A stretch of DNA of 50,508 nt. It comes from Candidatus Micrarchaeia archaeon. Its GTDB lineage: Archaea > Micrarchaeota > Micrarchaeia > Anstonellales > Bilamarchaeaceae. Both the position numbers and the translations under genes were made by a program. The number at the start of each line of letters is the position of its first letter. Position 1 is the first letter of the stretch. Below are positions 1-50,508 of this stretch, piece by piece. The stretch lies in NCBI GenBank assembly GCA_033853355.1, contig JAWOLP010000002.1:1-50508 (forward strand). Reading direction: 5' to 3'. The notes beneath the pieces were generated by a model that searched no databases, was not told where the DNA came from, and worked only from the letters and a program-made list of their open reading frames with translations.

Positions 1-162
1 TTATCACTTATCTATTCAATAATTTCTGATTTAACAAAGAAACAACGGGTGAAGAAGCTTGAACAAGCATTAATCGACAAAGGGATTGACAACGAAATAA
101 GTTTGGCTATTGAACAAATAAAAGCCATTGTCGGTAAGGGCTCGCTATCGCCCGGCACCTAG
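1..162 (+). CDS. 3' end of an AT-rich ORF truncated by the window edge (…LTKKQRVKKLEQALIDKGIDNEISLAIEQIKAIVGKGSLSPGT*)
   Basis: Frame 1 is open from base 1 to TAG 160-162; composition is much more AT-rich than the rest of the window. Confidence 0.55.
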   Translation, partial: LSLIYSIISDLTKKQRVKKLEQALIDKGIDNEISLAIEQIKAIVGKGSLSPGT

Positions 163-214
163 TTGTTAAAGACAGTAGCGCGGACCGATTTTTCATTGCC
201 GAACGCACCCTTCC

Positions 215-880
215 TCAGCACGCATCCTTCTTGAATCTCTCGGCGATCATCTGCTCTATCCATTCCTCGGTGTCCTTCCTGCGGTCCGTGCTCCCGTCCT
301 GCGTCCGGATCGTCCCTGCGACGCTTTCCGCTTCGCGCGAGATCCTCAGGGCCTCCTGCACCTCGCCTTCCCACAGCTCGGAGAGGAACTCCCTCTTCAG
401 CCGATTGAGCCGCACGAGCGCCTCCAGGTTGCGGTCGCCGTACATCGCGTTGAAGCCGCTCATCGCCTTCGTCATCCTTTCCGCGGCCACTTTGGCCTCG
501 CCCGCCTTCCTCGCGACCATGTAGATGCGGAACTCTATGGCCGGGTCGTACCTTCCGGCCGAGCCGATCTCCATGGCATAGCAGACGATGGCCTGCCGGA
601 GGAACCCTTTCCATCTCTTCGAATGCTCGAGCCGAAGCTCGAAATCCATGGCCCTCTCCACCATCCTCGCGCCCAGTTCATGGGTGCGGCCCGCCATCTG
701 CCAGTGGCCCCTCCCTTCCCATTCCTTGGCTTTCCTCTCTAAGCCGGAGGCCTCCTCGAGCAGGCAGCCTATCACGGCCCGCCTCTTCATCCAGCGGTCC
801 AGGGCCGGTATGCGGGAGGCGAAAGCGGATGCGAGCCGGGAAGCCGGGCCCACTTCATTCTGGGAGGTGATCGTTTTCAT
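215..880 (-). CDS. Hypothetical helical protein (221 aa)
   Basis: Genome-typical ORF with an AT-rich TATA-like element at ~903-911; no recognisable motif. Confidence 0.7.
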   Translation of the reverse strand: MKTITSQNEVGPASRLASAFASRIPALDRWMKRRAVIGCLLEEASGLERKAKEWEGRGHWQMAGRTHELGARMVERAMDFELRLEHSKRWKGFLRQAIVCYAMEIGSAGRYDPAIEFRIYMVARKAGEAKVAAERMTKAMSGFNAMYGDRNLEALVRLNRLKREFLSELWEGEVQEALRISREAESVAGTIRTQDGSTDRRKDTEEWIEQMIAERFKKDAC

Positions 881-934
881 GTGTTAGCCAGTGTATGAAT
901 AAGTTTAAATAAGAATTGGCGCCGCTCCTGCGGC

Positions 935-1492
935 TCAGCGCCATTTTATCGAGCAGCCCATGGAGGGCAGCGGAGCCACCGTGACGTCGGCCCCCGCGAG
1001 CAGCTGCTTTATGGCCTCCTCCATCTCGGCCGTCTTCCCCTCGGAATGCGGCTTGGCGTGGGCGTCGTCGAACCTTCCGTGGTAGGCGAGCCTCTGCGAG
1101 GGATCGAAGAGGAAAGGATCCGGCGTGCACACGGCGCCGTAGGCCTTCGCGGTCTCCTGGCTCTCGTCGACGAGGTACGGGAACCCGAAGCCGAACCTCT
1201 CGGAATACTCCTTCATCTTCTGCGGGCTGTCTTCAGGGTAGCCGGAGTAGTCGTTCGAGTTTATGCCCACGACCTGGAGGCCGGCGCCTCCGTACCTCCT
1301 CTGCAGCTCGGCGAAATAGGGCATCTTGGGCTGCACGTAGGGGCAATGGTTGCACATGAAGATTATCAGCAGCGCCTTCTTCCCCTTGAAGTCGGCCAGC
1401 GAATAAGTCTTCCCGTCTATCCCCTTCAGCCTGAAGTCGGGCGCCGGACTTCCCTTATGGAGCACCTTGTAGCTCGATGGGGTCAAGACCAT
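935..1492 (-). CDS. Thioredoxin-like/AhpC-TSA redoxin family protein
   Basis: APDFRL, FMCNHCPYV, YGAVCTPD and GCSIKW motifs. Confidence 0.92.
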   Translation of the reverse strand: MVLTPSSYKVLHKGSPAPDFRLKGIDGKTYSLADFKGKKALLIIFMCNHCPYVQPKMPYFAELQRRYGGAGLQVVGINSNDYSGYPEDSPQKMKEYSERFGFGFPYLVDESQETAKAYGAVCTPDPFLFDPSQRLAYHGRFDDAHAKPHSEGKTAEMEEAIKQLLAGADVTVAPLPSMGCSIKWR

Positions 1493-1496
1493 GCTC

Positions 1497-1739
1497 TCAC
1501 CTCTTCCTCTTCACGCCCTCCGGCGTGACTGGGTCGTCCTTCCTTGCGGCCAACCTCGGCTTCTTCGTGGAGAGCTCCAGGAGATAGACCCTCATCGCCT
1601 CCCTGATCTCCCGCTCTATCTCCTTCTCGGACGAGACCTGGACGCTGCAGCCCGGAAGCTCGGGCACGCTGGCCGCGAAGCCTCCTTCCGGCAGGGGCTC
1701 CACTTTCACCCGGTAACCCTCTATCATGAGCTCTCTCAT
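1497..1739 (-). CDS. hicB: HicB-family antitoxin (80 aa)
   Basis: EGGFAASVPELPGC…EIREAMRVYL; 4-bp overlap with the upstream HicA-containing gene. Confidence 0.85.
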   Translation of the reverse strand: MRELMIEGYRVKVEPLPEGGFAASVPELPGCSVQVSSEKEIEREIREAMRVYLLELSTKKPRLAARKDDPVTPEGVKRKR

Positions 1740-2707
1740 AATCCCATCTCCTCCCTTTTCTTCTGGAACGCCTCGAGCGGGATGCCGCTCTCGCGGAGCT
1801 TCATCCGTATCAGCCCTGCCCCGAATTGTTTGCTCGGGCCGTGCGCGCTCTGCACGACCGAGACCCTGCCGTCCTTGTGCGACAGCACCCTGTGCGAGCC
1901 GCCGCCCTTCTGCTCGAAGCCCAGGCCCCGGAGCACCTTTATGAAATCGTCCGGGTGGATGGGGCTGATCCTGAATTTCTGCCTCCTCTCCTCTTCGGCC
2001 GGGGCTGGCTCGGCGCGCTCCTCGACGGGCTTGAGGTCCATTATCCTGGCGACCTCGTGGTAGCTCTCCGCAAGGATCTCAGGATAGCTCATGTATATCG
2101 GCTCTGCCATCCCCAGCTCGGCGTAGCGGTTGTCTATCATCGTCTTCTTCGCTTCCATGGCCTCTATCTCCATGGTGAAGCCGCGGTCGTCGGCGATGAG
2201 CAGGAGCTCGGGCTTCCTCCCGAACAGCCCCTTCACGGCGATCTCCGGAAGCGAGCTGCTCAGTATGGTCTCCACGCGCTCCTCCAGCTTCCTCTCGCCC
2301 AGGAAGTCAAGCACGTGAGCCATCGCTTTCTCGTCCGTTATCCCGATCGAGGCGAAAAGGTCCAGCGCCTTCTTGCTGATGGGCATCTCGGACGCCTCCT
2401 TCCAGGGCGGCGGCTGCCTGCCGCCCTCCCTCCGCTTGCGCTCCATCTCCCTCTCGTGCGCCTCGTAATGCAATGACGAGAGTCGGAGGATGAGGTCCTC
2501 CGCCTTCCTCAATGCCTCCTTCCTCCCCTTCTCCCTCGCTTTCTCCTCGTTGTAGAGGCGGAGCAGGAAATGGAGGCTCGTCCTTGAACTGATCGCGCCT
2601 TCGTGGCCCAGCTCGAGGGCCACTTCCTTGACCTGGTCCTGCAGGCCCGGCTCGATCGTGCCGAACCTCATCCTTCTCAGGGCGGGACCGCAATCGCCTG
2701 GATCCAT
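1736..2707 (-). CDS. Unknown ~240-aa N-terminal region fused to a C-terminal HicA mRNA-interferase domain
   Basis: C-terminus FIKVLRGLGFEQKGGGSHRVLSHKDGRVSVV…GLIRMKLRESGI has the HicA pattern with GSH. Confidence 0.8.
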   Translation of the reverse strand: MDPGDCGPALRRMRFGTIEPGLQDQVKEVALELGHEGAISSRTSLHFLLRLYNEEKAREKGRKEALRKAEDLILRLSSLHYEAHEREMERKRREGGRQPPPWKEASEMPISKKALDLFASIGITDEKAMAHVLDFLGERKLEERVETILSSSLPEIAVKGLFGRKPELLLIADDRGFTMEIEAMEAKKTMIDNRYAELGMAEPIYMSYPEILAESYHEVARIMDLKPVEERAEPAPAEEERRQKFRISPIHPDDFIKVLRGLGFEQKGGGSHRVLSHKDGRVSVVQSAHGPSKQFGAGLIRMKLRESGIPLEAFQKKREEMGL

Positions 2708-2789
2708 GCAAAGGAAGATGCGGCGAGGCGGATTTAACTGTATCTGCCATCCGGTCCCTATTTATAATGCCGCGTCCCCCATTGTACTG

Positions 2790-3236
2790 ATGGCCACCGC
2801 CCCCTCGCAGAAAAAGGTCGCCCGCGCCGAAGCGCTCGACTCCCTCTCGGCGCTGTCGCAGCTCGCCCCGGGCATCGCGGACCAGCTGGCCATGCCGGAA
2901 TCCCTCTTCGAGCTGGGCCCGTGCTCGTTCTCCTCCGATCCGGCCCTCCCCGCCTCGGTCGTCAGCGGCTGCTTCCGCGCGCGCCTGGGGCTTCCGCAGA
3001 GGCTGCCGGACTACGCGATAGACGTCTCGCAGTTCGGGAGCTCTCTCTTCTGCACATTCATCGACAAGAGCAGGAAGGTGATCGCGGGCGTGCGCATCGG
3101 GAGGACCGGCGAGGTGGACTGGGACGCCCTCACGCTCGCGATACGGGAGGCCCTGAGGCTCTCGGCACGCCTGCGCGCATCGAAAAGGAGATTCAGCTAC
3201 GTGATGGCCGGAGACGATGGCGCGGAGCCGGTCTGA
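2790..3236 (+). CDS. Hypothetical protein (148 aa)
   Basis: ATG 2790 lies ~25 bp after TTTATAAT at 2761; sits between the two paralogues. Confidence 0.65.
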   Translation: MATAPSQKKVARAEALDSLSALSQLAPGIADQLAMPESLFELGPCSFSSDPALPASVVSGCFRARLGLPQRLPDYAIDVSQFGSSLFCTFIDKSRKVIAGVRIGRTGEVDWDALTLAIREALRLSARLRASKRRFSYVMAGDDGAEPV

Positions 3237-3237
3237 T

Positions 3238-5865
3238 TCAGACTGCCCCGGCTTCGGCTTCCGTCTCGTGCTCCGCCGCATGGGCCCGCGGAGCCGAAGG
3301 CCGCGAGCCGAAAATTATCTCCTCGGCCTTCATCGCCGCCAGGCGCGCCCTCTGGCCGCCCGAGGCTGAAGCGACCTCAGGGTCGGATGCCACGCGGGCC
3401 GCTATCGAGCCGCCGTTGCGCCTCCCCAGGCGCAGCAGCCTCGCGGCCTTGGCTATCCTTCCCTCGTCGCTCTGGTCTGGCGATTCGGCGGTCTCGATCA
3501 TGGCGACGGCGATCTCGGCCACCTTGGCGGGCAGCCTCTCGAGGTGGGCCATGCTCCCCGCCATGAAGCCGGCCCTGTATTCCGCGCCGGCCTCCGGGCT
3601 CGACACGGCGTCCATCGTGATCGCGCACTGGGATGCCGAGAGCATGACCCTCCCGTCCTCCCTCTCGATGCGGGCCCGCCCCCCCTGCGAAGGTATCGTC
3701 TGGCCGACGTGCTCGGAAGCGTCGAACCCTATGCCGATCATCCTGCCGTCGTTCTCCCTCAGGATGCGCCTCCGGACGGAGCGGACATCGGCGCCCTCAG
3801 GGGGAAGCGGCGTCTGGGCGGCCGAAGCGATCTCGGCCAGTATCAGGGCGGCGCTGGGCACGCTCCTGGGGCTGATCATCCCCGCCGCCGCGGCCCTGCT
3901 CATCCCCTCGTGCAGGTGGACCGCGAAGTCCGCGGCAGCGTTGTGGAAGTCGCGGTTGAAGTCCGAGAAATCCGGCCTCCCCCCTGTGGACTCGATGAAA
4001 TTGCCTATGCCGTCCATGTCCGTCGGCTGGAACGTGATCTGTTTCCCCTCCTGCCCCTCCACGAGGAGGACGTAAGTGTTGGGCGGCCTCCGGTCTGGCA
4101 GGAGCGTCCTCCTGGACATCTCGAAATAGGCGAGGAGCGACCGCACGACCGCCTTCCTCCCTTCCTGGGTGGAGAGCGCGCTGTAGAACTCGCGGTGGAG
4201 CGGGTCGGAAGGGTCCGGCCTCAGCGTCAGGTCCTCCTTGAACATCGCGGCCCCCCTGGGGACGGCGTCCTCGAGCGCCAGCCTGAGCGGGGTGCGGATG
4301 CGGACGCGCTGCCTCCTGCCGACCTCTCTTGCGTCCTCGGTCAGCGCGAACGACCTGCCGTCGGAGAGGGTGAACCTGCCCCTCAGGTCTTCGCAGATTA
4401 TGCCGTGCGATACCATGCCGGTCGCCTCAGAAAGCTCCTTCCCGATCCGCGCCGGTTCCATGTCCTGGAGGCTCAGGTAAAGCCTTTTCTCGAGCGAGCC
4501 CTTCTCGCCCAGCAGCTGCAGCTCGAAGGCGCCGCTGGCGCCAACGAGATAGCCGAACCGGCCGATCTTGAGGCCGTCCAAGTCGAAGTTCCGCCTGACG
4601 ATCCCTTCCAGGTCCCTCGACACCACAAGCTCGAAAAGATAATGTAGGCTCGAATCGAACCTCTGCTGTTCCCTCGAAGGCGTCCTGCTGCCGCTCTCCT
4701 CGCTGATGCTTTCGCGCATGCTCGTGAGCTTCGATACGTCGATCCCCAGCTCGTGGAGGGCGGCGAGCATCCCCTCTCCCCCTCCGCCCTTCTTCCTATA
4801 CGCGGCGGCAGCCCTCCTGGCCGCGCCGGTGCCCAGAGCCTCCAGCTGGCCGATCGCATCATCCGCCTTCTCCGCGCCCCGCGGGGCGGCGCCGGCCTTC
4901 CTTGACATCGCCGATGGCACGTCCGGGACGGTGCTCTCTCCGGCGCCCCTGCCGGATTCGCGGTCCGCTAGGGCCCTCGCCCTCCTCAGCAGCCTCCTGA
5001 GGGCCGATTGCGCGAATTCCCCGCTTCCAGGGTCTGATATGACAGTGCCGGTCCCGTCGGAGCCTTCAAGGACGAGGGACCCGGACCTCTCGGCCAGCGA
5101 GAATCCGAGCTCGCCTATGGCCGCGCGAAGGGAGCCAGGCTCGGCCGCTTCGCCCTTCTCTCCGGCAAGGCCCAGGCCCTTGCAGAGCTCGCCGTAGCCG
5201 ACGAGGAGGGCTCCGGGCGAGCGGCCATAATCGGCCCACACCGGCGTCTGCGCCCCGGTCTCCTCCCTCCAGGCGTCGATCAGGCCTTTCTTGTGCCCCA
5301 TCGCCTTTATCTCGCGGTCGTATTCGGCGTCCTTGGGTATCCTGAGCGTCTCAGGATTCTCCGCGAAGACCGCCTTGACCAGCTCCTCCCCTATCGGCGA
5401 AGCCCTGGCGGCGTTCACGCGCTCCTCGGCCTTGGCCTCGCCCAGGAACCCGATGGTCTCGGATATCTCCTTATCATCGGTTATCCCGATGGACCCGAAG
5501 AGCTGCCGCATCCTCGTGCTGATGCGCATGTCCTCCTCGATCCCCGCCCGGTTGAAATTAGGTTTCTTCTCCTCGCGGCGGCTCCTCTCCTCCCTCTTCT
5601 CCGCCTCGTGGTGGAGCGAGAGGCCGGCGAGCCGGAGGATGAGGTTCTCGGCCTTCTTGAGCCTCTTCAGGTTTTTCCTCTGCTTGACCTTCTCGGCCTG
5701 GTAAATCTTGAAAAGGAAGTGCAGGTCGCTTGACGCTGTGATGGTGACCTCGTAGCCGTGCTCCTCCGCCAGCTCCATCACGCTCGTGAGCAGCTCCGGG
5801 TCGAGCTGGCCGACCTTTATCCTCTTGAGCATCGGTCCGGCCGTCTCGATATCCAACGAAGCCAT
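3238..5865 (-). CDS. 875-aa paralogue of 1736..2707 with a degenerate HicA-like segment and a putative atypical (HipA/PI3-PI4K-like) kinase domain
   Basis: N-terminal blocks align by eye (LHFL, AE.LILRL, F.SIGITD, FLGE.K.EERV); PDRRPPN…FQPTDMD resembles DRxxxN…PxD kinase loops. Confidence 0.7.
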   Translation of the reverse strand: MASLDIETAGPMLKRIKVGQLDPELLTSVMELAEEHGYEVTITASSDLHFLFKIYQAEKVKQRKNLKRLKKAENLILRLAGLSLHHEAEKREERSRREEKKPNFNRAGIEEDMRISTRMRQLFGSIGITDDKEISETIGFLGEAKAEERVNAARASPIGEELVKAVFAENPETLRIPKDAEYDREIKAMGHKKGLIDAWREETGAQTPVWADYGRSPGALLVGYGELCKGLGLAGEKGEAAEPGSLRAAIGELGFSLAERSGSLVLEGSDGTGTVISDPGSGEFAQSALRRLLRRARALADRESGRGAGESTVPDVPSAMSRKAGAAPRGAEKADDAIGQLEALGTGAARRAAAAYRKKGGGGEGMLAALHELGIDVSKLTSMRESISEESGSRTPSREQQRFDSSLHYLFELVVSRDLEGIVRRNFDLDGLKIGRFGYLVGASGAFELQLLGEKGSLEKRLYLSLQDMEPARIGKELSEATGMVSHGIICEDLRGRFTLSDGRSFALTEDAREVGRRQRVRIRTPLRLALEDAVPRGAAMFKEDLTLRPDPSDPLHREFYSALSTQEGRKAVVRSLLAYFEMSRRTLLPDRRPPNTYVLLVEGQEGKQITFQPTDMDGIGNFIESTGGRPDFSDFNRDFHNAAADFAVHLHEGMSRAAAAGMISPRSVPSAALILAEIASAAQTPLPPEGADVRSVRRRILRENDGRMIGIGFDASEHVGQTIPSQGGRARIEREDGRVMLSASQCAITMDAVSSPEAGAEYRAGFMAGSMAHLERLPAKVAEIAVAMIETAESPDQSDEGRIAKAARLLRLGRRNGGSIAARVASDPEVASASGGQRARLAAMKAEEIIFGSRPSAPRAHAAEHETEAEAGAV

Positions 5866-5999
5866 GTTCCTATATTATTAGTCACCATTTAAATTGCATG
5901 CGAATGGAACGGAAAACGGTTTTTTTGAGCGCATTTCCCCACAATCGGCCGTAAATGCACCCGGCGGTTAAAAAATACGACGGGGATTTTCAACAATAA

Positions 6000-6028
6000 G
6001 TTTTGATCAAACTTATTCTAAAAGTTTG
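6000..6028 (+). repeat. Palindromic REP-like module A copy (GTTTTGATCAAACTTATTCTAAAAGTTTG)
   Basis: GTTTTG head plus CAAACTT/AAGTTTG stem; same layout as the copies at 23502 and in both tRNA introns. Confidence 0.6.
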
Positions 6029-6114
6029 GACCAGTCCCCTCCGCCCCTCATCAGCTTGGGAATATGATCAATTCATCGGAGCTTCGGATCATCCGGTGTA
6101 TCTGCGCGATGGCG

Positions 6115-6522
6115 CTATTTAACCTTGCTCTTGAGCTTCGCGTGCTCTATCTTCATGCACCTGTCCATGACCACGGAAAGGCCCGCCTTCCGCGCCTTGG
6201 CCGCCGCAGCCTCGTTCACTATCCCCAGCTGCATCCACACCGCGCCGGCCCCTATCGCGATCGCCTCGTCGACGACCGGCGGGACGTCCTCGCTCCTGCG
6301 GAATATGTCGACCACGTCGATACGCTCTCCGGGCGGGATGTCCTTCAGCGACGCGTACGCCTTGAGCCCCTTCCATTCCCTTATCATCGGGTTCACGGGG
6401 ATTATCCGGTAGCCGTGCTCCGCCAGGTAGCTGGCGACGTCGTAGCTGGGGCGTTCGGGCTTGTCCGAGAGGCCCACCACCGCGATAGTCCGTGCCCTGC
6501 GGAGTATCTCTGCGATGTCCAT
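6115..6522 (-). CDS. CoA-binding protein (YccU-like)
   Basis: TIAVVGLSDKPERPSY, IIPVNP, DVVDIFR, VWMQLG, VVMDRC. Confidence 0.92.
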   Translation of the reverse strand: MDIAEILRRARTIAVVGLSDKPERPSYDVASYLAEHGYRIIPVNPMIREWKGLKAYASLKDIPPGERIDVVDIFRRSEDVPPVVDEAIAIGAGAVWMQLGIVNEAAAAKARKAGLSVVMDRCMKIEHAKLKSKVK

Positions 6523-6602
6523 GTCCGCCCTACGCATCGGCAAAAATTAAAAAGCTTCATGCCATTAGCTTGACGCCCCGAACGAGGGGCGAAGTGGTGG
6601 GT

Positions 6603-6881
6603 ATGGCCTTTGTCGTGAAGAGAAGAGGGAAGACAGAGCCTTTCGACGAGACGAAACTGTTCGGCTCGGTCCGCGCCGCCTGCATGGAATGCAAGATGGG
6701 CGAGAAGGAGTCGGAGGCGGTAGCCTGGAGGATCGTCGGAGAGATCAAGAAGTTCCTGAAGGGGAGGACCGAGGTGAATTCCACCGAGATCTTCGGCCTG
6801 GTCATCCAGAAGCTCGCGCGAGAGAACGAGCCGGCGGCGTTCATGTACCAGACCCACCGCGAGACGGTGATATGGAAATGA
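6603..6881 (+). CDS. Stand-alone ATP-cone domain protein
   Basis: VVKRRGKTEPFDETKL…EVNSTEI…V…L pattern. Confidence 0.85.
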   Translation: MAFVVKRRGKTEPFDETKLFGSVRAACMECKMGEKESEAVAWRIVGEIKKFLKGRTEVNSTEIFGLVIQKLARENEPAAFMYQTHRETVIWK

Positions 6882-7468
6882 GGACGGGGCAGATGATGAT
6901 CGCCGCGGTAGTCATCGTCGTGATCATCGCAGCCGCCTACTATATCCTCAACAGCCAGCCCGCCGCCCCCAAGCCGTATCACACGCACGCCGACTTCAAG
7001 GTGTACCTGAACGGCACCGCGGTCAACTTCTCGCAGGCGAAGTACATGTCCACGGACAACTACAGCCTGGACCCGAAGGTCCACATGCACGACATGGACG
7101 GCGACCTGATCCACTACCATGCGAAGAACGTCACCATGGCTTACTTCTTCCGCACGCTCAACATGACATACAACTCGACCTGCTTCGCGCCCGGCAATTC
7201 GAGCTCCTACTGCGACGACCAGGACGAGCGCCTGAGGATGTTCGTCCGGCACAGCGGAGGGAACTGGACCGAGGTGCAGGATGGGCCGGATTACGTGTTC
7301 ATCGACCTGGACCAGATCCTCATCACCTACGGCCCGGCAGGAGCCGACGTGAGCGCCGAGGAAGCGACGGTCACGGACAAGGCGTGCATCGAGTCCCAGA
7401 AATGCCCGGAGCGCGGCAACGCCACCGACCTCACCTGCGCCGGAGACGTCTGCCAGGCCCCCACTTGA
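6878..7468 (+). CDS. Membrane-anchored protein with His motifs (HTHADF…HMHD..G..H)
   Basis: N-terminal transmembrane helix; ATGA overlap with the ATP-cone gene; Cys-rich C-terminus. Confidence 0.75.
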   Translation: MRTGQMMIAAVVIVVIIAAAYYILNSQPAAPKPYHTHADFKVYLNGTAVNFSQAKYMSTDNYSLDPKVHMHDMDGDLIHYHAKNVTMAYFFRTLNMTYNSTCFAPGNSSSYCDDQDERLRMFVRHSGGNWTEVQDGPDYVFIDLDQILITYGPAGADVSAEEATVTDKACIESQKCPERGNATDLTCAGDVCQAPT

Positions 7469-7500
7469 AGCGGCCTCGGTGCCCGGCCGCTCCGCCCGCA

Positions 7501-7983
7501 TCACGAATAGACGATCCTTATCTGCTCCCCGTCCTCGAGCGGCAGGTCGCCATAGAGGCCGCTCCTCGTGCCATTGACATAGACGGCGAGGGTATGGTTG
7601 CCGTCCGAGCAGTAGTCGAAGATGCACCGGCTGTCGAACCTCTTCCCCCACACGTAGAAGAAGTCCTTCAGGTAGAACCGCATCGGCCAGGGCGATTCGA
7701 CATGTATCCTGCCGCTATCGTCATGGGTGTGGATCACCCGCAGCCCGTTCTCCGAGATCCCGATGCCGGCAGGTATCGTCTGGTTCACGCCTTCTATCTC
7801 GATCGATAGCTGGGGGTGGATGTGGAGCTTGAGGGGGACGCCCTCGCTTATGTTCACGTCGAGGACGCTCACGTTCGGCGGGAGCGGCGGAGGAGGGAGG
7901 AGATCGTAGGCCGCCGGGATCGCGAGGGCGATCAGGAGGAAGAGCGCGGCTGCGGCCGCTGCGTAGAACCAGAATCTGCCCAT
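7501..7983 (-). CDS. Membrane-anchored protein with His motifs (HIHPQL…HTHDDSGRIH)
   Basis: N-terminal transmembrane helix; same motif layout as 6878..7468. Confidence 0.78.
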   Translation of the reverse strand: MGRFWFYAAAAAALFLLIALAIPAAYDLLPPPPLPPNVSVLDVNISEGVPLKLHIHPQLSIEIEGVNQTIPAGIGISENGLRVIHTHDDSGRIHVESPWPMRFYLKDFFYVWGKRFDSRCIFDYCSDGNHTLAVYVNGTRSGLYGDLPLEDGEQIRIVYS

Positions 7984-8167
7984 GCCGCTTTTTCTGCGGC
8001 GATGGATTAAAAATGGGGGTGCGGAAACGCGCCGGGGCCCGCAAAGGATTTCCCTGCGGTCCGCGAGTCGTCTGATGGTGATGAGATGGATGAGAGCTTC
8101 GCTCTGGACGAGGATGATGCGCGCCTGCTCGAGCAGATAATGGAGCTCCGCAACCGCGCGGAGGCGG

Positions 8168-8749
8168 CTAGACGCCGGCCATGAACGAGCTGAGGCCGCT
8201 GAGGGCGAACTGCAGCCCCCATGCTATCGTGACCACGCCCATCATGGTCGAGAGTATCTGCACGCCGGCACGCCCGAGGCGCTTGTGGAGGGCCGTGGCG
8301 AAGACGAGCGTGAGGAGGGTCACGAACAGGGCGACCGCGCCGGCTATCAGCGTCAGCGGGATGCCGTTCTCCTTGGACAGGATGATGGCCGTCGTTATCG
8401 TCGCCGGCCCGCTGATGAGCGGGGTCCCGATGACGACCGCTATCTCGCTCACCTCCTCCTTCTCTTTAGGGAAGGAGATGCCGAGGCTCATCTGCACGCC
8501 CAGCAATATGAGGATGATCCCGCCCGCGGCCTTGAAGCTCTCCAGGCTCACTCCGAGCACCTGCATGACGCTCTCGCCGCCTATGGCGAACACGAAGAAG
8601 ACCAGGGCGGCCACGGCGACCCCCTTCACAGCGATGCGCGGCTTCTCCTTCTCGTCCATACCCTTGGTCAGCGAGAGGAACGCCGCCAGGCTGGTCAGCG
8701 GGTCGATTATCCCCAGAAGGAGTATGAATGACTCGAGGAGGCCGGCCAT
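8168..8749 (-). CDS. marC: MarC family membrane protein
   Basis: IIDPLTSL, FKAAGGIIL, PLISGPATIT; about six transmembrane helices. Confidence 0.9.
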   Translation of the reverse strand: MAGLLESFILLLGIIDPLTSLAAFLSLTKGMDEKEKPRIAVKGVAVAALVFFVFAIGGESVMQVLGVSLESFKAAGGIILILLGVQMSLGISFPKEKEEVSEIAVVIGTPLISGPATITTAIILSKENGIPLTLIAGAVALFVTLLTLVFATALHKRLGRAGVQILSTMMGVVTIAWGLQFALSGLSSFMAGV

Positions 8750-8895
8750 GCGGCAATATCGCGGCGGGTTTTTTTAATCTTGCGAGGTCATAGCGCGCCT
8801 CGCAAGCCCCGGTCCCGGTCCGCCAAAAGGGCATTCGAGGATTGGGACCGCTCGCGCTGCCGATCCGGGCGTCTCCGCTCGGGCCCCTGCGCTCA

Positions 8896-9021
8896 TCATT
8901 CCTCGGTCCTGATCTTGTAGAACCGTATCACGCAGTCGATGCAGAGGTCCGAGAAGCCACGCGCGCTCCCCATGTACACCCTCCTCGTCTCGGCCTCCCG
9001 CCGGCAAAGGAAACATGCCAT
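8896..9021 (-). CDS. 41-aa zinc-finger micro-protein (MACFLCRREAETRRVYMGSARGFSDLCIDCVIRFYKIRTEE)
   Basis: Read manually; two CxxC pairs; below the ORF-track cut-off. Confidence 0.65.
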   Translation of the reverse strand: MACFLCRREAETRRVYMGSARGFSDLCIDCVIRFYKIRTEE

Positions 9022-9058
9022 AGCGATATATGCGCGGCTCTTCTTTTAGACCTGCCTC

Positions 9059-9217
9059 TCAGCCCTCTTCCTCGAGCTTCTTGCGGAGAGCGTCGAGCTC
9101 GTCGTGGAGTGCCCGGTTCTTCTTCAGGGGATCGAGCCGCGCCTTCTTCTCGAGTTCCTCGATCTTCGCCTTGATGTTGGCTTTTTTCCGTGAAAGGTCC
9201 TTTTTGCTCATTCCCAT
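9059..9217 (-). CDS. 52-aa basic helical micro-protein (MGMSKKDLSRKKANIKAKIEELEKKARLDPLKKNRALHDELDALRKKLEEEG)
   Basis: Read manually; genome-typical codons; TTTAAAT ~25 bp upstream. Confidence 0.75.
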   Translation of the reverse strand: MGMSKKDLSRKKANIKAKIEELEKKARLDPLKKNRALHDELDALRKKLEEEG

Positions 9218-9249
9218 GGTCCCATTCCCCAGCGGTCATTTAAATGCGC

Positions 9250-10476
9250 TTAGCTCGACTTGGCCTCCCGCCACAGCCTCCCGACGAAGCGGATGATCAT
9301 GCGCAGGATCACCAGCGCGATTATCAGGAAAATCACCGCGAAGACGAACCAGTAGCTCATGAGCAGCTCCAGGAACGTCTTGGTCTTCACGTTCAATGCG
9401 AAATACTGCGTGTCGGTGAACTGGTTGCCCTGCGGGTCCTCGTAGTCTATGATGAGGCCCGATATCTGCTGCCCGGCCGTCGCGTCCTTGTCCGTGTGCA
9501 CGAGGTAGGTCAGCGTCTGCGTCTGGCCCGGCGCGAGCGAATCTATGTACCTCTCGGTCCCGTCGGTGCTGAACGGGTAGACCGGGCTTATCCTTATCCT
9601 CAGCTTCCTCGCGGTCTGCGTCCCGGTGTTCTGGACTGCGACCTGCACCTCCGTGCTGTCGTCCGCGCTCAGGACCGTCGAGGGGTCGACGCTGGCCGTG
9701 AACTCGGCCTTCGGCTTGACGGGCATGAGGAACGTGAACGTCTGGGTCGCTTGCGGCGTGTTGTCGCCTGTGTATGTGATGGTTGCGGTTATCGGATAAA
9801 CGCCCGCGCTCGTGTTCTTTAGAGCCTCGACGTTGAACGTGGCGCTCGCGCTCCCGTGGGCGGGTATCTGCCCGATGTCCTGCTCGGCCCCGGCCCACTT
9901 GACCTCGACGCCCTGCGGCGCGGAGAACGTCACGTGGCCGGATTGCACCTTGCCGGTCCCGTTGTTCTGGAACGTCACTGTGACAGAGCCGGTGTCCCCC
10001 GGATAGAGGTCGACCGGATCGGACGCCGTCACCGACGCCGTCACCGAAGGCGTGCCGAGCACCTGCACGTTCACGGTGTTGCTGCTGCTGAACTTGTCGA
10101 AATCCTTCTGGTAGTTCGTCACGATCGTGACCGGGTACGTGCCCGACTGCGCGAGCGAATCCACAGGCAGAACGAACGTGAAAGCCCCCTTGCTGGCCGG
10201 ATCGCCGAGGCAAAGCGAATCCAGGTACTGGGTGTCCAGCCCGCTGACCGACAGCGGGTAGGACGCTATCACCTGCACCGAGATCGTGTCGGCGCAGGCC
10301 CCGAACTCTATGTCCTGCAGCCTCACCGTGAGCTGCTGGACGCTTCCCGGGGCGGCAGGGGTCTGGCTGAGCGTGTAGTTGTATATCTGGAGCTGCGGGT
10401 TGATCGCCGCGTAGGACAGCGGAAGCAGCGCAGCCAGGGCCAGGAGGAATATCCTCGTTCTAGTCTCTATCATCAT
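9250..10476 (-). CDS. COG1361-like S-layer/Ig-fold cell-surface protein
   Basis: Signal peptide, repeated beta-rich domains (V..QN.G), C-terminal transmembrane anchor. Confidence 0.8.
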   Translation of the reverse strand: MMIETRTRIFLLALAALLPLSYAAINPQLQIYNYTLSQTPAAPGSVQQLTVRLQDIEFGACADTISVQVIASYPLSVSGLDTQYLDSLCLGDPASKGAFTFVLPVDSLAQSGTYPVTIVTNYQKDFDKFSSSNTVNVQVLGTPSVTASVTASDPVDLYPGDTGSVTVTFQNNGTGKVQSGHVTFSAPQGVEVKWAGAEQDIGQIPAHGSASATFNVEALKNTSAGVYPITATITYTGDNTPQATQTFTFLMPVKPKAEFTASVDPSTVLSADDSTEVQVAVQNTGTQTARKLRIRISPVYPFSTDGTERYIDSLAPGQTQTLTYLVHTDKDATAGQQISGLIIDYEDPQGNQFTDTQYFALNVKTKTFLELLMSYWFVFAVIFLIIALVILRMIIRFVGRLWREAKSS

Positions 10477-12116
10477 ATCAACTCCCTCTTGAACAGCATG
10501 ACGCTCAGCGCCAGCGTGAATATCGCGAAACCTGCCAGGAAGATCATGTCCGGCACGACCATCCCGAGCCCGAACCCCTTTATCATGATGCCTCGCAGGG
10601 CGTCGGAAGCGTAGGTGATGGGGAGGACCTTCGTGACGGCCTGGAGCGCAGGCGGCATCGTCTCTATCGGGAGGAAGACGCCTGCCAGGAACATGCTCGG
10701 CAGGGTTATTATCGCCGCAGTCGCCTGGTACTGCTCCTGCGACCGCGTCAGGACGGAGAGGACCATCCCTATGCCTGTGGCGCCGGCCGCGTAGATCGTG
10801 ATGATGACGAAGATGTCGAGCAGGCTCCCCTTGATCGTGACGCCGAAGAAGAGCACGGCGGCGAAGACGATGAGGCTGGAGCGGATGGTCTCGAAGATCA
10901 TGTAGAATGACAGCGTGCCGGCGATTATCGTCGTGTTGGAGGTCGGGGTCAGGAAGACCCTCGTGAGCGAGCCGTCCTGCCGCTCGCCCGCGATCGCCCT
11001 CCCCATGCCCATCGAGGCGCCCTGGAACACGATGAGGGCGAGCATGCTGGGGATGAGGAAATCCAGGCCGGGCCTCCCGAAGCCGTAGGGCTCGATCTGG
11101 TCGAACTGTATCGCGACCGCCGGGATCCCGGCCGCCCCGCTCGCAAGAGCGCCGGCGCGGGCGGCGGCCGACTCCAGGACGCCCGCCGACGCCGCCTTGA
11201 TCTGCTGCGCGCCGGAAGCGTCGGCGAAGAGGCTTCTCGAGGAGGCGTACATCGACGCGGCGTCGGAAGCCATCCGGCCGCTCGTGCCCCCCATCCCCTG
11301 GTACAGCGCGATCTGCTGGAGGGTAGGCTGCTGCGCGTCGCTCGCGGTCATGATGTCATAGAACGCCGCGCGCGTGCTGATGTTGTTCTCGTATTCCCAG
11401 ACGAGCTCGTTCTGGTCCCAGATCGTGGGCCCGAGCGTGTTCCTCAGGGCTTCGGTCGTCGCCGAGACGGTCCTCCCGGTCTGCGCGGCCGTGTAGGCCG
11501 CGTCCCTGTAGCTGCTGCTGATAGCCTGCATCTCCTGCTCCCCGCCCTGGGCGCTCATGCCGGCCAGCGTCTCCCTCTGGCTCTCCAGGGCCTCGTCGAA
11601 GCCCTTCGCAGCCGTGGCCAGGGCGGCGATCCTCTGCGCAGTGACCTCGGTCGAGAGCTGCTGGATGAACGCCTGCGTCGAGGCGGTGGTTATCTGGGCG
11701 ACGGTCGGGTCCGACTCGTCGACGATGACCGAGAGGGTGGCCGTGCGGCCCGCCTTGATGTCATCCTCGAACCCGCTGGGGATGACGAAGAGGATCTTGA
11801 TGGTGCCATCCTCGATCAGCTTCTTCCCTTCGTCCTGCGTGCCGACGGCCCTGCTTATCGCGAACAGCTGGTTGCTGTTGAGCTCGCTTATGACCGTGTG
11901 CGAGGTGAGCGTGTTGTCGTAGTCGACTATCGCGGCCGGGATGTGCTTCGGGGTCTCGCCGGATGTGTAGCCGAAGAGGAGGATCATCACCAGGGGGAAG
12001 AAGAACATCATGACCATCCTCGTGCGGTCAGCCCTCAGCACCATCCAGTTCTTCCTGATGATGGCCCATATCTTCCGCAAGTCGAATACCTTCTCGACCT
12101 CCCCGTTGCGCGCCAT
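10473..12116 (-). CDS. ABC-2 type exporter permease with a long Ala-rich extracellular insert
   Basis: LLFGY…AIVDYD, GERQDGSLTRVFLTP, FLAGVFLPIETMP, PITYASDALR. Confidence 0.9.
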   Translation of the reverse strand: MARNGEVEKVFDLRKIWAIIRKNWMVLRADRTRMVMMFFFPLVMILLFGYTSGETPKHIPAAIVDYDNTLTSHTVISELNSNQLFAISRAVGTQDEGKKLIEDGTIKILFVIPSGFEDDIKAGRTATLSVIVDESDPTVAQITTASTQAFIQQLSTEVTAQRIAALATAAKGFDEALESQRETLAGMSAQGGEQEMQAISSSYRDAAYTAAQTGRTVSATTEALRNTLGPTIWDQNELVWEYENNISTRAAFYDIMTASDAQQPTLQQIALYQGMGGTSGRMASDAASMYASSRSLFADASGAQQIKAASAGVLESAAARAGALASGAAGIPAVAIQFDQIEPYGFGRPGLDFLIPSMLALIVFQGASMGMGRAIAGERQDGSLTRVFLTPTSNTTIIAGTLSFYMIFETIRSSLIVFAAVLFFGVTIKGSLLDIFVIITIYAAGATGIGMVLSVLTRSQEQYQATAAIITLPSMFLAGVFLPIETMPPALQAVTKVLPITYASDALRGIMIKGFGLGMVVPDMIFLAGFAIFTLALSVMLFKRELI

Positions 12117-12118
12117 CT

Positions 12119-13066
12119 TCAGTCCCTCAGCTCCTTGCTAGTCAGGTTCAGGAAGACGTCCTCGAGCGACGGCTCGGTGGACCGCAGCTCCCTCACCTCG
12201 ACCTTCCTCCTCTCGAGGAAGTTGGAGAGCTTGTGGAGGACGCCGCCCTCCACGCTCGCGACCACGAGCTCTATCGTGTGGTTGTGGAACCTCATGGAGG
12301 TCGCCTTCACGAGCTCCTTTATCTCGCCGAGAATCCTCTCGTCGTGTTTCCCCAGCTCGAGCTCGATGAGGTGCCCCCCGCCGTAGCGGTCCTTGAGCTC
12401 GGTGGGCGTGCCCTCGGCGATTATCCTGCCGTGGTCCATGATCGCTATCCTCTGGCAGAGCTTGTCCGCCTCCTCCATGTCATGGGTCGTGTATACGATG
12501 GTGACGCCGGAATCGTTCAGCCTCCTCGTGAGGTCCCTGATCGCTATCCTGCTCTGCGGGTCCAGCCCCGTGGTGGGCTCGTCCATGAAGAGTATCTCCG
12601 GGCGGTGGAGGAGGCCGGCCGCAACCGACAGCCTCTGCTTCATCCCTCCCGAGAACCCGCCGCTCGGCACGTCCTTCTTGTCGAGCAGGTTGACGGTCCG
12701 GAGCAGCTCGATGCTCCGCTCCTTCAGCTCCTTCCTCTCCATCCCGAACAGCTCGCCGATGTACCAGAGGTTCTCCATCGCGGTCAGCTCGTCGAAGAGC
12801 GCGAACTCCTGCGGGACCACGCCGATCCTGCTCCGGACGAGGGCGGCCTCGGCCCTCACGTCGTAGGAGGCGACGCGCGCCTCCCCCGAAGTCGGCGTCA
12901 GCAGTGTCGTGAGCATCTTTATGGTGGTGGTCTTCCCGGCTCCGTTCGGGCCCAGGAACCCGAAAAGCTCCCCCTTCCTGATCTTGAGGTTCGAGTTGTC
13001 CACGGCAGTGAAATCGCCGAATTTCCGGGTCAGCCCGGTGCAATCGACCGCATACTCTTCCGGCAT
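12119..13066 (-). CDS. ABC transporter ATP-binding subunit (DrrA/CcmA-like)
   Basis: GPNGAGKTT, FSGGMKQRL, DEPTTGLD, TTH. Confidence 0.96.
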   Translation of the reverse strand: MPEEYAVDCTGLTRKFGDFTAVDNSNLKIRKGELFGFLGPNGAGKTTTIKMLTTLLTPTSGEARVASYDVRAEAALVRSRIGVVPQEFALFDELTAMENLWYIGELFGMERKELKERSIELLRTVNLLDKKDVPSGGFSGGMKQRLSVAAGLLHRPEILFMDEPTTGLDPQSRIAIRDLTRRLNDSGVTIVYTTHDMEEADKLCQRIAIMDHGRIIAEGTPTELKDRYGGGHLIELELGKHDERILGEIKELVKATSMRFHNHTIELVVASVEGGVLHKLSNFLERRKVEVRELRSTEPSLEDVFLNLTSKELRD

Positions 13067-13090
13067 GTGACCGCTCCCGCCTCGGTTACG

Positions 13091-13300
13091 CTAGAGGCTC
13101 TTGAGTATCTTCTCGGCCAGGCCCCGCAGCTCCTCGGCCTTCAGCAGCACTATCGCCTTGCCGTCGCTGCCCAGCACCACCAGCTTCTCGCCGGCCTTTA
13201 TCCCGAACTCCTCCCGCGCCTCGACGGGGATCACCAGCTGGCCGCGTTCGCCGACCGCGACGACGCCATAGAATTTCTTCCCCTTCATGACCTCTGTCAT
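13091..13300 (-). CDS. AbrB/MazE/SpoVT family DNA-binding regulator
   Basis: VGERGQLVIPVEAREEFGIKAGEKL. Confidence 0.92.
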   Translation of the reverse strand: MTEVMKGKKFYGVVAVGERGQLVIPVEAREEFGIKAGEKLVVLGSDGKAIVLLKAEELRGLAEKILKSL

Positions 13301-13379
13301 ATCATACTTTTCATACCAAACATATTTATTTGTTTCATTAAATTTGAATGAAAAATATGAACATGCTGAGCAAGGCTGG

Positions 13380-13718
13380 TCACGCCCCCTTCACTTGGCC
13401 GCCGGCGCCCTCATTCCGCGCCGTCTCGGCCAGCTTCCCTATGACGAGCGAGAGTATGACGTAGAAGGCGGCCGCCAGTATGACCAGCTCCACGGCGCCG
13501 GCAGCCAGGCCCGCGCCGCCGAACGGCATCATCCCGCCGGATCCCGCGCCCCCGAACCCGCCCCCGAAGCCTCCCCTCCCGCCCTGCATCTGGACTCCCA
13601 TGGCCGAGAAGACCATCGGGTTTATCGCAAACCTCGAGAGCAGACCGACAACCCAGTTCGCCACGAGCAGGGCCGCGGTCCCGATCACGTTCGCCTTGTT
13701 CGGTTTCAAGAAATCCAT
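13380..13718 (-). CDS. Small membrane protein with a Gly-rich loop
   Basis: Two hydrophobic helices flank GGRGGFGGGFGG; GAGGTGA SD. Confidence 0.75.
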   Translation of the reverse strand: MDFLKPNKANVIGTAALLVANWVVGLLSRFAINPMVFSAMGVQMQGGRGGFGGGFGGAGSGGMMPFGGAGLAAGAVELVILAAAFYVILSLVIGKLAETARNEGAGGQVKGA

Positions 13719-13804
13719 ATCTTCACCTCAATAAATCAACCTTAATGTAACCTTAATGCTTACTTTTTATTAATCTTGCTGGGCGAACGGAAAGTTTCCA
13801 ACAG

Positions 13805-13822
13805 ATTAAGCGATAGCTTAAT
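13805..13822. promoter_or_regulatory. Inverted repeat ATTAAGC-N4-GCTTAAT, putative ArsR operator
   Basis: Perfect 7-bp inverted repeat ~25 bp upstream of the ArsR gene, followed by a partial second copy. Confidence 0.6.
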
Positions 13823-13847
13823 TAAGCAGATACTTCAACTGAATGCC

Positions 13848-14174
13848 ATGGACGCGTTCCACGCGCTTGCCGAGCCGCGGAGGCGGCAGATCCTGGAGAT
13901 GCTCGCGGCCGAAGGGGAACTGCCCGCTTCCGCGATCTGCTCCCGCTTCAGGGTCAGCCACCCGGCGATATCGCAGCACCTGCGGGTCCTCCGTGAAGCA
14001 GGCCTCGTCGCCGTGGAGCGGAGGGCCCAGATGAGGATATACCGCATGAACCCGGCGAAGGTCCACGAAGTGGAGGACTGGGCGCAGCGCACCCTCGGGC
14101 GGTGGAACCAGCGCTTCGACGCGCCGGACGCGGTCCTGGCCGAGGAGAAAAGGAAACGGAGGAAAGGTGGATAG
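13848..14174 (+). CDS. ArsR/SmtB family transcriptional regulator
   Basis: FHALAEPRRRQILEML…AISQHLRVLREAGLV. Confidence 0.92.
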   Translation: MDAFHALAEPRRRQILEMLAAEGELPASAICSRFRVSHPAISQHLRVLREAGLVAVERRAQMRIYRMNPAKVHEVEDWAQRTLGRWNQRFDAPDAVLAEEKRKRRKGG

Positions 14175-14661
14175 CATGGAAAGCACGGCGAAAGGGAAGG
14201 AACTGGTCATAATCCGGGTGTTCGACGCCCCCAGGGCGGTCGTCTGGAAGGCATGGACGGACCAGAAGCTGGTCAAGAAATGGTGGGGCCCCAGGGGCGT
14301 GACGAATCCGACATGCGAGTGGGACGCACGGACGGGCGGCCGGATCCATATCGTGATGCTGGCCGGCAAGGAGCTGGGGAGCTTCGCAGGGCAAAGGTGG
14401 CCCATGAAGGGCGAGTTCAGGGAGGTCACCCCGCAGGAGCGGCTGGTGTTCGCTTCCGACGCGATAGACGATCTGAAGGACGTGATGCTGGAGAGCGAGG
14501 TCACTGTCGAGCTCGAGGAGATGGGCGAAAAGACGAAGATGACCCTGCGCATCGTGGTCACCAGGGTGAGCCAGAAGGGCGAGATGGCGATCCAGGGGAT
14601 GGAGATGGGCTGGAACCAGCAGACCGACAAGCTCGCCGAGATGGTCGGCGGGATGAGGTGA
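14167..14661 (+). CDS. SRPBCC/AHSA1-like domain protein
   Basis: RVFDAPRAVVWKAWTD…WWGP…GWNQ..DKL. Confidence 0.92.
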   Translation: MDSMESTAKGKELVIIRVFDAPRAVVWKAWTDQKLVKKWWGPRGVTNPTCEWDARTGGRIHIVMLAGKELGSFAGQRWPMKGEFREVTPQERLVFASDAIDDLKDVMLESEVTVELEEMGEKTKMTLRIVVTRVSQKGEMAIQGMEMGWNQQTDKLAEMVGGMR

Positions 14662-14665
14662 GCGC

Positions 14666-15031
14666 ATGGCTTCGAAGCGGGAGGCGGCCGTGGATTTCCT
14701 GAAGCTCGCATCCTCTGGCAGGGTGCGCGAGGCGTACGACCGGCACATCTCGGCCGGTTTCAGGCACCACAACCCTTGGTTCGCCGGCGACCGCGCGTCC
14801 CTTTTGAAGGGGATGGAGGAGAACGCGGCCAGGAGCCCGGACAAGTCTTTCGAGGTGAAGCTCGTCCTCGAGGACGGGGACCTGGTCGCGACATACTCCA
14901 ATGTCAAGACTGCGGATGCGGACATCGCAGTCGTCCACATCTTCCGCTTCGAGAAGGGGAAGATCGCGGAGATGTGGGACCTGGGCCAGCAGATCCCTGC
15001 TGGCATGAAGAACGAGAACGGCATGTTCTAG
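14666..15031 (+). CDS. SnoaL/NTF2-like protein
   Basis: FRHHNP, EDGDLV, HIFRFEKGKIAEMWD. Confidence 0.88.
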   Translation: MASKREAAVDFLKLASSGRVREAYDRHISAGFRHHNPWFAGDRASLLKGMEENAARSPDKSFEVKLVLEDGDLVATYSNVKTADADIAVVHIFRFEKGKIAEMWDLGQQIPAGMKNENGMF

Positions 15032-15041
15032 GGGTGATCTG

Positions 15042-15602
15042 ATGAGGAAGGCATATCTGTTCATGATGGTGTCGCTGGACGGCTACTTCGAGGGGCCAGG
15101 GCATGACCTGAGCTGGCACAACGTGGATGAGGAGTTCGTGGATTTCGCCGTGAAGCAGCTCGATGATACCGGCGCGATACTCTTCGGCAGGAGGACCTAT
15201 GAGATGATGGCCGGGTTCTGGCCCTCCGATTATGCGAAGAAGACGGATCCGGAGACGGCCAGGAGGATGGGCGCGCTGCCCAAGTTCGTCGCTTCGCGGA
15301 CGCTGAAGTCCGTGGGATGGGAGAACTCCAGCCTGCTCGGGAGCGACGTCGCGGCTGAAGTGACCCGGCTGAAGGGCCAGCCAGGCAAGCCCGTCGCGGT
15401 CTTAGGCAGCAACAACCTGTGCGTGAGCCTGATGGAGAAAGGCCTGGTGGATGAGTTCCGCATAATGATGAACCCGGTCGCGATCGGGGCCGGGACGCCG
15501 CTGTTCTACGGCCTGAAAAAGAGATACCCCCTCAAGCTCGTCAAGAGCCGGGAATTCAAGTCCGGGAACGTCCTGCTCCATTATATGCCGGCGAAGAAAT
15601 AG
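15042..15602 (+). CDS. Dihydrofolate reductase/RibD C-terminal family protein
   Basis: SLDGYF, LFGRRTYE, GLVDEFRI..NPV..GAG.PLF. Confidence 0.92.
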   Translation: MRKAYLFMMVSLDGYFEGPGHDLSWHNVDEEFVDFAVKQLDDTGAILFGRRTYEMMAGFWPSDYAKKTDPETARRMGALPKFVASRTLKSVGWENSSLLGSDVAAEVTRLKGQPGKPVAVLGSNNLCVSLMEKGLVDEFRIMMNPVAIGAGTPLFYGLKKRYPLKLVKSREFKSGNVLLHYMPAKK

Positions 15603-15732
15603 CCCGCCAACGGCTTTCGCAGAAGCCGAGCTGGCAGAACGTTCTGGGTATTTTTTGCAGAAAAGTAACCCCAGTCTCTACTCTCCGTTACCGGAGTCCA
15701 CGCCAACCCGAAGGGTTGGCCAGTGGACAAAA

Positions 15733-15748
15733 ACGCCCCGGGGAAGAT
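15733..15748 (-). repeat. 16-bp duplicate of the tRNA-Asn 3' end (att-like scar)
   Basis: ACGCCCCGGGGAAGAT occurs at 15733-15748 and at 15799-15814. Confidence 0.7.
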
Positions 15749-15799
15749 GCCGGCGCTTCGCGCCGTCCTTCCCCTGGGCTCCGCTCACTTCGTTCGCTA

Positions 15800-15925
15800 C
15801 GCCCCGGGGAAGATTTGAACTTCCGGCCTGCTGATCTCCACCTTTTAGGACAAAGTGGAGCCAAAACTGGCTCTCCATCTCCTAAAGATAACAGTCAGCC
15901 GCTCTACCGACTGAGCTACCGAGGC
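15800..15925 (-). tRNA. tRNA-Asn(GTT) with a 53-nt intron at 37/38 (15836-15888)
   Basis: GCCTCGG/CCGGGGC acceptor, GCTGA-CTGTTA|A-TCAGC anticodon arm, GTTCAAATC T-loop; relaxed BHB; no encoded CCA. Confidence 0.92.
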
Positions 15926-16007
15926 AAAAAGCAGAAGGTATTTCGGGACTAGCGATTTAAATGCTTGCGCTTTTTCCCTTCCTGGTGGGGGCATCCTGCG
16001 CAGGCGG

Positions 16008-16139
16008 CTACGCTTCCTCGCAGAAGCTCCAGCCGCAGAATTCGCATTCTATGCAGCCTTCGCGGTGGACGAGCTTGTTCTTGCAGCTGGGGCATATTCC
16101 GTTCCGGATTAGTTCCGCTACCTCGTCGTCCTTTGCCGT
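16008..16139 (-). CDS. 43-aa zinc ribbon (CPSC…EGCIECEFCGWSFC) like the C-terminus of class II ribonucleotide reductases; first codon is ACG
   Basis: Read manually; in frame directly after the TGA of 16140..16535. Confidence 0.7.
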   Translation of the reverse strand, partial: TAKDDEVAELIRNGICPSCKNKLVHREGCIECEFCGWSFCEEA

Positions 16140-16535
16140 TCAACCGCCGCCGAGAGCCGCCTTTATGCCCTTGAAGAGGCCTTCAGTGGCCGCCTTCATC
16201 TTCCTCATGGCCCCGCTGAAGCCGTCGAGGCCCCCGAGCCCCAACAGGATGCGCTCCGTCTCCTTCATCACGTCCTTGTCGGAGAGGTTCGAGTTCCTGT
16301 GGATCGTGCCGAGCATGTCGGTGATCCCCCTCTTCGTGGCCGGGAAGTTGCCGTCCTTGAGCTTCATATACATCTTGTTCACGAATTCCTTCGCCTCCGG
16401 CGTCTTGAGGAACTCGTCCGAGGTGGACGACCGCACCGATTCGGGAGCCTGCGTGGTCTCGGGCTCCTTCTGCCCTTCGCCCGGCTCCTTCACCATGGGT
16501 TTCAGCTGACCTATGAACATGGGCTTAAAACTCAT
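16140..16535 (-). CDS. Hypothetical protein
   Basis: ORF with genome-typical codons; true start may be a downstream Met. Confidence 0.65.
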   Translation of the reverse strand: MSFKPMFIGQLKPMVKEPGEGQKEPETTQAPESVRSSTSDEFLKTPEAKEFVNKMYMKLKDGNFPATKRGITDMLGTIHRNSNLSDKDVMKETERILLGLGGLDGFSGAMRKMKAATEGLFKGIKAALGGG

Positions 16536-16568
16536 GGCAAATTTAAAAATCTAGTCTTTCCTCCGGGG

Positions 16569-17102
16569 TCAGAGGCCGAGGTCGGCAAGTATCTTCCCGC
16601 TCTTGAACCGCGACTCGTCTATCCTCCTCTCCAGCTTCACGACCCTTACCCCCGGCGGCCTGATGAAATCCTTCTGGTCGTATCCGTAGACTATGACGTC
16701 AGGCGCGACCGCCGCGACCATCTTCGCCGGGTCGTCGAAGCCTGAAATGGCTATGTCCACGGGCTTGAGGGCCTCAACCATCATCTTCCGGTATTCTATG
16801 GGATGGACCGGCTCCCTCCCCTTCTTCCTGATATGGTCGTCCCGCGCTATCGCCACCACCAGCACATCGCCCTCCTTCCGCGCCTCGCTGAGGGTCGTGA
16901 GGTGGCCTATGTGGAGTATGTCGTAAACGCCTCCCGTGAGTACGACCTTTATCCTGCCCCGGGGCTCTTCGCGGAGGTAGAACCTGCCCCCTTTCTCGAT
17001 CAGCAGGGATTTCTCGTTGTCGGGCAGGAAATGGTAGATGTCCTCGGGTATGCCCCCGTAGGAGAGCTGCATCAGGTAAAGCTTCTTGGCCAGCTCTTTC
17101 AT
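16569..17102 (-). CDS. ribL: Cytidylyltransferase-family protein, probable archaeal FAD synthase
   Basis: GGVYDILHIGH, LVVAIARD, PDVIVYGYDQ. Confidence 0.78.
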   Translation of the reverse strand: MKELAKKLYLMQLSYGGIPEDIYHFLPDNEKSLLIEKGGRFYLREEPRGRIKVVLTGGVYDILHIGHLTTLSEARKEGDVLVVAIARDDHIRKKGREPVHPIEYRKMMVEALKPVDIAISGFDDPAKMVAAVAPDVIVYGYDQKDFIRPPGVRVVKLERRIDESRFKSGKILADLGL

Positions 17103-17133
17103 GCTACGGATAATCCGCCGGGGTTTATAATAG

Positions 17134-18591
17134 TCAGTCCTTGACGTCGATCTGCGCCTTCTGCAGCCTGCCGGAATAGTCCACGTACACCGTCTTCACG
17201 TGCGAGAACTCGTCGAGCCCCATGATGCCGGCCTCCCTGGTGTGCCCGGTCTTCTTCACGCCCCCGAAAGGCAGGTGCACCTCGGATCCGATGGTGCTCG
17301 CGTTCACGTAAGTGAGCCCGGCGTCTATCTTCCCTATCGCGCGGAAGGCGCTGTTCACGTCCCTTGTGTATATGGAAGAGCTCAGGCCGTACTCGACCGA
17401 ATTGGCCAGCTCGATGGCCTCGTCGAGGGTGTCGAACTCGAGGACCGAGAGGACCGGGCCGAATATCTCCTCCTTCGCGATCTTCATGTCCGGCTCCACC
17501 GAATCGAAGATGGTCGGAGGGTAGAAATACCCCTTGCGCGAGGGCTTCCTCCCTCCGCAGAGCATCTTCGCCCCCTCCTCGTGGCCGATCTGCACGTAGC
17601 GCTCGGTCTTCTCCAGCGCGGCCCTGTTTATCAGAGGGCCGATCTCGGTGCTTTTCTCCCGCGGGTCGCCGAGCCTCATCCGCCTCGCCTTCCCCACGAG
17701 CATGGAGAGCAGCTTCTTCTTTATCTTCCTGCTCGCTATCACCCTGCTCGCCGCCGTGCACCTCTGGCCGGTGGTGCCGAACGCGCCCCAGATTATCCCT
17801 TCGAAGGCCAGGTCCAGATCCGCATCCTCCATGACGATTATGGGGTTCTTGCCGCCGAGCTCCAGCCCGACCTTCTTGAGCCCCGCGTTCCTGGTTATCC
17901 ATTCCCCGGTGTCCTTGGAGCCCGTGAAGGACAGGCCGTCGATCTTCGGGTGCTTCACGATCGCCTCGCCCACTTCCGAAGCCGGCCCGGTCACGAGGTT
18001 GACCACGCCCGGCGGGACCCCGGCCTTCTCCATTATCCTCACCAGCTCATACACGCAGAGAGGCGTGTCGGAGCTGGGCTTGATTATCACGCTGTTCCCG
18101 CAGACGAGGGCAGGCGCCAGCTTCCAGCCTGGTATGGCTATCGGGAAGTTCCAGGGCGTTATGAGCCCCATCACCCCGACCGGCCTCCGCACCGTCATGG
18201 AGAACTTCTCCCGCAGCTCGCTCGTCGTCGTGTTCCCGAGCAGCCTGCGGCCCTCGCCCGCGAAATACTCGAATATGTCTATGGCCTCCTGCACGTCGCC
18301 CAGAGCCTCGGGCATCACTTTGCCCATCTCGGTGGCGACCAGCCTCCCCAGGCGCGGCTTCTCCTGCCGCAGCAGCTGGGCGATCCGCAGCAGCACGAGG
18401 CCCCTTTTGGGCGGGGGGGTCTCGGACCAGGGGCGGAAGGCCCCGGCCGCGGCATCGACCGCCATCCGAACGTGCTCGGCCGTCCCCTTCGAGACCTTCG
18501 CGAGCACGGTCTCATCGGTCGGGTTCAGGTCGTCAAAAGCTGATTCCGCGCTGATCCATTCTCCTCCGATATACATCTTATACGGAGCCAT
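17134..18591 (-). CDS. NAD(P)-dependent aldehyde dehydrogenase
   Basis: ITPWNFP, FTGS, LELGGKNP, GQRCTA, EEIFGP; start reassigned to MAPYKMYIGG. Confidence 0.95.
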   Translation of the reverse strand: MAPYKMYIGGEWISAESAFDDLNPTDETVLAKVSKGTAEHVRMAVDAAAGAFRPWSETPPPKRGLVLLRIAQLLRQEKPRLGRLVATEMGKVMPEALGDVQEAIDIFEYFAGEGRRLLGNTTTSELREKFSMTVRRPVGVMGLITPWNFPIAIPGWKLAPALVCGNSVIIKPSSDTPLCVYELVRIMEKAGVPPGVVNLVTGPASEVGEAIVKHPKIDGLSFTGSKDTGEWITRNAGLKKVGLELGGKNPIIVMEDADLDLAFEGIIWGAFGTTGQRCTAASRVIASRKIKKKLLSMLVGKARRMRLGDPREKSTEIGPLINRAALEKTERYVQIGHEEGAKMLCGGRKPSRKGYFYPPTIFDSVEPDMKIAKEEIFGPVLSVLEFDTLDEAIELANSVEYGLSSSIYTRDVNSAFRAIGKIDAGLTYVNASTIGSEVHLPFGGVKKTGHTREAGIMGLDEFSHVKTVYVDYSGRLQKAQIDVKD

Positions 18592-18642
18592 GGTATGGAA
18601 CGCGTCTTTACGCCATATAAACCTTCCCGCAGATGGATTGCC

Positions 18643-19143
18643 ATGATCCTGCCGAGACAGCATCTGGAGGAGGCGAACATATTCGAGAACCTGCACAGCA
18701 GCCAGTACCAGCCGTGCGGCATAGACATTACGCTCAAGGAGGTCTACCGTTTCAAGAGCGCCGGCATGATAGACTTCGACAACAGCGAGAGGAAGCTGAG
18801 CGAGGTGGAGCCGGTCGCCTTCGAGCCCAACGAGGGGGAAGCGGGCAAGGTCTTCCTCAGGCCCGGCGCTTACAAGGTCATGTTCAACGAATACGTGAGG
18901 ATTCCGAAGGATGTGGCCGCACTCTGCCTGCCGCGCTCGTCGCTCCTCCGCTGCGGCGTAACGCTGGAATGCGCGGTGTGGGACCCGGGCTACGAGGGGC
19001 GGAGCGAGGCGCTTCTCGTGGTGCGGAACGAGCACGGAGTCGGGCTCAAGAGGAGGGCGAAGATCGGGCAGATGGTCTTCATAACGCTTGCAGAGGGCGC
19101 GAGCCATGTCTATGAAGGCAGGTATAAGGGAGAGAACAAATGA
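18643..19143 (+). CDS. dut: Archaeal dUTPase (dCTP deaminase/dUTPase family)
   Basis: QPCGIDITL, PRSSLLRCG, VWDPGYEGRSE, IGQMVF. Confidence 0.82.
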   Translation: MILPRQHLEEANIFENLHSSQYQPCGIDITLKEVYRFKSAGMIDFDNSERKLSEVEPVAFEPNEGEAGKVFLRPGAYKVMFNEYVRIPKDVAALCLPRSSLLRCGVTLECAVWDPGYEGRSEALLVVRNEHGVGLKRRAKIGQMVFITLAEGASHVYEGRYKGENK

Positions 19144-19998
19144 TCAGAATCCCGCCTCCGCGATCAGCCTCTGTGCCGGCCCATCGCGGAAAATCATCTC
19201 GCCGATATGGAAGAATATGAATTCGAAATCGGTGATGTCCGCAGGATCCTTCCCGCTGATCTCGACCAGTTTCCGGACGGCGGCAATCCTATCATCCCGC
19301 TCAGACCATCTGAACTTCGAAGGGATCGCGGAGATGTATCCCATCCCGAACAATTCCTCCTTCTTGCCTTCCGCGATGCGCCGCTCCGCCTCGGCCCGTG
19401 CTGCATCGACGGCTTGGTTGTCATAACGGATCGTCCCGCTGAGCCGCCCGACCCTCCTGTCCGAAGTGAGCAGTTGGGCGCCGCGATCGATGGCGCTCAG
19501 GTATATCAGCGCATCGTCCTTGCATAGCCCGGATGATTTCTGGAACCGCTTCAGCCTGCTTTCGACTGCCCAGCTGACATCCAGGATCTTGCTGCTCCGC
19601 TTGATCGTCTCGAGGAATTCAACCATCCGCTCCGGAGGCTGGCGATGCTTCATGAACACCCTCTCCGCTTCCTCAAGGGTCACCACAGAAGTCGCGAGGA
19701 GAATCGCGGGCTGCTCCACGAACCGCCTCACGCCGTTCCTCCCATAAAGGCAGTCTATCCAAGCGCAGGTGTCCAGTGCGAGGAGGCCGCCCTTCCATGC
19801 GCGATTGGTGCGTATCCTCTCATCCTTCTTCCTTGGCAAGAGCTCCCTGACCCCCTTCTCCGTGACGCAGATATGCCCCCGCTCGATCAGGAACCTCTCG
19901 AGCCACGCGCCGAACTCGTCCCGCCTCCTGGCCATCTCAGGGCCGAATCTGAACTCCGGCATGAAATTGACCCGGGGGGCAAGCGGCCTCTGATTCAT
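19144..19998 (-). CDS. PIN-domain protein with N- and C-terminal extensions
   Basis: ALDTCAWID…TLEEA…DDALI…LLTSD; TATA-rich stretch at 20000-20010. Confidence 0.78.
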   Translation of the reverse strand: MNQRPLAPRVNFMPEFRFGPEMARRRDEFGAWLERFLIERGHICVTEKGVRELLPRKKDERIRTNRAWKGGLLALDTCAWIDCLYGRNGVRRFVEQPAILLATSVVTLEEAERVFMKHRQPPERMVEFLETIKRSSKILDVSWAVESRLKRFQKSSGLCKDDALIYLSAIDRGAQLLTSDRRVGRLSGTIRYDNQAVDAARAEAERRIAEGKKEELFGMGYISAIPSKFRWSERDDRIAAVRKLVEISGKDPADITDFEFIFFHIGEMIFRDGPAQRLIAEAGF

Positions 19999-20030
19999 GT
20001 TATAATTTAAGATAAGAAGCGTTTTAATCG

Positions 20031-21350
20031 CTATCTCTTCCTCAGGAACCGCTCCACAGGCTCCTCGAGGCTCCCGACCCTCTCCTTTATCGTGAACGAC
20101 ACGTGGAGTATCGGGATATCCACCTTCAGCACCCTTGTCAGGTCGGTCGGCGTGCCCGACACCACTATCTCGGCGCCGCTGCCGTTGATCGTAGCGGCGA
20201 GGTCTTTCAGTTGCTTCTCGAAATAGCCCATGGAGGGCACCACGCTCTCCAGGTGCTCGTACTTCTCGTACGTCTCCTTTATCGAGCCGACCGCGAACGG
20301 CCGCGGGTCGATGATCTCCGCCCCGCGCCGATGGGCGTATTCGAATCCCGCCCCGAACTTCATCCCCCCGTGCGTCACGGTCGGGCCGTCCTCCACCACG
20401 ATGACTTTCCTCCCCTGGAGGTTCATCTCGCGGTCGGCGCGCAGCTCCATCTCGGTCTCGACCACTTTCGCGAGCGGGTTCGTCGCCTCCGCATGCTTCC
20501 TTATCCTCTTCACGTCGAGCGAGGCCTCGCTCGACTTGTTGATGACTATGACGTCTGCGGCCCGGAAATTCGTCTCGCCGGGGTAATACCACATCTCATG
20601 GCCCGGCCGGAGCGCGTCCGCCACGGTGAAGAGGAGCCCGGGCTTTATGAACGAGAGGTCGTTGTTGCCCCCGTCCCAGAGGATGACGTCGGCCTCCTTC
20701 TCGGCCCTTTTGAGGATCTCGGCATAGTCGATGCCGGCATAAACGACCGAGCCGTCCTTGATGTGCGGCTCGTACTCCTCCCTCTCCTCTATGGTGCAGT
20801 CGTTCTTGTCGAGGTCCTCCAGCTTGGCGAACCTCTGCACCTTCTGTTTCTCCAGGTCGCCATAAGGCATGGGATGGCGGATGACGGCATACCTTATCCC
20901 CCTGGCCCTGAGCATGCGCGTTATGGTCCTTGAAAGGGCGCTCTTGCCGGCCCCGGTCCGCACCGCCGTGACAGCGATGACCTTCTTCTTGCTCTCGAGC
21001 ATCGTCTCCCTGGGCCCCAGCAATATGAAGCTCGCGCCTTTCGCCTGCGACCGCGAGGCCAGGTGCATCACGTACTCGTGCGAGACGTCCGAGTAAGAGA
21101 AATACACCTCGTCGACCTTGTTCCTCTCGATCAGCTTCTCAAGGTCCTTCTCCTCATATATCGGGATCCCCTTAGGGTAACCCTTGCCGGAAAGGGAAGC
21201 GGGATACCTCCTGTTGGCGATGTTCGGTATCTGGGTGGCGGTGAAACCGACGACCTCGTACTCCCTCTTGCCCCTGAAGAACATGTTGAAGTTGTGGAAA
21301 TCCCTGCCCGCGGCTCCTAGGATGAGGACCTTCTTTTTCATGAACCCCAT
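20031..21350 (-). CDS. arcE: COG2403 P-loop protein, probable arginine synthetase (ArcE-like)
   Basis: GAAGRDFHNFN, RTGAGKS, RHPMPYG, EEREEYE, WDGGNND, EDGPT.THGG; divergent from carbamate kinase. Confidence 0.75.
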   Translation of the reverse strand: MGFMKKKVLILGAAGRDFHNFNMFFRGKREYEVVGFTATQIPNIANRRYPASLSGKGYPKGIPIYEEKDLEKLIERNKVDEVYFSYSDVSHEYVMHLASRSQAKGASFILLGPRETMLESKKKVIAVTAVRTGAGKSALSRTITRMLRARGIRYAVIRHPMPYGDLEKQKVQRFAKLEDLDKNDCTIEEREEYEPHIKDGSVVYAGIDYAEILKRAEKEADVILWDGGNNDLSFIKPGLLFTVADALRPGHEMWYYPGETNFRAADVIVINKSSEASLDVKRIRKHAEATNPLAKVVETEMELRADREMNLQGRKVIVVEDGPTVTHGGMKFGAGFEYAHRRGAEIIDPRPFAVGSIKETYEKYEHLESVVPSMGYFEKQLKDLAATINGSGAEIVVSGTPTDLTRVLKVDIPILHVSFTIKERVGSLEEPVERFLRKR

Positions 21351-21425
21351 ACTTGCTAAACTTTTTTTATCCTATCCACATGATCACGGAAGATGGCCCG
21401 GCAGATGGCGGATGATCGATGTCGC

Positions 21426-21647
21426 TCATCCGGCTCTTTTCGGCCTGATGAGGAACACGTAGGCGAAAGCGGCGATGAAGATCGCGAGAGGGACCAAAAA
21501 GAGCGGATTCCTCAGAGAGGCCAGAAACGCGTAGTAGATTATCAGCAGGGTCAGGCAGGCGAATGCGGCTATAGTGACGGATGCGACTATCCTGGGGAGG
21601 AGCGGTTTCCCGTCTTGGCCGCCAGCAGGTTCTCCGGAAGGGCCCAT
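21426..21647 (-). CDS. Small two-helix membrane protein (73 aa)
   Basis: Two hydrophobic helices and a basic tail. Confidence 0.55.
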   Translation of the reverse strand: MGPSGEPAGGQDGKPLLPRIVASVTIAAFACLTLLIIYYAFLASLRNPLFLVPLAIFIAAFAYVFLIRPKRAG

Positions 21648-21699
21648 CAGGATCGTTAAGGGAGTCAGCCTAATAAAGCCAGTGCAATATGACTCCTGC

Positions 21700-22560
21700 A
21701 TGCGCATCGTCATAGCGCTCGGAGGCAACGCCCTCCAGCCGAAGGGGGGGAAGGGGACGGCCAGGGAGCAGGAGGCCGCCGCTGCCCGCGCCCTCCACAG
21801 GCTCGCCGTGGCCATGCGAGGCCATGAGGTCGCGCTCACCCATGGGAACGGCCCGCAGGTCGGCTCGCTGCTCCTCCAGCAGCAGGCGAGCCGGGAAGCG
21901 CCCCCCATGCCCCTCGATGTCCTGGACGCCATGACGCAGGGCGAGATCGGCTACTTCATACAGCGGTCGCTGCCGCGCCGCTCGGCCGCGATCCTGACGC
22001 GGGTGGAGGTGGACGAGCGCGACAGCGCTTTCAGGCGCCCCACCAAGCCCATCGGGCCGTTCCACAGGAAGAAGGGGAAGGGGATGGTGATGGATGCGGG
22101 CAGGGGATACCGCCTGGTCGTTCCCTCCCCGATGCCGGTCGATATCCTGGAGAAGGAGGCCATACTGGCCCTGCTCAAGAAAGGGTTCATAGTTGTGTGC
22201 GGGGGCGGAGGAGGGATCCCGGTCGCCAAGGACGGCCGCGGCCTGCAGGCGGTGATCGACAAGGACAACTTCTCCTCGCTCCTGGCCACGCTGGTCGGGG
22301 CGCATACGCTCATCTTCGTGACCTCCGTCGATGCGGCCTGCACCGGTTTCGGCACCGCCGGCCAGAGGGAGGTGCGCAAGGCCGATGCGCGCCGCATGGA
22401 TGAGCTCCTCGAGGAAGGCCAGTTCGCAGAAGGCAGCATGAAGCCGAAAGTGTCGGCCGCGCTCCGCTTCCTGGGCAGGGGCGGGAGAAGGGCCGTCATC
22501 TGCTCGATAGGCAACGTCGGCGCCGCGCTGCGGGGCAAGGCCGGCACGACGATCGTCTGA
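21700..22560 (+). CDS. arcC: Carbamate kinase
   Basis: IALGGNAL, THGNGPQVG, PTKPIGP, VVPSP.P, GGGGIPV, AVIDKD, GSMKPKV. Confidence 0.95.
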   Translation: MRIVIALGGNALQPKGGKGTAREQEAAAARALHRLAVAMRGHEVALTHGNGPQVGSLLLQQQASREAPPMPLDVLDAMTQGEIGYFIQRSLPRRSAAILTRVEVDERDSAFRRPTKPIGPFHRKKGKGMVMDAGRGYRLVVPSPMPVDILEKEAILALLKKGFIVVCGGGGGIPVAKDGRGLQAVIDKDNFSSLLATLVGAHTLIFVTSVDAACTGFGTAGQREVRKADARRMDELLEEGQFAEGSMKPKVSAALRFLGRGGRRAVICSIGNVGAALRGKAGTTIV

Positions 22561-22604
22561 GCGGCCGCTGGAGTGGTTTTAAAGCTTGCATCGGACTCTC
22601 ACGC

Positions 22605-23024
22605 ATGGCCATGAAGACCTGCCGTGCAGAAGCGAGCGAGGACAGGATATCGGACGCTTTCCCCCGCATCAAAGGGCCCCAGGCCCCCGACGCGCACCCC
22701 CTCCATGAGAACGTCCTTGCGCTTCCGTCAGCGTCATCGCGCGACTTCCGCACCCTCGGCGAAATGGCGGATTATGTCGACTCCCATGATCCGGAAGGGG
22801 CAAGGACGCTCAAGCACCACAATCTTATCGCGCTCGTGAGCTGTATCGAGCTTTCCGGAAGCGATGAGCGGTCGAAGTCCCTCTACTCGGCTAGGCTCAG
22901 GTGGCGCCTTTCGAAGCTGCCCTCCGCGGCCCTCGGCCTCCTGGAAGAGAAATCGCCCTCGGATATCGTCCGGGCTGCCGCATCCGGCCTGCTCCAGGAG
23001 CGGGATCCTACACGTCGAGTATGA
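22605..23024 (+). CDS. Hypothetical protein
   Basis: ORF ~20 bp after TTTTAAA; no motif. Confidence 0.55.
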   Translation: MAMKTCRAEASEDRISDAFPRIKGPQAPDAHPLHENVLALPSASSRDFRTLGEMADYVDSHDPEGARTLKHHNLIALVSCIELSGSDERSKSLYSARLRWRLSKLPSAALGLLEEKSPSDIVRAAASGLLQERDPTRRV

Positions 23025-23439
23025 CGAACGCCCTCCAGCCGCCTTCCTTCTCCTCGACCTTGAACATGTGCCAGCTGACGGCCTTCACGTCGACTAGCAG
23101 CTCGTGCTTTTTTGGGTCGATGGGCTCGCCTTTGATGCTCGCCCGCAGCTTCAGGCCTTTTCCGCCTTCGCTTATCTTGAGCCTATACTCCCGGAAAAGC
23201 AGGACGTCCGCATCCTTGTAGAATATGAGCTCCTGGAGGAACTTGTGGAGCAGCCTCTCGGCGTCCTTCTCGTCCAGCTCGAACCTCCTCTCCTCCTTCG
23301 CGCTCACGCTGGCGAGGTCCTTGACCTGGGTGTTCATGAGCGCTTCGCCGGCGCTCACGAACATCTCCTCGATGGTCCTGCCGCTGGCCTCGAACGCAAC
23401 GTCCGCTATCGATACATCATCCACGAACCGATAAGGCAT
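23008..23439 (-). CDS. Archease (RtcB activator)
   Basis: YRFVDDVSIADVAFEASG, FLQELIFYKD, DVKAVSWH, AFVILDV. Confidence 0.93.
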   Translation of the reverse strand: MPYRFVDDVSIADVAFEASGRTIEEMFVSAGEALMNTQVKDLASVSAKEERRFELDEKDAERLLHKFLQELIFYKDADVLLFREYRLKISEGGKGLKLRASIKGEPIDPKKHELLVDVKAVSWHMFKVEEKEGGWRAFVILDV

Positions 23440-23462
23440 TTTTTTCCTCCAAGGGATGCCGG

Positions 23463-23530
23463 CATTTTCGCGAGCGGCTGCGAGCGAAAATTAGCAACCG
23501 CGTTTTTGTGCCCTTTTTTCTAAAAAGGGC
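23463..23530 (+). repeat. Intergenic composite palindromic repeat (module B + module A), homologous to the 3' half of the tRNA-Glu intron
   Basis: CATTTTCGCGAGCGGCTGCGAGCGAAAATTAGCAA-N4-GTTTTTGTGCCCTTTTTTCTAAAAAGGGC versus 30993-31062. Confidence 0.8.
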
Positions 23531-23621
23531 GAACCAGTCCCCCCAAGCCCCTCATTCGCTTGGCATAAGTTGGCCATATCATCGGGGCTCCGGGATCATC
23601 CGGAGATGGATCGGCGGCAAG

Positions 23622-24497
23622 CTATATAATGCACCGCTCCATCAGCTCCCTGACCTCCTCCCTGCGCTTAGACGCCCCCTTGCCTATGAATACGAGCTCG
23701 GTCCTGTAGCAGTCGTACTCCTCGATGGAGTACCTTCCGGCCACGTAGTTGACGAAGAATCCCGCCTCGCTGGTCGCGAAGAAGCCCTTGCACCGATATA
23801 TCTCCGGCGGAAGCGCCTCGATGGCCTCGACCATCCTGTCCCTGTCGAACCTCTCGTCCGACACGAAATCGAAATAATCGAACTCGATCCGATGGGTTTT
23901 GTGGGGGTGGAGGGGCGCGGCGCGCTTCACCCCGAACAGCACGGCCGTATCGAACTCGCACTTCACGGTCTCGATCATGACCGAGCGCGGGTTGAGGCGC
24001 CGGACTCCGGCAGACACGCCCTCCAGCGCCCGCTCGTCGATGAGGTCGATCTTGTTCATCACCAGGATGTCCGCCAGCTCGATCTGCTCGCGGCCGGTAT
24101 GCCCAAGCGACGGGAACCTCACGAGCGAATCGCAGTCGACGACCGTGACGATGGCGTCCAGCCTCACCCCGTCTATGTTGTCGATGACGTCCTGCGCCAG
24201 CGCCGTCGGCTCGGCCACGCCGGTCGTCTCGACGATTATCCATTCAGGCTGCACCTTCTCGAGCATCTCCTTCACTGCCGCCTCGAACTCCCCCGAGAGC
24301 GAGCAGCAGACGCAGCCCCCCGATAGCTCTGCCATCCGGATGTCCTTCCCCTCGATGATGCGGCTGTCTATCGCTATGTCGCCGAACTCGTTCATCAGTA
24401 TCGCGATACGCATCCTGCTCTCGTCGGCTATCCTGCGGAGGAGCGTCGTCTTTCCGGAGCCGAGATAGCCTGTTATGATCGTGACCGGGACAGACAT
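23622..24497 (-). CDS. COG0523/CobW family G3E GTPase (metallochaperone)
   Basis: GYLGSGKTT, NEFG, GCVCC, ETTG, NKID, CobW_C-like tail. Confidence 0.93.
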   Translation of the reverse strand: MSVPVTIITGYLGSGKTTLLRRIADESRMRIAILMNEFGDIAIDSRIIEGKDIRMAELSGGCVCCSLSGEFEAAVKEMLEKVQPEWIIVETTGVAEPTALAQDVIDNIDGVRLDAIVTVVDCDSLVRFPSLGHTGREQIELADILVMNKIDLIDERALEGVSAGVRRLNPRSVMIETVKCEFDTAVLFGVKRAAPLHPHKTHRIEFDYFDFVSDERFDRDRMVEAIEALPPEIYRCKGFFATSEAGFFVNYVAGRYSIEEYDCYRTELVFIGKGASKRREEVRELMERCII

Positions 24498-24649
24498 GCG
24501 TTTAATGGACAGGGAAACGGTTAAATCGTTTGGGGGTAAATGGCGGAGGCGCCGGATGCTCTCAAACCGCCGCCGGCTCCTAGCCTATCCGCTTTCCGTG
24601 GAAGCGGGGCACCGAAGACGAGCGCGTGCCGGCGCAAAGCAGGGGCCGA

Positions 24650-25702
24650 TTAACCCGGCTCATCGGTTCCCCCGTCCCATCCCATCTCTGCGAGCTTCCT
24701 GCGCAGCCGCTCGAGGCTCTCGTTCTCTATCTGCCTCACCCTCTCGCGGGAAAGATCGTATCCCTTGCCGACCTCCTGGAGCGTGTGCTCCGCCCCGTCG
24801 AAGCCGAACCTCTTTATCATGATATCCTTGGCCCTCGGGCCGAGCGTGGCGAGGAGCCGCTGCACGACCGCCTTCCGCTCCGAGGCTGAATACAGCTCCT
24901 CGGAGCTTTCGGCATACCTGTCGGGGAGCGTCCCCATCCTGTCCTGCTCATCATCTTCATCCTGCCTCCACCGGACCTCCTCCATCGCGGCCATGTCTCT
25001 GATCGCGGCGACTTTCTTGGGTTTCAGGCCGGTCCCTTCCGCTATCTCCTCATCGGTGGCCGCCCTTCCGTTCTTGGCCCGGAATTCGGCGCTGAACATG
25101 TGCACCTTCTTTGCAAGCTCCTCCATATGCACCGGCACCCTCACGGTCCGGTCCTGGTCGGCCATGGCCCTCTGCATGTAGCTCCTTATCCACCAGGTGG
25201 CATACGTCGAGAACTTGTATCCTTTCCTGTAATCGAACTTCTCCATCGCCTTCTCGCTCATGCCGCGGTTCCCTTCCTGGACCAGGTCGTTGTATGTCAA
25301 GTGCCGGAGCGCCCTTCCCCGGCACATCCTGCCGGCCATCTTGTGCACCATTCCCTGGTTCGACTTCACGACCACGCTCCTGATAAGGCGCCTCTGGGAC
25401 TCGTGAGCGGCGATCTCTTCCTGGATCTGTTCCATCGGCTGCCCATTTCCCTCCTTCGCCATCTTCCGGAGGCTCCTGAGCTCCTTGCCTATCTTCCCGT
25501 ACAATCTGAATATCCAGGCTTCCTCCTCTCGCTCCAGGGGCCTTTGCCTCCTAGCCGAGAGGGCGTTCAGCCTCGAGGAATCGCCGGGGGTGGGCGCGGG
25601 CTCCTTCGCTATGTGCTCGCTGGCCGGATCGAGGAGCCTGAAAGGCTGCTTGCCGGTGTCCTGCCTCTTCCCTTCTGCTTCAAGCGGGAGGTTCAGTACC
25701 AT
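24650..25702 (-). CDS. Sigma-70 family (RpoD/RpoS-like) RNA polymerase sigma factor homologue
   Basis: [41 protein letters not shown]…SRERVRQIE. Confidence 0.92.
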
Positions 25703-25724
25703 CGTATCCTATAGACCTGAAATG

Positions 25725-25734
25725 ATTTATAAAT
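25725..25734 (-). promoter_or_regulatory. Archaeal TATA box of the sigma-70-like gene
   Basis: ATTTATAAAT 23-32 bp upstream of the ATG at 25702. Confidence 0.6.
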
Positions 25735-25815
25735 AGTCGCACTTCGTGGGAATGAACGGAACAACCGGACGGCAGGCGGCCTCGCTTTAAATAACGGTCC
25801 CTGGAACTAACCCCC

Positions 25816-26271
25816 ATGCGCAACAAGCTCATCGGGCCGCTGAGGCAGGGGAAGGCGGACCTCACCTTCAGGCTCGGCGCGAGGGACGTCCTGGTGGACC
25901 GGCTCTTCGACCCTCAGGACCAGATGGAGGCGTTCGCCAAAAGCGTCGTCCCGAAGAAGCTCTCGGTGCTCTCGCTCCAGCTCCAGTGCCTCGGATGCCC
26001 TGACGAAGGGATCGAGAGTCTCCTCCGCCACCTGGCCGTGGAGAAGCGGCTGAGCCTTCGCGAGCTCTCGGACTACCTCGACATCGTTGGGACCTGCGTC
26101 GGCAGCCTGCCGCAGCCGCTGGATGTGATCCGGGCAGTGGCGGACAACGCCCTCGGTTTCCAGCCTGACGGCCGGAGCGCTCTGGCTTGCGCCATGCGCC
26201 TTCTCCGCGATTTCGCTTCCATGCCCCCCAGAGACGCCCCGGCGGCACTCGCCGCGCTGAGAGGGAACTAG
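25816..26271 (+). CDS. Hypothetical protein
   Basis: TTTAAATA ~25 bp upstream; genome-typical codons. Confidence 0.65.
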   Translation: MRNKLIGPLRQGKADLTFRLGARDVLVDRLFDPQDQMEAFAKSVVPKKLSVLSLQLQCLGCPDEGIESLLRHLAVEKRLSLRELSDYLDIVGTCVGSLPQPLDVIRAVADNALGFQPDGRSALACAMRLLRDFASMPPRDAPAALAALRGN

Positions 26272-27737
26272 CCCTTGACGTTCCCTATCGGGATGAGCTT
26301 CGCGACCTTCCTGGAGATCCCGGCCTTGTGCGTGGCGTCTATCACGTCGTCGATGTCCTTGTACGCAGCGCCGGCCTCCTCGGCCAGGCCTCCCATCGAA
26401 ACGCTCTTGACGTAGATCCCGCGGCTTTCCATGTCCTTGAGTAGTTTGTCCCCCCTGAACATGCTCTTGGCCCGGGTCCTGGACATCGTCCTCCCGCTCC
26501 CGTGCGCGGTGGTGTAGAACGTCTCGGCGCCGCTCTCGGTCCCGACAAGGAGGTAGGAGCCGGTCTCCATGCTGCCCCCGATGATCACGGGCTGTCCGTC
26601 GTCCCTGTACCTCGGCATCAGCTCCGGCCTCCCCGGGCCGTACGCCGCGGTCGCTCCCTTCCGGTGCACGATCAGCTCCCTCCACTGCCCGTCCACCTTG
26701 TGCTTCTCCAGCGAGGCGCGGTTGTGCGCCACGTCGTATACCTGCTTCATGCCGAGCTTCTCCGCATCGGTCTTGAAGACCTCGGCGAAGGCCTCGCGCA
26801 GGCGGTGGACTATCGTCTGCCGGTTCGCGAAGCTCATGTTCACGCCGCACTTCATGGCCGAGAAATAGTCCTGGCCCTCGGGGGAATTGAAGGGCGCGCA
26901 GGCCAGCTCGCGGTCGAGTATCTTTATTCCGTACTTGCTCTCCATGACGTTGAGGAAGACCTCAAGGTAATCGGTCGCCACCTGGTGTCCGAACCCCCTT
27001 GAGCCGCAGTGGAACATTATGACGACCTGGTCCTCGAACAGGCCCCACTTCTTCGCCAGCGCCTTGTCGATTATGTTCTCGGGCTTCACGTGCTGTATCT
27101 CCAGGTAATGGTTCCCGCTGCCGAGGGTGCCTATCTGGTCCTTCCCGCGGTCGACGGCCTTGGCGCTCACCTTCCGCTGGTCCGCGCCCTCGGCCCTGCC
27201 ACGCATCTCGGTGACCTCGAGGTCGTCGCTCCAGCCGTAGCCCTCCCGGACGCACCACTCGCCCCCCTCCTCGATAACCTTCCTGAAGGTCGCCGAATCG
27301 AGCTTGACGAAGCCCTTGCTTCCCACTCCGGCCGGCACCCGCTCGAAAAGCCGGTTCACCAGCTGCTTCAGGTGCGGCTCCACGTCCCTGACCGTGAGGT
27401 TCGTGAGTATGAGCCTCATGCCGCAGTTGATGTCGAAGCCGATGCCGCCAGGGCTTATCACGCCCTCGTTCGCGTCCATCGCCGCGACGCCGCCGATCGG
27501 GAACCCGTAGCCGCTGTGGCCGTCGGGCATGCAATAGGCGTATTTCACTATCCCCGGGAGGGTGGCGACGTTGGTTATCTGGTCGTACACGTGGAGGTCC
27601 ATCTGGTTCAGCACCGCCTCGCTCGCGTAGATCCTGGCCGGCACCCTCATCCCGTCCTTGAAATCGGTGCCCACCTCCCACACGTAATCGCTGATCTTCT
27701 TGAAATCCGGCTTCCTGAACTCTCGGTTGAAATCCAT
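26268..27737 (-). CDS. rtcB: tRNA-splicing ligase RtcB
   Basis: MPDGHSGYGFPIGG, GFDINCG, GTLGSGNHYLE, H.GSRG.GH, HRKGAT, HGSGR. Confidence 0.97.
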   Translation of the reverse strand: MDFNREFRKPDFKKISDYVWEVGTDFKDGMRVPARIYASEAVLNQMDLHVYDQITNVATLPGIVKYAYCMPDGHSGYGFPIGGVAAMDANEGVISPGGIGFDINCGMRLILTNLTVRDVEPHLKQLVNRLFERVPAGVGSKGFVKLDSATFRKVIEEGGEWCVREGYGWSDDLEVTEMRGRAEGADQRKVSAKAVDRGKDQIGTLGSGNHYLEIQHVKPENIIDKALAKKWGLFEDQVVIMFHCGSRGFGHQVATDYLEVFLNVMESKYGIKILDRELACAPFNSPEGQDYFSAMKCGVNMSFANRQTIVHRLREAFAEVFKTDAEKLGMKQVYDVAHNRASLEKHKVDGQWRELIVHRKGATAAYGPGRPELMPRYRDDGQPVIIGGSMETGSYLLVGTESGAETFYTTAHGSGRTMSRTRAKSMFRGDKLLKDMESRGIYVKSVSMGGLAEEAGAAYKDIDDVIDATHKAGISRKVAKLIPIGNVKG

Positions 27738-27815
27738 TAACGCACCTCGAATCGATAAAACGAGACAACCATAGATAACAGATAATTAAATTAAGCTTGA
27801 TGGAGTAATTTTACC

Positions 27816-28499
27816 ATGGTCGACAACCCCGATAGCCTCAGGAAGCAGGCGCATTCCATCGCTTCGAGCGCAAGGAGGCCCGACGAGGCCTGGTCCGAGC
27901 TGAGGATATGGGCTAGCGGAAAAGGCCCGCTCGCCAGCAAGTTCGCCATGATCGAATTCGTCTCGCTCCACGGGAGCAGCCCGGAGGCGGCTCTCCTCAT
28001 CCCCCAGCTGATGCGGGACAAGTCGCTCTCCTCAGCGGAGAGGAAGGAGATGCTCTCGATGGGATTCCGGAGCGAGATCGAGCCGAACGGGGTTTCGGTC
28101 AGGCCGAAGTTGGACGCCCCCAAAACCGCCTCCGCGCTCGCGCCGCGGGCGCAGGTCCAGCTCCAGCGCGACTTCCATGATCCGCGCGAGATGCACCTGG
28201 CCCTCCGCGAGCAGGCGGTGCCGGCTCTCCAGCTTCCGGCACGCTCGGCCAGGTTCGACGCGTCGAGGAGCCCTGACAGCCACGTGTTCAGCGCAGGCTC
28301 GCACAAGGGGGAGCGGCTCATCCGCAACCTCGTTGAGAAGATGCGGGGGCATTCGGCGCCGGAGCACCCGGTCCAGGTCATGAGCGGGGATGCGAGGCCC
28401 AAGCCGAAGGCGGCAAGGAAGCCGGCGAGGAAGAAGGCCAGGAAGATAGCCCAGAGGAAAGCCCCGAAAAAAACCAAGGCCAAGGCGCGCAGGAAGTGA
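27816..28499 (+). CDS. Hypothetical protein with a Lys/Arg/Ala-rich C-terminal tail
   Basis: KPKAARKPARKKARKIAQRKAPKKTKAKARRK. Confidence 0.68.
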   Translation: MVDNPDSLRKQAHSIASSARRPDEAWSELRIWASGKGPLASKFAMIEFVSLHGSSPEAALLIPQLMRDKSLSSAERKEMLSMGFRSEIEPNGVSVRPKLDAPKTASALAPRAQVQLQRDFHDPREMHLALREQAVPALQLPARSARFDASRSPDSHVFSAGSHKGERLIRNLVEKMRGHSAPEHPVQVMSGDARPKPKAARKPARKKARKIAQRKAPKKTKAKARRK

Positions 28500-28531
28500 G
28501 CAATAAAAACGTTCTCTGATCGGGGGATTGC

Positions 28532-29458
28532 ATGCGGTACCTGGCGTTCCAGATTCTCCTGCTCTCCCTCTCATTCTCGGCCATAAGCCTCGCCAACATG
28601 ACGGGGAATGTCGATCCGGCCGGGACCGGCCACATCAGGCTCATCGCGGAATTCGCGGGTGCCGAAGGCAGGACTGTAGCCCTAAACATCACCGGCCCGC
28701 TCGACAGCCTCGTGGTCAGGGACCGCAGCGGGCTCGTCCTCTCGCCGAAAGTGGAGGACCAGGACGGCTACACGCTGGTCTTCGTAACGGTGCCGGTGGA
28801 CTACCTCGAGTACGACATCTCCTCGGATTCGTTCACGGACAAGAACGGCTCCGACTGGTCCTTCGACCTCGTCATGGGCTCCTCCGAGAACATCTCGGAC
28901 TTCGAATCGACGATACAGCTCCCAGCCGGGGCTGTCGTCAAGAGCACCAACGGCGCCGTCCAGCAGGCCGGCGACCAGCTGAGCATCTCATGGAGCGGCT
29001 CGGCCCTCGACCCATCCAAGCGCGCCCACCTGAGGGCGGGCTACGAGCTCTCTCCTGACCAGGGCAGCGCCGACCCCACCGCCTTGATGGTCGGAGGGAT
29101 CGCGATCCTTGCGGTCGTGATCATTGCGATAGCGTTTCTATCGGCCCGGAAATCCGCGCGCGATTCGGAGGGGAGGAAGGGACCAGGGGTGGAGGAGGCG
29201 AAGGCGGTCGCGCAACCCGTCTCGCCCCTAGAATCCAACCCTGTCTTCAGGACCCTGGACGAGACCGACAAGGAGATCGTCCGCGAGATCTCCGCCCAGG
29301 GCGGGAAGACGACACAGGCGCACCTCTATCTCCAGACCCACCTCCCCAAAGCGACGCTCTCACGCCGCATGGCCTCTCTGGAAAGCAAGGGCATGATACA
29401 GCGGTCGCAGAAAGGCAACCGGAAGCTCGTCTCCCTGACCGATGTCTTCGGCAAATGA
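28532..29458 (+). CDS. Membrane-anchored winged-HTH transcription regulator (COG2512-like)
   Basis: Signal peptide, beta-rich ectodomain, transmembrane helix, LDETDKEIV…TQ..L…LPKATLSR…LESKG. Confidence 0.85.
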   Translation: MRYLAFQILLLSLSFSAISLANMTGNVDPAGTGHIRLIAEFAGAEGRTVALNITGPLDSLVVRDRSGLVLSPKVEDQDGYTLVFVTVPVDYLEYDISSDSFTDKNGSDWSFDLVMGSSENISDFESTIQLPAGAVVKSTNGAVQQAGDQLSISWSGSALDPSKRAHLRAGYELSPDQGSADPTALMVGGIAILAVVIIAIAFLSARKSARDSEGRKGPGVEEAKAVAQPVSPLESNPVFRTLDETDKEIVREISAQGGKTTQAHLYLQTHLPKATLSRRMASLESKGMIQRSQKGNRKLVSLTDVFGK

Positions 29459-29463
29459 ATATC

Positions 29464-29514
29464 GTTTCCCACGTTCCACTCGTTCCGCGGCACTTATATA
29501 TACGGTTCCGCGGC
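29464..29514 (+). promoter_or_regulatory. TATA box (TTATATATA) flanked by GTTCC direct repeats
   Basis: GTTTCC 29464, GTTCC 29473, 29482 and 29505. Confidence 0.55.
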
Positions 29515-29552
29515 CTTTTCCTTGCCTCCGGAAGGGGGCAAGAGGTGTGACA

Positions 29553-30476
29553 ATGGAATACAAGCATGCGGTCCTCATCGCGTTGCTGCTTGCAATGCCG
29601 CTCGTGAGCGCGGATTCCGGGAACCTGACTTCCCAGTATCTGAGCGCCTCGGCACAGCAGGTGAAATGCAAGACGGACTTTATGGTTGGAGTGATAGACA
29701 GCATAACCTCGACGGTGAACAACTCCGGCTCGCTCAGCTCGTTCGCCAGCGCGCTGCAGAGCGACGAATCGCAGCTCCAGACCTACGCCGACGGCGGCCA
29801 GGTCGACAGCTATCGGAGCTACCTGCAGGGCACCTACGACCCCGAGCTCAAGTCGGCCAGGGACGCCATCGTCCAGTGGAGATTGGCCGACGGCAGGAAC
29901 ACCACCGCCTCGGAGCGCCAGACTCTCCGCTCGGACTACGCGAGCCTCCGCTCGACCTTCGACAGCTGCGAGCTTTCTGCGGTCAAGGACTACGCGGACG
30001 CGAAGGTGACCGGGTACCAGGCGATTCTCGCCGAGTATCAGAAGAAGGCGGACAACCTCAGCGCCAAGGGCATCGATACGAGCAACCTGACCAGCCTGAT
30101 ATCGCAGGCGCAGAGCACCATCGTGACGCCTCTCCAGTCGGCCCTCGATTCGGCCAACGACTCCAAGGGCGTTGCGGACGCCGTGCGCTCGTACTGCCTC
30201 TACAACGGCTGCAAGAACGGGACCAACTTCCATTTCGCCGCGAAATGGGACATCGCGAAGCTGACGGCCATCGAGTCGTATGTGCAGTCGAAGCCGGCCT
30301 CGGCCAACTTCACGAGCCAGCTGGGCCAGGTCACGAGCGACCTCACCTCCGCCAGCGCGATGCTGCAGGGGATAGGCACCTCTGACTACCAGCCCGGCCA
30401 GCAGGCCCAGGTCTGGGACCCGATCAAGGACGCCGCCAATGTGCTGACGCAGGTCATCCACGGGATGAGGTCATGA
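29553..30476 (+). CDS. Secreted helical hypothetical protein
   Basis: GAGGTG SD; signal peptide MEYKHAVLIALLLAMPLVSA. Confidence 0.8.
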   Translation: MEYKHAVLIALLLAMPLVSADSGNLTSQYLSASAQQVKCKTDFMVGVIDSITSTVNNSGSLSSFASALQSDESQLQTYADGGQVDSYRSYLQGTYDPELKSARDAIVQWRLADGRNTTASERQTLRSDYASLRSTFDSCELSAVKDYADAKVTGYQAILAEYQKKADNLSAKGIDTSNLTSLISQAQSTIVTPLQSALDSANDSKGVADAVRSYCLYNGCKNGTNFHFAAKWDIAKLTAIESYVQSKPASANFTSQLGQVTSDLTSASAMLQGIGTSDYQPGQQAQVWDPIKDAANVLTQVIHGMRS

Positions 30477-30820
30477 ACAGGAGCCTCATCCTAGGAGGCC
30501 TGGCCCTGCTCCTGCTGCTTGGATGCGCAGGCAGGCCGGGGTATCAGGCCCCTGCGCAGCCTTCTCCCGCTTCCAGCGGGATGCAGATCGGCGACTCGGA
30601 CATAGCTCCCCAGCCGACCGTCAACGAGAGCGACACCCTCTCAAACGAGCCCGTCGTCCCTCCTGACAACGGCAGCACTGCCGAGGCGGGGAACTCTACG
30701 CCGGCCAGCGGCTCGCAGAACCTGAGCGCCGGGAGCTTCCCCAACGACTCGGACCTTTTGGTGGACAACACCACCAACGAGGACCTGATCAGCCAGCAGG
30801 ATGTTGTCGAGCCGCCCTGA
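30473..30820 (+). CDS. Low-complexity lipoprotein
   Basis: Lipobox LLGC; ATGA overlap with the previous gene. Confidence 0.75.
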   Translation: MNRSLILGGLALLLLLGCAGRPGYQAPAQPSPASSGMQIGDSDIAPQPTVNESDTLSNEPVVPPDNGSTAEAGNSTPASGSQNLSAGSFPNDSDLLVDNTTNEDLISQQDVVEPP

Positions 30821-30876
30821 GCCTTTTTTCCCTTTTTCCTATATTTTATAAAGATTCCTCAGTTAATTGTGTTTGA

Positions 30877-31102
30877 GCTCCTGTAGTCTAGTCCGGTCAA
30901 GGACAACGGACTCTCATCCGCCTTTTGGGAAAAGGCGGCCCAAAACTGGCTGTTGGAAAACCCTGAAGGGTTTTCCGGCCTCTTCACAAGACCATTTTTG
31001 CGAGCGAAAAGCGAGCAAAAATTAGCAAGTCTGTTTTGGTCCCGCTTTTCCCCAAAAGCGGGGAGGCCTCCGTAAACCCGGGTTCAAATCCCGGCAGGAG
31101 CA
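30877..31102 (+). tRNA. tRNA-Glu(CTC) with a 151-nt intron at 37/38 (30917-31067)
   Basis: GCTCCTG/CAGGAGC acceptor, ACGGA-CTCTCA|C-TCCGT arm, GTTCAAATC; BHB with CUCU:GGAG central helix; TTTTATAAA upstream at 30844. Confidence 0.92.
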
Positions 31103-31104
31103 TT

Positions 31105-31141
31105 GTTTTGCTAAAATTTCCCGAAGGGAAATTTGCAAAAC
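31105..31141. repeat. Palindrome GTTTTGCTAAAATTTCCC-GAA-GGGAAATTTGCAAAAC (module C), possibly a terminator
   Basis: Hairpin directly after tRNA-Glu; CCC-(T)GAA-GGG loop also at 15702-15720 and 30955-30976. Confidence 0.6.
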
Positions 31142-31172
31142 TCACACTTACAGAGAAGCTCTTCCTTATCAG

Positions 31173-32282
31173 CTATCGTCCGGCTTCCTTTATGCTCCTG
31201 ACGTACTCGTACCATGCGGGTTTCGGCTTCCCCTGCACGGTAAGCAATCCGAAATAGTTCTCCATCGCCGGGAAGGACTTCCAATAGCTGTCCGAGAACC
31301 GGTAAACCCCTAGTCCGTGTATCTTCTCGCTCTCAAGCGCGTGCTTGCATGCCGAAGCCACGTACTTGGCCTGCTTGTCCTCGTTGAACCACAGGATGTG
31401 CGGGCCGGCCGGATAGCCGGTCTCGATTATATAGACCGGAAGCCCGGACTCCTTCGCGGCCACATCGGCGAACTTGCCCATGCCGCCCGCGCTCGTCCTG
31501 TTCGGGTCATAATAGCTCGGATAAGGATCGACCCCGATGATGTCGGAATACTTCGCGTACATCTTCCACTTCCTCCTCGATCCTATGTAGCCCAGGTTGA
31601 TGACGATCTTCGATCCCGGGGACTCGGCCCTCACGACCTCCGAGAGGGCTTTCAGCACCGGCTCCTTGTTCTTCTCGTCGAGCCAGATCCACCCGGTCCG
31701 CCAGTCGGCTATTGTGTGCCCCAGCCACCCGTTGACCTCGTTCTCTATCTGCCAGGTATCTATCTTCCCCTTGTAATGCCGCACGATCTGCGTCGATGAC
31801 TCGACCAGCTGCGGGATATACGCCTTCAGGTCTGAAGTCGCCGCGTTTTTGGGCACGAATCGGTTGTATCCGTCTCCCACGACGGCTATGATCCCGATCC
31901 CCTCCTCGTTCATCTCATCCACGAAATTGTCGAGAGGGAACCTGTAGGCGTCGCCGACCCTGGGCTGGAAGAAGTTCCAGGGGAACCAGCACCTCACGAA
32001 GTCCACCCCGCCCCTCTTCAGGAACGCGGCCACCATCTTCGCCAGCCTTCTCGTGTCATGCTTGTTCTCGTCCGCGACGAGGGATCCTCTGAAATCCCTG
32101 TTCCCGCGCTCCTCCGGGGTTTTGCCGTCCGCCGAAGGGAGGCTGAACCTGCCGTTGTACGTCCTCCTGGCGAGCAGGTGCGGTATCACGATCGATGGCG
32201 GATCCGGCAGACCGGCATATCTCCACATGTCGTCAATGTCCACGCCGAAGTTGAACTTGCCGCCCAGGACCTTGAAAGCCAT
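31173..32282 (-). CDS. Clan GH-A glycoside hydrolase (TIM barrel)
   Basis: VRCWFPW, WQIENE (acid/base), IIETGYP (nucleophile), FGLL…KPKPAW. Confidence 0.8.
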   Translation of the reverse strand: MAFKVLGGKFNFGVDIDDMWRYAGLPDPPSIVIPHLLARRTYNGRFSLPSADGKTPEERGNRDFRGSLVADENKHDTRRLAKMVAAFLKRGGVDFVRCWFPWNFFQPRVGDAYRFPLDNFVDEMNEEGIGIIAVVGDGYNRFVPKNAATSDLKAYIPQLVESSTQIVRHYKGKIDTWQIENEVNGWLGHTIADWRTGWIWLDEKNKEPVLKALSEVVRAESPGSKIVINLGYIGSRRKWKMYAKYSDIIGVDPYPSYYDPNRTSAGGMGKFADVAAKESGLPVYIIETGYPAGPHILWFNEDKQAKYVASACKHALESEKIHGLGVYRFSDSYWKSFPAMENYFGLLTVQGKPKPAWYEYVRSIKEAGR

Positions 32283-32426
32283 GCATGGATAGGCGGATGG
32301 AAACTATATATCACCTGCGCTCCGGCCCCCCAAGGCGAGGAGCGGCATGAGATCTGGCACCCCCGATTCCCGCGCAAGAAGCCGGCAGGGCAACGAATTT
32401 ATACCCTTCTATAGATTACGTCGGTT

Positions 32427-32525
32427 ATGGCAATCGACATGATACTGAAAGCGGACGAAGACGAAGATTGGGATGACGAAGACACCGAAGAGGACGAGGA
32501 CGAAGGAGAAGAAGAGGAGGATTAG
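32427..32525 (+). CDS. 32-aa highly acidic micro-peptide (MAIDMILKADEDEDWDDEDTEEDEDEGEEEED)
   Basis: TTTATA ~25 bp upstream; continuous GAN codon phasing. Confidence 0.55.
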   Translation: MAIDMILKADEDEDWDDEDTEEDEDEGEEEED

Positions 32526-32583
32526 AACCGCCGGCCATCGCTGGCCGGCGAAAGCCGATCCCCGGGTTTCCCTTTTTCCGGAT

Positions 32584-32967
32584 CTACTTCATCCTGCTCG
32601 CGACCCAGCCACCTGCGAACTCGCCCTCGGAGCCGTATCTCCAGACGCCGCTCAGGTTGTTGCAGTCGCTTGACATGTTGAATATCGCGTCGCCTGCGTT
32701 CTCGGGCGGCTGGTAAGCGTTCTCGCTCGCGTTCTCTGACCACCATCCGCTCATCGTCCCACCGCTCACGGTCCCGTTTATCCTGCCTTCGTCGAAAGTA
32801 TAATTGCCGGTCACGCTCGGGCCGCTCTGGACGAGGTCCATCTCGCCCCAGTTGGTGCTCCACTTGCCGGTGAACGAGCAGCCCTGCGGCGCTCCGCCGC
32901 TCTGGGTCCCTGCGCACCCTGCGAGCGCTATCGCGGCGGCTAATAGGATCAATATCGAACGCCTCAT
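32584..32967 (-). CDS. Lipoprotein with a small beta domain
   Basis: MRRSILILLAAAIALAGC lipobox; GAGGTGA SD; GKWSTNWG/GVWRYG motifs. Confidence 0.8.
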   Translation of the reverse strand: MRRSILILLAAAIALAGCAGTQSGGAPQGCSFTGKWSTNWGEMDLVQSGPSVTGNYTFDEGRINGTVSGGTMSGWWSENASENAYQPPENAGDAIFNMSSDCNNLSGVWRYGSEGEFAGGWVASRMK

Positions 32968-33016
32968 TCTCTCACCTCGGAGGCATATCCCAGCTGGATT
33001 AAATAAGGACTCTTTT

Positions 33017-33646
33017 TCACAGGTCGATGACGGCCTGCTCGGAGAGATAATCCGGGACATCCCTGTGCCTTCCGACGTGACGTGGCCAGTCGTCGAGGTC
33101 TATCTGCACGCGCTTGTCCGTGCCTTCCACGCGCGCCATCCAGTCCATCTCCGGGACGGCCTCGAGCGAGATGGAGCCGCCGGCCGTGAGGTCCTCGACC
33201 AGCATGGCATGGAGCGGCCGCTCCCTCCAGGACGGCTTGTACCTGACGATGATCGAGAAGCCGCTGACATAGGATGCCGCGCCGCTGCGCATGAACTCTG
33301 ATATGCTGGAGCAGCCGCCGAACTCCTCCGCCCAGCAGTACGCCTCCTTGCAGAACAGCTCGAACCCGAGCGTCCTGCCGCTCCCCGTCTCCCTCATCCT
33401 CGCCGCCAGCGCGTCCGTCCTCGCCCTATCGCCGAAGGGGATAGGCTCGCGGAACTGCTCCCTGGTCGCCACCCACACTCCGCCCGGCAGCCCGCCGAGC
33501 CGATAGTGGATGTTGTTCGTGCCGTGGCCGATCATCTCCCCGAGCTTCCTGCCTTCGAGCAGGTGGCCCCTGAGCTTGCTCATCATGGGGCGGTCGTCGA
33601 GTATCTGCCTCCTGGCCGCGAGAGTGCGCTGGAAATGGTCCATCAA
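33017..33646 (-). CDS. Hypothetical protein
   Basis: TATATAAA (minus strand) ~25 bp upstream; no motif. Confidence 0.65.
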   Translation of the reverse strand: MMDHFQRTLAARRQILDDRPMMSKLRGHLLEGRKLGEMIGHGTNNIHYRLGGLPGGVWVATREQFREPIPFGDRARTDALAARMRETGSGRTLGFELFCKEAYCWAEEFGGCSSISEFMRSGAASYVSGFSIIVRYKPSWRERPLHAMLVEDLTAGGSISLEAVPEMDWMARVEGTDKRVQIDLDDWPRHVGRHRDVPDYLSEQAVIDL

Positions 33647-33728
33647 CCCCTAACGTGCGGGAAAAGGTTTATATAGTTTCTTTTTATGGGCAAAAATGTT
33701 TGGAGGCGGACCGCCGTGCATGGCCCGC

Positions 33729-35111
33729 TCACTGCAGCTCCACGCTCTCCCCGATGCGCGGTATGTGGGTCTTGTAGCCTACGCTCCGCAGCCGCTGCTC
33801 GAGGTCCTTGGCAGAGGTCTCCTCACCGTGCACGATGAAGAGCTTCTTCGGCCTCCGGCGCATCTTCCCCAGCCACGCCACCAGGCCCTTCCCGTCTATG
33901 TGGGACGAGAAGCTGTCTATGTGCCGCACCTTCGCCTTGACAGCTATGTCGAAGCCCATGATCTGGACCCTCTTCGCGCCATCGAGCAGCTCCCGCCCGA
34001 GCGTTCCCTCGGCCTGGTAGCCGACGAAAAGCAGCGTGTTCTTGTGGTTCCAGAGGTGGTGCTTCAGGTGGAACTTTATCCTTCCGGCGGTGCACATCCC
34101 GTTGCCGGCGATCACTATGCACGGGTTGCGGTAATCGTTCATGGTCGCGGAATCCTCGATGCTCTTGAGGAAGCGCAGCCTCTTGAAGGTGAACGGCGTC
34201 TTGAACTCCTTGCGGAGCGCCTTCGAGAAAAAATTCATATTGGCGTTGAAGACCTTGGTCGCCTCGATCGCGAGCGGGCTGTCGAGGAAGACGAGCTCCT
34301 CGGGCAGGGTCCCGTCCCTCTCCATCCGGTGGAGGTAATATATTATCTCCTGCGTCCGCTCGACGGCGAACGAAGGGATCATGAGTATCCCTCCCCTGCG
34401 GTGGGTGTCAACGACCTCCCTCGAGAGGCTCGCCTGCCTGCTCCTCACGTCGCCGTGGGTCCGGCTCCCGTAGGTAGATTCCACGAGCATGTAATCGGCC
34501 TCCTCGAGGATCTCCGGGTCCTCAACGACCGGCGTCCCTCCCTGGCCCATGTCGCCGGTGAAGACTATCCTCTTCGCCTTGCCGTGCTCGGTCACCGACA
34601 CCTCGATCATGGCCGAGCCGAGGATGTGGCCGGCGTTCCTGAACCTGAACCTCACCGATTCCGAGATGTGGTGCACGCGGCCGTAGTGGAGCGAATGGAA
34701 GTAATGGAGGGCGACCTTCACGTCCTCCATCGTGTAGAGCGGCTTCCGCAGCGGGAGCCCTTCCCTCATCCTCCGCCGGTTCTCCATGTCCGTCTCCTCC
34801 TTGTTGACGGTCGCGGAATCCTCGAGCATTATCTTGGCCAGGTGAGCCGTGGGCGGGGTCGCATAGATCGAGCCCCGAAAGCCAGAGCGGACCAGCTTCG
34901 GGATGAGGCCGCAGTGGTCTATGTGCGCGTGCGTGAGGAGCAGCGCGTTGACCTTCTTGGGGTCGAACCCGAATTTCTCGTAGTTGCGCCGGACGGTCTC
35001 CTTCCCGCCCTGGAACATCCCGCAGTCGATGAGGATCCGCTGCCCCCCAGCCTCGAGGAGATAGCACGAGCCGGTCACCATGCCGGCGGCCCCGTAGAAC
35101 GTCAATCTCAT
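33729..35111 (-). CDS. Beta-CASP metallo-beta-lactamase RNase (Ysh1/COG1236-like)
   Basis: VTGSCYL, THAHIDHCG, AGHILGS, FTGD, ESTYG, FAVERTQE, FSSH.D, IVHGE. Confidence 0.94.
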   Translation of the reverse strand: MRLTFYGAAGMVTGSCYLLEAGGQRILIDCGMFQGGKETVRRNYEKFGFDPKKVNALLLTHAHIDHCGLIPKLVRSGFRGSIYATPPTAHLAKIMLEDSATVNKEETDMENRRRMREGLPLRKPLYTMEDVKVALHYFHSLHYGRVHHISESVRFRFRNAGHILGSAMIEVSVTEHGKAKRIVFTGDMGQGGTPVVEDPEILEEADYMLVESTYGSRTHGDVRSRQASLSREVVDTHRRGGILMIPSFAVERTQEIIYYLHRMERDGTLPEELVFLDSPLAIEATKVFNANMNFFSKALRKEFKTPFTFKRLRFLKSIEDSATMNDYRNPCIVIAGNGMCTAGRIKFHLKHHLWNHKNTLLFVGYQAEGTLGRELLDGAKRVQIMGFDIAVKAKVRHIDSFSSHIDGKGLVAWLGKMRRRPKKLFIVHGEETSAKDLEQRLRSVGYKTHIPRIGESVELQ

Positions 35112-35152
35112 GCTCAACCTTTGGGTCGGTTGTTTAAGAACCTTCTGCGGAT

Positions 35153-35235
35153 GGAAAAATTCCGTCCGTCAGCGCCCAGGAAAGCCTTCCACACGGAAAT
35201 ATTCCACCCCCCGGCCGGAAAGGTCTAAATAGCCG
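35153..35235 (+). promoter_or_regulatory. Conserved promoter cassette, copy 1 (GGAA-N3-TTCC x2, 42 bp apart, plus TCTAAATAGCCG)
   Basis: Same spacing as 41001-41083. Confidence 0.65.
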
Positions 35236-35252
35236 TGGAAATCTCTTCCCTT

Positions 35253-36146
35253 ATGGTCCCGAACGCCGTCTACCCTGGGAAAAACGGGCCGAAATCTGTT
35301 TCACCTCTGGCTTCGGGACCATTGCGCTTCGTCGTCCTGGATTTCGATGGGACGCTCACCGACTCCTGGAAGGAGGCCGACGGCTTCGCCGAGAGGTACA
35401 TCTCCGACCTTGCGAAAGCCGTGAGGGCGAGCCCCGCGGCCCTCTCATCGGCCTGGGAATCAGCCTACAAGGCGATCCTCTCGGCGCCATCCGCATACGG
35501 GTGGGAGCAGGACGGGAAGATAGTCGCGCCGGCCGCCACGGACCCGTTCATCCTCGCGAACGTGACCGCGGCCAAGGCCCTGGATTCGCTCGGCCTGCTG
35601 GAGGACCCGGCCGAGCGCTCGCGCATCCTCGACCCGATCTACCACGCCAATTACGCGCTGAACCGGACAGTGTTCAAGGAAGGCGCCGCGGATTTCCTCA
35701 GCAGGCTCATGGAGCTGACTGGCGCCTGCATCGTTTCCGGCTCGCCGACCGATCAGGTCAAGGCGAAGCTTTCGACGCTCGGCCTTGCCGACCCCCCGGC
35801 CGTGTTCGGCGGCGCCGGGAAAGGGGAGCTCGATCCGTCCTGGGCCGCGGTGCCGGAAAGCATCGACATGGGGCTGGGGCGGCCTGTGTTCATCCGCAGG
35901 AGACGCTACTGGGACATCCTCGAAGGGATACTCCGCCTGCGGGGCATCGGAGCGCCCGACGCCCTGGTGGCAGGCGATATCTTCGAGCTCGACCTCGCCC
36001 TCCCGCGGTTCTTCGGCATGCGCATCGCCCTGCTTCCGGCCGGCAAGGATTCGGCCCCCGAGAGGAAGGCGGTGGCGGAGAGCGGCATGGGCTTCGTCTC
36101 TGATTCGCTCGGCTCGTGCCTGGCCAGGATCGTCCAGCTTGTTTGA
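35253..36146 (+). CDS. HAD-superfamily hydrolase
   Basis: VVLDFDGTLT, IVSGS, AGDIFELDL. Confidence 0.85.
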   Translation: MVPNAVYPGKNGPKSVSPLASGPLRFVVLDFDGTLTDSWKEADGFAERYISDLAKAVRASPAALSSAWESAYKAILSAPSAYGWEQDGKIVAPAATDPFILANVTAAKALDSLGLLEDPAERSRILDPIYHANYALNRTVFKEGAADFLSRLMELTGACIVSGSPTDQVKAKLSTLGLADPPAVFGGAGKGELDPSWAAVPESIDMGLGRPVFIRRRRYWDILEGILRLRGIGAPDALVAGDIFELDLALPRFFGMRIALLPAGKDSAPERKAVAESGMGFVSDSLGSCLARIVQLV

Positions 36147-36148
36147 CT

Positions 36149-36230
36149 GGAATATTTCCAATCTTCAACGTTTTCAAATGTAAAGATTTGCGATTTTTCC
36201 TTTTTTCCTGCAAAAAAGCTTAAAAAGCCG
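36149..36230 (+). promoter_or_regulatory. Conserved promoter cassette, copy 2 (second box degenerate, 1-nt shorter)
   Basis: GGAATATTTCC…GCGATTTTTCC…CTTAAAAAGCCG. Confidence 0.5.
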
Positions 36231-36252
36231 GCCCCGGTCATCGCTGCGAGAG

Positions 36253-38787
36253 GTGAGCGCTTTGGCTCTTGTCGATCTGTGCGAGTACCGGGAGATGAGG
36301 AAGCCGCTGAAGGTCATGGACAGCCTTGATGAAGGGAGGGAACGGTTCTCCCAGTTCAAGCCGCTGTCAGAGCGCCTCTCGCGCGAGGTCCGCATGCTCT
36401 CCGCAGGCGAGCTGTTCGGCGGCACCTCCGCATTCAACAGGCGCGCGTTCCTCGGAGTCTGCTCGATGCTCAAGCAGGAGCGCTACGACCTTCTCGTGAT
36501 CAACGGCGGGGCGCTTCCCGAGGTCCCGAGCCGGGGCTCGCGCGGCAACCGCCAGAAGATGGAGTTCCTCATGGAGGGCATCGAGGACATCGAGGATTCC
36601 TGCCATGTCATGAGGCGGGCGATGAAGCTCCTGGTCGAATCCGCCGGCAAGACCCCTATCCTTTACGTGATGGGGGAGGAGGACCATGCGAACATCGAGG
36701 CGATAACGGACCGCCTCATCGCCGAGTCCAGGAAGGCGGAGCATCTCGGATCGAGGATAGAGAGCCTCAAAGGGGAGGCGGCGGCCCTGGACAGCCGGGT
36801 GGCGGGCATGGAGGAGGAGAGCGAATCGCTACTCCGCCAGATGAGGCAGCTCAGACGGCGGGACTCGCGCGCGTCGAAAAGCGGCGGGGGGAGGGAAGGC
36901 GTCGAGGAGCGCATCCGGAAGCTGTCGAGGGAGATGCGCGAGGTCTCGCGGAAGAGGGAGGAGCTGATAGGCAGGCGCAAGAAGCTGGGCGAGAGGATCG
37001 CGCTGCTCGAGGACGACCTGAAGAACCTCGGCGCAGTCCGCAGGACGAACATCGAGTATCTCACGCCGGCGGAGACGCGGGAGCTCAAGGCGTCCGCGAC
37101 CGCAGAGTACACGGCCCTGCTACTGCGGCTTTTCGAGGGTGCCGACGTCCACATCGCCTCCCAGAACGTCTCGCTCGTCGAGGTGGGCGGGCTGAGGATG
37201 GCCGTCGGCCACAGCCTGGAGAACACCTCCCGGACCGCGAAGCGGACGGCACTGGCTGCAAGGGAGGAGATACAGTCGAAATTCCAGATCTACGGCCTCA
37301 TCCCTAGGGTCGACCTGTTTTTGTTCTCGCACCATCCCGGGACCAAGGGCTGGGCGCTTCCGCAGGCCTATGCGGACCGGCATCCCCTCTACCTCTTCCA
37401 GCAGGGCGGCCTGGCGGACCCGCCGGCCCTCTTCGACGCATACAACCGGAAGATAAAGACCCCGCAGACCGAGGCGCTGGACAAGCACCAGCTGGATTCC
37501 GGAGTGAGCGTGATAACCGCCTCCCGCGACGGCTCGCTCTCGTTCGAAATGATCGGCCTCGCCCAGCTCGAGCAGTCCGCCCGCGCCCTCCTCTCCCGCG
37601 AATGGGAGGCGCTGCGGAAGAGGCTGGAGAAGCTTGACACGGCCGGGAAGCCCGGGCCGGGGCCCCAGGGCGAAGAGGACGCCGCCCAGACGAGGAAGCT
37701 CCGCGCCCAGCTGAGCCTGGAGCTGCCGAGCAGGCTCTCGGACAGCCAGCTCTCGGCGCTGGTGGATAGCAAGGTGCCGCTGGAGCGCATGCTCGAGCCG
37801 CCGGCAATCCGCAAGGTCCGCCAGATGATCGCCGAGGTGCACAGCGACTACCACATCGGGATCGGCAATCCGTGGGATTCGTACTCGAACCAGGAGATCA
37901 TGCGCGCCGCGATAGCCGACAGCAGGGACCTCGGCCGCCCCGACCTCCTGATATTCGGCGGGGACATGGTCGAAGGGACCCTGGGCTCCAAGGCCAACGA
38001 GGTCGTGGCCAGGAATTTCCTGGACGAGCGCGAGTTCAGGCGCCTCCTGGAGAAGAGGGTAGAGGGCGATCGGTCGCTTGGCAGGCTGGACTTCGAGCGG
38101 GCGATGGCGGAATACTACCGCAGGGCGTCGTACGCCTACACGGTCCCGAACCTCGACCAGCAGATCCACCTCCTCATCCCCCTGCTGGAGCACGCGGCCG
38201 ATGTCGTGTCGAAGGGCGGCCAGGCGATATTCATATCAGGGAACCACTACAACCAGTCCCACCGCGACGAGCGGCTCGACGAGGCCATCCGGCTCTCGAG
38301 CGCGGTCCGCATGATAGGAGGCTTCCGGGACAACGACCCGCGGATACACGTCTTCTACGGGGGTTGGATCGGGAGCGGCCAAGTCACCGTGGACGGCATC
38401 CCGATATTCGGCATCCACAAGGCGCGCTCCTCCCGCGACCACGTCACCGGCCTGATGGAGCACAAGACCCTGCAGAGGCGCGAAGGGGTGTTCCTCTTCA
38501 TCCAGGGCCACCACCATGACATGGCATTCGGCAAGACCGTGGCGGACGCCCATGTGAGCGCCCCCTCGATCGCGCCCATAATCCCATACGTGGACCAGGC
38601 CTCGCTGCATGGGGGCCTCCAGGGGTACACCCGGCTTACGATGTGGGCCGACCAGTTCGGCAGGCATTTCGAGAGCCTCGGAGTGCAGAACCGGTTCGTG
38701 CCGCAGCTCGAGAAAAGGATGGAAAAGATAGACCCGCTGTTCCTCGAGATCTTCGGGATGATGGTCAAGAAGGCAGCGGGCTCGTGA
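36253..38787 (+). CDS. 844-aa protein with tandem calcineurin-like metallophosphoesterase domains and a coiled-coil insert
   Basis: C-terminal SDYHIG, GGDMVEG, SGNH, GIH, GHHH; degenerate N-terminal copy (GELFGG, NGG, MGEED, GHS, SHH) split by a ~100-aa coiled coil. Confidence 0.75.
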   Translation: MSALALVDLCEYREMRKPLKVMDSLDEGRERFSQFKPLSERLSREVRMLSAGELFGGTSAFNRRAFLGVCSMLKQERYDLLVINGGALPEVPSRGSRGNRQKMEFLMEGIEDIEDSCHVMRRAMKLLVESAGKTPILYVMGEEDHANIEAITDRLIAESRKAEHLGSRIESLKGEAAALDSRVAGMEEESESLLRQMRQLRRRDSRASKSGGGREGVEERIRKLSREMREVSRKREELIGRRKKLGERIALLEDDLKNLGAVRRTNIEYLTPAETRELKASATAEYTALLLRLFEGADVHIASQNVSLVEVGGLRMAVGHSLENTSRTAKRTALAAREEIQSKFQIYGLIPRVDLFLFSHHPGTKGWALPQAYADRHPLYLFQQGGLADPPALFDAYNRKIKTPQTEALDKHQLDSGVSVITASRDGSLSFEMIGLAQLEQSARALLSREWEALRKRLEKLDTAGKPGPGPQGEEDAAQTRKLRAQLSLELPSRLSDSQLSALVDSKVPLERMLEPPAIRKVRQMIAEVHSDYHIGIGNPWDSYSNQEIMRAAIADSRDLGRPDLLIFGGDMVEGTLGSKANEVVARNFLDEREFRRLLEKRVEGDRSLGRLDFERAMAEYYRRASYAYTVPNLDQQIHLLIPLLEHAADVVSKGGQAIFISGNHYNQSHRDERLDEAIRLSSAVRMIGGFRDNDPRIHVFYGGWIGSGQVTVDGIPIFGIHKARSSRDHVTGLMEHKTLQRREGVFLFIQGHHHDMAFGKTVADAHVSAPSIAPIIPYVDQASLHGGLQGYTRLTMWADQFGRHFESLGVQNRFVPQLEKRMEKIDPLFLEIFGMMVKKAAGS

Positions 38788-38789
38788 GA

Positions 38790-39332
38790 TCACTGCACGA
38801 CATATCCGTCCGAATCGACCAGCACCGCCATGTCGTCGCCCATGTTGTACTCGGCGTCGCCCGAATCATCGCCGAACGACGTCTCGATGAAGTACAGCTT
38901 CTGGCCCGGCTCCACCAGGAATGAGCCTCCCTGGTACTGCGGCGAGAGCGCCGTGAGGGTCACGTTCAGGCTGCCGTCCGGCATGGCCGTCCTGTTGTAT
39001 CCGAAGCCGGCCAGGGCCGCCTTGGTGTTGTCGTCGAGGCTGTCGCCGGAGATCAAATAAGCCGAACCCCAATACTGGGTATCCGAGAGCTTGATGCGGG
39101 CGCTCTGGTTCGAAGGCTGGGGCTGCTGAGCAGCCTGCGCCGATCCCCCGGTCTGCTGGGCGTTTCCACCGGCCGCCGGCGCACCGCCTGATGGAGGCGC
39201 CCCCTGCGCGCTTCCGCTGTTCTGCTGGGCCTGCATCGCGGGCGGCTGCGCCCCCGTGCTGCTTCCCTGATTGCCCGCGCATCCGGCAAGAAGGAGCGCG
39301 GCCGCCAAGACCGCTATCATTGTCCTGTCCAT
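38790..39332 (-). CDS. Lipoprotein with a Gln/Ala/Gly-rich linker
   Basis: LLAGC lipobox; GGTGA SD. Confidence 0.8.
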   Translation of the reverse strand: MDRTMIAVLAAALLLAGCAGNQGSSTGAQPPAMQAQQNSGSAQGAPPSGGAPAAGGNAQQTGGSAQAAQQPQPSNQSARIKLSDTQYWGSAYLISGDSLDDNTKAALAGFGYNRTAMPDGSLNVTLTALSPQYQGGSFLVEPGQKLYFIETSFGDDSGDAEYNMGDDMAVLVDSDGYVVQ

Positions 39333-39510
39333 CTCATCACCCTGCGTCAGTCGAACCCCTTCATCCTTGGCCCTTGGGCTGGGAACAATAGAACCACATG
39401 TACTTGCGTGAAGGCGCTTATAAACCGCCTCCGAACAATTTTGTTAGGGTCCGTGTCGGGCTGGAATACGGTTATTAACGTTGCCTCCAATAGCCCACCC
39501 AGGTGGTTCA

Positions 39511-39822
39511 TTGGCGGAAGTATCGATAGGCAAGGCGGACCTGAAGCCAGGCGCATCCAAGCTCGTCACCGTGGGGGAAAAGCAGCTCTCGCTGGCCAAC
39601 ATCAACGGCAAATACTATTGCATCGACAACCTCTGCACGCACGCGGAAGGGCCGCTCAACGAGGGCGAGATCGGCCTTGTGGACGACTATTCCGTGACCT
39701 GCCCATGGCACGGCTCCGTGTTCGATTACCGCGACGGCAAGGTGCTCAACGGGCCGGCCAGGGAGCCCCTCAAGTCGTACAAGGTGAAGGAGAGGGGCGG
39801 CGAGCTGTTCATAGACCTCTGA
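39511..39822 (+). CDS. Rieske-type [2Fe-2S] ferredoxin
   Basis: CTH…CPWH; TTG start after AGGTGG. Confidence 0.92.
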   Translation: MAEVSIGKADLKPGASKLVTVGEKQLSLANINGKYYCIDNLCTHAEGPLNEGEIGLVDDYSVTCPWHGSVFDYRDGKVLNGPAREPLKSYKVKERGGELFIDL

Positions 39823-39830
39823 GTGATCCG

Positions 39831-40157
39831 ATGGCTTTCGACCCACTAGAACCATTCGCCGACAAGGCTCTTCTCAAGGAGACGATGGACAGCCTCTCGG
39901 CTTTCAGGTACAAGCTCTACGGAGCCATTCCCCTGCGGCTCTACCGCGGCGATCCGACGGCGTACGAATTCGACGTGGACCTGGGCGTCATCCATTTCAC
40001 GGAGCAGGACTGCAAGGGGCTCAGCGCCATCTTCGAGTCGCTCAACAAAAAGTGGGGGACGAGGATGACCTACTGCATCTATCCCTCCAAGGAAAGCAAC
40101 CGCGAGATGATACTCAATGTCCGCGGCTCTCCGAAGGCTCCGTCCGAGATAGACTGA
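39831..40157 (+). CDS. Hypothetical protein (108 aa)
   Basis: Starts 8 bp after the Rieske gene; genome-typical codons. Confidence 0.72.
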   Translation: MAFDPLEPFADKALLKETMDSLSAFRYKLYGAIPLRLYRGDPTAYEFDVDLGVIHFTEQDCKGLSAIFESLNKKWGTRMTYCIYPSKESNREMILNVRGSPKAPSEID

Positions 40158-40175
40158 CCGGACCCTTCCGGCTGC

Positions 40176-40928
40176 TCAGGACGCTTTCCGCACGGCGAAG
40201 AATCCGATGAGCAGCAGTATCGCCGCGCTCCCGCAGCAGGGGTTGCTGGGCTGCTGCGGCTGCGTGGGCCAGAACGAGCCGTTGCCGGCCGGAGGCGTGC
40301 TGGGCTGGTAGGGCGCGGGAGGCGTGACGTTCTGCGCCGGCTGCGAGTTGTTCTGCTCCGGCTGGGTATTGTTCTGCTGGGGCTGGGTGCCGTTCTGCTG
40401 CGGGGGAGGCTGCGTGTTGTTCTGCTGCGGAGGGGGCGGCGGCGGAGCGGAGATGGCCGGTATGCTGTAGCTCTGGAGCGTCAGCTGCATCGGGGAGCCT
40501 CCCGGCGGAGTGACCGTCTCCTGCAGGAGGAGGCCCGTGCTCTGGTCCACCAGGTAGTTGACCGGCGCGCCCTGCACCGTCCCGCTCAGGTTCACGGCGG
40601 TCCAGCTGTTTCCGGCGAAGCTCTGCGTGCCGACTGACGACACCGTCAGATCGCTGACGCTGTCGCCTCCGATGACACCGGCGAGGAGCGTGTTGTCGAA
40701 CCAGAAGTCCTTGTAATCGAGGCTCGCGTTTTCGGAGGCGGTGTACGGGTGGCCCTGCTGCGTCAGCGTGACGACGATGTCCGTCGAATTCCTCGACTGC
40801 ACGTAGTAGTTGATGTTGCCGCTTCCGGTCATATAAGTCATGTTCGCGCCCTGGGCGACCCAGGACGGAGCCGTGGCGCTCGCCGCGGCTATCAACGCCA
40901 GGAATATCGCGATGTTCTTCGAAATCAA
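40176..40928 (-). CDS. Secreted surface protein with a Pro/Gln linker and C-terminal Cys-Cys/TM/basic anchor
   Basis: Signal peptide; QQNNTQP repeats; PCCGSAAILLLIGFFAVRKAS. Confidence 0.78.
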   Translation of the reverse strand: MISKNIAIFLALIAAASATAPSWVAQGANMTYMTGSGNINYYVQSRNSTDIVVTLTQQGHPYTASENASLDYKDFWFDNTLLAGVIGGDSVSDLTVSSVGTQSFAGNSWTAVNLSGTVQGAPVNYLVDQSTGLLLQETVTPPGGSPMQLTLQSYSIPAISAPPPPPPQQNNTQPPPQQNGTQPQQNNTQPEQNNSQPAQNVTPPAPYQPSTPPAGNGSFWPTQPQQPSNPCCGSAAILLLIGFFAVRKAS

Positions 40929-41000
40929 GCTATCCCCTCAAATGGTCTATCCTGTTATCTATTAATAAGTTTTTTCCCGGCACGGCGGAAACCTCACGCT

Positions 41001-41083
41001 GGAAAATTTCCGCTCTCCCCCCATCCAAGGCCTCTTCCGGCTGGAATCTTTCCAAAGCGGGCGGGCGCAGCTCTAAAAAGCCG
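41001..41083 (+). promoter_or_regulatory. Conserved promoter cassette, copy 3
   Basis: GGAAAATTTCC 41001, GGAATCTTTCC 41043, TCTAAAAAGCCG 41072. Confidence 0.65.
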
Positions 41084-41100
41084 CCTCAAGCGGGCTCTGC

Positions 41101-41634
41101 GTGCCAAGGAGAAGGAGCATGGTCGTGGAGGCAGGGCAAGCAGGCGGCAGCGGCCGCTTGGGCGTCCTGCATGAGGGGGCGGTCCCTTCGATAGCCGAGT
41201 CGGCCGCGAGGAGCCTCGGGAGGCTTGTCGGGAAGGCGATGGCCGACTTCGAGGCGGGCAAGGATCCGGACGCGGCTTTCCGGGAGTTCGACATCGCGCC
41301 ATTCACTATCCTCCTCTCGCTCGAGCCTTCCGCCGCCGCCGACGCGCTCTTCTCTTTCATCGAAGGCAGCGGGGAGGAGCGGATGGCGGCCTGCATGTTC
41401 GTCTCCTCCGCCATCCTCGCGCTCAACCATGACGAGCCTCTCAGCGCGCGGAGGTGCATCGGCGAGATATGCCGCAAGGCAGAGAAGGACCCGTCATTCG
41501 AGCCGTTCTCCCGCCTCGTCCTCCTGTGCATCGCCGATGTGTCGGGCCGCATGGAGGAATCGCTGGACGCCGATCCGTCCGTGAGCGCGCTCGGCCTCTG
41601 CTGCATCAGGCGGCTGGCCAGGCGCACTTCCTGA
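41101..41634 (+). CDS. Hypothetical helical protein
   Basis: ORF downstream of the promoter cassette; start is GTG 41101 or ATG 41119. Confidence 0.62.
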   Translation: MPRRRSMVVEAGQAGGSGRLGVLHEGAVPSIAESAARSLGRLVGKAMADFEAGKDPDAAFREFDIAPFTILLSLEPSAAADALFSFIEGSGEERMAACMFVSSAILALNHDEPLSARRCIGEICRKAEKDPSFEPFSRLVLLCIADVSGRMEESLDADPSVSALGLCCIRRLARRTS

Positions 41635-41680
41635 GGGGCTGCTCCGTCTGGTCGCCTGACCGATAGCCGGACGCTTCAGA

Positions 41681-42526
41681 TCAATCCTGCGTGAGCCGGC
41701 TGAGCGCTTGCTCTATCGCGAGCCGCATCTCGCGCGCTGACTGGAACCTCTGGCGGGGGTCGCTCTCGGTGGCCTTGATGATTATCTCCGCCACCTCGAG
41801 CGGGATGGTCCCCGCGGCCGCCTCGGCCAGGAGGATCGCCGGACAGAGGCGGGTGCCGGCCACCCGCGCCGCGTCGAGCGCCCGGAGAGGGCTCCTGGAC
41901 ATGGCCAGCCCATATAGCATGATGCCGGCCGAAAAGATATCCGCCCGCGGGTCCCCGACCCCGTTGGTCGTCTCGGGCGGGGAGTAAACGGGATTGCCGA
42001 ACCTCTTTTTCGAGAGCGATGTGAGATCGAAAGCGCCCTCGATATGGGCGAAGCCGAAATCTATGAGCTTGACCTGGCGCATCTCGTCGAGCATGACATT
42101 CTTGGGCTTGATGTCGCGGTGGACCACGCCGCCGGAATGGATCGATTCCAGCGCCGAGCATATCCCCGCCGCCATCCTCAGCCCGGCCGGGCGGTCGATG
42201 CGATTCAGGTTCCTCAGGGTGGGGCCGGGTATGTACTCCAATATCAGGAACGGCTCGCGCGCCGAATGGTCCGCATCCAGCAGCCTCACCACCGCGTCGC
42301 TGCTCGCCCTCGAGAGCGCCCGTGCCTCGTGCTCGAACACCTTCCGGGTGAACTCCGCGTCCGACTCGTCGAGCCCGATCTTCGCGGCGACCGTCCTCAT
42401 CTGGCGGACGTCCAGCCCCAGATGCACGGCCGCGCACCTGCCCTGGTCGAGCCTCTCGAGCAGCAGGTACCGGTCGCCGACTATGTGGAGATCGGCCGGC
42501 CCCCTCGTGAACTCCCTCAGCCTCAT
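41681..42526 (-). CDS. Hanks-type Ser/Thr protein kinase
   Basis: VAAK, HEARAL, HRDIKPKN, LIDFG, YSPPE, ADIFSAG. Confidence 0.9.
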   Translation of the reverse strand: MRLREFTRGPADLHIVGDRYLLLERLDQGRCAAVHLGLDVRQMRTVAAKIGLDESDAEFTRKVFEHEARALSRASSDAVVRLLDADHSAREPFLILEYIPGPTLRNLNRIDRPAGLRMAAGICSALESIHSGGVVHRDIKPKNVMLDEMRQVKLIDFGFAHIEGAFDLTSLSKKRFGNPVYSPPETTNGVGDPRADIFSAGIMLYGLAMSRSPLRALDAARVAGTRLCPAILLAEAAAGTIPLEVAEIIIKATESDPRQRFQSAREMRLAIEQALSRLTQD

Positions 42527-43350
42527 CTGCCCCTCCCCCCATGCGGCCTTCCGCAGCAGCGGAAGCCCGTCGAATAATCGTGATATCCCCTCGCGTGCGT
42601 AGCGGCGTAATATCCGCAGCCGAGCGGCCTGTCGCTGTAGCAGCTGCCCGCGAATACCCCCATGCCCGAGGGGGACACGTCGGCGGTCCATTCATGGAGG
42701 TTGCCCTCCATGTCGAAGACCCCATACCCGCTCACGCAGTCGAAATCCGAGCCGCTCTTCGCCAGGTAGCCTGGCGTCGAGTTGACTATCGGGTCGTTGA
42801 ACTGCTGGTTGTCCCAGTAATGGCCCGGCACGTTGGGCCCGAAGTATATGCTCATCACGTGCGGCGCCTTCCCGTTGTTGCAGGGGCGCCCGCCCACCGG
42901 CAGGAACGGGTAGTCCTCCTTCCGGGGCCCCATGCACGCGGCGAGCCATTCCTCCCTGGTGCAGAGCCTCTTGCCCGCGTTCGCGCAGGCGGCCTCGGCC
43001 TCGTACTGGCTCATGTAGCCCTGCGGGAATACGTAAGGTTCGGACACGGCCATCACGCTGTCCATGCTTGAGGGCCGCTCATTGTACGGATGGCGGACGC
43101 CGTCCCGCCGCACGAGGCTGGCCTCGAAGCGGTCTATGCAGAATCCCTCCGCGAAAGCCATCCCCTCGCCGCACAGCTCGCCCGAGATCCCTCCCCTCCC
43201 CGGGGCGGCGGCTGGGGCGGCGCCCACGCCCGCATCCGGAAGGCCGTTCCCTTCGGAGCGCGCCTCGCAGCTGAGGGTGAGCATGACGGCGAATGCGGCG
43301 AAGCCCGCCCGGGCACGGTCCGCACCGCCTTGGCATAGCCTGGATCGCAT
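42523..43350 (-). CDS. FGE-sulfatase/SUMF1 domain exported protein
   Basis: FCIDRFE, CANAGKRLCTREEW, DMEGNLHEW, TGFRCC. Confidence 0.88.
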   Translation of the reverse strand: MRSRLCQGGADRARAGFAAFAVMLTLSCEARSEGNGLPDAGVGAAPAAAPGRGGISGELCGEGMAFAEGFCIDRFEASLVRRDGVRHPYNERPSSMDSVMAVSEPYVFPQGYMSQYEAEAACANAGKRLCTREEWLAACMGPRKEDYPFLPVGGRPCNNGKAPHVMSIYFGPNVPGHYWDNQQFNDPIVNSTPGYLAKSGSDFDCVSGYGVFDMEGNLHEWTADVSPSGMGVFAGSCYSDRPLGCGYYAATHARGYHDYSTGFRCCGRPHGGRGR

Positions 43351-43432
43351 GATTGTAATCTGCTACAAAGTGTTTAAAAATGGTAATTAATAGCCGCTTC
43401 TGGCCGCACTCCACTCGGCTCAGGGTCAGGCA

Positions 43433-45103
43433 TCAATAGTGCCTCGGCACGGGCTTGAACCGGCTGACGCGCACGTCCCGGTAGCCGAGCGTTGGCCCGC
43501 CCGCTCCCTTGGCGCAGGTGACGTGCTTGAGCCAGGCCCTATCGTCCCTCTGCGGGAAGTCCGTCCTCCAGTGCGCGCCCCTGGATTCCGTCCTCGCGAT
43601 GGCGCTCTCGACGATGCAGCCGGCGAGCCTGAGCATGAAGGATAGCTCGTACGCCTCCTCCAGCTCGGCGTTGAACACGCCGCTATGCTCGCTCACCATC
43701 ACTGCCTCCTTCTCCAGGCGTGCGATGGCCGCGCGCCCCTCCCCGAGCGAAGCGGCATCCCGGAAGGGCCCGGCGTGGTCGTCCATCGCCTTGCCCATCT
43801 TCTGGCGCACCTGCCGGGGCATCGCCGCGCCCTTCATGCCGGTGTTGGCGATCCAGGCCTTCTTCCGCTTCTCCTCGCCCTCGAGGATCCCCTTGCCGAT
43901 CGTGCCGAACGCCTTCCCCTCTATATAAGAGAGCGCGCCCAGGCCGGCCCTCCTCCCGAACACCAGGGTCTCCATCAGCGAGTTGCCTCCGAGGCGGTTC
44001 GCTCCGTGCACGCTGACGCACGCGCACTCGCCGGCAGCGAAGAGCCCTGCGACCGTGCTCCTGCAGTCGTTGTCGGTCGCGATTCCTGCCATCGTGTAAT
44101 GCTGCCCGGGCTGGACAGGCACCGGCTCCTCGAGCAGGTCTATCCCCAGCAGGTCGAGGGCGTTCTTGCGCATGTCCGGGACGCGGGTCATGATCAGCTC
44201 GGGGTCGAGGTGCCTGAAGTCTATGTACACCGAGTCGCCGAGGACCCCCCGCCCCTCCTTTATCTCCATCGCCTCCGCCCTCGTCACGACATCCCTCGAG
44301 GCGAGCTCCATCTTGTCGGGCGCGTACCTTTTCATGAACCTCTCGCCTTTGGAATTGATGAGATAAGCCCCCTCGCCCCTGGCCGCCTCGCTGAGGAGCT
44401 TGTTCGAGCCGCGGAGCGTGGTCGGATGGAACTGTATCATCTCCATGTCCATTATCAGGGCCCCCGCCTCGTAGGCCATAGCGATCCCGTCCCCTGTGTT
44501 CTCGGGGTTGGTCGTCTTCCCGTAGATCCTCCCCGCGCCGCCGGTGGCCAGGATGACCGCTTTGGCCTGGACCGGCACGAGCTCGCCGGAAGCCTTGTCT
44601 ATCGCGACGACCCCGCTCACCCGCCCGCCGTCCTGCGCGATCGCCACCGCCTGCCACTCGTCATGGACATGGACCCCCAGCTCCAGTGCCTTCCGGTAGA
44701 GCGAATGGATGAGCGCATGCCCGGTCCGATCGGCCGCGTAGCATGTGCGGTTGAAGCTCATCGCGCCGAAGGCCCGCTGCGCGACATTGCCCGAAGGCGC
44801 CTTGCTGAAAGTCACTCCGTACTCCAGCAGCTCCCCTATCACCCGCGGCGCGTCCTTGCAGAGGATCTCGGCCGAGTCCTGGTCGCTGAGGAAGTCGCCC
44901 CCATAGACCGTGTCGTATATGTGCTTCTCGACCGAATCCTTGGGATCGAGGGCCGCGTTTATGCCGCCCTGCGCCTGCGTCGAATGGGCGTTGTTCGGGT
45001 AAGTCTTGCAGAGTATGGCCGCGTCGCACTTCCCCTTCAGCTCTATCGCCGCCCTGAGCCCGGCGAGCCCCCCACCGATGATGACGACATCATGTTTTCT
45101 CAT
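43433..45103 (-). CDS. sdhA: Succinate dehydrogenase/fumarate reductase flavoprotein subunit
   Basis: GGGLAG, HSTQAQGGIN, QFHPT, SEAARGEG, ELASRD, HGANRLGGNSL, ESRGAH. Confidence 0.88.
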   Translation of the reverse strand: MRKHDVVIIGGGLAGLRAAIELKGKCDAAILCKTYPNNAHSTQAQGGINAALDPKDSVEKHIYDTVYGGDFLSDQDSAEILCKDAPRVIGELLEYGVTFSKAPSGNVAQRAFGAMSFNRTCYAADRTGHALIHSLYRKALELGVHVHDEWQAVAIAQDGGRVSGVVAIDKASGELVPVQAKAVILATGGAGRIYGKTTNPENTGDGIAMAYEAGALIMDMEMIQFHPTTLRGSNKLLSEAARGEGAYLINSKGERFMKRYAPDKMELASRDVVTRAEAMEIKEGRGVLGDSVYIDFRHLDPELIMTRVPDMRKNALDLLGIDLLEEPVPVQPGQHYTMAGIATDNDCRSTVAGLFAAGECACVSVHGANRLGGNSLMETLVFGRRAGLGALSYIEGKAFGTIGKGILEGEEKRKKAWIANTGMKGAAMPRQVRQKMGKAMDDHAGPFRDAASLGEGRAAIARLEKEAVMVSEHSGVFNAELEEAYELSFMLRLAGCIVESAIARTESRGAHWRTDFPQRDDRAWLKHVTCAKGAGGPTLGYRDVRVSRFKPVPRHY

Positions 45104-45154
45104 GGCATACCCCCTCCTTGCATGTTTATAATATTTTATCCGAAATAGACGGTA

Positions 45155-45430
45155 ATGGAAGAAGACCAAGAGATGAAAGAGGTCCTCTCGACGGTCTCCG
45201 AGAGCGTCGAGAAGAAATTCGGCAAGAGGCCATACCTGGTCATCGTGACGAAGGCGGACCTGTATTTCGCCAGCCCCCAGGACAAGGAGAAGGGGAAGGT
45301 GACCGGGACCGCCAATTACGTTTATCTGACCAAGCCGCCCCTGGGGAAGGACAGCGTGAGCAAGCTCCTCATCGACACCACGCGCGTGGCCCTCAACTCC
45401 ATGGAGAAGAAGGCGACCGAAGAAAGATGA
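45155..45430 (+). CDS. Small hypothetical protein
   Basis: TTTATAAT ~25 bp upstream; genome-typical codons. Confidence 0.7.
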   Translation: MEEDQEMKEVLSTVSESVEKKFGKRPYLVIVTKADLYFASPQDKEKGKVTGTANYVYLTKPPLGKDSVSKLLIDTTRVALNSMEKKATEER

Positions 45431-45434
45431 TGGC

Positions 45435-46082
45435 ATGGACGGGCGGCCTTCGGAGTTCGCGCTCGGTTTCGGCGAGCGGAGGTTGGAGGATGCGCTCGGG
45501 TCCATCTCGAGGATCTCGCCTGCGCTTTCCGCTTCGGTCCGCGCCTCATCAGGTTCGGGCGATCCGCTCGTCCGCATGCGGAGGGCATCGGACGCGCTGC
45601 GCGCTGCGGCGGAGGGCATCCGGAAAGACGGGAAGGCGGATAAGGCGATAGAATCCGAGCTCCGCAGATCCCTGGGCAAGAGCTACTCCAAGACCAACGT
45701 CCTGGCGATGCTCACCGCGCATGCCGAGGGGCTGCTCGCCCTCTCGACCCCTGCCGGGCTCGGAGGCGCGATTTTCCTCCACGAGGCCGAGGGATTCAGG
45801 AAGCGCCTCATCGAGACGGCGCGCGTAAGCGGGGCCGACGAAGCGGCAGCGGACTCTGCGCTCGGCCATCTCGATTCGTGGGTGCGCTCGTTGCTCCTGG
45901 GCAGGCAGGCGGACGATCCGGACGACCCCGTGCTGATGCTCTCCTCCTGCGAGGACGAGGCGTCTGCGGCCAGATGGGCCGGCAAGCTGATCGCACGCTG
46001 CGTCCATGGCACTGACGACGAGGTTGTGAAATCGCTCATCTCGGAAGCCCTCCATTCCTGGCTGGGGGGCAGGGGGAAGTGA
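45435..46082 (+). CDS. Hypothetical protein
   Basis: ORF 4 bp after the previous gene. Confidence 0.62.
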   Translation: MDGRPSEFALGFGERRLEDALGSISRISPALSASVRASSGSGDPLVRMRRASDALRAAAEGIRKDGKADKAIESELRRSLGKSYSKTNVLAMLTAHAEGLLALSTPAGLGGAIFLHEAEGFRKRLIETARVSGADEAAADSALGHLDSWVRSLLLGRQADDPDDPVLMLSSCEDEASAARWAGKLIARCVHGTDDEVVKSLISEALHSWLGGRGK

Positions 46083-46215
46083 AACCGCCGTCCGACTACT
46101 GGTGGCTGCTCATACTCCTGCTCATAATAATCCTCCTCGCCATCTACTGGAGGCGCAGGAAAGGGGAGAAGCGGACGAAACCCGTAAAAACAGATATCCG
46201 CACTTAGACTGCGCT

Positions 46216-47004
46216 ATGCTCATCCACAATCCCTTGCTCAGCCGGATCGAGCTCAACCACCCTTCCTACGCGAGCCGTTCAGACGTGAAGCGCCTCATGA
46301 CCGTGCTCGCCCTCGAGAAAGCAAGGGTGGGGGCCACCCGCGCGGTGCTGAGGGTGCTGACCGAAGGGCCTGCCGGCGGCGACGGCTTCGATGTCGAGGC
46401 CACCAAGGACACGCCCTCCGGCACGCTCGCGTTCTTCGGATCCAACGACCGATGCCGGAGGCCGGACCCCCTGACGATAGCCCGGGAGAGGAGCTACATC
46501 GCCTCGGTCCTCGCGTCGAGGAGGCTCCCGGTTCCCGGCGGCCTGGAGATCGTCCGCCTCGAAGCCTCAGGAGCCGCGGCGGGGGAGCTCGAGTCGGTCT
46601 ATTCAAGGACGTACCGCTACTACCCCGAGCCGCTCGACCGGGCCGCGATATCCAGGAAACTGTCGGAGTGGATCCCTTATGCCGTCGTGGAAGGCGGAAG
46701 GATCGTGTCGGCGCTTTTCGGCGCTCCCTTCTCCTACGGCCCCCTGACCGCGGTCGAATTCACCCTCTGCGCCACGAAGCCGAGCGCCGACGGCATCGGC
46801 ATGACGGCGGCCCTCGCCCGGCGGATCCGCTCCGAGGCGCTCTCCCGCTTCGGCGAATCGGTGATGGTGGCCGAGACCATCGCCGCCCCGGTCATGCGCT
46901 CCTGCCATTCCCTGGGGATGGAAGTCGCCGGAGTCCTGCCGGAGCACTACAGGATGAGTGTCGGGAACCGGGCCTACACCAACCTCTACGCGTGGTTCCT
47001 ATGA
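46216..47004 (+). CDS. GNAT acetyltransferase resembling beta-lysine N-acetyltransferase (AblB/YodP-like)
   Basis: VYSRTYRYYPEPL, VEFTLCATKP..DGIGM, SLGMEVAG.L. Confidence 0.6.
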   Translation: MLIHNPLLSRIELNHPSYASRSDVKRLMTVLALEKARVGATRAVLRVLTEGPAGGDGFDVEATKDTPSGTLAFFGSNDRCRRPDPLTIARERSYIASVLASRRLPVPGGLEIVRLEASGAAAGELESVYSRTYRYYPEPLDRAAISRKLSEWIPYAVVEGGRIVSALFGAPFSYGPLTAVEFTLCATKPSADGIGMTAALARRIRSEALSRFGESVMVAETIAAPVMRSCHSLGMEVAGVLPEHYRMSVGNRAYTNLYAWFL

Positions 47005-47792
47005 GGATCGCCCTGGCGCAGATGGAGATAGCCCAGGGAGACATCGAGGCCAACCTCGGCAAGATGGGGGTGTTCGCGGCCAGGGCCAGGAAGCGCGGGG
47101 CGGACGTCATCGTCTTCCCCGAATACGCGCTAAGCGGCTCAGTGAAGGGGAAGCCGTGGCTCATCGATGCGGCCGGCAGATACCGCCGGATGCTCGGCGA
47201 TCTTGCGGAAGAGAGCGGGCTCGATGTCGTGAGCGGCTCGTTCGTGGAGCGCGTCGGCGGGAAGGATTACAACACCTCCTGCTACTTCGACCGCTCCGGC
47301 AGGCTCCTGGGCGTTTACCGGAAGATCAACCTCTGGCACAGCGAGCGCGGAAGGCTGAGCCCCGGGACCAGGCCCTCGGTGTTCGACACGAGGTTCGGCA
47401 AGGCAGGGCTCGCCCTCTGCTGGGACCTCACCGTTCCGGGCATCTTCCGCCGGATGGCCCGGGAAGGCGCCCGCATCATCTACGTCCCCAGCTTCTGGAG
47501 CGATGCTGGCATCAGCAACTACCGGTATGAGGCCCGCAACATCGACAACCTCTGCTTCGTCCGCGCGCTCGAGAACGAATGCGCCATCGCCTACGCGAAC
47601 GCCGCAGGCGTCTACGACAAGGGCGACAACCTCATAGGCCATTCGCAGCTCGCGGTCCCGATACGCGGGGCCGTGAAGAGGCTCGCCCACAACAAGGAGC
47701 GCCTGGCCGTCGCCGCGGTGCCGGAGAAGGCTCTCGAGCGCGCCGCGAGGGTTTATAAGATACGTTCGGATATCATGGGCGGGCATGATTAG
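47001..47792 (+). CDS. Carbon-nitrogen hydrolase (nitrilase superfamily)
   Basis: VFPEY, YRKINL, LCWD catalytic triad; RALENE. Confidence 0.92.
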   Translation: MRIALAQMEIAQGDIEANLGKMGVFAARARKRGADVIVFPEYALSGSVKGKPWLIDAAGRYRRMLGDLAEESGLDVVSGSFVERVGGKDYNTSCYFDRSGRLLGVYRKINLWHSERGRLSPGTRPSVFDTRFGKAGLALCWDLTVPGIFRRMAREGARIIYVPSFWSDAGISNYRYEARNIDNLCFVRALENECAIAYANAAGVYDKGDNLIGHSQLAVPIRGAVKRLAHNKERLAVAAVPEKALERAARVYKIRSDIMGGHD

Positions 47793-49070
47793 GTGAAACT
47801 GAAACGCGAGCTCGGCCTTGCGAGCACCACCCTCTACGGCATCGGCGTCATCCTCGGCGCGGGGATATACGCCCTCATCGCCGTCGGCGCGGGGCTGGCC
47901 GGCAACATGCTCTGGCTGGCTTTCCTGATCGGGGCGTTCATCGCCGTCTTCACCGCCCTGAGCTATGCCGAGCTCTCTAGCCTCTTCCCCCAGGACGCGG
48001 CCGAGTACAACTACACCCGCAAGGCGTTCGGCCGCGAGTGGCTCTCGTTCGCGGTCGGCTGGGTGCTCGCCATCGGCACGATCGTCGCCGCGTCCACCGT
48101 CGCCCTCGGCTTCGGAGGCTACTTCAGCTCGCTGAGCGGCATCGACGCCAAGGCTGCGGCCATCGGGCTGATAATCGCCATGAGCGCGCTCAACTACCTT
48201 GGCATCAAGGAATCGGCCACCTTCAACACGGTCTCGACCATAATCGAGATGGCCGGGCTGGTCATAGTCATCGCCGCTGCTTTCCTGTCCACGCCGGCGG
48301 TCCCTGCCGACCTCCTCCAGGCTCCCCCGGCCGGCATCGGGGGCATATTGGCCGCGGTCTCGGTGATATTCTTCGCGTACATCGGCTTCGAGAACCTGGC
48401 CAACCTCTCGGAAGAGGTGAAGGACAGCCGGAAGACGGTCCCCCAGGCCCTCGTGCTCGGGCTCGCGATATCCACGATATTATACATGCTGGTGGCGATC
48501 GCCGCGGTGCGCGAGGTCGGCTGGGCCGCGCTCTCGGGCTCGCAGGCCCCCCTCACCCTCGTCGTCTCGAGGGCCCTCGGGCAGTATGCCCCCCTCCTCT
48601 CCTATATCGCGCTTTTCGCCACCGCGAACACCGTCCTCATGTTCCTCATCTCACCCTCGAGGATGCTCTACGGCATGTCGAAAGGAGGCTCGCTCCAGGG
48701 GGTTTTCTCGGTGGTCGGGAAGCGGGGGACGCCCTTCATATCGGTCGCGATAGTCGGGGCTGCCGCCGCGGCGCTCACCTACTGGTCCGACATCAAGACG
48801 GTCGCCCAGCTGACCGACCTGGGGGTCTTCGTCGCGTACCTGGCCGTCAATGCGGCCCTCATCGCGCTCGCCTCGAAGGCGGCTTCGAGGCAGAACGGCA
48901 GCCATTTCAGGAGCCCGCGCCTCATGGGCGTGCCGGTCTTCGCCGTGGCTGGAGCGGCCGCGTCCCTCCTCATGCTCGTAATCTTCCCCTGGTGGCTGTG
49001 GGCCGCCGAGGCGGTGATACTCATCGTCGGCGCAGCGCTCTACCTGGGGCACAAAAAGCAAAAGATATAA
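47793..49070 (+). CDS. APC-family amino acid permease
   Basis: GVILGAGIY, SYAELSS, FFAYIGFE, SRMLYGMS. Confidence 0.93.
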   Translation: MKLKRELGLASTTLYGIGVILGAGIYALIAVGAGLAGNMLWLAFLIGAFIAVFTALSYAELSSLFPQDAAEYNYTRKAFGREWLSFAVGWVLAIGTIVAASTVALGFGGYFSSLSGIDAKAAAIGLIIAMSALNYLGIKESATFNTVSTIIEMAGLVIVIAAAFLSTPAVPADLLQAPPAGIGGILAAVSVIFFAYIGFENLANLSEEVKDSRKTVPQALVLGLAISTILYMLVAIAAVREVGWAALSGSQAPLTLVVSRALGQYAPLLSYIALFATANTVLMFLISPSRMLYGMSKGGSLQGVFSVVGKRGTPFISVAIVGAAAAALTYWSDIKTVAQLTDLGVFVAYLAVNAALIALASKAASRQNGSHFRSPRLMGVPVFAVAGAAASLLMLVIFPWWLWAAEAVILIVGAALYLGHKKQKI

Positions 49071-49092
49071 TCCGGCGCTGCCAATCGTACCC

Positions 49093-50367
49093 ATGGCGTA
49101 CCGGAAGATCATCGCGCTCCTCTCAGCCTCGCTCTTCATCATCCTGCTCCTGTCCGTCGCCAGGGACAGCTTCTTCAGCCCGGTCGAGCCTTCCAAGCAC
49201 ATATACTTCGAGATAGTCTTCCTGCTGCTTCTCGCGGTCGTCGGCGAGCTCGCCGTGGCCTATGTCGGCATGCCTTCCGTCATGATCCTTCTGGTGCTGG
49301 GGATGCTCATCAGCCCGAGCTTCCTCTCGCTCATCTGGGGCTGGCTGGCCGCTTTCGGGATACCCCATCCCGCGATCCAGCCTGACATCCTCAGGTTCAC
49401 CGACGTCATCCATGTCTTCGCCCAGCTCGGCGCGGTCATCCTGCTGTTCAAGGTCGGGCTGCACAACAGGATAGAAGGCATCTTCTCGAAAGAGAACGTG
49501 CTCGTGGCGGCTGCCGGCGTCGTCCTTCCCTTCCTCGCCGGATACGCCTATGCGGTGCTTTCAGGGGGCGGCTTCGCCTATTCCATGTTCGTGGGCGCCG
49601 CGCTCACCGCCACCAGCGTCGGGGTGACGGTCGCCATACTCAAGGAATACGGCCTGCTTGAGGACCGGTTCGCCAGGATAATAATCGGCGCGGCGGTGAT
49701 AGACGACGTCCTGGGGCTGCTCGTCCTCTCATTCGTCATCAACGTATCGGCTGGCGGCAGCTCGCTCCTCCCGCTCGCGACCACCGGCATCTCGGCATTG
49801 ATATTCCTCCTCGGAAGCATCTTTGCCGGGGACTATTTCGTCCGCTACCTGGACCGCAAGGACATGAGCCCGAGGAGGTTCATGGCAGTCCTCGCCTTCA
49901 TGCTTCTCTATGCCTATGTCGCCGAATTCATCAGCCTCTCGGCGATAGTCGGCGCGTTCATGGCCGGTGTCATCCTCAACAAGAGCCGCCACCACGCGGA
50001 GATCGAGGACAAGACATACGGGCTGGAGATCCTCTTCATGCCCATCTTCTTCATATCACTGGGCGTCCTCGTGGACGTCAACGCTCTCGCCGCCTTCGCA
50101 GTGCCGATAGTCATCCTCACGCTCATCGCGGTGGCCACGAAGATCGCGGCCTGCGGTGGAGCATCCCTCCTGTCGAAGCTGAAGCCCCAGGAAGCGCTCG
50201 CGGTCGGCGTGGGGATGGCTCCCCGGGGGGAAGTGGCCCTCATCGTGGCTTCGCTGGGCCTATCCACGGGCGTGCTCGATGCGCCGGAATACTCGGTGAT
50301 ATCTGCGATGGCGCTCCTGACCACATTGGTAGTGCCGCCGGTGCTGAACCGGGTGCTGAAAAAATAG
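49093..50367 (+). CDS. CPA2 cation:proton antiporter (NapA-like)
   Basis: ATSVGVT, AAVIDDVLGL, GAFMAG, PIFF, GMAPRGEV. Confidence 0.93.
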   Translation: MAYRKIIALLSASLFIILLLSVARDSFFSPVEPSKHIYFEIVFLLLLAVVGELAVAYVGMPSVMILLVLGMLISPSFLSLIWGWLAAFGIPHPAIQPDILRFTDVIHVFAQLGAVILLFKVGLHNRIEGIFSKENVLVAAAGVVLPFLAGYAYAVLSGGGFAYSMFVGAALTATSVGVTVAILKEYGLLEDRFARIIIGAAVIDDVLGLLVLSFVINVSAGGSSLLPLATTGISALIFLLGSIFAGDYFVRYLDRKDMSPRRFMAVLAFMLLYAYVAEFISLSAIVGAFMAGVILNKSRHHAEIEDKTYGLEILFMPIFFISLGVLVDVNALAAFAVPIVILTLIAVATKIAACGGASLLSKLKPQEALAVGVGMAPRGEVALIVASLGLSTGVLDAPEYSVISAMALLTTLVVPPVLNRVLKK

Positions 50368-50373
50368 GGGCCC

Positions 50374-50508
50374 GTGAGCATCGCTCATGCCGTCTACTTG
50401 AACGACGTTTCGTTCAAGGGATGTCCTTGGACGTCGAAACGTCCAAGACAGCCGTGAACCACGGGTTCGCGGCACGCATGAACCAAAGGTTCATGCCGTC
50501 TCTGGACC
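50374..50508. repeat. Cluster of related hairpins, truncated by the window edge
   Basis: Stems at 50397-50418, 50426-50447, 50451-50473 and 50476-50496; TCATGCCGTCT repeated at 50385 and 50491. Confidence 0.75.

What the first reader, a model, noticed from the sequence alone, without database searches (positions are those of the whole stretch)
1736..5865. Paralogous pair with a shared novel N-terminal module and different C-terminal effectors
Seen: the 323-aa and 875-aa proteins align over ~230 aa (GPALRRMRFG/GPMLKRIKVG, LHFLLRLY/LHFLFKIY, KAEDLILRL/KAENLILRL, LFASIGITDEK/LFGSIGITDDK, FLGERKLEERV/FLGEAKAEERV, KKTMID/KKGLID). Where the short one has HicA, the long one has LGFSLAERSGSLVLEGSDG, a HicA-like segment with GSH changed to GSL, then ~550 more residues. 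Inference: duplication produced an active RNase and a pseudo-RNase/kinase partner, with hicB and a 148-aa ORFan as possible antitoxins. I do not recognise this as a described system.
Basis: partly seen in the sequence, partly recalled or inferred. Interest (0 to 1): 0.75.

Follow-up and report, generated by a model that had tools for sequence, protein, structure and literature searches.

The report
HicA toxin and kinase sharing module
In a tiny symbiotic archaeon, two neighbouring genes share an undescribed front half but end in different enzymes, an RNA-cutting HicA toxin and a lipid-kinase-like domain, and each has its own small partner gene that probably keeps it in check.

Summary
The 323-aa and 875-aa proteins (both on the - strand) share a 242-aa N-terminal module (37% identity, E 1e-37). 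The short one ends in an intact HicA domain (Pfam above threshold; fold Z 10.8 to 1whz). The long one keeps a histidine-less HicA relic (hhalign 97.4%).

New here:
- The long protein's last ~500 residues have a PI3K/PI4K-type kinase fold. They keep a DxxxxN loop and a QPxDxD motif but lack the strand-3 lysine.
- The same domain sits inside giant 1,258-7,089-codon open frames of one Micrarchaeota family.
- The "148-aa ORFan" is a real gene family (22 of 401 genomes). It usually lies convergent to the 3' side of a kinase-like domain and is predicted to sit over its active-site cleft (ipSAE 0.80, best control 0.00).
- HicB follows the short gene in 16 of 16 loci.

The locus is therefore two independently inherited effector-partner pairs, not one four-gene system.

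The N-module has no known fold or family. It also precedes GGDEF-like and HD-like ends, and its first ~100 residues precede beta-carbonic-anhydrase-like ends.

Earlier notes of this scan had already found the kinase-like family and its small partners on other DNA.

The parts
1497..1739 (-). hicB-like gene, 80 aa: HicB N-terminal domain only, with a basic tail and no DNA-binding domain
   Evidence: Pfam HicB_lk_antitox E 0.011, below cutoff. 14 of 16 family members match it at E<=0.1, best 8.8e-6. The family profile hits PDB 2yzt (TTHA1756) at E 9.4e-4 and HicB 6g1c at E 0.14. It lies directly downstream of the short gene in 16 of 16 loci, with a 4-nt ATGA overlap.
1736..2707 (-). Short paralogue, 323 aa: N-module (aa 1-~235) plus HicA domain (aa ~246-317, nt ~1757-1972)
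   Evidence: AF2 pLDDT 87.6. HicA fold: 1whz Z 10.8, rmsd 1.7, 69 aligned; 6g26_E Z 7.8; 4p78_D Z 7.7; Foldseek 1whz E 3.3e-4. Catalytic-position His272 and His289 are present.
2708..2789 (.). 82-nt divergent intergenic region between the short gene and the 148-aa gene, holding an A/T-rich TATA-like box (TATTTATAAT) about 20-30 nt upstream of the 148-aa gene's ATG
   Evidence: Read from the sequence. Promoter function is inferred, not tested.
2790..3236 (+).
   Evidence: Family found in 22 of 401 genomes, with conserved SFSSDP, LPDY and FCTLVDK.RKI motifs. 18 of 32 matches are convergent and 3' of a kinase-like match, 9 of them within 0.7 kb. Predicted complex with the kinase-like domain: ipSAE 0.80, best control 0.00.
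3238..5865 (-). Long paralogue, 875 aa
   Evidence: 11 clusters of 783-875 aa, none with a Pfam domain.
5161..5865 (-). N-module of the long paralogue (aa 1-~235)
   Evidence: BLASTP to the short paralogue, E 1e-37.
4975..5154 (-). Degenerate HicA relic (aa ~238-297), both histidines lost
   Evidence: hhalign 97.4%, E 9.3e-12; hmmsearch domain E 5e-8. The AF2 model shows helix, three strands, helix at aa 243-304. The relic is absent from 5 of 11 long-family members.
3496..4737 (-). PI3K/PI4K-type kinase-fold domain (aa ~377-790), with G-rich loop GASGAF (aa 442-447), DRRPPN (D591, N596) and QPTDMDG (D616, D618)
   Evidence: AF2 pLDDT 81.3, pTM 0.76. Foldseek top 50 all PI3K/PI4K/Vps34, best E 7.4e-4. 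VIA wide: Vps34 2x6f Z 10.1, and most of the 50 rows are kinase-fold proteins. PI3K delta 6hi2: Z 10.7, 276 aligned. Motif conservation.

Best explanation
The region holds two separate effector-inhibitor gene pairs of a Micrarchaeota (DPANN) archaeon. Their effectors share a lineage-specific ~235-aa helical N-terminal module.

Pair 1 is a HicAB-type toxin-antitoxin pair. The 323-aa protein tethers an intact HicA RNase domain to the N-module. The translationally coupled 80-aa HicB, which has only the HicA-binding domain and no DNA-binding domain, neutralises it by binding the HicA domain, as in solved HicAB complexes.

Pair 2 is the 875-aa protein and the 148-aa protein. The 875-aa protein descends from an old duplicate of pair 1's toxin. 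Its HicA became a histidine-less structural relic, and it gained a PI3K/PI4K-fold kinase-like domain. That domain is otherwise found in giant proteins of the same archaeal family. The convergent 148-aa protein travels with that kinase-like domain and binds over its active-site cleft, most likely as an inhibitor.

Shown: the paralogy, the domain folds, the conserved gene pairing and the phyletic distribution.
Inferred: RNase and kinase activity, toxicity, inhibition by the partners, and any role of the N-module. I take the N-module to be a common targeting, docking or regulatory module, because it also precedes GGDEF-like and HD-like ends, and its first ~100 residues precede beta-carbonic-anhydrase-like ends.
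For: Paralogy: E 1e-37 over 242 aa.

HicA:
- Pfam hit above cutoff.
- Fold matches to four solved HicA-family chains at Z 7.1-10.8, plus E. coli HicA 6hpb_C at Z 4.3.
- The catalytic-position His is present.

HicB:
- Downstream of the short gene in 14 of 15 other loci by tblastn and in the 15th by reading, plus the window.
- 4-nt overlap with the short gene.
- 14 of 16 members hit HicB_lk_antitox at E<=0.1.

Relic: hhalign 97.4%.

Kinase fold:
- Two independent aligners agree.
- D591, N596, D616 and D618 are invariant in 11 of 11 long-family members. The DRxxxN and QPxDxD motifs are kept in the giant-protein modules.

Partner gene:
- Family in 22 of 401 genomes; kinase-like domain in 19 of 401, all in family f1.
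- 18 of 32 partner matches are on the same contig, on the opposite strand and 3' of a kinase-like match (8 nt to 10.7 kb), and 9 are within 0.7 kb.
- In G244 the long gene and the 148-aa gene lie together on contig C3, while short plus hicB are on C5.
- G385's GGDEF-like long variant has no 148-aa gene beside it.
- Predicted complex: ipSAE 0.80 (three runs 0.74, 0.80, 0.81), best of 3 controls 0.00, at least 73% of contacts shared between runs, partner pLDDT at least 83. That mark was reached by 116 of 157 solved complexes and 2 of 215 mismatched pairs, and the counts hold only roughly because my own alignments were used. The interface includes the G-rich loop (aa 440-446), D616, D618 and GIGFDAS (aa 711-719).

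One origin of the long type: SH-aLRT 99 clade (quick tree).
Against: - Nothing has been measured.
- The window's HicB is below Pfam's cutoff on its own (16.3 bits against 27).
- In the wider short family the catalytic-position His is Glu in 12 of 47 members, and Tyr, Phe or Ser in 6 more. RNase chemistry is therefore not universally kept.
- The short-hicB pair sits in a stable syntenic slot (CoA-binding gene on one side, thioredoxin-like gene on the other). That is less typical of mobile toxin-antitoxin modules.
- The long subfamily has Ser or His where the giants' modules have the strand-3 Lys (FVK.ED against YLSLQD), so it may be a pseudokinase or use ATP differently.
- No Pfam kinase model matches any of 16 long-type members scanned (14 kinase-type, 2 GGDEF-like) at E<=1.
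- Immunity or antitoxin genes are usually co-directional, but here the partner is convergent.
- 14 of 32 partner-family matches have no kinase-like match nearby. Some are on other contigs of fragmented assemblies.
- The partner could be a substrate or activator rather than an inhibitor.
- The N-module has no fold or family match.
Confidence: 0.6

Rival explanations
1. Signalling reading. The N-module is a sensor or regulatory input domain, and the C-terminal domains (RNase, kinase-like, GGDEF-like, HD-like, carbonic-anhydrase-like) are outputs, as in one-component signal transducers. The 148-aa protein is then a substrate or regulator of the kinase-like domain. None of these proteins is a toxin.
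For: The C-terminal partners include types that are typical signalling outputs. One is GGDEF-like: Pfam E 0.007 and 0.07, below cutoff, with a GDE-type motif by eye. One is HD-like: E 0.022, below cutoff. One has a kinase fold. The first ~100 aa also precede beta-carbonic-anhydrase-like enzymes of 440-474 aa, which are unlikely toxins. The chromosomal context is stable and syntenic.
Against: HicA with a coupled HicB in 16 of 16 loci is the signature of a toxin-antitoxin pair. The 148-aa protein is predicted to cover the catalytic cleft with a large interface of 134-145 contacts, more like an inhibitor than a substrate. No ligand-binding fold was recognised in the N-module.
Confidence: 0.2
2. 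Delivered-effector (polymorphic-toxin-like) reading. The N-module is a trafficking or docking domain that hands variable C-terminal effectors (HicA, kinase-like, GGDEF-like, HD-like) to a host or competitor cell. HicB and the 148-aa protein are then immunity proteins that protect the producer.
For: A conserved N-terminus with swapped C-terminal enzymatic domains, each effector type with its own small partner. HicA domains are reported at the C-termini of bacterial polymorphic toxins (PMC9424270, passages read). The kinase cassette is shared with giant proteins of an episymbiotic lineage.
Against: No signal peptide, transmembrane segment or known secretion-associated domain was seen in the N-module by eye, and there is no Pfam hit. 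No secretion genes are conserved next to the locus. The GGDEF-like variant has no obvious small partner. Carbonic-anhydrase-like cargo does not fit a toxin role.
Confidence: 0.12
3. This is one four-gene system in which the long pseudo-RNase/kinase protein works with the active short RNase, and hicB and the 148-aa gene are both antitoxins of that system.
For: The four genes are adjacent here, in G157 and probably on two NCBI contigs. The latter is inferred from equal contig lengths, 6840 and 18375, for the short, long and 148-aa relatives. Shared N-modules could heterodimerise (untested).
Against: Of 16 sampled genomes with short plus hicB, 12 have no long-type gene and 3 have the kinase type. 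In G244 the two pairs are on different contigs. The 148-aa family follows the kinase-like domain, including in giants without any N-module.
Confidence: 0.08

Closest known systems
HicAB type II toxin-antitoxin systems (E. coli HicAB 6hpb; Burkholderia pseudomallei 6g26; Yersinia HicA3B3 4p78; Thermus TTHA1913 1whz)
   Same: HicA dsRBD-like fold with the conserved His. Gene order is hicA then hicB, with overlapping stop and start codons. The HicB N-terminal domain is present.
   Different: The toxin carries a conserved ~235-aa N-terminal helical module of unknown fold, whereas the solved HicA chains matched here are 52-70 residues. HicB is 80 aa and lacks the C-terminal DNA-binding domain that canonical HicB has (the latter from my own knowledge). 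In 18 of 47 family members the catalytic-position His is replaced.
PI3K/PI4K/PIKK catalytic domains (Pfam PF00454; Vps34 2x6f, PI3K delta 6hi2, PI4KIIIbeta 8q6g, Tel1 6sky)
   Same: Bilobal kinase fold, with best matches at Z 10.1-10.7 over 260-290 residues. There is a G-rich loop between the first two strands, a DRxxxN loop before a beta hairpin, and an acidic motif after it.
   Different: No sequence-model match in 0 of 16 long-type members scanned at E<=1. The loop is DRRPPN rather than DRHxxN. The strand-3 Lys is replaced by Ser or His in this subfamily. The domain is fused to an N-module plus HicA relic and paired with a small cleft-binding protein.
HipBA kinase toxin-antitoxin modules (PMC8262856, search listing and abstract only)
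   Same: The concept of a kinase-fold toxin held by a small partner. HipA's relation to the PI3/4-kinase fold is from my own knowledge.
   Different: No HipA Pfam match, and HipA is not among the listed fold matches. The partner has no recognisable HTH and is convergent, not upstream.
Kinase-like modules of giant Micrarchaeota proteins with small neighbouring partner proteins
   Same: Same domain family: 25-37% identity to modules inside open frames of 1,258-7,089 codons, including this genome's C3:12688-33096. Same partner family, convergent at the 3' side.
   Different: Here the module is in an 875-aa protein behind a HicA-derived N-terminus. The strand-3 Lys of the giants' modules is lost.
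Polymorphic toxin systems with C-terminal HicA domains (S8-PTS and RHS toxins, PMC9424270, passages read)
   Same: A constant N-terminal part with exchangeable C-terminal enzymatic domains, each with a cognate small protein. HicA is used as one such domain.
   Different: This is an archaeal lineage. No known trafficking domain or processing peptidase is present. One partner is convergent. Some C-terminal partners are not toxin-like.

Membership tests
HicA toxin (PF07927) | Sequence match to the family model above the curated threshold | tested here: met
   30.7 bits against cutoff 27, E 3.4e-7, aa 253-309.
HicA toxin (PF07927) | dsRBD-like alpha-beta-beta-beta-alpha fold matching solved HicA structures | tested here: met
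   1whz Z 10.8 (rmsd 1.7, 69 aligned), 6g26_E Z 7.8, 4p78_D Z 7.7, 5yrz_D Z 7.1. Foldseek 1whz E 3.3e-4.
HicA toxin (PF07927) | Conserved catalytic-position histidine (GSH-type motif) | tested here: met
   His272 is present in the window's protein. Across the family it is His in 29 of 47 and Glu in 12 of 47. The long paralogue's relic has Leu there: not met for that copy.
HicA toxin (PF07927) | RNase activity and growth arrest relieved by HicB | not testable with these tools
   Needs expression and RNA-cleavage assays.
HicB antitoxin | Sequence match to HicB N-terminal domain models | tested here: inconclusive
   The window protein scores 16.3 bits against cutoff 27. 14 of 16 family members match at E<=0.1, best 8.8e-6. 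The family profile hits 2yzt at E 9.4e-4 and HicB 6g1c at E 0.14.
HicB antitoxin | Gene immediately downstream of hicA | tested here: met
   16 of 16 loci, with a 4-nt overlap here.
HicB antitoxin | C-terminal DNA-binding domain (RHH or HTH) for autoregulation | tested here: not met
   80 aa only. After the ~55-aa HicB-like domain comes a basic, poorly conserved tail. That canonical HicB has such a domain is from my own knowledge.
PI3K/PI4K kinase family (PF00454) | Sequence match to the family model | tested here: not met
   0 of 16 long-type members scanned at E<=1, and no PDB sequence hit with the profile.
PI3K/PI4K kinase family (PF00454) | Kinase-domain fold | tested here: met
   Foldseek top 50 all PI3K/PI4K/Vps34, best E 7.4e-4. 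VIA Z 10.1-10.7 over 260-290 residues.
PI3K/PI4K kinase family (PF00454) | Catalytic loop DRHxxN and metal-binding Asp after the following hairpin | tested here: inconclusive
   DRRPPN (D591, N596) and QPTDMDG (D616, D618) are invariant in 11 of 11 and conserved in the giants' modules. Their equivalence to the PI3K residues rests on position in the predicted secondary structure. I had no model coordinates and made no residue-level superposition.
PI3K/PI4K kinase family (PF00454) | ATP-binding Lys at the end of strand 3 | tested here: not met
   The giants' modules have FVK.ED. The long-875 subfamily has YLSLQD or YLHLQD at the aligned position.
HipA kinase toxins | Match to HipA models or structures | tested here: inconclusive
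   No Pfam HipA hit. HipA is not among the rows listed by the fold searches, which does not exclude it.
Polymorphic toxin systems | Conserved N-terminal region with exchangeable C-terminal enzymatic domains | tested here: met
   HicA, kinase-like, GGDEF-like and HD-like ends sit behind the same N-module.
Polymorphic toxin systems | Recognised secretion or trafficking domain, and export of the toxin | not tested
   The N-module has no Pfam domain. No secretion-signal predictor was available.

The most novel reading that the evidence does not exclude
The ~235-aa N-module is a lineage-specific delivery or docking domain of Micrarchaeota. It carries interchangeable enzymatic effectors (HicA RNase, PI3K-like kinase, GGDEF-like cyclase, HD-like hydrolase) to the host or to rival cells, and each effector type is held in the producer by its own small immunity protein. 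This would be an archaeal counterpart of bacterial polymorphic toxin systems, and it would link small effectors to the giant kinase-bearing proteins of these episymbionts.
Probability: 0.12. Interest if true: 0.85.

Novelty: new variant of a known kind. Interest (0 to 1): 0.62.

Why it matters
HicA toxins are normally tiny stand-alone proteins. Here a whole family (52 representatives at E<=0.001 among 1.84 billion cluster representatives) tethers HicA to a conserved module of unknown fold and pairs it with a HicB that has no DNA-binding domain. That raises the question of how this pair is regulated and targeted.

The paralogue shows domain replacement behind one constant module: HicA decays to a relic and other enzymatic domains are added.

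The paralogue also offers a small, clonable version (875 aa plus 148 aa) of the kinase-like domain and its partner. Otherwise that pair is buried in archaeal giant proteins of thousands of residues that are nearly impossible to study. Binding, inhibition and nucleotide use of that undescribed kinase-like family therefore become directly testable.

Tried and rejected
1. The 148-aa protein as a HicB-like antitoxin: hhalign of its family against the HicB family gives probability 0.5%. Rejected.

2. Known fold for the N-module. Foldseek gives nothing credible beyond HicA. VIA wide gives best Z 6.5 to designed helical bundles for aa 17-79 and Z 4.3 to mTERF3 (3m66) for aa 101-215, within the noise for helical proteins. 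The family profile against PDB sequences finds only HicA-type hits. The ESM Atlas gives no usable hit. The part was not folded alone, so 'no known fold' is not shown.

3. By eye, aa 10-58 resemble a ribbon-helix-helix pattern with a longer loop, and the SIGITDE region resembles a helix-hairpin-helix. No tool supported either idea, so both remain leads.

4. 148-aa family: no Pfam, NCBIfam or PADLOC hit. No Atlas hit. Only a weak RacA hit, E 0.0077, against PDB sequences.

5. Other carriers of the first ~100 aa in this genome: an HMM search of 12,161 six-frame ORFs found only the two proteins themselves. The genome is 76% complete.

6. Giant ORF of this genome (C3:12688-33096): no Pfam domain at E<=0.01 except a sub-threshold M24 hit.

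7. Expression. One RNA-library run holds two small contigs, at 1516-1745 over hicB and at 5166-5385 inside the long gene. The rest is uncovered. Contigs of an RNA library do not prove transcription.

8. Literature searches found no description of this architecture or of the kinase-like family. Terms: Micrarchaeota + giant protein; HicA + N-terminal extension + archaea; DPANN + HicA; Micrarchaeota + kinase + giant. PMC5498576 (passages read) was not relevant.

Full report
**What is there.** On the - strand the window encodes, in order, an 875-aa protein (3238-5865), a 323-aa protein (1736-2707) and an 80-aa protein (1497-1739). A 148-aa gene on the + strand (2790-3236) lies between the two large genes.
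- The short gene's stop overlaps the 80-aa gene's start by 4 nt (ATGA), with a GGAGG about 10 nt upstream.
- The stop codons of the 148-aa gene and the long gene face each other 1 nt apart.
- The genome is a 1.47-Mb, 74-contig assembly, 76% complete. Relatives of both proteins are labelled Micrarchaeia or Micrarchaeota by their sources.

**Checking the observation.**
- The short protein ends in HicA: Pfam 30.7 bits against cutoff 27. An AlphaFold model (pLDDT 87.6) matches the HicA-family protein 1whz at Z 10.8 (rmsd 1.7, 69 residues), and the solved HicA toxins 6g26_E, 4p78_D and 5yrz_D at Z 7.1-7.8 (Foldseek).
The model shows helix, three strands, helix there.
- The relic is present in 6 of 11 long-family members and deleted or nearly so in 5.

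**The short gene and HicB.** The short family is small and uniform.
- 15 clusters of 320-331 aa were found by the word-based search.
- 52 representatives at E<=0.001 were found among 1.84 billion cluster representatives when searching with the N-module alone. Most are ~320 aa.
- In a 401-genome sample of the phylum, the full-length form occurs in 16 genomes, all in one family (f1).
- In 14 of the 15 other loci tblastn finds the HicB-like gene directly downstream. In the 15th (G106) a 91-aa HicB-like ORF overlaps the stop by 4 nt.
- HicB's own Pfam score is sub-threshold, but 14 of 16 family members hit HicB_lk_antitox (best E 8.8e-6). The family profile finds 2yzt at E 9.4e-4.
- HicB here is only the HicA-binding domain plus a basic tail.
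- The catalytic-position His is kept in the window's protein. It is Glu in 12 of 47 family members and Tyr, Phe or Ser in 6 more.

**The long gene's C-terminus.** An AlphaFold model of aa 241-875 (16-row alignment, pLDDT 81.3, pTM 0.76) was searched three ways.
- Foldseek's top 50 are all PI3K, PI4K or Vps34 (best E 7.4e-4).
- An exhaustive search of 48,161 representative chains puts Vps34 2x6f first (Z 10.1). Most of the 50 rows are kinase-fold proteins: PI3K/PIKK, Bud32, aminoglycoside phosphotransferases, CotH, Rio2.
- A re-alignment of Foldseek's top 1000 gives PI3K delta Z 10.7 over 276 residues.
- No sequence model sees it: 0 of 16 long-type members scanned hit any kinase Pfam at E<=1, and the profile finds nothing in PDB sequences.
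- Conserved motifs sit where a kinase would have them in the predicted secondary structure: a G-rich loop between the first two strands (GASGAF), DRRPPN before a hairpin, and QPTDMDG after it.
- The Lys that the giants' modules keep at the end of strand 3 (FVK.ED) is Ser or His in this subfamily. Whether it still transfers phosphate is open.

**Link to giant proteins.** The same domain (25-37% identity by tblastn) occurs in 19 of 401 genomes, all in family f1. Apart from the long genes themselves and two fragments, it lies inside open frames of 1,258-7,089 codons. One is this genome's C3:12688-33096, 6,803 codons, which has no Pfam domain. Earlier notes of this scan described these modules on other DNA. 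I reached the fold assignment independently before reading them.

**The 148-aa gene.** It is not an ORFan.
- Relatives occur in 22 of 401 genomes, 20 of 76 in f1 plus the window's own genome. They share conserved motifs.
- Comparing the two hit tables, 18 of 32 matches lie on the same contig as a kinase-like match, on the opposite strand and on its 3' side, at 8 nt to 10.7 kb. Nine are within 0.7 kb. The other 14 have no kinase-like match nearby, and some are on other contigs of fragmented assemblies.
- The gene follows the kinase-like domain, not the N-module. In G244, long plus 148-aa are on contig C3 while short plus hicB are on C5. In G385 the gene in the same slot has the long-type N-module and relic (43% identity) but a different, GGDEF-like end (Pfam E 0.007, sub-threshold) and no 148-aa neighbour.
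- A complex prediction of the kinase-like region with the 148-aa protein scored ipSAE 0.80 (runs 0.74, 0.80, 0.81) against 0.00 for the best of three controls. At least 73% of contacts were shared between runs and partner pLDDT was at least 83. The mark was reached by 116 of 157 solved complexes and 2 of 215 mismatched pairs, counts that hold only roughly with my own alignments.
- The confident interface includes the G-rich loop, D616, D618 and the GIGFDAS segment, which is the catalytic cleft. This supports binding but does not show it, and it cannot tell inhibitor from substrate.

**The N-module.** It is helical and has no convincing fold, family or Atlas match.
- Its C-terminal partners are HicA (most members), HicA relic plus kinase-like, HicA relic plus GGDEF-like, and an HD-like 1,180-aa form (P0056; Pfam HD E 0.022, sub-threshold).
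- Its first ~100 residues alone precede beta-carbonic-anhydrase-like proteins of 440-474 aa and a 1,656-codon frame in other genomes.
- In this genome only the two proteins carry it.
- A quick maximum-likelihood tree of 63 N-modules puts all 14 long-type modules in one clade (SH-aLRT 99) among short-type ones. The GGDEF-like form is inside the kinase-type clade (weak support), and the HD-like form sits beside a different short-type protein (support 100). The careful search did not finish and the root is at the midpoint only.
- So the duplication is old, and C-terminal ends were exchanged at least twice.

**How it most likely works.** Pair 1 is a HicAB toxin-antitoxin pair whose toxin is tethered to the N-module. 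Pair 2 is a kinase-fold effector with a cleft-binding partner, built on a decayed copy of pair 1's toxin. What the N-module does (targeting, docking, regulation or DNA binding in place of HicB's missing domain) is the main unknown. The rival readings, as signalling input domain or as delivery domain, differ mainly on this point.

**Context.** The order MarC-family gene, CoA-binding gene, [long, 148-aa], short, hicB, thioredoxin-like gene is the same in G157. In other genomes the CoA-binding gene directly abuts the short gene. The slot upstream of the short gene is therefore variable: empty, kinase type or GGDEF-like type.

**Expression.** Evidence is thin: two small contigs in one RNA-library run.

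Noticed in passing
L034:5115-7427 (G385:C8), same slot as the long gene: A 770-aa protein with the long-type N-module and HicA relic (43% identity to the window's long protein over 280 aa) but a different ~470-aa end. That end has a sub-threshold GGDEF match (Pfam E 0.007) and a GDE-type motif by eye. It is 59% identical to P0048 (762 aa). There is no 148-aa gene beside it.
   Followed up: partly
P0056 (1180 aa) and P0052 (498 aa): P0056 joins the first ~190 aa of the N-module to a long region with an HD-like motif (Pfam HD E 0.022, sub-threshold). P0052 has an internal duplication of the SIGI(T/R)D mid-region before its HicA domain.
   Followed up: partly
L023:466-1887 (G262:C18) and L025:1477-2796 (G169:C8): Proteins of 440-474 aa carry the first ~100 aa of the N-module in front of a beta-carbonic-anhydrase-like domain (CxDxR and HxxC-type motifs by eye). 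Earlier notes of this scan describe unusual carbonic-anhydrase-like genes in this genome.
   Followed up: no
Own genome, G000:C3:9000-12700 (L079), downstream of the 6,803-codon ORF (C3:12688-33096, - strand): Convergent to the giant gene lie three + strand ORFs: a 148-aa-family paralogue (L079:1248-1883), a 183-aa ORF with a similar C-terminal pattern (L079:1947-2498) and a 240-aa ankyrin-repeat-like ORF (L079:2601-3323). A 121-aa ORF on the giant's own strand (L079:3309-3674) lies just after its stop.
   Followed up: partly
window 2708-2789 and 5866-5900: A/T-rich TATA-like boxes lie about 20-30 nt upstream of the start codons of the 148-aa gene (TATTTATAAT) and of the long gene (AATTTAAAT). 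This suggests separate promoters and short or absent leaders. They were read by eye only.
   Followed up: no
window 1516-1745 and 5166-5385: These are the only two stretches of the locus held as contigs in an RNA-library run (X5), over hicB and inside the long gene's N-module. It is a weak hint of transcription at best.
   Followed up: partly

Follow-up and report, generated by a model that had tools for sequence, protein, structure and literature searches.

A sigma-70 family gene resident in a Micrarchaeota genome and its possible role in archaeal transcription

The window analysed here, a stretch of 50,508 nt of contig JAWOLP010000002.1 (assembly GCA_033853355.1, Candidatus Micrarchaeia archaeon, genome code G000), carries an intact gene for a sigma-70 family protein that has regions 2, 3 and 4 and a primary-sigma fold and is without region 1.1. 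The contig is archaeal, and the gene is a long-standing resident with counterparts in other genomes, not a newly transferred one. In the textbook view, sigma factors are bacterial, and archaea initiate transcription with TBP and TFB. Our preferred reading is an inferred and tentative one, to which we give somewhat less than an even chance: the protein may serve as an accessory transcription factor in the archaeon's own gene regulation, most likely docked on the archaeal RNA polymerase. An earlier note on this DNA, made from the sequence alone, had started from the premise of something unheard of. In this it was mistaken, as sigma-70 genes of DPANN archaea are already in print (PMC8204110).

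The protein and its departures from bacterial RpoD

The gene (24650..25702, minus strand) is an intact open reading frame with an ATG start that encodes 350 amino acids. Pfam recognizes three domains, all encoded on the minus strand: region 2 (25145..25369, aa 112-186, PF04542) with an E-value of 6.1e-13 and 48.8 bits (cut-off 24), region 3 (24896..25120, aa 195-269, PF04539) with an E-value of 2.7e-6, above the curated cut-off, and region 4 (24701..24856, aa 283-334, PF04545) with an E-value of 1.9e-14 and 53.3 bits against a cut-off of 24.1. The protein belongs to the sigma-70 family both by its region 2, in which the aromatic YATWW motif is unbroken, and by the helix-turn-helix of its region 4 (SRERVRQIE). 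These matches and a check of the motifs agree with the earlier note, which had recognized regions 2.2-2.3, 3 and 4.2. Region 1.1 had been called absent; its Pfam family (PF03979) was indeed not found in the protein at E <= 0.01, and in the AlphaFold2 model the first helix starts after only some 38 residues, most of which have low confidence. The claim of a region 1.2 (PLEREEE) holds in part: the motif and a region-1.2-like helical segment remain, and E61 is nearly invariant across the archaeal clade, but PF00140, which is carried by nearly all bacterial homologues among the matches listed, was not detected by Pfam at E <= 0.01.

When the PDB was searched with the protein sequence, the best matches were the primary sigmas RpoD/SigA (E 1e-43), with RpoS weaker (6e-34). 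The AlphaFold2 model has a mean pLDDT of 86.2, which falls to 50-57 at aa 241-260; region 3 includes an acidic low-confidence linker (aa 246-266). Foldseek placed the model closest to sigmaA as seen in bacterial initiation complexes (E 1.6e-13, probability 1.00), and each of the top 50 matches is a sigma chain from a bacterial polymerase complex or model, which places the protein in the sigma fold. The protein descends from a primary-type (group 1-like) bacterial sigma.

Six bacterial RpoD rows, which share 83 invariant positions, served as the reference for residue conservation. The window protein retains 62 of these 83 positions, among them 10/12 in region 2.2, 14/15 in region 2.3 and 14/17 in region 4.2, but only 3/8 in region 2.1. 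Substitutions at invariant positions include R117G, L118M, Q174S and T177Q. Both divergent stretches pointed out in the earlier note are thus real, the one in region 2.1 (NQGMV for NLRLV) and the one in region 2.4, where two positions are altered and SYMQ stands in place of the bacterial QAIT. By these counts, the window protein is the clade member least changed from RpoD. Across the clade, retention of the bacterial-invariant positions is about 0.4-0.7 in every region, including region 2.2 (0.59) and region 4.2 (0.64), and the core-binding residues are therefore not specially protected. The loop between regions 2.1 and 2.2 is 1-4 residues longer than in the bacterial RpoD rows in 21/21 clade rows, and an extra residue within region 2.2 is found in 18/21, the window protein among them. 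All NCBIfam RpoD models score below their cut-offs for the window protein (TIGR02393, 187.7 versus 354 bits; NF004208, 187.7 versus 555 bits).

The archaeal locus, its promoter and the sigma family

Taxonomy and continuity of the contig had been left to be confirmed by the earlier note, and both checks come out in favor of an archaeal locus. A tRNA on the contig is interrupted by a 54-nt insertion (intron) where archaeal introns canonically lie, the RtcB encoded nearby has 78-95% identity to that of Micrarchaeota, and the contig ranks 9th of the bin's 48 contigs in closeness to the mean tetranucleotide profile. Logan DNA contigs from public runs span the CobW-sigma and the sigma-orf151-RtcB junctions. 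The bin holds TBP and TFB, and G000 has one archaeal Rpo1N-type gene; no bacterial alpha-CTD was found in this genome, which is 76% complete. Likewise, one Rpo1N type and no alpha-CTD were found in 5/5 other sigma-bearing genomes, one of them a one-contig genome. What we see is thus not a group 1 sigma in the sense of a housekeeping partner of a bacterial core in the same cell.

The sigma gene lies in a variable slot between backbone genes. Upstream is the RNA ligase gene RtcB (26268..27737, minus strand, identified by NCBIfam), and downstream are a CobW/COG0523-like GTPase (23622..24497, minus strand, NCBIfam and synteny) and archease (23008..23439, minus strand, NF001617 of NCBIfam and synteny). 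The same slot holds a divergent neighbor, orf151 (25816..26271, plus strand), which has no family and no lead in Pfam, PADLOC, PHROG or Atlas. Its homologues (43-48% identity) occupy the same slot in three kin (G090, G021 and G006), as tandem pairs in the first two. The order RtcB, slot, CobW GTPase, archease with a sigma gene in the slot recurs in G010, G004 (two copies) and G081, and in G084 RtcB is followed by sigma; together these are four other genomes of the genus. In the loci of 18 relatives, the slot is empty in 5, sigma occupies it in 3 and orf151 alone in another 3; the remaining 7 have other genes there, including an MFS transporter and a PLP enzyme. The closest kin by flanking genes, which are the three with orf151, have no sigma in this slot; the sigma gene is dispensable among close kin. 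A conserved partner or anti-sigma gene was not found around the sigma genes, where RtcB alone recurs (5 loci).

A TATA box (TTTATAAA, 25726..25733, minus strand) precedes the gene at -31..-24 from the ATG, with 23 nt between box and ATG. Among 529 ATG-start ORFs of G000, TATA-like hexamers cluster at -32..-27 (151 counts in two bins versus 3-22 in other 3-nt bins), and the box therefore lies at the genome's usual promoter position, in line with what the earlier note had seen. Next to it is an upstream promoter element (CACGAAGT-GCGACTA, 25734..25748, minus strand) that is common to sigma genes of the clade. The pattern CACNAART-N6-7-TTTATAA-N22-23-ATG stands upstream of 9/14 clade sigma genes, with looser variants at 2 more; generic TTTATAA-ATG promoters of G000 (n = 48) have no conserved bases 5' of the box. 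A scan of 20 kb around the gene (15-35 kb) gave no excess of sigma-70-type -35/-10 promoters, with 5 found versus 4.2 +/- 1.7 in shuffled sequences. The codon style is like that of the neighbors, as had been noted, with a GC3 of 0.82 for the sigma gene versus 0.835-0.906 in nine neighboring genes. RNA-library contigs overlap positions 24311-24899, 24507-24763 and 25537-25788, which is a hint only, since such contigs do not reveal strand, transcript ends or level and may stem from carried-over DNA; stretches that they leave bare carry no information. One of them extends 86 nt upstream of the ATG, past the TATA box; if it is RNA, a leaderless transcript starting from that box would not account for it.

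For the careful tree, 11 rows were dropped beforehand and 55 rows were used. A branch with support 100/100 parts a 22-row side, which consists of 14/14 archaeal rows kept and 8 unnamed database rows, from all 22 bacterial RpoD hits. The window protein belongs to the Micrarchaeota sigma-like clade defined here. Sigma region 2 was found in 34/176 genomes of the order and 45/401 of the phylum sample, and regions 2 and 4 were both present in 9/10 relatives scanned. One relative assembled as a single contig carries two sigma genes, tandem copies occur in the family, and two Micrarchaeota relatives are named in NCBI. No extra domains were recognized in the long sigma-like proteins of kin. Searching the contigs of other genomes with the window protein, own genome excluded, retrieved nothing beyond a region 4 match in a MAG of Burkholderiales. 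For the orthologue pair G004/G007, dN is 0.30 and dS 0.97, which gives a dN/dS of about 0.31, while two neighboring genes have about 0.06; the pair of the window gene and G010 was left out because its dS of 1.38 is saturated. The ratio of this one orthologue pair suggests purifying selection on the sigma clade, as do the 62/83 bacterial-invariant positions kept by the window protein and the presence of regions 2 and 4 in most relatives scanned; the family is fast-evolving and patchy across the phylum.

Phylogeny, distribution and dN/dS had also been named as checks, and their outcome favors the idea of a domesticated sigma in a DPANN genome, together with the archaeal contig, the host-type promoter and composition and the shared synteny. 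The earlier note would have given up this idea for a chimeric or bacterial contig or a decaying singleton; instead there are archaeal markers, synteny and an intact frame.

Proposed role and alternative readings

As an accessory factor, the protein would read promoter-proximal DNA via its region 2 and region 4 surfaces. Region 2.2 would dock on the clamp coiled-coil of Rpo1N, which corresponds by homology to the beta-prime clamp helices. Indels in the core-binding face of regions 2.1 and 2.2 may represent a re-fit to the archaeal polymerase, and the changes at two region 2.4 positions could point to altered DNA specificity. Hints of polymerase contact, which allow inference only, are the 10/12 positions kept in region 2.2, the three-domain layout, the retained acidic region 3.2 linker, and the clade indels in the 2.1/2.2 face. 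Observations that speak against a polymerase-docked role are that region 2.2 is not specially protected, that the gene is dispensable, that sigma-70-type promoters are not enriched, and that an RNA-library contig runs past the TATA box. Nor is any docking site for region 4 known on the archaeal polymerase, which counts against docking. A co-fold of fragments only (sigma 36-195 with Rpo1N 1-420) gave a score of 0.00, which is evidence neither way.

A stand-alone DNA-binding regulator is possible too, though we think it rather unlikely. Such a protein would make no polymerase contact and would use the region 4 helix-turn-helix, perhaps together with region 2, as a repressor or activator, possibly of its own promoter element. 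Region 1.1 autoinhibits DNA binding by free sigma, and its absence here suits this reading. So does the conservation of region 4.2, which is better than that of the other DNA-reading parts (14/17 in the window protein, 0.64 in the clade). No bacterial core polymerase was found in the genomes searched. Despite protein identities of 25-37% to the window protein, an element just upstream of the TATA box is conserved in 9-11 of 14 clade sigma genes, which would suit autoregulation. However, the layout of regions 2, 3 and 4, the acidic region 3.2 linker and the core-binding region 2.2 helix are all kept, which would be needless for a plain DNA binder. A search of 99 genomes for the promoter element gave 23 matches versus 20 for a reversed control. 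Nine of the 23 are the sigma genes that gave the pattern, and none of the remaining 14 precedes a sigma-HMM ORF. Outside sigma genes the element is thus no commoner than the reversed control, so that no regulon was found in this set.

The accessory-factor reading can also be taken further, to a hybrid initiation in some Micrarchaeota. There, a sigma re-fitted to the archaeal polymerase would dock on the Rpo1N clamp and share promoter choice or melting beside TBP/TFB, and paralogues would act like alternative sigmas. We consider this extension unlikely.

It is improbable that the gene is cargo or a relic of a DPANN mobile element or virus, which would redirect transcription in infection or be kept while the element persists. 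The slot between RtcB and CobW is hypervariable across the genus, the family is patchy (34/176 genomes of the order) and evolves quickly with tandem copies, and the best PHROG match of the window protein is a phage sigma family. In addition, a 2025 paper reports that viruses of DPANN archaea, in one case a prophage, carry two sigma genes annotated as rpoS (PMC12647753), which leaves room for a mobile-element origin and use. Against this, PHROGs on 4 neighbors and PADLOC on 6 gave no integrase, no capsid and no other family of viruses or defence systems, apart from a CARF/Csa3-like HTH match on one neighbor. The insert is just one or two genes long, with host-like composition and a host-type promoter, and other sigma loci lie amid ordinary chromosomal genes, two of them syntenic between the genera-level kin G105 and G106. 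No relative of the window protein was found on viral contigs in a scan that is sensitive to close relatives only.

The earlier note had also considered an effector aimed at a bacterial neighbor, delivered to or released near bacteria, where it would capture the core RNA polymerase. The window protein is the most RpoD-like member (62/83, with 10/12 in region 2.2), and binding to a bacterial core enzyme would therefore be plausible; in its own genome no bacterial core was found. We nevertheless judge this use very improbable, as no secretion, delivery or partner genes were seen beside the sigma gene, and a presumably cytoplasmic sigma of three domains, apparently with no signal peptide, would hardly be exported. 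Furthermore, the hosts known for Micrarchaeota are archaea of the Thermoplasmata type rather than bacteria.

Finally, a misbinned bacterial contig, a chimera or a decaying pseudogene is hardly credible. In its favor are the completeness (76%) and contamination (4%) of the bin and the fact that the exact protein stands as a cluster of its own in a collection of 5.8 billion proteins. Against it, the same contig has archaeal markers, synteny extends to both sides in four other species, contigs from public runs bridge the junctions, the one-contig relative has two sigma genes, the reading frame is unbroken, the fold is modelled with confidence, and the family has a dN/dS below 1.

Comparison with known systems

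With RpoD/SigA (group 1), the window protein shares its fold, regions 2, 3 and 4 and, within regions 2.2, 2.3, 3.0 and 4.2, the majority of the invariant residues. It differs in being without region 1.1 and having a region 1.2 that Pfam does not detect, so that it falls outside group 1 as defined by these two regions. It also stays below all NCBIfam RpoD cut-offs and has a changed region 2.1, two changed 2.4 positions and indels in regions 2.1 and 2.2. Unlike RpoD, it is encoded in an archaeon in which no bacterial core polymerase was found, and it is dispensable in close kin. In plants, nuclear-encoded plastid sigma factors are a case of bacterial sigma kept in the genome of another domain. 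There, however, a bacterial-type plastid polymerase is still present, whereas none was found in G000 and the 5 sigma-bearing kin searched.

By score, the best NCBIfam and PADLOC match of the window protein is MzaA of the MZA anti-phage system (207 and 129 bits). Only the C-terminal sigma part of the models is matched (457-703 of 726 and 433-657 of 683), and a reading as MZA defence was rejected, given 207 bits versus a cut-off of 800 and no other Mza component on 6 neighbors by PADLOC.

The rpoS-annotated genes of DPANN viruses (PMC12647753) are likewise DPANN-linked genes of the sigma family; at the window locus no viral genes were seen, and the two are compared by the description in that paper only. 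In the literature library searched for archaeal, DPANN, Woesearchaeota and Micrarchaeota sigma factors, the two papers cited here were the only reports, and no functional study was found. Castelle et al. 2021 (PMC8204110) describe a family, fam00359, of sigma-70 genes on verified DPANN contigs, with no anti-sigma partner, an unknown mechanism and a stress on Woesearchaeota. Similarly, no conserved partner was found for the window sigma, which comes from Micrarchaeota and is compared with fam00359 by description. The passage on fam00359 does not contain the syntenic slot, the clade-specific indels or the shared promoter element found here.

Since DPANN sigma-70 genes are already in the literature, the value of the present case lies in function and not in the sighting. 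Long-resident, intact and apparently selected sigmas in archaea without a bacterial polymerase raise the question of what use a sigma may have away from the machinery it belongs to. As the member least changed from RpoD, the window protein is a practical one to express against archaeal and bacterial polymerases, and the fixed slot, the clade-specific changes of the core face and the shared promoter element are concrete handles for tests. The window sigma thus adds a member to the already reported but unexplained sigma-70 genes of DPANN archaea.

Archaeal setting of the sigma gene

The sigma-70 family gene (24650-25702, minus strand; an ORF of 350 residues) lies on a sound, archaeal contig. This contig, C2 of its bin, G000 (1.47 Mb in 74 contigs; completeness 76%, contamination 4%), makes up the entire window, and its taxonomy, which the earlier note had wanted confirmed, proved archaeal by an intron-bearing tRNA, the kinship of RtcB, the TBP and TFB genes of the bin, and composition. 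The tRNA (Rfam; 15800-15925, minus strand) has 54 nt inserted where introns canonically lie, which makes it an archaeal marker on this contig; its anticodon loop has GUU, and it is probably a tRNA-Asn. ARAGORN in bacterial mode did not detect it. RtcB shares 78-95% identity with proteins assigned by NCBI to “Candidatus Micrarchaeota archaeon” and “Candidatus Bilamarchaeum”. The bin contains TBP and two TFB loci. The latter, on C54 (10537-11085) and C55 (12403-12951), score almost equally and may be one region assembled twice from strain variants, which would agree with the contamination figure.

By tetranucleotide profile, C2 is the 9th nearest to the bin mean among the 48 contigs that reach 10 kb, and both 5-kb pieces around the sigma gene fall within the interquartile range set by 234 pieces of other contigs. 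Its codon style had been said to match the neighbours, and GC3 bears this out (0.82 vs 0.835-0.906 in nine neighbours). Continuity was checked with Logan contigs, which tie the sigma gene to both flanks: they join the CobW-like GTPase gene to it (23713-24870) and it to the divergent orf151 and RtcB (25188-26541), with 0 and 1 differences. These contigs stem from soil-metagenome runs that may include the source sample, and are a check on the assembly, not on independent occurrence. At 25188-25219, which encodes the invariant stretch of region 2.3, contigs of other organisms attach on both sides in all four runs, and read-based coverage there is therefore not specific to G000.

The bin has one Rpb1-domain-1 gene, whose 899-codon frame is the size of archaeal Rpo1N, and a search for the alpha C-terminal domain in G000 found none. 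The same was seen in five further genomes with sigma genes, of which one is a single 1.57-Mb contig: each has one Rpb1-domain-1 gene (868-905 codons; 825 in G119), and the alpha C-terminal domain was found in 0/5.

The protein and its relatives

Pfam recognizes sigma-70 regions 2 (residues 112-186), 3 (195-269) and 4 (283-334), all above cut-off, and all sigma motifs quoted in the earlier note are present. NCBIfam matches come from the RpoD, SigA and RpoS models and from the sigma portion of the MzaA model, each far under its curated cut-off; in the PDB, the top sequence matches are primary sigmas (E ~1e-43), followed by RpoS (6e-34). An AlphaFold2 model from a 78-row alignment (mean pLDDT 86.2) has sigmaA chains from bacterial initiation complexes as its Foldseek neighbours. 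Residues 1-31 are mostly of low confidence, as is an acidic linker at about residues 246-266, and the first long helix begins at residue 39. Region 1.1 is absent in both Pfam and the model, as had been claimed; for region 1.2, said to be present, Pfam gives no match and only a similar helical segment occupies the place. When invariant positions were defined from six bacterial RpoD rows, 62 of 83 were kept, with 10/12 in region 2.2, 14/15 in 2.3, 6/7 in 3.0 and 14/17 in 4.2, and merely 3/8 in region 2.1. Region 2.4 carries Q174S and T177Q. Because the counterparts of these positions in bacteria recognize the upstream edge of the -10 element, DNA specificity has likely changed.

The protein is the sole member of its 90% cluster. 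The next matches in a word-indexed search are bacterial RpoD proteins (40-47% identity, with roughly two thirds of the query aligned); an exhaustive HMMER search puts on top a set of ~330-376-residue proteins aligned across most of the query, and NCBI names two of the ten that were looked up as sigma-70 family proteins of Micrarchaeota. With the protein as query, relatives were found in 8 of 40 related genomes. The Pfam region 2 model, positive in 10/10 bacterial and 0/4 archaeal control genomes, shows the distribution about which the earlier note had asked to be patchy: 34 of 176 genomes in the order (30 above cut-off) and 45 of the 401 sampled across the phylum, which fall into 33 of 155 genera. 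An HMM built from the first matches yielded 40 sigma-like ORFs in 31 stretches, frequently as tandem pairs or triplets; ten relatives had region 4 in 10, region 2 in 9 and region 3 in 4 cases by Pfam. The sigma gene is thus an old resident and no singleton. Some kin have clusters of three such genes (L055, at G119:C1 4261-11643; L054; L056), and one clustered protein is 1661 aa long, its sigma portion being central and no further domain recognised.

In a quick tree of 66 rows the window protein groups with archaeal proteins. For IQ-TREE, 55 rows were kept; those left out were nine archaeal rows on long branches, a duplicate and a database row. In this unrooted tree, whose bootstrap fell short of full convergence, a branch with support 100/100 places the protein within an archaeal clade apart from bacterial RpoD. 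The 22 rows on one side comprise all 14 archaeal-locus proteins kept and 8 unnamed database matches, the 33 on the other all 22 bacterial RpoD matches and 11 unnamed ones. End branches are mostly 0.9-2.2 in the archaeal group (0.3-0.4 for the two nearest orthologues) and mostly 0.1-0.6 in bacterial rows. In 21/21 rows of the clade alignment, the loop joining regions 2.1 and 2.2 exceeds that of bacterial rows by 1-4 residues, and 18/21 have one additional residue within region 2.2. For dN/dS, also proposed earlier, G004/G007, the nearest orthologues within the clade, gave ~0.31 (dN 0.30, dS 0.97), vs ~0.06 for two neighbouring gene pairs; for this one pair, this amounts to purifying selection that is relaxed, or to selection that diversifies in part.

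Promoter and chromosomal slot

The TATA box proposed ahead of the gene, TTTATAAA, lies 23 nt upstream of the ATG, at the usual position in this genome. Among 529 ATG-start ORFs of G000, TATA-like hexamer starts concentrate overwhelmingly at -32 to -27, which suggests that most genes are leaderless and have the standard archaeal box; the sigma gene follows this pattern. A further element, CACNAART (25734-25748, minus strand), precedes the box by 6-7 nt. The module CACNAART-N6-7-TTTATAA-N22-23-ATG stands upstream of 9 of 14 clade sigma genes, in six genomes of two genera and at differing chromosomal sites, with looser forms at two more; it recurs in L025, L026, L027, L043, L057 and L061, before genes whose proteins are merely ~25-37% identical to that of the window. 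In 48 generic TTTATAA-ATG promoters from G000, the bases ahead of the box are not conserved. Across 99 genomes the loose pattern is not enriched (23 matches vs 20 in the reversed control), and none of 14 further sites lies upstream of a sigma-like ORF. We read CACNAART as a putative selected cis-element of the sigma genes themselves. The RtcB promoter is likewise conserved in the genus, though between far closer proteins. RtcB differs from most G000 genes in having a leader (~45 nt) with a Shine-Dalgarno-like motif, GAGGTG, and a conserved box, CTTAATTTA (27738-27810), a layout kept across the genus (upstream regions of 12 kin).

The genus-wide backbone is RtcB, a slot, CobW-like GTPase, archease and carbamate kinase. 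Among 18 loci of relatives showing RtcB and CobW, the two adjoin without insert in five (G022, G016, G087, G023, G088), and the slot holds sigma in three (G010, G081, and G004 with two tandem copies), the orf151 family alone in three (G090, G021, G006, the nearest kin by flanking-gene identity) and other genes, e.g. an MFS transporter or a PLP-dependent enzyme, in seven. In a fifth genome, G084, RtcB is followed by sigma at the contig end. RtcB alone is a recurrent neighbour of sigma genes; no anti-sigma-like partner emerged among those neighbours. Slot sigma proteins are 27-37% identical to that of the window, vs 44-78% for flanking proteins. From this and the slot occupancy, the gene is dispensable and fast-evolving, yet its position is kept.

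The slot (24498-26267; L024, L027, L034-L052) is a gene-turnover hotspot in the genus, with one insert a 1350-aa ORF. orf151 (25816-26271, plus strand), transcribed divergently from the sigma gene, belongs to a conserved family with no domain matches, with one copy each in the window and G006 and two in tandem in each of G090 and G021 (L034 4045-4942; L035 4026-4934). RtcB of G089 (L046, G089:C6 1123-4045) is split by ~1.3 kb between query residues ~105 and 75-489, possibly an intein; that of G004 (L027, G004:C7 11185-12664) matches in four pieces in differing frames and is either broken or mis-assembled. A gene adjoining the backbone, also in kin (28532-29458, plus strand), encodes a 308-aa protein with a C-terminal winged helix-turn-helix and weak PADLOC matches to CARF/Csa3-type regulators.

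Readings of function and earlier reports

Tentatively, we prefer an accessory transcription factor that would act in the cell and still use a polymerase scaffold, because the three-domain layout, core-binding helix and acidic linker are retained and the clade-specific indels fall in the polymerase-binding face. A stand-alone regulator, as the earlier note had suggested, is a serious alternative of lower probability. Cargo of a mobile element also deserves serious consideration and is rather unlikely, as neither defence nor viral families were found on the neighbours of the sigma gene that were scanned (four with PHROGs, six with PADLOC). That the protein is an effector is quite improbable. An artefact is the least probable of all, given the archaeal markers, composition and bridging Logan contigs that support C2. 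Bacterial-type promoters are not enriched near the gene. RNA-library contigs from a second study cover parts of the gene at 99-100% identity, one of them extending 86 nt upstream of the ATG; they prove neither transcription nor a start site.

No functional study of an archaeal or DPANN sigma-70 was found in the literature searched. In their passages on these genes, Castelle et al. (2021; PMC8204110) describe sigma-70 in DPANN as “particularly prevalent in Woesearchaeota” and not due to mis-binning, report that anti-sigma factors were not found, and call the mechanism unclear; a 2025 paper (PMC12647753) mentions that DPANN viruses carry two genes annotated as rpoS, of which one is from a prophage. 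The sighting itself is therefore not new. What is added here to these reports is the Micrarchaeota sigma clade and its indels, a fixed slot within the RtcB operon region, a measure of selection, the check on the absent bacterial core, and the shared promoter element.

Follow-up and report, generated by a model that had tools for sequence, protein, structure and literature searches.

A tRNA-Glu(CUC) intron composed of hairpin modules in a Micrarchaeota archaeon and the module family to which it belongs

The arrival and multiplication of tRNA introns in archaea still call for an explanation, and the Thermoproteales case is described without a known mechanism in PMC4090602. The genome of an ultrasmall soil Micrarchaeota archaeon gives a concrete lead on how such introns grow and spread. 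The window, by which we mean the whole 50,508-nt stretch of DNA that was analyzed, holds a tRNA-Glu(CUC) gene whose intron had been described in a first-pass annotation as a mosaic of palindromic repeats with inverted ends, put there by a non-autonomous repeat that enters anticodon loops and is tolerated through splicing. This raises the question of what the intron is and how its repeats came to occupy it. We consider it probable, with considerable room for doubt, that it is a genuine bulge-helix-bulge (BHB), protein-spliced intron and that it belongs to a proliferating family of modular tRNA introns restricted to one lineage.

The tRNA-Glu(CUC) gene and the anatomy of its intron

With introns allowed, ARAGORN calls a tRNA-Glu(ctc) interrupted after position 37, which bears out the 151-nt intron annotated at 30917-31067. 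Default ARAGORN and Rfam at its gathering score did not detect the gene at 30877-31102; standard tRNA finders miss such genes, and the tRNA complements of Micrarchaeota MAGs are therefore under-called. When joined in silico, the exons form a 75-nt cloverleaf that ARAGORN recognizes as tRNA-Glu(ctc), and this is identical at 75 of 75 positions to the intron-less tRNA-Glu(CUC) gene of a congener (G005), which fixes the intron borders. The features of the gene are as follows.

30877..31102, forward strand: tRNA-Glu(CUC) gene, intron included, without an encoded CCA (ARAGORN with introns allowed; exon identity)
30877..30916, forward strand: 5' exon, tRNA positions 1-37, with the anticodon CTC at 30913-30915 (ARAGORN)
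30917..31067, forward strand: intron of 151 nt at canonical position 37/38 (ARAGORN; joined-exon identity)
31068..31102, forward strand: 3' exon, positions 38-73 (ARAGORN)
30840..30853, forward strand: putative TATA-like A/T-rich stretch, 24-37 nt 5' of the tRNA gene (from sequence only)

Orthology of this gene among relatives rests on its anticodon and exon identity because the flanking genes gave no synteny: the two flanking window proteins were not found beside tRNA-Glu at the loci of 29 relatives, and the upstream one returned only three weak matches (~34-36% identity), none of them adjoining a confidently called tRNA-Glu. An Rfam E-value scan of 30800-31200 returned two chance-level matches only, and the intron therefore has no match among described RNA families; inspection of the intron by eye found no C box (UGAUGA).

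The contigs of sequencing runs break at the modules, with ends at 30917-30947 and 31018-31049, and the gene is invisible to default tRNA finders, as would be expected of an artefact, either an assembly error at a repeat junction or a non-functional tRNA pseudogene broken by repeats. Such an origin is scarcely credible given that a contig from an independent DNA run covers 30694-31310 with 0 differences, that the exons are 100% identical to those of an intact orthologue, that a well-formed splice motif is predicted to be available, and that several congeners have homologous introns at the same position. In addition, ARAGORN found no second tRNA-Glu(CUC) gene in the assembly, which is a MAG of 76% completeness. 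The contigs of four DNA runs contained no joint skipping the intron. A contig of 157 nt has a similar 5' exon joined straight to a 3' exon; it carries 4 differences and other flanks, and was therefore assigned to another organism rather than to this gene.

The basic unit of the intron is a module of ~50 nt that comprises a 9-bp hairpin with a U4-NGG-A4 core, a tail of CCCAAAAC, and then TTGCTA. Inverted copies of this module (A' and A) form the two ends of the intron, and hairpins C and B lie in between. Sequence and repeat searches placed all four modules where they had been annotated.

30914..30964, forward strand: module A', 5' terminal, hairpin followed by tail (R1 covariance model, 57.1 bits)
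30918-30926/30930-30938, forward strand: hairpin of module A', 9 of 9 bp (inverted-repeat search)
30939-30946, forward strand: tail of module A', CCCAAAAC (sequence)
30955-30964/30967-30976, forward strand: module C hairpin, 10 of 10 bp with a 2-nt loop (repeat search, 100% complementary)
30993..31029, forward strand: module B hairpin, arms 30994-31001/31015-31022, followed by TTAGCAA (repeat search)
31015..31066, reverse strand: module A, 3' terminal, inverted relative to A' (R1, 47 bits; repeat search)
31034-31040 and 31041-31049/31054-31062: parts of module A, namely GTTTTGG and the hairpin of 9 of 9 bp
30906..30921, forward strand: predicted BHB, 5' side (sequence, constrained fold), with anticodon stem 30906-30910, central helix 30911-30914, bulge 30915-30917 and outer helix 30918-30921; predicted cut after 30916
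31058..31073, forward strand: predicted BHB, 3' side (sequence, constrained fold), with outer helix 31058-31061, central helix 31062-31065, bulge 31066-31068 and anticodon stem 31069-31073; predicted cut after 31067

The ends of the intron constitute a terminal inverted repeat of 34 nt that is 79% complementary (30918-30951/31028-31061), and the hairpin that corresponds to module C in the tRNA-Glu(UUC) intron carries compensatory changes. Pairing of A with A', which the annotation had proposed as the outer helix, is predicted by the minimum-free-energy fold (-81.2 kcal/mol), and a fold with two local hairpins in place of this pairing lies 7.0 kcal/mol higher. A BHB with 3-nt bulges, a 4-bp central helix and flanking helices can be drawn from the sequence as a predicted structure. 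When constrained to the strict hBHBh' register, the fold has a predicted energy of -78.3 kcal/mol, 2.9 above the minimum. In the predicted ensemble, this strict central-helix register has a probability of only ~0.01 and a shifted register is preferred, and pair probabilities of the outer helix range from 0.51 to 0.996.

The annotation had also presumed that the host encodes EndA and RtcB. Both were found, together with archease.

26268..27737, reverse strand: RtcB RNA ligase gene (PF01139, 559 bits at 26271-27581; ORF)
23008..23439, reverse strand: archease gene, RtcB cofactor family (PF01951, 131 bits)

EndA comprises 391 aa, matches both Pfam tRNA_int_endo and tRNA_int_endo_N, and aligns over residues 4-391 to residues 5-387 of 4fz2_A (E 4.6e-133). 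Judged by this alignment, the host enzyme is a three-unit EndA of the epsilon2 type, alignable over its full length to that of ARMAN-2.

From these parts, a pathway of splicing can be proposed. In the pre-tRNA, the terminal modules would pair with each other, or each would fold locally, and the splice motif would take its outer helix from the hairpin-proximal bases. Four intron bases, GGAG, would pair with anticodon-loop bases 32-35, the epsilon2-type EndA would cut after 30916 and after 31067, and RtcB with archease would join the exons.

The module family in the genome and among relatives

The claim that the modules belong to a multi-copy family was confirmed in the assembly of 1,473,250 bp, where nhmmer recovered 49 copies at E < 0.01 and a genome-wide covariance-model scan gave 57 matches. 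Covariance-model counts are lower bounds, as at most 148-150 candidates were scored per genome, and the model favours GC-rich stems of the kind found in this genome. Of these 57 copies, 39 lie inside 41 tRNA spans that together make up 6,930 bp, or 0.47% of the assembly, an enrichment of ~146-fold; the module is matched at least once in 28 of these spans. The other 18 copies are free, in tRNA or SRP-RNA trailers or in spacers. The repeat thus occurs both inside and outside of tRNA genes, as annotated, yet it is not a general genomic repeat that merely enters anticodon loops. Nor is it confined to those loops, since modules are found at 37/38 and also in the D-loop and the T-loop. Other repeat types fill the same intron positions, for example in the Arg(UCG) intron and in a 76-nt intron of the congener G016.

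The tRNA spans were identified by a T-arm/acceptor scan; they and several of the anticodon assignments were curated by hand. This approach was adopted because ARAGORN proved too permissive on deletion variants; a brute-force deletion scan, in which 212,342 variants around 49 modules were passed through ARAGORN, was abandoned.

The module hairpin is maintained by compensatory changes. Stem positions pair in 94.9% of cells (42-75% in slid controls), and changes on both sides of a stem number 71 cells as compared to 24.7 in shuffles, with none of 500 shuffles reaching 71. Composite introns with the order A'-C-B-A were identified in Glu(CUC), Glu(UUC), Thr(UGU), Val(UAC), Ala(CGC) and a sixth, unassigned tRNA, and B-like hairpins are present in the five composite introns other than that of Glu(CUC). 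All six composite copies are co-oriented with their host tRNA, and four are 73-80% identical to the tRNA-Glu(CUC) intron.

Within the window, a motif pattern allowing up to two mismatches matched 5 times, as compared to 0.00 matches expected from 100 shuffles. Further copies had been annotated at five places in addition to the tRNA-Glu intron. Those at 23484-23534 and in the tRNA-Asn intron are upheld by the covariance model; those at ~6000, ~15702 and 31105 are not.

23463..23534, reverse strand: free module A (R1, 52.5 bits at 23484-23534) with a B-like hairpin (23463-23497), in the intergenic spacer that separates archease from a cobW-like gene
15799..15926, reverse strand: tRNA-Asn(GUU), interrupted by an intron of 53 nt that terminates in a diverged copy of module A (15834-15885, R1 26.3 bits) (ARAGORN; Rfam tRNA, 59 bits)
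5982-6032: R1 9.4 bits, E 0.28, not significant alone
15694-15752: R1 9.9 bits, E 0.2, not significant alone
31105..31141, forward strand: hairpin in the 3' trailer of tRNA-Glu, of a type other than module A (repeat search; R1 only 5.7 bits)

Hairpins similar to that at 31105-31141 were seen by eye to follow free modules on two other contigs (C26 and C64). Conserved sequence beside the free copies (~6030-6080 and 23535-23600) was considered as a doubtful candidate C/D-box sRNA, the presumptive D boxes (CCAA and CUGG) being unconvincing.

Copy number varies strongly within the genus, in agreement with the annotation: the module is present in 37 of the 39 other genomes, and the 40 congeners span 0 to 95 copies. 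Outside of the genus it is rare. In a 121-genome sample of the order, three such genomes had the module in multiple copies (25, 14, and 6). When 185,579 species genomes were scanned for the exact pattern, 110 stretches were returned, and among the 80 of these that were listed, 77 had archaeal titles, mostly Micrarchaeota/Bilamarchaeum.

The intron is also variable among relatives, as had been anticipated. In eight congeners (G000 included), the tRNA-Glu(CUC) intron measures 0, 28, 51, 76, 102, ~106, 135 or 151 nt, the 76-nt intron of G016 being of another repeat type, while tRNA-Glu(UUC) introns range from 48 to 187 nt. The 28-nt intron comprises only a hairpin, 4 exon-pairing bases and 2 bulge bases. 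On a quick, single-gene EndA tree, the high-copy genomes and those with Glu(CUC) introns of 51-151 nt fall in one crown clade (aLRT 96). The annotation had suggested that entry of the repeat may cause introns to be gained or expanded. For this gene, the graded series of 28, 51, 102, ~106, 135 and 151 nt favours the second of these, since growth of an older, small intron fits better than fresh entry; the change in size would then have run toward growth rather than shrinkage.

Several of these observations bear on whether the module spreads at all. It could instead be a functional RNA (or DNA) element under selection whose copies reflect need, either as a helper for relaxed splice-site recognition or as a 3'-end/processing hairpin reused in introns. 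The stem is compensated, and the U4/A4 core is near-invariant across species, as are the loop and the tail, CCCAAAAC; in the sequence contexts of every tRNA intron case, at 37/38 and in the D-loop and T-loop, the hairpin abuts the exon and hence the splice site. Approximately 9 of 17 free copies lie directly 3' of a stop codon or of the end of a tRNA or SRP RNA, in transcript orientation, and giant-virus-like contigs have 3'-end hairpins of the same hairpin-plus-tail form (U5-NGG-A5 plus CCAAAAAC) after stop codons; the GC-rich form of the module pattern had 0 matches in viral contigs. Conservation of loop and tail and the 3'-end placement of free copies could thus mean that the module is functional rather than a passenger. 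Against need as the explanation, some congeners with the same EndA type hold only 0-4 copies, and the two that lack the module are 94% and 90% complete. Moreover, an intron-less tRNA-Glu(CUC) gene with identical exons exists, which shows that this tRNA can do without the element, and other repeat types stand at the same positions in the G016 and Arg(UCG) introns. We therefore hold this explanation to be doubtful, if worth serious consideration.

Possible routes of spread

Under our preferred reading, that of a proliferating family of protein-spliced introns, the family would spread and grow at the DNA level through copying or recombination among tRNA genes. Modules would be added to existing small introns, which would lengthen as a result. 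Broad-specificity splicing would make tRNA genes safe sites, and other genes would have acquired some copies at their 3' ends. With a likeness of only 73-80% between composite copies in this genome, the spread cannot be shown to be recent.

The MITE- or REP-like nature proposed in the first-pass annotation holds in part. As a non-autonomous DNA transposon (a MITE or REP/REPIN), the module would be moved in trans by a Y1 transposase of the IS200/IS605 or RAYT type and tolerated through splicing. The 34-nt terminal inverted repeats, the palindromic and conserved hairpin, the presence of 18 of 57 copies outside of tRNA genes and the range of 0-95 copies among congeners are all in keeping with such an element, and the genus does hold Y1 (9 of 40 genomes) and TnpB (21 of 40) genes. 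The suggested link to an IS200/RAYT-type HUH transposase, however, was not recovered: in the 76% complete genome, Y1_Tnp and DDE_Tnp_1 had no match and the TnpB domain only a sub-threshold one. Y1 presence is unrelated to module copy number among congeners, Y1_Tnp being present in just 2 of the 9 genomes with at least 36 matches and in 1 of the 8 with at most 4. Twelve transposase loci in congeners (13 of 14 listed places), scanned over ~1.5-3 kb to either side, yielded one strong module, itself inside a tRNA intron, and weak matches at two loci, 1.3-2 kb away. Inspection by eye of a set of free copies and intron borders showed no target-site duplications. The concentration in tRNA genes and the co-orientation of 6 of 6 composite introns are unlike random insertion, and the splice motif requires 4 exon-complementary bases, which a fresh insertion would not supply. 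Collectively, these observations make a transposon of this kind unlikely. The covariance-model match list contained no pair of modules bracketing an ORF in the genome, and no pair of filled and empty module sites was found between near-identical strains.

Co-orientation of the composite introns with their host tRNAs, and the strong confinement of the family to RNAs handled by EndA, would also be expected if excised introns were re-inserted at RNA sites that resemble splice motifs and copied back by a reverse transcriptase. We know of no reverse reaction of EndA/RtcB, RVT_1 had no match in the 76% complete genome, and free copies lie in either orientation with respect to adjacent genes; spread at the RNA level therefore appears very improbable.

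In a bolder reading, which we hold to be doubtful and advance only as a whole, the module would be a mobile or self-copying element of a new, very small kind, with the protein-spliced intron as its main habitat. Such an element would create and enlarge tRNA introns wherever a splice motif can form. It would need no transposase of a known family and may borrow RNA-processing machinery or a palindrome-specific DNA activity, and it would be kin to the U5-NGG-A5 hairpins of giant-virus-like contigs. If true, this reading would be the first concrete account of how tRNA introns arrive in archaea, and would add a hairpin element that crosses domains.

The system is made more tractable by three properties. 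The unit is short, well defined and searchable with a covariance model; it occurs both in introns and free; and copy number runs from 0 to 95 over forty congeneric genomes, with one tRNA gene in which the steps go from the intron-less state, by way of a bare hairpin, to a mosaic of four hairpins and 151 nt. Intron gain and growth can therefore be tested by comparative genomics, population metagenomics and in vitro cleavage with a structurally solved enzyme.

Comparison with known systems

The literature searched yielded no paper describing this family of hairpin-module tRNA introns. Bacterial REP/BIME/REPIN sequences with RAYT, and MITEs, are short palindromic hairpins, often in inverted pairs, with tens of copies per genome; REP/REPIN and MITEs are lineage-restricted and strongly variable in copy number. 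The modules share with them inverted hairpin units, tens of copies and a variable, lineage-restricted presence. Unlike REP/RAYT and MITEs, they have no linked RAYT/Y1 gene and show no target duplications in what was seen, and, unlike the predominantly extragenic REP/REPIN, two thirds of their copies (39 of 57) lie inside tRNA genes.

Integration of a mobile element has been proposed as a model of tRNA disruption in Caldiarchaeum subterraneum, where the available excerpts describe an insertion of 1.9 kb that carries a recombinase-like ORF and shows integrase-type att duplication (PMC3293823). As far as these excerpts go, both cases involve mobile DNA proposed to act in tRNA intron gain and a repeated sequence at several genomic sites; the units here differ in being ~50 nt long and non-coding.

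According to the excerpted preprint on Asgard archaea (bioRxiv 10.64898/2026.10.13.758758), their tRNA genes are heavily interrupted, with introns located where a splice motif can form, and many of these introns are missed by standard tRNA finders. Interrupted genes, introns at possible splice motifs and the failure of tRNA finders are common to both systems as excerpted. Families common to several tRNA types are almost absent from Asgard archaea (1.5% at 80% identity), and that 2026 study found no route by which introns arrive (bioRxiv 10.64898/2026.10.13.758758), whereas here most introns have one common module that is also found outside of tRNA genes.

Within the same phylum, Candidatus Micrarchaeum acidiphilum ARMAN-2 has multi-intron tRNA genes and an epsilon2 EndA (PMC3239211; PMC12397907; PDB 4fz2, as excerpted). 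To the extent that these excerpts describe it, it shares with our archaeon a three-unit EndA of ~390 aa and many non-canonical tRNA introns. The excerpted text of PMC3239211 and PMC12397907 does not mention shared intron sequence families or repeats, and in that of PMC3239211 the terms 'repeat', 'conserved intron' and 'sequence similarity' each occur 0 times.

The closest precedent, on the excerpts available, is intron transposition in the Thermoproteales, where near-alike sequences occur in different isoacceptor tRNA genes (Fujishima et al., 2010, via PMC4090602). These introns differ between related species, the mechanism of their transposition is unknown and thought to act at the DNA level, and the splicing endonuclease of the host is broad in specificity (PMC4090602; bioRxiv 10.64898/2026.10.13.758758). 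Insofar as the excerpts permit comparison, the two systems share related introns across isoacceptor types (here six composite introns, and the module in 28 of 41 tRNA spans), canonical and non-canonical positions (here 37/38, D-loop and T-loop) and variation between species (here tRNA-Glu(CUC) introns of 0-151 nt). The module described here also lies outside of tRNA genes, in trailers and spacers. Within the same bounds, our system differs in its host, a DPANN Micrarchaeota archaeon with an endonuclease of the epsilon2 type, in its unit, a defined palindromic module of ~50 nt used as inverted ends, and in its graded intron sizes, which would reflect modular growth.

The tRNA-Glu(CUC) intron and its predicted splicing

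At this locus, a long insert separates the 5' and 3' halves of a tRNA. ARAGORN, when introns of up to 300 nt were allowed, placed a tRNA-Glu(ctc) at 30877-31102, interrupted past position 37 by an intron of 151 nt (30917-31067), whereas its default settings returned no tRNA anywhere in the window and the Rfam gathering score yielded tRNA-Asn (15800-15925) as the sole match in the window, missing tRNA-Glu. When joined in silico, the exons form a normal 75-nt cloverleaf identical at 75 of 75 positions to the intron-less tRNA-Glu(CUC) of a congener, G005, and this identity fixes both intron borders to a single base. Misassembly of the locus was ruled out because a contig from a separate public DNA run spans 30694-31310 with 0 differences; further contigs end within modules, which is the behavior expected of repeats. 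In run X4, a 157-nt contig fuses a related tRNA-Glu 5' exon (4 differences relative to 30876-30916) directly to a 3' exon with the T-loop TTCGAAT, and its upstream DNA is unlike the window. This contig is an intron-less tRNA-Glu from another organism in the same sample.

The intron comprises four modules in the order A'-C-B-A, and its ends form an inverted repeat of 34 nt with 79% complementarity. The gene, the borders and the modular order all stand as originally observed.

Modules of the intron and elements of the predicted splice motif
30918-30926/30930-30938: module A', perfect 9-bp hairpin, then CCCAAAAC
30955-30976: hairpin C, 10 bp
30994-31022: hairpin B, then TTAGCAA
31041-31049/31054-31062: module A, perfect 9-bp hairpin preceded by GTTTTGG
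30906-30910/31069-31073: anticodon stem (predicted motif)
30911-30914/31062-31065: 4-bp helix (predicted motif)
30915-30917 and 31066-31068: 3-nt bulges (predicted motif)
30918-30921/31058-31061: outer helix (predicted motif)

The borders are compatible with a textbook splice motif, in which the second base of each predicted bulge is the last base before the cut. In the minimum free energy fold (-81.2 kcal/mol) A' is paired with A, so that the claim that the two A copies form the outer helix holds as a prediction; the strict splice-motif register reaches -78.3 kcal/mol and a fold with two local hairpins -74.2 kcal/mol. For the free RNA, a shifted register of the central helix is predicted to be favored.

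The genome holding the window (G000) encodes a three-unit EndA of 391 aa that can be aligned along its entire length with PDB 4fz2 (E 4.6e-133), described in two sources as the epsilon2 enzyme of ARMAN-2 (PMC3488258, PMC12397907). A second, EndA-like protein of 165 aa (G000:C64:2770-3267; L074:1291-1788) scores 43 bits against the catalytic domain. The genes for the two ligation-step proteins of tRNA splicing are in the window, 3-8 kb from tRNA-Glu and 7-12 kb from tRNA-Asn, both of which carry introns, and the archease leader holds a free module copy:
26268-27737 (-): RtcB ligase gene
23008-23439 (-): archease gene

A palindromic module family and its genomic habitat

A BLAST search of the intron against G000 (a 1.47 Mb MAG of 74 contigs, 62% G+C and 76% complete) revealed that its first 30 nt recur on many contigs. 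We identified 49 module copies with nhmmer (E<0.01) and at least 57 matches (E<=0.01; 150 of ~300 candidates scored) with R1, a covariance model built from an alignment (A1) of 40 copies; within the window, the module pattern gave 5 matches versus 0.00 expected. Each module has a stem with five variable pairs, a U4-NGG-A4 core and CCCAAAAC, and TTGCTA follows CCCAAAAC after ~5 free bases. Among 70 model-aligned copies from G000 and related genomes, stem positions paired in 94.9% of cells versus 83.6% in shuffles and changed on both sides in 71 cells versus 24.7 (0 of 500 shuffles as high), and slid controls paired in only 42-75%; fitting the alignment to R1 biases these values toward structure, and many stem variants already visible before modeling agree with them. 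The modules form a family and are not a coincidence, as the first-pass annotation had proposed.

Copies are concentrated in tRNA genes. Our list of 41 tRNA spans (6,930 bp, including one contig-edge duplicate) was made by hand from ARAGORN calls, a search for intact T-arms accompanied by matching acceptor strands, and context reading, and is surely incomplete. These spans constitute 0.47% of the assembly and contain 39 of the 57 R1 matches, with 28 of the 41 holding at least one. Modules occur at position 37/38 (two Glu, two Lys, Asn, Ser, Tyr, Gly and others), in the D-loop (e.g., GTAGCTCAGT followed at once by the hairpin) and in the T-loop. Wherever the context was read, the hairpin abuts the exon and the tail is directed into the intron, such that a module runs hairpin-to-tail at the 5' end of an intron and tail-to-hairpin at the 3' end. 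Curation by hand yielded ~40 tRNA genes, compared to only 23 calls (several with wrong anticodons) from ARAGORN with introns allowed and 12 places from the Rfam model at cut-off, indicating severe under-calling of tRNA genes in MAGs of this kind.

The full A'-C-B-A composite was also identified in tRNA-Glu(UUC), Thr(UGU), Val(UAC), Ala(CGC) (anticodons read by eye) and one unassigned tRNA. Four of these share 73-80% identity with the tRNA-Glu(CUC) intron over 113-167 nt, hairpins B and C differ between copies in a compensatory manner, and all six composites face the same way with respect to their host tRNA. Introns of ~53-58 nt look, from their sequences, like composites from which the center and a portion of one end have been lost. 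A tRNA-Met(CAU)-like gene (G000:C73:19476-19660, +) has two introns, with a module in that of the T-loop; its canonical intron is outside the family, carries GATGA/CTGA-like boxes and may be a C/D-box guide.

The other 18 of the 57 matches lie outside tRNA genes, one of them being the same hairpin on contig C45 read on the opposite strand. Five free copies directly follow tRNA 3' ends, one lies at an SRP RNA (described below) and the remainder occupy spacers crowded with other hairpin repeats. About 9 of 17 are oriented with the transcript and come after a stop codon or the end of an RNA gene, a soft count because the GC-rich genome contains long spurious ORFs. One free copy begins at the 3' end of an archaeal SRP RNA (G000:C5:4035-4336; 65.5 bits versus a gathering score of 96.5, full model covered).

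Free-module spacers (e.g., C64:11600-11770, C26:21100-21270, C55:13000-13215) are mosaics built from further recurrent hairpin units, among them AAACTTCCTGAGG/AAACTTCAGCCGG, ATTTGCCC...GGGCAAAT and TTTGATGAAACTTTGCCC..., and CTTTCC often precedes free modules. On the minus strand at G000:C45:37880-38260, the 3'-terminal 21 nt of tRNA-Gly(CCC) recur ~150 nt downstream, and the two copies bracket a segment that opens with a module plus a hairpin of type C; the repeat resembles an att-like or long target duplication. A 60-70-nt sequence (CCGATGA ... CCAAGC..ATGAGGGGC...GGGGACTGG; C/D-box-like spacing, poor D boxes) precedes on the minus strand both a weak module at ~6000 (6030-6080) and the free module at ~23500 (23535-23600). 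BLAST of 23526-23660 against G000 returned no further copies.

Proposed mobility, and variation among relatives

The first-pass annotation had proposed a MITE/REP-like repeat and suggested looking for an IS200/RAYT-type HUH transposase flanked by module A. No Y1_Tnp, DDE_Tnp_1 or RVT_1 match was detected in G000 (76% complete), and the TnpB-domain match was sub-threshold only. Of 40 genomes in the genus, 9 have Y1_Tnp and 21 the TnpB domain; Y1_Tnp was present in 2 of 9 genomes with at least 36 module matches versus 1 of 8 with four or fewer. An R1 scan of 12 Y1 loci and 3 TnpB loci, run with filters off, recovered one strong match, within a multi-intron tRNA gene that happens to neighbor the transposase. 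Target duplications were not seen at the module copies inspected. With no linked transposase found and no such duplications seen, a MITE/RAYT mechanism is without support.

Among 39 further genomes of the genus, 37 contain the module (0 to 95 R1 matches per genome, lower bounds since 148 candidates were scored in each). In a sample of the order, 31 of 121 genomes had at least one match and only three beyond the genus exceeded three (25, 14 and 6). An exact-pattern scan of one genome each for 185,579 species returned at least 110 stretches; among the 80 matches listed, 77 had archaeal titles, mostly Candidatus Micrarchaeota, Bilamarchaeum (within Micrarchaeia in the NCBI taxonomy) and Bilamarchaeaceae, and three had bacterial titles. 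An AT-rich form of the hairpin-plus-tail motif occurs in 36 viral-contig stretches (L243-L278, IMG/VR), many labeled giant-virus MAGs, versus 1 match for a reversed-order control. R1 gave 75 matches in the 288 kb of these stretches, some outside the pattern selection. One such contig encodes Pox_A22-like (weak, below the Pfam cut-off), DUF5767, kinase and DEAD-helicase proteins, and hairpins on L254 (e.g., 6949-6999, 7840-7891) lie just past stop codons.

The expectation that the intron varies between relatives was borne out across eight genomes (0-151 nt), and the tRNA-Glu(UUC) intron ranges from 48 to 187 nt among congeners.

Length of the tRNA-Glu(CUC) intron in eight genomes of the genus
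G005: none
G004: 28 nt (hairpin, four exon-pairing bases, two bulge bases)
G022: 51 nt
G016: 76 nt, another repeat type
G021: 102 nt
G018: ~106 nt, plus a D-loop intron
G006: 135 nt
G000: 151 nt

A quick single-gene EndA tree (without G016 and G009) placed genomes with 19-95 copies and 51-151-nt introns in one crown clade (aLRT 96) and the 0- and 28-nt forms outside it. This placement and the size series fit an older small intron that grew by module addition, although deletion between repeated strands may instead have shortened longer introns. Collectively, a repeat family that varies between relatives and is probably tolerated through splicing was retained from the earlier interpretation, whereas the transposon mechanism and the direction of traffic were wrong or unproven.

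Comparison with known tRNA introns

Full-text searches of openly accessible article text recovered no description of hairpin-repeat introns from either Micrarchaeota or DPANN. For ARMAN-2, introns and possible foreign DNA are discussed, and shared intron repeats are unmentioned in the available portions of that source (PMC3239211). Integrase-type integration has been proposed for Caldiarchaeum (PMC3293823). For Asgard tRNA introns, the accessible text of a recent preprint gives no route of arrival, and it assigns 28.3% of Thermoproteales introns to cross-type families versus 1.5% in Asgard (bioRxiv 10.64898/2026.10.13.758758). In Thermoproteales, similar introns are reported to occupy both canonical and non-canonical sites in tRNA genes of different isodecoders, by a mechanism described there as unknown and probably acting at the DNA level (PMC4090602). 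The modules reported here are best described as a tRNA-intron-centered palindromic module family, and hence as a new form of the intron-transposition phenomenon.
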